From: a virus
IMG/VR virus record: IMGVR_UViG_3300020041_000003
Coordinates: 1-6,129 of that record
Length of the DNA: 6,129 nucleotides
Direction: 5' to 3' (one strand)
How positions within the stretch are numbered: the first letter of the stretch is position 1; every line of letters starts with the position of its first letter. Under the pieces are notes generated by a model. That model saw nothing but the letters and a program-made list of their open reading frames with translations, was not told where the DNA came from and searched no databases. Of the stretch, positions 1 through 6,129 are shown piece after piece. Position numbers and translations under genes: made by a program.

Positions 1-116
1 CTTTATCTTGCCTCCTCCAACATCGCCGTTATACGCGAAAATTCGTATCTGCTGGCGTTGGTGATTTTCTTGGTTATATGCCTCGCCCTTCTGCTCGTGT
101 TTCGTCGTGGTCTTAT
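1..116 (+). repeat. Terminal redundancy, copy 1 (identical to 6014..6129); signature of a circular genome that was linearised
   Basis: Comparing bases 1..116 (ctttatcttgcctcctcc...tcgtggtcttat) with 6014..6129 by eye shows an exact match running to the window end. The implied unit length is 6013 nt. Confidence 0.95.
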
Positions 117-458
117 TTTGACTGCAAGAAGAATATCGATTATAATTACACGATTCCTCGATACTACCTTAGATATCTTAAACCGGAAGACGAGGTTATG
201 CGTTCGATTGCCGCTGCTGACGCTTATGCACATTTTAGCAAGTCTTCTCTGGTTAAGCGTATTGTGTCTTTGTGTGTTGAGCGGTTCAATCTCAATTCCG
301 CCGTATCCCGTAGAGCTTCGTACACGTGGGAGCAAAAGCAAGTAATGCGTTTCTCTGCGTCCTCTCGGAGGTTGCCCGACTTTGACCCTCCCGCTTGGCT
401 AGACTCGGATGTTCTTCAGTTTTGGAGAGACCATTATAAACTTCAACTAATTATTTAA
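3..458 (+). CDS. VP4: Replication initiation protein (Microviridae VP4 / phiX174 A-like HUH endonuclease), C-terminal part; continues from 5401..6129 across the circular junction
   Basis: This frame is open from the window start. Position 78 equals 6091 in the repeat copy, which is in frame with the ATG at 5401. Bases 3..116 translate to LSCLLQHRRYTRKFVSAGVGDFLGYMPRPSARVSSWSY, the same peptide that ends the 5401..6129 reading frame. The TAA stop is at 456..458, 3 nt before the VP1 ATG. The joined ORF is 1071 nt (356 aa). Confidence 0.9.
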   Translation, partial: LSCLLQHRRYTRKFVSAGVGDFLGYMPRPSARVSSWSYFDCKKNIDYNYTIPRYYLRYLKPEDEVMRSIAAADAYAHFSKSSLVKRIVSLCVERFNLNSAVSRRASYTWEQKQVMRFSASSRRLPDFDPPAWLDSDVLQFWRDHYKLQLII

Positions 459-461
459 TTT

Positions 462-2261
462 ATGGGAAAACAACCTTTTATCTCACATGCCGTAAATGGT
501 TACTCTCGTTACGATGTTCCTGAGAGTAAAGCCTTTACATGCACACCGGGTATTCTCTATCCGGTGCGAATCGATTTTATTAATGCCCGTGACCGCGTCT
601 CTATCGAGCAGGGCATTGACGTTCGTAGCAATCCTCTCGCTGTTCCGACGTTTAATCCTTATACTATCCGGCTTCACCGTTTTTGGGTGCCGCTTCAGCT
701 GTATCACCCTGAATTGAGGACGAATAGTAGTAAGTTCGACATGAACGATTTGAGTCTTAATTGGCTTGTCTCCTGTCAGTCTCAAGCGGGTGGTCTGAAT
801 GCTGACTTTTTCGGTGCAGCTTATACCAATTCGTTGATGTCTTGGTTGCGTATCGCTAATAAGTACACTACTGGTGTAACCTCCGTTCCTTCTTCCGTGT
901 CTCTTCCTGCTGGTTCTTCTATAGACCGTTGGAGTAATGCGGATTCGTATTTAGCCTATTGGGATATCGTCCGTAACTACTATAGTTATTCGCAGTGGGG
1001 GCTTTACTCTTTCGCTTGGCCTATGGCAAACAAAGTTCTTTATTCTGGTTCTGCCTATCAACTCGATCCCGATAATTCTGGTGACTCTCGCTTTTTTACG
1101 CAGTGTTTTGGGAATCTTGAGTTCCTTGATGCTTACTTTGAGAGTCAGTTTTATCCGTCGGCTTTAACTTCTACGAATAATACTTTTAATCGTGGTAATT
1201 TGTTTACGCAGATAATTCGCTCTGACTTGGATAATTCTGCTGCTTCCGGTAATGGTTTTCCCGTTTCTACGACCTTGCCGTCCACCTCGCTTTGGGGTTC
1301 AACCGGTATTCTTGCCCAGACCTTACCTACCGCTTCTTCTGCAGGTAATTCTGCTGTTTCCTATTTTGTTGTTGCGCATCCTATGGCTGTATGTCCTTCG
1401 AATCCTGACCGTTTTAGTCGTCTCATTCCCACTGGCGCTAATTCTGCTGTATCTATGACGGGCGTGTCTACTATTCCTCAGTTGGCCATCGCTTCTCGTC
1501 TCCAGGAGTATAAGGACTTGCTTGGTGCAGGAGGTAGTCGCTATAGCGATTGGTTGGAAACGTTTTTTGCTTCCAAAATTGAGCACGTTGACCGTCCGAA
1601 ACTCCTTTTCAGCGCCTCGCAGACTGTTAATGTGCAGATTGTTATGAATCAAGCCGGGGATAATAATTTTTCCGGCAATCAACCTCTTGGACAACAAGGT
1701 GGTTCTATCGCTTTTAACGACCGTTTAGGCCGTCGCCAGTCTTATTACTTTCGTGAGCCTGGTTATATGATTGATATGTTGAGCATTCGCCCTGTTTATT
1801 ACTGGTCTTTTATCAAGCCGGACTACCTCAACTATATGGGTTCTGATTACTTCAACCCTATTTATAACGATATTGGATATCAAGACGTTCCCGCCTTTCG
1901 TCTCGCTTTTAACGGCAATCCTGGGGCTTCGTTTGCTACCGAACCTTGTTTTAACGAGTTTCGTTCCTCTTATGATGAGGTGTTAGGTCAGCTCCAGGCT
2001 TATAGTAGACCGGAAGCCGAAGGTGGATCTGGAGTTCCCCTCTACTCTTATTGGGTTCAGCAGCGTACTGTTTATACTTATAGTGGAACCGGTTCCCTCC
2101 CTGAGGCTAGTTATTATCCCCTCCTTTTCGTTGATTTGGCTCAGGTTAATTCTCCTTTCAAGTCAAATGTTGAGGATAATTTCTTCGTGAATATGTCTTA
2201 TGCCGTTCAGAAGAAGAGCCTCGTTAATAAAACTTTCGCGACTCGTTTGTCTAACCGTTAA
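462..2261 (+). CDS. VP1: Major capsid protein (Microviridae VP1 / phiX174 F-like jelly-roll)
   Basis: A 599-aa ORF, the largest in the genome. The N-terminal block FTCTPGILYPV...VRSNPLAVPTFNPYTIRLHRFWVPLQLY parallels the conserved microvirus capsid pattern (phiX174 F: ...LRLSPLRR...IFTFYVPHRHVY). The C-terminal block YFREPGYMIDMLSIRPVYYW matches the F-x-E-x-G-Y...RP...Y motif of VP1 proteins. Third codon positions are T-rich. Confidence 0.9.
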   Translation: MGKQPFISHAVNGYSRYDVPESKAFTCTPGILYPVRIDFINARDRVSIEQGIDVRSNPLAVPTFNPYTIRLHRFWVPLQLYHPELRTNSSKFDMNDLSLNWLVSCQSQAGGLNADFFGAAYTNSLMSWLRIANKYTTGVTSVPSSVSLPAGSSIDRWSNADSYLAYWDIVRNYYSYSQWGLYSFAWPMANKVLYSGSAYQLDPDNSGDSRFFTQCFGNLEFLDAYFESQFYPSALTSTNNTFNRGNLFTQIIRSDLDNSAASGNGFPVSTTLPSTSLWGSTGILAQTLPTASSAGNSAVSYFVVAHPMAVCPSNPDRFSRLIPTGANSAVSMTGVSTIPQLAIASRLQEYKDLLGAGGSRYSDWLETFFASKIEHVDRPKLLFSASQTVNVQIVMNQAGDNNFSGNQPLGQQGGSIAFNDRLGRRQSYYFREPGYMIDMLSIRPVYYWSFIKPDYLNYMGSDYFNPIYNDIGYQDVPAFRLAFNGNPGASFATEPCFNEFRSSYDEVLGQLQAYSRPEAEGGSGVPLYSYWVQQRTVYTYSGTGSLPEASYYPLLFVDLAQVNSPFKSNVEDNFFVNMSYAVQKKSLVNKTFATRLSNR

Positions 2262-2273
2262 TACATTGATTTT

Positions 2274-2570
2274 ATGGCACTTGATTGGTTACTTGAAGAT
2301 ATTCCCGCTTACGTTTCTCGCGGTCAGCGTATCCTTTCCGTTCTTGACGGTTCTGGTTCTGTCGACGTTCTTCCCGGTCGGCCGGATGTGGTTGTTGAAC
2401 CTTCTGATTTCGAGAAGGGGGAGAAGTTCAACCCTGATATCGATTTTGACCCTAACTCGTTTTCTCGTATGGATAAATTCGATGGTCTCGAGGTTGGTCA
2501 AGAACTGATTGATTCAGAGATAGATAGGTCTAAGTCCACTTCAAACCCCTCTAAGTCTGAAGAAAAATAG
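2274..2570 (+). CDS. Small acidic hypothetical protein (98 aa); possible scaffolding-type protein
   Basis: The ORF starts 12 nt after the VP1 stop, is on the same strand and has T-rich third positions. A +1-frame hydrophobic shadow ORF (2200..2508) lies over it, as seen over the other real genes. By hand count it has about 22 D/E and 11 K/R. I recognise no family motif. Confidence 0.6.
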   Translation: MALDWLLEDIPAYVSRGQRILSVLDGSGSVDVLPGRPDVVVEPSDFEKGEKFNPDIDFDPNSFSRMDKFDGLEVGQELIDSEIDRSKSTSNPSKSEEK

Positions 2571-2703
2571 TACATTCTTTACTTGACGATATATGCTACG
2601 TGCGCGGACCCCTTTTGCGAGAGTCCGTGAATCGCTAAAGGTTATTGGTAACGACTGCAGGAGAGGCCGCGCATTTTTCTATCGTTCTTTAAATTTTACT
2701 ACC

Positions 2704-2895
2704 ATGTCTGATACTAAACTGCCGTTTTACAAGTCGAAGGCGTTTTGGACACTCGTTTCTTCCATTGTTGCTGCTTTAGCTGCTTTTTTTCTTGCCTCGT
2801 GTTCTGCTCAGGCTCGGATGCAGCGTAGTGGCGTTCATATCGATACTGTGCGTGTCGATTATATCATTCGTTCTAACAATTTAACGCATATATAG
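2704..2895 (+). CDS. Small predicted lipoprotein / membrane protein (63 aa from ATG 2704; alternative 100-aa form from ATG 2593)
   Basis: From ATG 2704 the product is MSDTKLPFYKSK-AFWTLVSSIVAALAAFF-LASC-SAQ... This has a basic n-region, a hydrophobic h-region and the lipobox L-A-S-C (Cys33, codon 2800..2802). The TAG stop at 2893..2895 lies 1 nt before the VP2 ATG. T3 codon bias is stronger downstream of 2704 than in 2593..2703. Confidence 0.6.
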   Translation: MSDTKLPFYKSKAFWTLVSSIVAALAAFFLASCSAQARMQRSGVHIDTVRVDYIIRSNNLTHI

Positions 2896-2896
2896 T

Positions 2897-4267
2897 ATGC
2901 CTGCTCCTATTGCCCCTATTGCCGCATCCTTTGGTCAAGCTCTTGGTCAATCCGCCGCCTCTACGGGTGCTACAGGTTTGATTTCTGGCGCCCTCGGTCA
3001 GCTTTTCGGAGGCATGAATGCCCGTCGTCAGTGGCGTTTCCAGCAAAAGCAAATGAAGCTTCAACAGCAGTACGCTTTGGAGCAAATGCAGAAGCAGTCA
3101 GAGTTGTCTTATGCTAATTGGCAGAAACAATTTGATTATGAAAATGCCTATAATGATCCTTCGAAACTTTTCGCTCGCTATTTGAAGGCTGGTGTTACCC
3201 CCGCGGCCGTCCTTGGTTCTTCGGGTGTTGGTGTTAACGCTACTATGTCAGGAGGTTCTGCTGCTATGCCTTCCGCTGCTGGTCCTTCTGGCGGTTCTCC
3301 AGTTAGTCCCGGTGCTTCGCCTGTTGCCGACCCTACTGCTATCGCGCAGAATATGGTTGCGCAGTCAACGGTAAGCCGTAACGATGCTGCCGCTAATCGC
3401 GATAACGCTGAGGCTCAGTCGATTAATGACCAGAATGTTGGCAACCAGCTTTATGTCGCTATGGCTCAGGCTCGTGTAGCCCTTGATGAGGCAGTAACAA
3501 AACATAACTTAGCAGCTCATGATGTTCTTCGAGTTCAAGAGGATATAGAAAAGAATAATCGATTTATTTCTGATTCTACCCTTTTGAGTGTCGTTGATGA
3601 AAAGAAGAATCAAGCTGCTTATGTTGCTGCATTAGTTAAGCGTTTAGGTATTGAGAATGATAATTTGGGTGCACTTATGTCTGCTCAGGCTTTTATGATG
3701 AACACTCAGGGCGTACTCAATCAGATTCTCGGCGACCAGGCTCGAGAGGTGATTGAATCCCTTCGTCTCAATAATCTTGATTCTGCCTATGAGCTTTCGC
3801 GTAATTGGGATAAGCGTTTTGACATTGAAATTCCGAATCCTCAGTACGAAAGGAATCTTCGTAGTTCTAACCCCATTACTCGTGGTAATCCTGGCCCTAG
3901 TTCTTTCAAGGTTTCGATGTCTCTTAAAGACTTTTACGATAAGACCGTTATAAATCAGGCAAATGCTTCTGAGTTCCTCCCCGAACAGGCTCGCATTGCT
4001 CTTCGTAACGCAAAACTTGATCCGTATGTTGAAATTTCTAAGGCCTTGGTTGGTGCGGCCGCTAGTATTACCGGTGCAGGTATAATCCGTGGAGGCATGT
4101 CTCGCGCGTCTAAGACTATCTCTGCTGGCGGTTCTACTAGTGATTCTGCCGGCTCTTCGCTCACAACTCGTTACGATTCGAGAGGAAATCTTGTTGGTTA
4201 TGCGAAAACAGAGATGACTCGTGGCACTCATTCGAGCTCGTACAATACTACTCGAAGGTATCGCTAG
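2897..4267 (+). CDS. VP2: Minor capsid / DNA pilot protein (Microviridae VP2 / phiX174 H-like)
   Basis: A 456-aa ORF. The Gly/Ala-rich N-terminus has GxxxG-type spacing (IAASFGQALGQSAASTGATGLISGALGQLFGG). It is followed by a Q/K-rich helix and the block YENAYNDPSKLFARYLKAGVTPAAVLG, which matches the conserved VP2 pattern N-x-P...Q/R-x-x-R-x-K-x-A-G-x-N/T-P. There is a central coiled-coil-like region and G/S/A-rich low-complexity tracts. Its position after VP1 is typical. Confidence 0.85.
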   Translation: MPAPIAPIAASFGQALGQSAASTGATGLISGALGQLFGGMNARRQWRFQQKQMKLQQQYALEQMQKQSELSYANWQKQFDYENAYNDPSKLFARYLKAGVTPAAVLGSSGVGVNATMSGGSAAMPSAAGPSGGSPVSPGASPVADPTAIAQNMVAQSTVSRNDAAANRDNAEAQSINDQNVGNQLYVAMAQARVALDEAVTKHNLAAHDVLRVQEDIEKNNRFISDSTLLSVVDEKKNQAAYVAALVKRLGIENDNLGALMSAQAFMMNTQGVLNQILGDQAREVIESLRLNNLDSAYELSRNWDKRFDIEIPNPQYERNLRSSNPITRGNPGPSSFKVSMSLKDFYDKTVINQANASEFLPEQARIALRNAKLDPYVEISKALVGAAASITGAGIIRGGMSRASKTISAGGSTSDSAGSSLTTRYDSRGNLVGYAKTEMTRGTHSSSYNTTRRYR

Positions 4268-4280
4268 AATTGTTGTTTTT

Positions 4281-4311
4281 TTTGCATTTTAGATTTTTGT
4301 TGTTATATTTG
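4281..4311 (+). promoter_or_regulatory. Bacteroides-type sigma-A promoter candidate (-33 TTTG, -7 TAnnTTTG)
   Basis: TTTG at 4281..4284 and TATATTTG at 4304..4311 are separated by 19 nt, in the AT-rich 70-nt spacer after VP2. This is the only place in the window where I found both elements together. The ATG at 4338 lies about 20 nt downstream of the expected start site. Confidence 0.5.
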
Positions 4312-4337
4312 CGCTATAAACCAATAACCGTATTGTT

Positions 4338-4643
4338 ATGAAAAAGAATCAAAATTTCAAAGTTGACAAGCTGGCGATCGATGTTATAGAATACGCGTTC
4401 GTTGAGTGGCTTATTCGTCGGGGAATATTTGCTGCCTTTAGGGCGAACTATGACCGCATCCCTACGGCTCGGAAAACCTTTCGAGACTGCTTGCGTGAGC
4501 ACATCCAGTATGTTTATCGTGTATCTCACCTTGGTCCCGAGGCTCTCATCTCCTCGGCTTTTCTGTTTACTTCAGCTCCTGAGGGTTACGAATTCTGGAT
4601 TAAGCACTCTGACGCTTGGAGGCGTTTTTACGAAGAGCTTTAA
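4338..4643 (+). CDS. Hypothetical protein (101 aa), first gene of the accessory cassette
   Basis: A clean ORF after the promoter candidate, with T3-rich codons and a +1 shadow ORF (4402..4647). The C-terminal block SSAFLFTSAPEGYEFWIKHSDAWRRFY resembles a (S/T)-x-E-G-x-x-(F/Y)-W...W pattern that I recall from small phage and Bacteroidales hypothetical proteins. I cannot assign a function. Confidence 0.65.
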   Translation: MKKNQNFKVDKLAIDVIEYAFVEWLIRRGIFAAFRANYDRIPTARKTFRDCLREHIQYVYRVSHLGPEALISSAFLFTSAPEGYEFWIKHSDAWRRFYEEL

Positions 4644-4666
4644 ATGAAACGTTAAATTATATTATT

Positions 4667-4990
4667 ATGACACAGGTTCATATCGTTATCCGTCGTATTA
4701 GTCCGGCCCTTAAGGTCGATTTTGTTCAGGTAGGTTGTATTAAAGATGATCAGTTTTCGACACTACCTCTTGATGCTCTTGATCGTACTCCAGTTTCTGA
4801 TTTTGTAGAGCAGTCTAGTATCTCTACTTCGCCCTATATCAATCATTGTCAGATCCCTAGCCTTGTAGAGGCCCTGATTGCGTATCCTGATTTTTCGATT
4901 GATTTCTTCGATAATACACTTGTTCTTATGTTTGGTACTGATCTGACTCACGATGAAAGCGCGTCGAAAGAAGAAGGGAAAGGGCACTAG
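4667..4990 (+). CDS. Hypothetical acidic protein (107 aa from ATG 4667; ORF track start 4616 would overlap the previous gene)
   Basis: The ATG at 4667 follows an AT-rich spacer (aaattatattatt), like the other starts. Third positions are T-rich (gtt cat atc gtt atc cgt cgt att agt...). The product has about 16 D/E and 7 K/R. The TAG stop at 4988..4990 is followed by an intrinsic terminator. Confidence 0.6.
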   Translation: MTQVHIVIRRISPALKVDFVQVGCIKDDQFSTLPLDALDRTPVSDFVEQSSISTSPYINHCQIPSLVEALIAYPDFSIDFFDNTLVLMFGTDLTHDESASKEEGKGH

Positions 4991-5033
4991 AGTAGTGACC
5001 CGCCCGCTTGGTGGAAGAGTTCTTTAACTCGTT

Positions 5034-5072
5034 GAGCCCCAGGAGATTCCCCTCTCCTGCGGGTTCTTTTTT
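5034..5072 (+). terminator. Rho-independent terminator
   Basis: GAGCCC-CAGGAGA (5034..5046) pairs with TCTCCTG-c-GGGTTC (5053..5066). That gives 13 bp with one bulged C (5060), one G-T wobble and the loop TTCCCC. It is followed directly by TTTTTT (5067..5072) and lies 44 nt after the stop at 4990. Confidence 0.7.
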
Positions 5073-5076
5073 ATTC

Positions 5077-5163
5077 ACCGGTTTACCGGTATATCCCAAA
5101 CGAAGTGGAGCCACGGAGGCCGAAGACGCGCAGCGTCCCAGCCGTTAAGGCTGTCGGCCGGCG
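5077..5163 (+). other. GC-rich structured non-coding element (tandem ACCGGT palindromes plus a three-way-junction fold); candidate ssDNA origin or primosome/packaging signal
   Basis: ACCGGT occurs at 5077..5082 and 5085..5090. An outer stem GGCCGA (5118..5123) / TCGGCC (5154..5159) encloses hairpin GACGC-gca-GCGTC (5125..5137) and hairpin CAGCC-gttaa-GGCTG (5139..5153). No +-strand ORF covers this region. Confidence 0.4.
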
Positions 5164-5200
5164 AAACGTAGTAATTGATGCTAAGTAATATTTTTAAGTT

Positions 5201-5401
5201 ATGGATTATTTTGATTTTAAACCTAGATATTCCCCTATTATTGATAGCGTCCCTCATCGTTATTCCGTTGGCGCATATCGTGGTAGAAAGCGAGTTATTA
5301 TTGCTTGGTTTGCTGACGAAAGTCCTGCAAAAGACTATCTTACCCGCTGTCGTCTTACCAACCCTTATGTTAAGTTTGACTGTCTTAGAAGTCTTTTTTA
5401 A
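5201..5401 (+). CDS. Small basic hypothetical protein (66 aa) whose stop overlaps the Rep start
   Basis: The TAA stop (5399..5401) overlaps the Rep ATG (5401..5403) as TAATG. Third positions are T-rich. The overlapping 91-aa hydrophobic ORF 5175..5450 sits in its +1 frame, as expected if 5201..5401 is the real frame. It has about 12 K/R and 7 D/E. No family is recognised. Confidence 0.5.
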   Translation: MDYFDFKPRYSPIIDSVPHRYSVGAYRGRKRVIIAWFADESPAKDYLTRCRLTNPYVKFDCLRSLF

Positions 5402-6129
5402 TGGCTTGCTCATCTCCCATATGGATACGAAATCGTCGTTATTTCGATAAGAAGAATCCTTGTCGTAATGGTTCCGACGCCGCCAAGTCCGCTTTGGCTC
5501 TCCGCCCCTGGGATACTGCTCGCCAGTGGCTAATGGTTCCCTGCGGAAAGTGCGAAGACTGCTTGCGTCGTCAGCGTAACGATTGGTTTGTTCGACTTGA
5601 GCGTGAGCTTGCTCGTTGTAAAGCCGATTCTCAGCAGGCTATTTTTATTACGATAACTATAGCTCCTAAGTATTACGAGGAGGCATTGATTGATCCGACT
5701 CGTTTTATTCGACGGTGGAACGAGCGTGTCCGTCATAACCTTGGTCACTCCTTTAAACATGCGTTTTTCCAGGAGTTTGGCACCCATCCCGAAGTTGGCT
5801 CTGAGCCGCGCCTACATTTCCATGGTTTCTTGTTCGGGACTAATGTTCTATACAACGAAATCCGGAAGGCTGTCGGAGACCTTGGGTTTGTTTGGCTCGG
5901 AAAAGGTACGCATAAACGAGCTCGATATGTTGTTAAATATGTTACTAAACAGATTCAGTTTAACCCCGAAGATGTTTCGGGCAAATTTGTTACTCTAAAT
6001 GGAAAACCTACACCTTTATCTTGCCTCCTCCAACATCGCCGTTATACGCGAAAATTCGTATCTGCTGGCGTTGGTGATTTTCTTGGTTATATGCCTCGCC
6101 CTTCTGCTCGTGTTTCGTCGTGGTCTTAT
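5401..6129 (+). CDS. VP4: Replication initiation protein (Microviridae VP4 / phiX174 A-like HUH endonuclease), N-terminal part; open to the window end, continues at 117..458 after the circular junction
   Basis: Hand translation gives MACSSPIWIRNRRYF...VPCGKCEDCLRRQRNDWFVRL (Cys cluster). It continues with IFITITI (motif I, 5641..5661), LHFHGFLF (HUH motif II, H-F-H at 5815..5823) and RYVVKYVTK (motif III with two Tyr three residues apart, 5926..5940, as in the phiX174 A protein). There is no stop before 6129. Confidence 0.9.
   Translation, partial: MACSSPIWIRNRRYFDKKNPCRNGSDAAKSALALRPWDTARQWLMVPCGKCEDCLRRQRNDWFVRLERELARCKADSQQAIFITITIAPKYYEEALIDPTRFIRRWNERVRHNLGHSFKHAFFQEFGTHPEVGSEPRLHFHGFLFGTNVLYNEIRKAVGDLGFVWLGKGTHKRARYVVKYVTKQIQFNPEDVSGKFVTLNGKPTPLSCLLQHRRYTRKFVSAGVGDFLGYMPRPSARVSSWSY
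6014..6129 (+). repeat. Terminal redundancy, copy 2 (identical to 1..116)
   Basis: See copy 1. This copy lies inside the Rep coding sequence, so it is an overlap from circular assembly or permutation rather than a biological terminal repeat. Confidence 0.95.

Follow-up and report, generated by a model that had tools for sequence, protein, structure and literature searches.

The DNA analyzed here (hereafter the window) is a stretch of 6,129 nucleotides, IMG/VR record IMGVR_UViG_3300020041_000003, which carries a 116-nt direct repeat at both of its ends and which therefore represents the entire circular genome, 6,013 nt in length, of a microvirus. All of the genes of the window are located on the + strand. 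The Rep/VP4 gene starts at 5401 and runs across the junction to 458 and is followed by the gene for the major capsid protein VP1 (462-2261; matched by Pfam Phage_F and the PHROG major head protein), an acidic ORF of 98 aa (2274-2570), a conserved structured element (2585-2686), a 63-codon lipoprotein-type gene (2704-2895, read from 2593 in a longer frame proposed by an initial annotation of the locus), and the gene for the pilot protein VP2 (2897-4267; matched by the PHROG pilot protein). The remainder of the genome contains ORF101 (4338-4643), ORF124 (4616-4990), a basic ORF of 24 codons (4953-5027) that encodes the peptide MKARRKKKGKGTRVVTRPLGGRVL, and ORF66 (5201-5401). A further ORF of 119 codons with two hydrophobic segments is embedded in the +1 frame of Rep, extending from ATG 5999 across the junction to a stop at 345. 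The closest deposited genomes, at 68-78% nucleotide identity, are those of faecal Microviridae of pigs, rodents, lemurs, and tortoises. Public sequencing runs contained only distant relatives (<=17% of words) and were wastewater metagenomes throughout, and for this reason they are uninformative on transcription.

The 63-codon ORF extends from ATG 2704 to the stop codon TAG at 2893-2895, with the ATG of VP2 one base further, at 2897. As the comparison set, we used 80 related loci from IMG/VR. Both ATG 2704 and the length of 63 codons were conserved in 80/80 loci, and variable sites were distributed over codon positions 1, 2, and 3 as 32, 14, and 61, respectively, with the corresponding entropies being 0.25, 0.13, and 1.07. 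The dN/dS of the whole ORF (Nei-Gojobori) was 0.065 compared with 0.086 in the adjacent acidic ORF. Further, a lipoprotein ORF was present in the same slot before VP2 in each of the 18 more distant genomes checked that share the gene order of the window (architecture A; see below). We conclude that the 63-codon ORF is a genuine gene rather than a product of chance, that it starts at 2704 and is under strong purifying selection, and that it belongs to the core genes of its clade. The initial annotation, which was made from the sequence of the window, had described an ORF from ATG 2704 with the lipobox LASC and about 30 mature residues, and the gene is found exactly there. It had also left open whether relatives keep a lipobox ORF at the VP1-VP2 junction and whether the Cys is conserved; the close and the more distant architecture-A genomes all retain such an ORF (80/80 and 18/18), and the Cys is invariant across the 80 loci.

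Upstream of ATG 2704, positions 2577-2692 are near-invariant and show no three-base periodicity, and the synonymous sites of the adjoining ORF are nearly saturated. The element at 2585-2686 has a mean identity of 94.4% compared with a genome mean of 78.6% and is among the two most conserved stretches of the genome. RNAalifold returned 29 pairs, of which 6 showed compensatory double changes; the pair 2607-2667, for example, occurs as GC (53), GU (7), or AU (5) and is never broken. The structure consists of helices at 2585-2591/2680-2686, 2600-2607/2667-2674, 2608-2610/2647-2649, and 2611-2620/2632-2641, with the loop GAGTCCGTGAA, and 99.4% of its cells are paired. The number of double-change cells was 61 compared with 11.9±6.2 in shuffles (0/500 of which reached 61), and sliding the pairing partners by 1-3 columns, as a control, gave <=3 such cells. 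Because one-sided changes are of the G·U type, the fold is assigned to the + strand, i.e. to mRNA or packaged ssDNA. A covariance model located the element between the acidic and lipoprotein ORFs in every architecture-A genome tested but did not detect it in the genomes of a second arrangement, architecture B, which are very divergent, so that this is weak evidence. A search of the whole window against Rfam at E<=1 gave no match to the element, and a simple sigma-70 and terminator scan found nothing at this position. We conclude from the covariation that 2585-2686 is a structured non-coding element and not protein-coding. Intergenic hairpins are found after the capsid gene in phiX174- and G4-type phages, and, by analogy, the element might serve as an origin for the complementary strand, or it might attenuate or stabilize a polycistronic message. 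The distance between the element and the ATG ranges from ~17 to ~210 nt, with insertions of 30 and 96 nt between the two. We considered whether the element is an operator or leader that occludes the start codon of the lipoprotein gene, which is unlikely because the spacing is variable and because the element was undetected next to the gene in architecture B.

These observations bear directly on the longer frame of the initial annotation, in which translation from 2593 would yield a protein of 100 aa whose cytoplasmic tail is Arg-rich and whose TM helix is internal. This frame is open in the window and in 66/80 close relatives (two of which have an in-frame insertion), and products of 100 aa are what gene callers report. 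However, the apparent Arg-rich “N-terminal extension” (2593-2703) overlaps the structured element; it lacks three-base periodicity, and its variation consists of compensatory base-pair changes. Further, in ~14/80 close relatives the upstream ATG is lost or an in-frame stop codon or frameshift cuts it off from the ORF, the extension is never joined to the ORF in more distant genomes, where it lies in another frame or before an intervening stop, and the insertions of 30 and 96 nt fall between this stretch and the real ATG. We therefore consider the 2593 start refuted and a 100-aa product barely conceivable. A match of the 100-aa form to the Pfam family “Harakiri” (E=0.032, 15 bits compared with a cut-off of 27.9) was discarded as an artefact of the hydrophobic segment in a non-existent protein.

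Read from ATG 2704, the protein is MSDTKLPFYKSK-AFWTLVSSIVAALAAFF-LASC-SAQARMQRSGVHIDTVRVDYIIRSNNLTHI, in which the Cys is residue 33 and is followed by 30 residues, corresponding to a predicted signal of 32 aa and a mature peptide of 31 aa (Cys included). All segments lie on the + strand. The n-region MSDTKLPFYKSK (2704-2739) has a net charge of +2, with a dN/dS of 0.038 over codons 2-12 and a nearly invariant K12, and the hydrophobic h-region AFWTLVSSIVAALAAFF (2740-2790) contains the nearly invariant residues W15, A24, and F29. The lipobox L-A-S-C occupies 2791-2802, with the TGT codon of Cys33 at 2800-2802; the h-region and lipobox together (codons 13-33) have a dN/dS of 0.049. The predicted mature lipopeptide (2800-2892; 31 residues with the Cys) comprises a linker (codons 34-43; dN/dS of 0.097), the core SGVHIDTVRVDYIIRSNN (~2827-2880; dN/dS of 0.009 over codons 44-58), and the last five residues (codons 59-63; dN/dS of 0.32). 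By this measure, the signal region is under as much constraint as the mature peptide, and both of its segments lie below the 0.086 of the acidic ORF. In an alignment of 27 diverse family members, C33, G43, H45, and D47 were invariant and K12, W15, A24, F29, and T48 nearly so, which, for G43, H45, D47, and T48, applies to the type-1 members described below. The Cys-to-Gly spacing was fixed in this alignment, and the lipobox Cys was invariant both here and in all 80 loci. The family consensus of the h-region is KKFWTLVAAIVAALxAFF, in which Ala recurs at i, i+4, and i+8.

The signal was assessed with a PROSITE PS51257-style rule (six non-charged residues, lipobox, Cys at 15-35, and K/R in the first 7 residues). 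The window protein and 107/114 family members conformed to this rule compared with 107/20,000 (0.5%) composition-preserving shuffles, and none of the other ORFs of >=40 aa in the six frames, read from their first ATG, did so. The lipobox tetrads were mostly LSSC (44) and LASC (38), the xxSC lipobox being a common Bacteroides form, and a small residue (S/G/A) occupied position -1 of the Cys throughout the family. Because this residue is usually Ser, the stricter G+LPP pattern was matched by only 6/114 members. We note that 5/10 type-2 members have LESC, with a Glu at lipobox position -2 that is outside the PROSITE set; this is atypical, and lipidation of these members is a prediction. Asp or Glu at +1 to +5 after the Cys was seen in only 2/110 members, and the window protein, which reads C-SAQAR, does not carry the Bacteroidota surface-exposure signal (acidic residues within ~5 positions of the Cys). 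This rarity of acidic residues predicts that the protein faces the periplasm, and agrees with the initial annotation, which had remarked on the absence of an acidic export patch. Matches to lipid-attachment or lipoprotein-signal models were all sub-threshold. AlphaFold2 modeled the protein as one long helix, with confidence only over the TM segment (pLDDT 86-91; 55-66 in the mature part). Overall, we conclude that a lipoprotein-type signal is predicted across the family. Signal peptides are ordinarily free to vary, and the conservation of the h-region suggests either that the helix has a sequence-specific role or that the module moves between microviruses, or both.

A word-indexed search revealed 423 homologues, nearly all of which are called as 100-aa proteins because gene callers run through the structured element, and one close homologue is labelled “lipoprotein” in nr. 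An exhaustive search of 50%-identity representatives gave 51 proteins, 23 of them with E<=1e-10. Two mature types are found behind an almost identical signal, type 1 (…SGVHIDTVRVDYIIRSNN…) and type 2 (…SGDTTRTTITYEQIGNFKRP), the latter in genomes L090-92 (as a variant), L098-101, L103, and L105-107; the two types are probably related via a small indel. The hydrophobic segment is near-identical even between genomes in which VP1 and Rep are merely 24-31% identical.

In other lineages, the family is found at three different positions in the genome, a distribution that would be expected if it forms a self-contained module. In architecture A, which is that of the window, the 80 close loci, and genomes L087, L088, L090-92, L094, and L098-L108, the order is VP1, acidic ORF, structured element, lipoprotein ORF, and VP2, and the junction between the lipoprotein ORF and VP2 varies from a 1-nt overlap to an 11-nt gap. 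In Dulem virus 219 (architecture D), a stand-alone gene of 62 aa lies between VP2 and Rep. In a distant lineage (architecture B), the module opens an ORF of 190-202 aa directly upstream of Rep, which overprints an ORF of 118-135 aa and ends in the basic tail …RRGGRKGRPKGTKTVPLGGSHL; a basic peptide resembling this tail is encoded separately in the window, at 4953-5027. The 190-202-aa forms, from the lipoprotein start to the J-like tail, were considered as a functional fusion and rejected, as the long frame is not statistically remarkable: it stays stop-free in 31-69% of synonymous shuffles in 5/6 genomes and in 9% in the sixth, and a GTG precedes the basic tail in 4/6 genomes. Likewise, the annotation “similar to VP2” that covers the module in MG945498 results from an ORF over-extended in a different frame and not from a fusion. 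A search with a near-consensus family member identified one architecture-B genome as a prophage within an 840-kb scaffold of Alistipes montrealensis, which ties the family to Bacteroidota and indicates that the architecture-B lineage is temperate. The family member lies at the edge of this prophage, with an exact TAnnTTTG (the Bacteroidota-type -7 motif) 38 nt upstream.

Comparison with protein family databases gave no assignment. Pfam returned no match for 27 family members at E<=5 or for the window protein at E<=0.1; in NCBIfam and PHROGs, the 27 members matched only lipoprotein-signal models and assorted TM proteins, in each case below threshold; PDB sequences, searched with a profile, gave nothing at E<=10; and a literature search on the lipoprotein ORF found nothing. 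We conclude that this is a new, unannotated family of predicted small phage envelope lipoproteins, none of which has been characterized before in this virus family.

The initial annotation had pointed out that the genome has no peptidase or amidase gene, and our searches bear this out: no such domain was found in the nine larger ORFs with Pfam and PHROGs, and tblastn detected no M15 homologue in the window. An M15 peptidase is carried by ~120 deposited microviruses. None of the 13 M15 accessions that were listed among these ~120 matches overlaps the 27 lipoprotein-bearing records, in a comparison for which the loci were picked for carrying the lipoprotein and in which the M15 side comprises 13 of ~120 accessions. 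Further, a profile search of two M15-bearing genomes, one of them that of phiHBP1, a cultured phage of Bacteroides fragilis (PMC13064476), revealed no member of the lipoprotein family, with positive controls detected at 1.5e-35 and 3e-16. In PQ007279, the M15 gene is located in the VP2-Rep interval, which is the slot of the lipoprotein gene in architectures B and D. The clade of the window appears to be without the M15 peptidase found in other Bacteroidota microviruses. phiX174 is the only microvirus with a known lysis mechanism, and the M15 peptidase is only a proposed lysin, in some lineages (PMC3394797).

The ORF embedded in Rep is open in 76/77 close relatives and in 4/4 divergent relatives. 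The third-position entropy of Rep is 0.65 inside the overlap compared with 1.10 outside (P=6e-17) and recovers right after the stop codon of the embedded ORF, and the first and second positions of Rep are more variable inside the overlap. The embedded segment gave P=0.013 in a stop-free test, but synonymous shuffles produce a run of that length somewhere in 15% of cases, and the test by itself is ambiguous. No family match was obtained for the ORF. Nowhere is the genome more conserved than at positions 1-120 of the window, and part of the dual-coding signal could come from a cis-acting Rep site, e.g. an origin. We conclude that the Rep-embedded ORF shows a dual-coding signature and likely encodes a membrane protein, making it a serious E-like rival, or partner, of the lipoprotein. 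The statement in the initial annotation that no phiX174 E-like gene exists elsewhere in the genome is consequently doubtful, and the argument by elimination that it had built for a lysis function is weakened by this ORF. Of the earlier interpretation, the conserved gene, the lipoprotein-type signal, and the predicted periplasm-facing anchor stand; the 100-aa form and the spanin-like label do not.

We tentatively propose, with somewhat less than even confidence, that the gene product is the precursor of a periplasm-facing lipoprotein and that it most likely serves to disrupt the envelope at lysis, perhaps in concert with the Rep-embedded ORF. The gene would be read from a polycistronic message, downstream of the large structured element, and its position directly next to VP2 may mean that the two are translated in a coupled manner. 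The 63-residue precursor would insert via Sec, Lgt would lipidate Cys33, and signal peptidase II would cut between Ser32 and Cys33. One product would be a lipid-anchored peptide of 31 residues that faces the periplasm, the core of which (DTVRVDYIIRS, with alternating hydrophobic and polar residues) looks suited, judging by its sequence pattern alone, to docking on a host envelope protein by β-strand addition. The other would be the released signal peptide of 32 residues, an Ala-rich helix that probably has an inner-membrane role of its own, because it is conserved far beyond the needs of export. The consequence would be disruption of the envelope at the end of infection, with the lipoprotein being the lysis effector, or one of two, in a Bacteroidota-infecting clade without a cell-wall hydrolase, and its mode of action would resemble that of the colicin lysis (bacteriocin-release) lipoproteins, though it is unrelated to them. 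The status of the gene as a core gene and the M15 pattern lean towards lysis. As a counterpoint, a temperate lineage has a family member too, possibly with its own promoter, and this would equally fit an exclusion factor expressed by the lysogen. A more far-reaching form of the lysis proposal, which we regard as speculative and unlikely, is that the gene represents a novel type of single-gene lysis effector whose two cleavage products would both act, the released helix in the inner membrane and the lipid-anchored β-strand peptide by jamming an essential machine of envelope biogenesis. The target would then be a step such as lipoprotein sorting or processing or outer-membrane protein insertion, and the protein, if this is true, would be a lipoprotein “protein antibiotic” with a target unlike MurA, MraY, or MurJ.

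Superinfection exclusion is classically brought about by small phage lipoproteins that face the periplasm, and the lipopeptide might instead block a second infection by binding the outer-membrane receptor of the phage from the inside, or by binding the route of the VP2 pilot conduit, much as T5 Llp or the Cor proteins of T1 and phi80 act. The copy at the Alistipes prophage edge with its upstream TAnnTTTG motif is consistent with such a role, as is the location of the window gene next to the pilot gene; further, the position of the module varies by lineage, and its similarity between lineages is far above that of VP1 or Rep, as would be consistent with exchange of a host-directed accessory gene. 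However, the gene is present in every architecture-A genome examined and is not patchy, which is unusual for exclusion genes, and the near-constant mature core contrasts with the strong divergence of VP1 and VP2, which are probably the proteins related to receptor and entry. The mature length of ~30 aa is also half that of Llp or Cor, and no sequence match to either was found. We consider exclusion an unlikely role, albeit the next most likely after lysis. A different division of labor, in which the two-TM Rep-embedded ORF, overprinted like phiX174 E, is the primary lysis protein and the lipoprotein completes or tunes lysis (e.g. through a weakened outer membrane or through its timing), or acts with it as a pair, seems to us rather improbable. 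It draws on the near-universal openness of the Rep-embedded ORF and the drop in Rep third-position entropy described above, and on the conservation of both ORFs together across the clade, but hydrophobic off-frame ORFs arise from a T-rich + strand composition alone, and the frequency of equally long stop-free runs in shuffles (15%), the conservation of window 1-120 that could reflect a cis-acting Rep site such as an origin, and the lack of a family match all count against it.

It is also conceivable that the protein is not lipidated and functions as an uncleaved N-in/C-out single-pass membrane protein, holin- or E-like, with the helix as the active part and the Cys used otherwise (e.g. in a disulfide). 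The helix sequence is indeed conserved far past the needs of a signal peptide, its Ala i/i+4/i+8 pattern is typical of helix-helix packing, several type-2 members depart from the lipobox rule with Glu at -2, and weak, non-significant matches to holin PHROGs were obtained. Nevertheless, the Cys is invariant with S/G/A at -1 throughout, and its position at 31-33 behind a positive n-region is exactly the layout of a lipoprotein precursor, and we therefore find this reading distinctly doubtful. On balance, a role of the lipoprotein in envelope disruption at lysis is the one that we favor.

phiX174 apart, the way in which microviruses lyse their hosts has yet to be established (PMC3394797). Such phages are abundant in animal and human guts. 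The present analysis offers two testable lysis candidates for a widespread clade, the core 63-aa lipoprotein and the ORF overprinted in Rep, and, within the accessions compared, no record combined the lipoprotein with the M15 peptidase. If lytic, the lipoprotein would be the first single-gene lysis protein of the lipoprotein type and would suggest that the envelope of Bacteroidota offers a new target; if an exclusion factor, it would be the first described for microviruses of Bacteroidota. The ORF is absent or labelled “hypothetical” in most deposited genomes, and gene callers systematically over-extend it to 100 aa. The structured element is, in addition, a candidate replication or expression signal.

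Several known systems share features with the window gene. The M15 peptidase of Alpavirinae, gokushoviruses, and phiHBP1 is likewise a candidate lysis function of Bacteroidota-associated microviruses, but it is a ~134-aa enzyme that carries a Pfam domain, is unrelated to the window ORF, and would act by a different mechanism. phiX174 E is, like the window protein, a small membrane-targeted microvirus protein with a conserved N-terminal helix that may be the active part, and the genome has no muralytic enzyme; however, E is overprinted in gene D and has no lipobox, whereas the window ORF stands alone in its own slot with normal codon-position variation (32/14/61), has a lipobox, and is unrelated in sequence. 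Spanins (Rz1-type and T1 gp11-type) resemble it as small phage lipoproteins predicted to face the periplasm, and the initial annotation had offered a spanin-like effector as one possibility. This likeness does not hold up: the neighbors of the gene are the acidic ORF, the structured element, and VP2, with no i-spanin partner and no endolysin domain as would go with an o-spanin, and the 63-aa protein ends 30 residues past the Cys in a polar tail with no C-terminal TMD, which separates it from u-spanins. The 190-202-aa forms of architecture B are superficially u-spanin-like, with an N-terminal lipobox, a C-terminal hydrophobic stretch (11-17 aa), and a basic tail.

Llp of T5 and Cor of T1, phi80, and N15 are small lipoproteins that are similarly anchored on the periplasmic side, where they act on a host outer-membrane protein, but their mature proteins are about twice as long, the window family has no Pfam or PHROG match to them, and the window gene is a core and not an accessory gene. 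Membership of the entericidin, Rz1, Cor, or Llp families was not indicated by any Pfam, PHROG, NCBIfam, or PDB match. Closest in architecture are the colicin lysis proteins or BRPs (Pfam Lysis_col), in which a precursor of ~45-65 aa consists of a signal of ~20-30 aa, an SPII lipobox, and a mature part of ~30 aa. The window protein differs from these in having no sequence similarity to them (Pfam E<=5), in being viral and not plasmid-borne, and in belonging to a Bacteroidota and not an enterobacterial host. The likeness extends to a single small gene that compromises the envelope, which for the window gene is a proposed role. In the case of the BRP of pCloDF13, the signal peptide persists after cleavage and adds to the effect, and the conserved signal helix of the window protein parallels this functional signal peptide.

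Within the replication gene Rep/VP4, we identified a hydrophobic 119-codon ORF in the +1 frame (positions 5999-6129 and then 1-345, + strand), which is overprinted on Rep and has two predicted transmembrane segments. The frame is open in 76 of 77 close relatives and in all 4 divergent relatives (4/4). Further, the third-position entropy of Rep is 1.10 outside the overlap versus 0.65 within it (P = 6e-17), and it goes back up immediately 3' of the stop codon of the overprinted ORF. Among all 100-nt windows in the genome, those with the highest conservation (95-96% identity over ~78 loci) also lie inside this overlap, at positions 1-120 (+ strand); another meaning of this conservation could be a cis-acting site, e.g. 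a Rep nick site or origin. When family matches to the overprinted ORF were sought, none was found. We consider the hydrophobic ORF a candidate overprinted gene in the style of phiX174 E. An alternative listing of the ORF spans 58-345 and starts with TTG.

The genome is circular with a length of 6,013 nt, the exact terminal direct repeat of 116 nt (1-116 and 6014-6129) being its assembly overlap. All gene starts lie in an AT-rich context and have no Shine-Dalgarno sequence. The -7 promoter motif of Bacteroidota (TAnnTTTG) is matched exactly three times, a number not above chance and always on the + strand: at 4304-4311, 4927-4934, and 5371-5378, which lie 20-35 nt before the starts of ORF101, a small basic ORF, and Rep, respectively.

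Between the acidic ORF and the 63-codon lipoprotein ORF that precedes the pilot gene VP2, we detected a structured non-coding element (2585-2686, + strand) with covariation, an identity of 94.4% (the mean over the genome is 78.6%), and no match in Rfam. It was found in every genome tested that shares this gene order, and the 100-aa protein reported by gene callers is a read-through of it. In some close relatives, a discrete insertion of 30 nt (L025 and L066) or 96 nt (L058, L067, and L069) falls exactly in the interval from the conserved element to the lipoprotein start codon. The lipoprotein ORF is without annotation in most deposited relatives, and in MG945498.1 the feature "similar to VP2" (3403-5028) is an upstream over-extension that crosses it in a different frame.

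Relatives with other gene orders include a microvirus that is integrated as a prophage in the chromosome of a member of the Bacteroidota (Alistipes montrealensis NZ_JAGYXY010000001.1, 7001-11817 of locus L093), in which a 202-aa ORF running from the lipoprotein module to a basic tail is followed by Rep, VP1, the acidic protein, and VP2; this 202-aa ORF overprints a 135-aa ORF. Dulem virus 219, in which the lipoprotein gene stands alone between VP2 and Rep, has a 39-aa single-transmembrane ORF right behind VP2 (L095 3355-3474). No convincing ORF was found in the 0.5-1 kb after VP2 in genomes of these two architectures (L084 2456-3489; L095 about 3500-4040).

The small basic ORF noted above has 24 codons and a very basic product (MKARRKKKGKGTRVVTRPLGGRVL; 4953-5027, + strand); it overlaps ORF124 at the end of the latter and shows a conservation of 90.6%. 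Family matches were sought for this ORF and none was found; homologous tails close the 190-202-aa ORFs that lie directly upstream of Rep in the prophage-type gene order. This short product is similar to microvirus DNA-binding peptides of the J/VP8 kind.

Follow-up and report, generated by a model that had tools for sequence, protein, structure and literature searches.

The transcription layout of phiX174 comprises the promoters P_A, P_B and P_D and the leaky terminators T_J, T_F, T_G and T_H. The gokushoviruses Chp2 and phiMH2K carry small acidic non-capsid genes between VP2 and Rep: this slot holds VP3, the internal scaffold, in both viruses and VP5, a non-structural protein, in phiMH2K only. 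For Alpavirinae proviruses and related gut microviruses, only VP1, VP2 and VP4 are recognizable (PMC3091885, PMC3394797); Krupovic and Forterre (2011, PMC3091885) and Roux et al. (2012, PMC3394797) named the ORF that follows VP1 as the putative scaffold, and the gene pair after VP2 is not characterized in these two studies. For gut microviruses that belong to neither the phiX174 nor the gokushovirus group, functions are recognized for the capsid, pilot and Rep proteins only, and about one third of the genome is unassigned. A further layout that invites comparison is that of tailed-phage morons, which combine a promoter motif, small non-core ORFs and a terminator.

Here we analyze a block that consists of a promoter, two small genes (ORF1 and ORF2) and a terminator, located between the genes for VP2 (the pilot protein) and Rep in a viral contig of 6,129 nt, which we refer to as the window. 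The contig is circular: its first 116 nt are identical to its last 116 nt, which gives a genome size of 6013 nt. As in phiX174, the genome is small and circular with all genes on one strand, an internal promoter (here predicted) would boost a subset of the genes, the unit is not cut off from the preceding genes by a terminator, and the intergenic space just before the replication gene contains a hairpin with a T-tract, as that between H and A contains T_H and P_A. In contrast to phiX174, the predicted promoter belongs to the Bacteroidota -33/-7 class rather than the sigma-70 class, and it precedes genes that have no relationship to D/E/J or B/K/C. The block recalls Chp2 and phiMH2K in having small acidic non-capsid genes between VP2 and Rep, but ORF1 and ORF2 show no profile similarity to gokushovirus VP3 or VP5 (hhalign probability ≤2%, no Pfam hit), and no VP3- or VP5-named protein is among the BFVD fold matches listed for either of them. 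With the Alpavirinae and their kin the virus shares a gut habitat, an association with Bacteroidota and conserved small ORFs; the present lineage is not assigned to the Alpavirinae. It shares with morons the promoter motif, the small non-core ORFs and the terminator, and differs from them in the fixed position of ORF2, an ordinary base composition, a promoter that appears older than ORF1 and a terminator that is shared genome-wide.

Results

The comparison set comprised 89 related genomes, and gene-order counts were taken over 90. The order VP1-ORF98-ORF100-VP2-(ORF1)-ORF2-IGR-(ORF66)-Rep was found in 90/90 genomes. ORF1 was found in 84 of the 90 and ORF2 in 86, the absences falling mostly on truncated contigs. 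Comparison across the relatives confirms the predicted promoter, ORF1, ORF2 and the predicted terminator as genuine, conserved features that recur in about 90 genomes. The base composition is also close to that of the rest of the genome and in this respect not moron-like: GC content ranges from 0.39 to 0.47 over positions 4200-5100, compared with 0.41-0.54 elsewhere, with only a mild dip over ORF2.

All relatives found are of fecal origin, and an SD-like motif precedes none of the genes of the window (0/8). From these two features and from the -7 box described below, we infer that the host is a member of the Bacteroidota; the conserved promoter/terminator map points to the same group. When 185,579 species genomes were searched, first with the ORF2 profile and afterwards with that of VP1, neither a prophage copy nor a host was revealed; a search of the whole window against Rfam gave no match either. 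The VP1 relatives found, 78 in number, do not include the Bacteroides fragilis microvirus phiHBP1 (6319 nt, encoding an M15A peptidase; PMC13064476), which is uninformative about ORF1 and ORF2.

The predicted promoter lies on the + strand in the spacer between VP2 and ORF1. It consists of a -33-like TTTG (4281..4284) and a -7 element, TATATTTG (4304..4311), which together form a Bacteroidota-type TTTG-N19-TAnnTTTG match, the -7 element being identified by its motif and by its conservation in relatives. The pattern TTTGN{17,23}TANNTTTG occurs a single time in the window (4281-4311, + strand, spacer of 19 nt), as expected from the claim that this is its only complete Bacteroides-type promoter. 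In a single genome the motif alone is not significant, since 0.29 matches would arise by chance and at least one is present in 48 of 200 shuffled sequences. Across genomes, the TAnnTTTG box is present in the ∼75-nt spacer between VP2 and the next ORF in 73 of 80 genomes, compared with 0.044 expected per spacer, and the 7 exceptions carry one-mismatch versions of the box in the same place. The box lies 25-27 nt from the ATG in 66 genomes; in the window, the distance to the ATG of ORF1 is 26 nt. There are three TANNTTTG matches in the window, among which the one at 4304-4311 is the only intergenic one, and this box is the only intergenic -7 box that recurs among 68 complete genomes. The -33 element is conserved less than the -7 box, and the full two-part motif, searched with a spacer of 17-23 nt, is present in 50 of the 80 relatives. 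The box is followed by an A/T-rich leader with no Shine-Dalgarno sequence (4312..4337, + strand; ..GTAAACCAATAACC..), whose conservation extends to the spacers of the relatives. In PQ006260 and MG945141, both of which lack ORF1, the box is still found upstream of ORF2. Thus the promoter is not cargo brought by ORF1 and, judged from this comparison, predates it.

At the other end of the block, a GC-rich hairpin of 13 pairs with one bulge and a 6-nt loop (5034..5066, + strand; arms 5034-5046 and 5053-5066) starts 43 nt past the stop of ORF2 and is followed directly by a T6 tract (5067..5072, + strand), as in the stem and tail of an intrinsic terminator. This hairpin is the most stable 40-nt fold of the genome (-22.1 kcal/mol), so that the strongest hairpin with a T6 tract in the window does lie at 5034..5072, where it had been placed from the window alone. 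Of 84 genomes, 83 have a GC-rich hairpin with a T-rich tail downstream of ORF2; the stem sequences differ, and the T-rich run is conserved (consensus TnTTTTTT, one T being invariant). Owing to register shifts, RNAalifold found no more than a portion of the stem in a MAFFT alignment, and we therefore counted pairing explicitly on the structure derived from the window. In this count, 90% of the pair cells were paired, compared with 38-54% when the 3' partner was slid, a comparison that somewhat favors the window structure, since the structure was taken from one sequence. Double changes were found in 49 cells, compared with 27.8±4.2 in shuffled alignments (observed value reached in 0/500 shuffles), and both sides were altered by compensatory changes in 7 of the 13 stem pairs. 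In some relatives, additional hairpin modules are found within the loop of the terminator.

We found no terminator-like site between VP2 and the promoter or ORF1, and transcripts from upstream should therefore read into the unit. The hairpin itself probably ends all rightward transcripts, beyond those of ORF1 and ORF2 alone. The block had been described as an apparently autonomous transcription unit; with no terminator upstream of its promoter and with its hairpin in a shared intergenic region, it is probably not autonomous.

That intergenic region (4991-5200) comprises 210 nt of non-coding sequence and is the single large one of the genome. Its folding z-scores are -3.9 as RNA and -4.0 as DNA, and the two local folds of greatest stability in the genome both lie within it. 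It also contains, upstream of the hairpin, a nearly invariant non-coding element, ACCCGCCCGCTTGGTGGAAGAGTTCTTTAACTC (4998..5031, + strand), with mini-hairpins at 5000-5014 and 5017-5030. The columns of this element are invariant or near-invariant among 55 diverse genomes; the first mini-hairpin helix is 98.9% paired and the second 89.8%, with 2 pairs changed on both sides. We consider the element a candidate Rep or replication cis site.

ORF2 (4667..4990, + strand) encodes a protein of 107 aa with a pI of 4.5 and a net charge of -9, in agreement with the charge estimated originally. The AF2 model (pLDDT 88, pTM 0.78) shows an alpha/beta domain (residues 1-95) followed by an acidic C-terminal tail, ..E..SKEEGKG(H/N), which is disordered in the model (pLDDT<50) and conserved nonetheless, its residues being shared by at least 80% of 78 unique sequences. 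The family forms 204-451 clusters at 90% identity, with nearly all members 107 aa long, and its median dN/dS of 0.26 indicates purifying selection. The BFVD matches listed for the ORF2 model are exclusively uncharacterized microvirus proteins, and they include a 174-aa protein and a 127-aa protein of Microvirus mar42. By their size, we identify these as the ORFs directly after VP2 in Poophage and mar42, two viruses whose VP1 is 55% and 38% identical, respectively, to that of the window; both ORFs also end in an acidic C-terminus. Since ORF2 is syntenic in 86/90 genomes and its fold-level relatives follow VP2 in distant microviruses, we conclude that ORF2 is an older, lineage-wide gene. Little further diversity was gained, among the matches listed, from an additional homology search that started from a broad alignment of ORF2.

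ORF1 (4338..4643, + strand) encodes the mildly basic protein that had been described, of 101 aa with a pI of 9.1 and a net charge of +3. It is modeled as a single five-helix domain (AF2, pLDDT 86, pTM 0.80) and has the C-terminal motif F.F..[ST]PEG..FW......W. The family forms 224 clusters at 90% identity on ∼6-kb contigs, nearly all members being 101 aa long, and it is also under purifying selection (median dN/dS 0.30). Its alleles fall into discrete, reassorting classes with 28-84% identity to the window protein, and it is absent from at least six genomes (PQ006260, MG945141, MK765655, L065, Poophage and mar42).

An exhaustive HMM search of 1.84 billion proteins with the ORF1 profile collected 89 relatives, multi-repeat proteins included, with E-values down to 4e-8; the domain occurs in singletons of 77-81 aa and in repeat proteins with 2-4 copies. 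The BFVD matches of the ORF1 model are uncharacterized proteins of Sipho-, Myo- and crAss-like phages. Two phage protein families without described function, PHROG 16354 and PHROG 10949, are matched by 15 and 13, respectively, of 16 ORF1-family members (E up to 0.1). These matches are weak, with a best E of ∼6e-4, and lie over the C-terminal F.W..TPEG..FW region; the window protein itself matches with partial cover of the profiles, at E 0.05 over positions 35-67 of 76 in one and at E 0.009 over positions 51-75 of 80 in the other. Three ORF1 homologues each lie in an array of small, co-directional ORFs, and in two cases genes for phage replication or recombination are also present (RecE-like exonuclease, endonuclease VII/HNH, YopX, AAA_24). 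A tblastn search of GenBank phages with the distant ORF1-domain proteins P0331 and P0310 gave no match, and a cluster look-up of ORF1-domain proteins returned no functional names, just one 'hypothetical protein'. ORF1 belongs to a family, as yet undescribed, of small early-region proteins of tailed phages. ORF1 looks like an accessory gene that was acquired later, because it is missing from several relatives and outgroups and its domain recurs in tailed-phage early regions and in tandem repeats.

We compared both proteins with the known proteins of microviruses and with general collections. In hhalign, ORF1 and ORF2 gave probabilities of ≤4% against VP3, VP5, J and phiX174 B, C, D, K and E; the values were 0.2% (ORF2) and 0.1% (ORF1) for VP3 (PF09675), whose profile is thin with two sequences, and 0.1-0.4% for phiX174 C. 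Neither ORF matched anything in Pfam, NCBIfam, PADLOC or the PHROGs with assigned function, and a sequence search of the PDB gave no match beyond 8fje. This match (8fje_A 'E8', E = 9.8e-5, to ORF2) is spurious, since it consists of four weak designed-protein repeats on one ORF2 segment, with i-E-values of 5.5 or worse. A beta-hairpin/PLD likeness between residues 16-36 of ORF2 and 49-71 of VP5 had an E of 0.07 with two VP5 sequences; we rejected it, as E rose to 0.52, with a probability of 0.1%, when a 20-sequence VP5 profile (IMG/VR) was used. For ORF2, no named mimic or anti-defense family is among the BFVD matches listed, and PADLOC, which contains defense rather than anti-defense models, was negative. 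These results uphold the original prediction in that neither ORF has recognizable structural or replication motifs: the profile searches against microvirus core proteins were all negative, with VP3 and VP5 at ≤2% for both ORFs, and both ORFs are conserved as coding sequence, under the purifying selection noted above.

The genes of the block diverge rapidly. The mean pairwise distance is 0.53 for ORF1, 0.40 for ORF2 and 0.46 for VP2, compared with 0.125 for Rep, and these three are the fastest-evolving genes of the genome; their divergence also fits host-interaction or arms-race genes. The alleles of ORF2 reassort freely relative to those of VP1 (Spearman 0.09) and ORF98 (0.06), and their distances correlate with those of physically adjacent genes only. 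A mirror-tree test of allele distances against ORF1 and ORF2 showed the effect of adjacency only, with no sign of an interaction partner.

Discussion

Our comparison shows that the block has been inherited vertically as a conserved expression unit of this gut microvirus lineage and was not picked up recently as a cassette. The moron-type module of the original prediction is therefore retained only in part. It suits ORF1, which is patchy and has a domain common to tailed phages, but it does not suit ORF2, which occupies the same slot in nearly all relatives as well as in Poophage and mar42, and both ORFs are under purifying selection. Nor do the promoter and terminator belong to the module in the manner of a moron: the promoter persists without ORF1, and the terminator is part of the main, shared intergenic region.

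The explanation that we prefer, with a probability of roughly 0.5 for the whole, is a conserved unit in which ORF2 is a helper in the phage cycle and ORF1 an accessory, host-directed module. In this mechanism, the Bacteroidota-type -33/-7 promoter in the VP2-ORF1 spacer would give transcripts that start ∼20 nt upstream of ORF1, add to the read-through from upstream genes and end at the hairpin and T-tract (5034-5072), the predicted main intrinsic terminator of the genome. We propose that the extra promoter shifts the dose in favor of ORF1 and ORF2 over the other genes. ORF2 may then act as a non-structural helper that takes part either in assembling the capsid or in switching to the synthesis and packaging of ssDNA, and it could dock to a basic partner through its acidic SKEEGKG tail. 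Such a role in assembly or packaging is suggested by position, conservation, charge and elimination; the free reassortment of ORF2 and VP1 alleles does not favor tight co-evolution with the capsid. One sub-lineage would have gained the ORF1 domain by insertion after the promoter and ahead of ORF2, and there the domain may serve as an accessory, host-directed binding module.

These results reveal no new kind of system. They sort the genes of one abundant fecal lineage, with ORF2, ORF98, ORF100 and ORF66 being lineage-wide and ORF1 accessory, and they tie ORF1 to an undescribed small-protein domain that is also found in tailed-phage early regions and in tandem repeats. They also raise the questions of which protein is the scaffold, and what the binding partners of the acidic tail and of the ORF1 domain are.

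Several observations can be read differently. The hairpin and the 210-nt region could be mainly ssDNA replication signals (a Rep recognition/nick site or a site of complementary-strand priming), a role compatible with that of a terminator, in which case the boundary of the cassette would be partly coincidental. The region lies directly upstream of ORF66-Rep, folds equally well as ssDNA and contains the two most stable local folds; its 34-nt element is nearly invariant despite the divergence of neighboring coding sequence, and the extra hairpin modules in the loop of some relatives fit such signals as well. The complementary-strand origins of phiX174 and G4 are also intergenic hairpins. We nevertheless consider this reading somewhat unlikely, because a T-rich run is conserved immediately after the stem, a feature peculiar to intrinsic terminators, because the invariant element is separate from the hairpin and upstream of it, and because a stem whose sequence varies freely under maintained pairing is easier to reconcile with a signal read by its structure alone than with a Rep site recognized by sequence. 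It also seems unlikely that ORF2 is the internal scaffolding protein of the lineage, an analogue of gokushovirus VP3 or phiX174 B, with ORF98 being something else: the scaffold role has been given to the ORF after VP1 (PMC3091885, PMC3394797), and in this genome that ORF is ORF98, which is acidic and highly conserved. Moreover, ORF2 has no profile similarity to VP3 or B, no VP3- or scaffold-named protein is among the BFVD matches listed, and ORF2 does not co-vary with VP1 alleles. What speaks for a scaffold is that ORF2 comes directly after VP2, as VP3 does in Chp2 and phiMH2K, that ORF2 and Chp2 VP3 both have a net charge of -9, that the conserved docking-type tail recalls, by analogy, the coat-binding C-termini of scaffolds, and that phiX174-type B proteins typically evolve fast.

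The functional reading first offered for the block was a moron-like module acting on the host, with the acidic ORF2 as a DNA mimic or anti-defense factor and ORF1 as its regulator or partner. We find this improbable for a gene whose slot is fixed in 86/90 genomes and in distant outgroups, as morons are patchy; the composition is near that of the genome, purifying selection is dominant, the promoter is kept upstream of ORF2 where ORF1 is absent, PADLOC was negative, and the only PDB sequence match was to a spurious designed repeat protein. On the other side stand the lack of any match of ORF1 and ORF2 to microvirus core proteins, their position as the fastest-evolving genes apart from VP2, the discrete reassorting allele classes of ORF1, a domain typical of tailed-phage early, host-takeover regions, the strong acidity of ORF2, and the promoter motif of the pair with a terminator behind it. 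Very doubtful, in our estimate, is a further version in which ORF1 and ORF2 together form a host-directed counter-defense/takeover unit, ORF1 being a horizontally exchanged binding domain in common with tailed dsDNA phages and ORF2 being an acidic, mimic-type inhibitor that is kept lineage-wide because all hosts carry its target. If this were true, it would contradict the reported genetic isolation of microviruses (PMC9239249).

Two further observations involve ORF98. In relatives, a median of 70% of the length of ORF1 is open in the +1 frame, and the corresponding value for the +1 frame of ORF98 is similar (0.69); we therefore take the open frame in ORF1 as chance and reject a gene overprinted on it. 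In addition, the VP3-like scaffold ORF predicted for Alpavirinae (PMC3091885) corresponds in position to ORF98 and not to ORF2.

Results

The contig is circularly permuted, with 116 nt identical at both ends (1-116 = 6014-6129), indicating a circular genome of 6013 nt. Every gene lies on the + strand: VP1 (462-2261; Pfam Phage_F, PHROG 514), the acidic 98-aa ORF98 (2274-2570), the 100-aa ORF100 with a signal peptide and lipobox (2593-2895), the VP2 pilot protein (2897-4267; PHROG 8689), ORF1 (4338-4643; 101 aa, pI 9.1), ORF2 (4667-4990; 107 aa, pI 4.5, net charge -9), a non-coding region of 210 nt, the basic 66-aa ORF66 (5201-5401), and the 356-aa Rep/VP4 (from 5401 round the junction to 458). 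None of these eight genes is preceded by a Shine-Dalgarno-like motif, which, together with the -33/-7 type of promoter and the faecal origin of all relatives, leads us to infer a host within the Bacteroidota. No integrated copy was found in the 185,579 species genomes searched.

To place the two ORFs in context, we compared the window with 9 of the 64 related faecal microviruses found in GenBank by DNA similarity and with 80 IMG/VR loci encoding ORF2 relatives. A single gene order holds throughout the 90 genomes analysed; an ORF2-like gene is present in 86 and an ORF1-like gene in 84, the gaps being mostly truncated contigs. Conservation as coding sequence, set beforehand as a test, was upheld: both ORFs are under purifying selection, with median dN/dS (NG86) of 0.30 for ORF1 and 0.26 for ORF2, compared with 0.11 for VP1, 0.08 for ORF98, 0.09 for Rep and 0.26 for VP2, all rough values because dS is near saturation. 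At the protein level, ORF1 and ORF2 evolve about three times faster than VP1, ORF98 or Rep, and about as fast as VP2. Gene-to-gene correlations of pairwise distance track physical adjacency only, which indicates frequent recombination inside this microvirus lineage. VP1, VP2 and ORF1 fall into separate identity classes that reassort between genomes (loci L001-L009 and L017-L096 of the comparison); examples, as identity to the window, are ∼68% or ∼90% for VP1 and 45-55% or 80-94% for VP2.

The original prediction described a self-contained promoter, two-ORF and terminator cassette at 4268-5072. Each of its parts, the two ORFs included, is where it was placed. For the promoter, TTTG-N19-TATATTTG, with the -7 box at 4304-4311, is the sole match in the window to TTTG-N17-23-TAnnTTTG. 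The motif alone is not significant (0.29 matches expected; at least one in 48 of 200 shuffles). The -7 box is kept in relatives: 73 of 80 genomes have it in the VP2-to-next-ORF spacer (∼75 nt), where its density over the rest of each sequence predicts 0.044 per spacer. Its distance from the ATG is 25-27 nt in 66 genomes, and the seven genomes lacking an exact box have one-mismatch versions at the same place; no other intergenic -7 box recurs among the compared genomes. In 40 of 68 genomes a second recurrent TAnnTTTG box (TAAGTTTG) is found within the 3' end of ORF66 (5371-5378), 22 nt before the start codon of Rep; it overlaps conserved KFD codons, so that a Rep promoter and coding constraint are not separable here.

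The predicted terminator is likewise present. Its hairpin (5034-5066), with T6 immediately after it (5067-5072), is the most stable 40-nt fold of the genome (-22.1 kcal/mol), and folding of the entire intergenic region is far stronger than that of shuffled sequence (z ∼ -4, as RNA or DNA). Of 84 genomes, 83 have a GC-rich hairpin and T-rich tail downstream of ORF2, their stem sequences being quite unlike one another. On a 55-sequence alignment, the window structure is 90% paired, versus 38-54% when the 3' partners are slid, and double-change cells number 49, versus 27.8 ± 4.2 after shuffling (observed value reached in 0 of 500). What probably does not hold is the autonomy of the unit: we found no terminator-like site between VP2 and the promoter, so upstream transcripts should read into ORF1 and ORF2, and the hairpin and T-tract, located in the single large intergenic region immediately upstream of ORF66-Rep, are more plausibly the shared end of rightward transcripts than a private terminator. 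In phiX174, T_H and P_A are located in the H-A intergenic region, the analogue of this arrangement. Upstream transcripts would thus run on through ORF1 and ORF2, whose own promoter would raise their dose on top of read-through, and all rightward transcripts would end in common at the hairpin.

The 210-nt region probably carries replication signals too. A non-coding element of 34 nt at 4998-5031, ACCCGCCCGCTTGGTGGAAGAGTTCTTTAACTC, hardly varies among 55 diverse genomes, whereas the adjoining ORF2 protein is just 51-90% identical. It contains two mini-hairpins, with compensatory changes in the second, and is a candidate site for recognition or nicking by Rep, or for a different replication signal. 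At 5118-5160 lies another GC-rich hairpin, branched and lacking a following T-run (-19.7 kcal/mol per 40 nt), which may prime synthesis of the complementary strand; some relatives instead have a related GGCCACCGCGAAGCGGTAAGG module inserted within the loop of the terminator. Viral strand and mRNA are of one sense, so transcription and replication roles are inseparable by sequence analysis. The cis elements of the promoter-to-terminator block all fall into familiar, unexceptional classes.

The absence of recognisable core motifs from ORF1 and ORF2 was borne out. Neither matched Pfam, NCBIfam or PADLOC, and ORF2 had no meaningful match in PHROG. Profile-profile probabilities were at most 4% for the ORF1, ORF2, ORF98, ORF66 and ORF100 families against known microvirus small proteins (VP3 and VP5 of Chp2/phiMH2K; J/ORF8 proteins; B, C, D, K and E of phiX174). 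A local resemblance of ORF2 to VP5 vanished once the VP5 profile grew to 20 sequences, and the only PDB sequence match of ORF2 (8fje) is a designed repeat protein and spurious. The profile and AlphaFold/Foldseek comparisons proposed earlier, run on the proteins singly, gave uncharacterised relatives and no family of described function.

The AlphaFold2 model of ORF2 (140 sequences) is an alpha/beta domain (pLDDT 88, pTM 0.78) with a tail disordered from about residue 96. Despite this disorder, few parts of the protein are as well conserved as the tail motif E..SKEEGKG, a combination suggestive of a short docking motif. The BFVD matches listed by Foldseek are all uncharacterised microvirus proteins, one of them 174 aa long and another, of 127 aa, from Microvirus mar42; from their sizes we identify these two with the ORFs next after VP2 in Poophage MBI-2016a and mar42, phages with VP1 55% and 38% identical to that of the window. 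The C-terminal ends of both are acidic, and the N-terminal pattern M..[IV].[LI]V....ISP..K of ORF2 recurs in the mar42 protein. Given these counterparts, ORF2 is a lineage-wide gene, always directly after VP2, or after ORF1 where that is present.

ORF1 has a different distribution. It is absent from PQ006260, MG945141, MK765655, the IMG/VR locus L065, Poophage and mar42, and in the first two the promoter box is kept, upstream of ORF2. By parsimony, ORF1 would have been inserted in a sub-lineage between a pre-existing promoter and ORF2, and later lost in a few members. It is the most divergent gene of the genome (mean pairwise distance 0.53), with discrete, reassorting allele classes. The ORF1 AF2 model is a five-helix domain (pLDDT 86, pTM 0.80) with no PDB neighbour; the BFVD matches listed for it are a microvirus homologue and, at lower strength, uncharacterised proteins from Sipho-, Myo- and crAss-like phages of the gut. 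Of 16 family members, 15 matched PHROG 16354 and 13 matched PHROG 10949, neither a family with a described function.

An exhaustive ORF1 HMM search of 1.84 billion representatives gave 89 proteins at E up to 1e-3, in three groups: ∼100-aa microvirus-type proteins, 77-81-aa singletons, and 180-520-aa proteins with the domain in 2-4 tandem copies. The motif [FW].[WF]..[ST].EG..[FY]W..[hydrophobic]...W is common to all of them, and no Pfam domain was present in any. The ORF1-type domain is an undescribed, repeat-forming family. Five metagenomic proteins of 308-519 aa (P0293, P0299, P0302, P0305, P0310) carry 2-4 tandem ORF1-type domains and no Pfam annotation, and are set in arrays of small unannotated ORFs (loci L014, L180). 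Around three of the homologues, small ORFs run in long arrays, all in one direction, and two of these neighbourhoods include RecE-like exonuclease, endonuclease VII/HNH, YopX and AAA_24; we take the neighbourhoods to be tailed-phage early regions. The best reading of ORF1 is that of an accessory binding module from a phage-wide family. An 81-aa ORF in the +1 frame within ORF1 (4402-4647), a frame open over a median 70% of ORF1 in relatives, is probably a chance occurrence rather than an overprinted gene, since the +1 frame of ORF98 behaves alike.

Discussion

What might ORF2 do? Our tentative reading, with a probability of roughly 0.35-0.4, is that it is a non-structural protein aiding either assembly or the change-over to ssDNA synthesis and packaging, and that it would dock via its acidic tail. 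This reading draws on its retention by the whole lineage, its position in the gokushovirus VP3/VP5 slot, its acidity, like that of Chp2 VP3, and a conserved disordered C-terminal motif of the kind used by scaffold and adaptor proteins. Against it, ORF2 alleles do not co-vary with those of VP1 or ORF98, and the scaffold candidate of related gut microviruses, the predicted VP3-like protein of Alpavirinae proviruses, is the ORF after VP1 (PMC3091885, PMC3394797), the positional counterpart of which is ORF98. Genes that interact with the host could likewise diverge as strongly as ORF1, ORF2 and VP2 do. An anti-defence or DNA-mimic role, the direction taken by the original prediction, we consider unlikely.

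ORF1 and ORF2 are already annotated in GenBank relatives as hypothetical proteins, and the whole block adds one more case to the small genes of non-model microviruses that have no assigned function. Mildly new are the distinction between a lineage-wide gene (ORF2) and an accessory one (ORF1), the conserved disordered tail of ORF2, and the link of ORF1 to a repeat-forming domain of tailed-phage early regions, the last because gene sharing between microviruses and other phages is reported as rare (PMC9239249).

Other small genes

ORF98 (net charge -11) is the most conserved small ORF (67-92% identity, dN/dS 0.08), with a homologue in Poophage (E = 3.5e-45) and no profile similarity to VP3. ORF66 (pI 9.5) is conserved in 81 of 90 genomes, though unannotated in several GenBank relatives, and may be a DNA-binding, packaging (J/VP8-like) or Rep-accessory protein; its stop codon shares one base with the Rep ATG, an overlap that suggests translational coupling. 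ORF100 is the genome's only membrane-targeted product: its Met38 form (internal start 2704) reads MSDTKLPFYKSKAFWTLVSSIVAALAAFFLAS|C, a signal peptide and lipobox, and it is a candidate lysis or exclusion lipoprotein. It is found in 87 of 90 relatives at 47-98% identity to the window (mostly 76-98%), and its Poophage homologue scores E = 7e-19.
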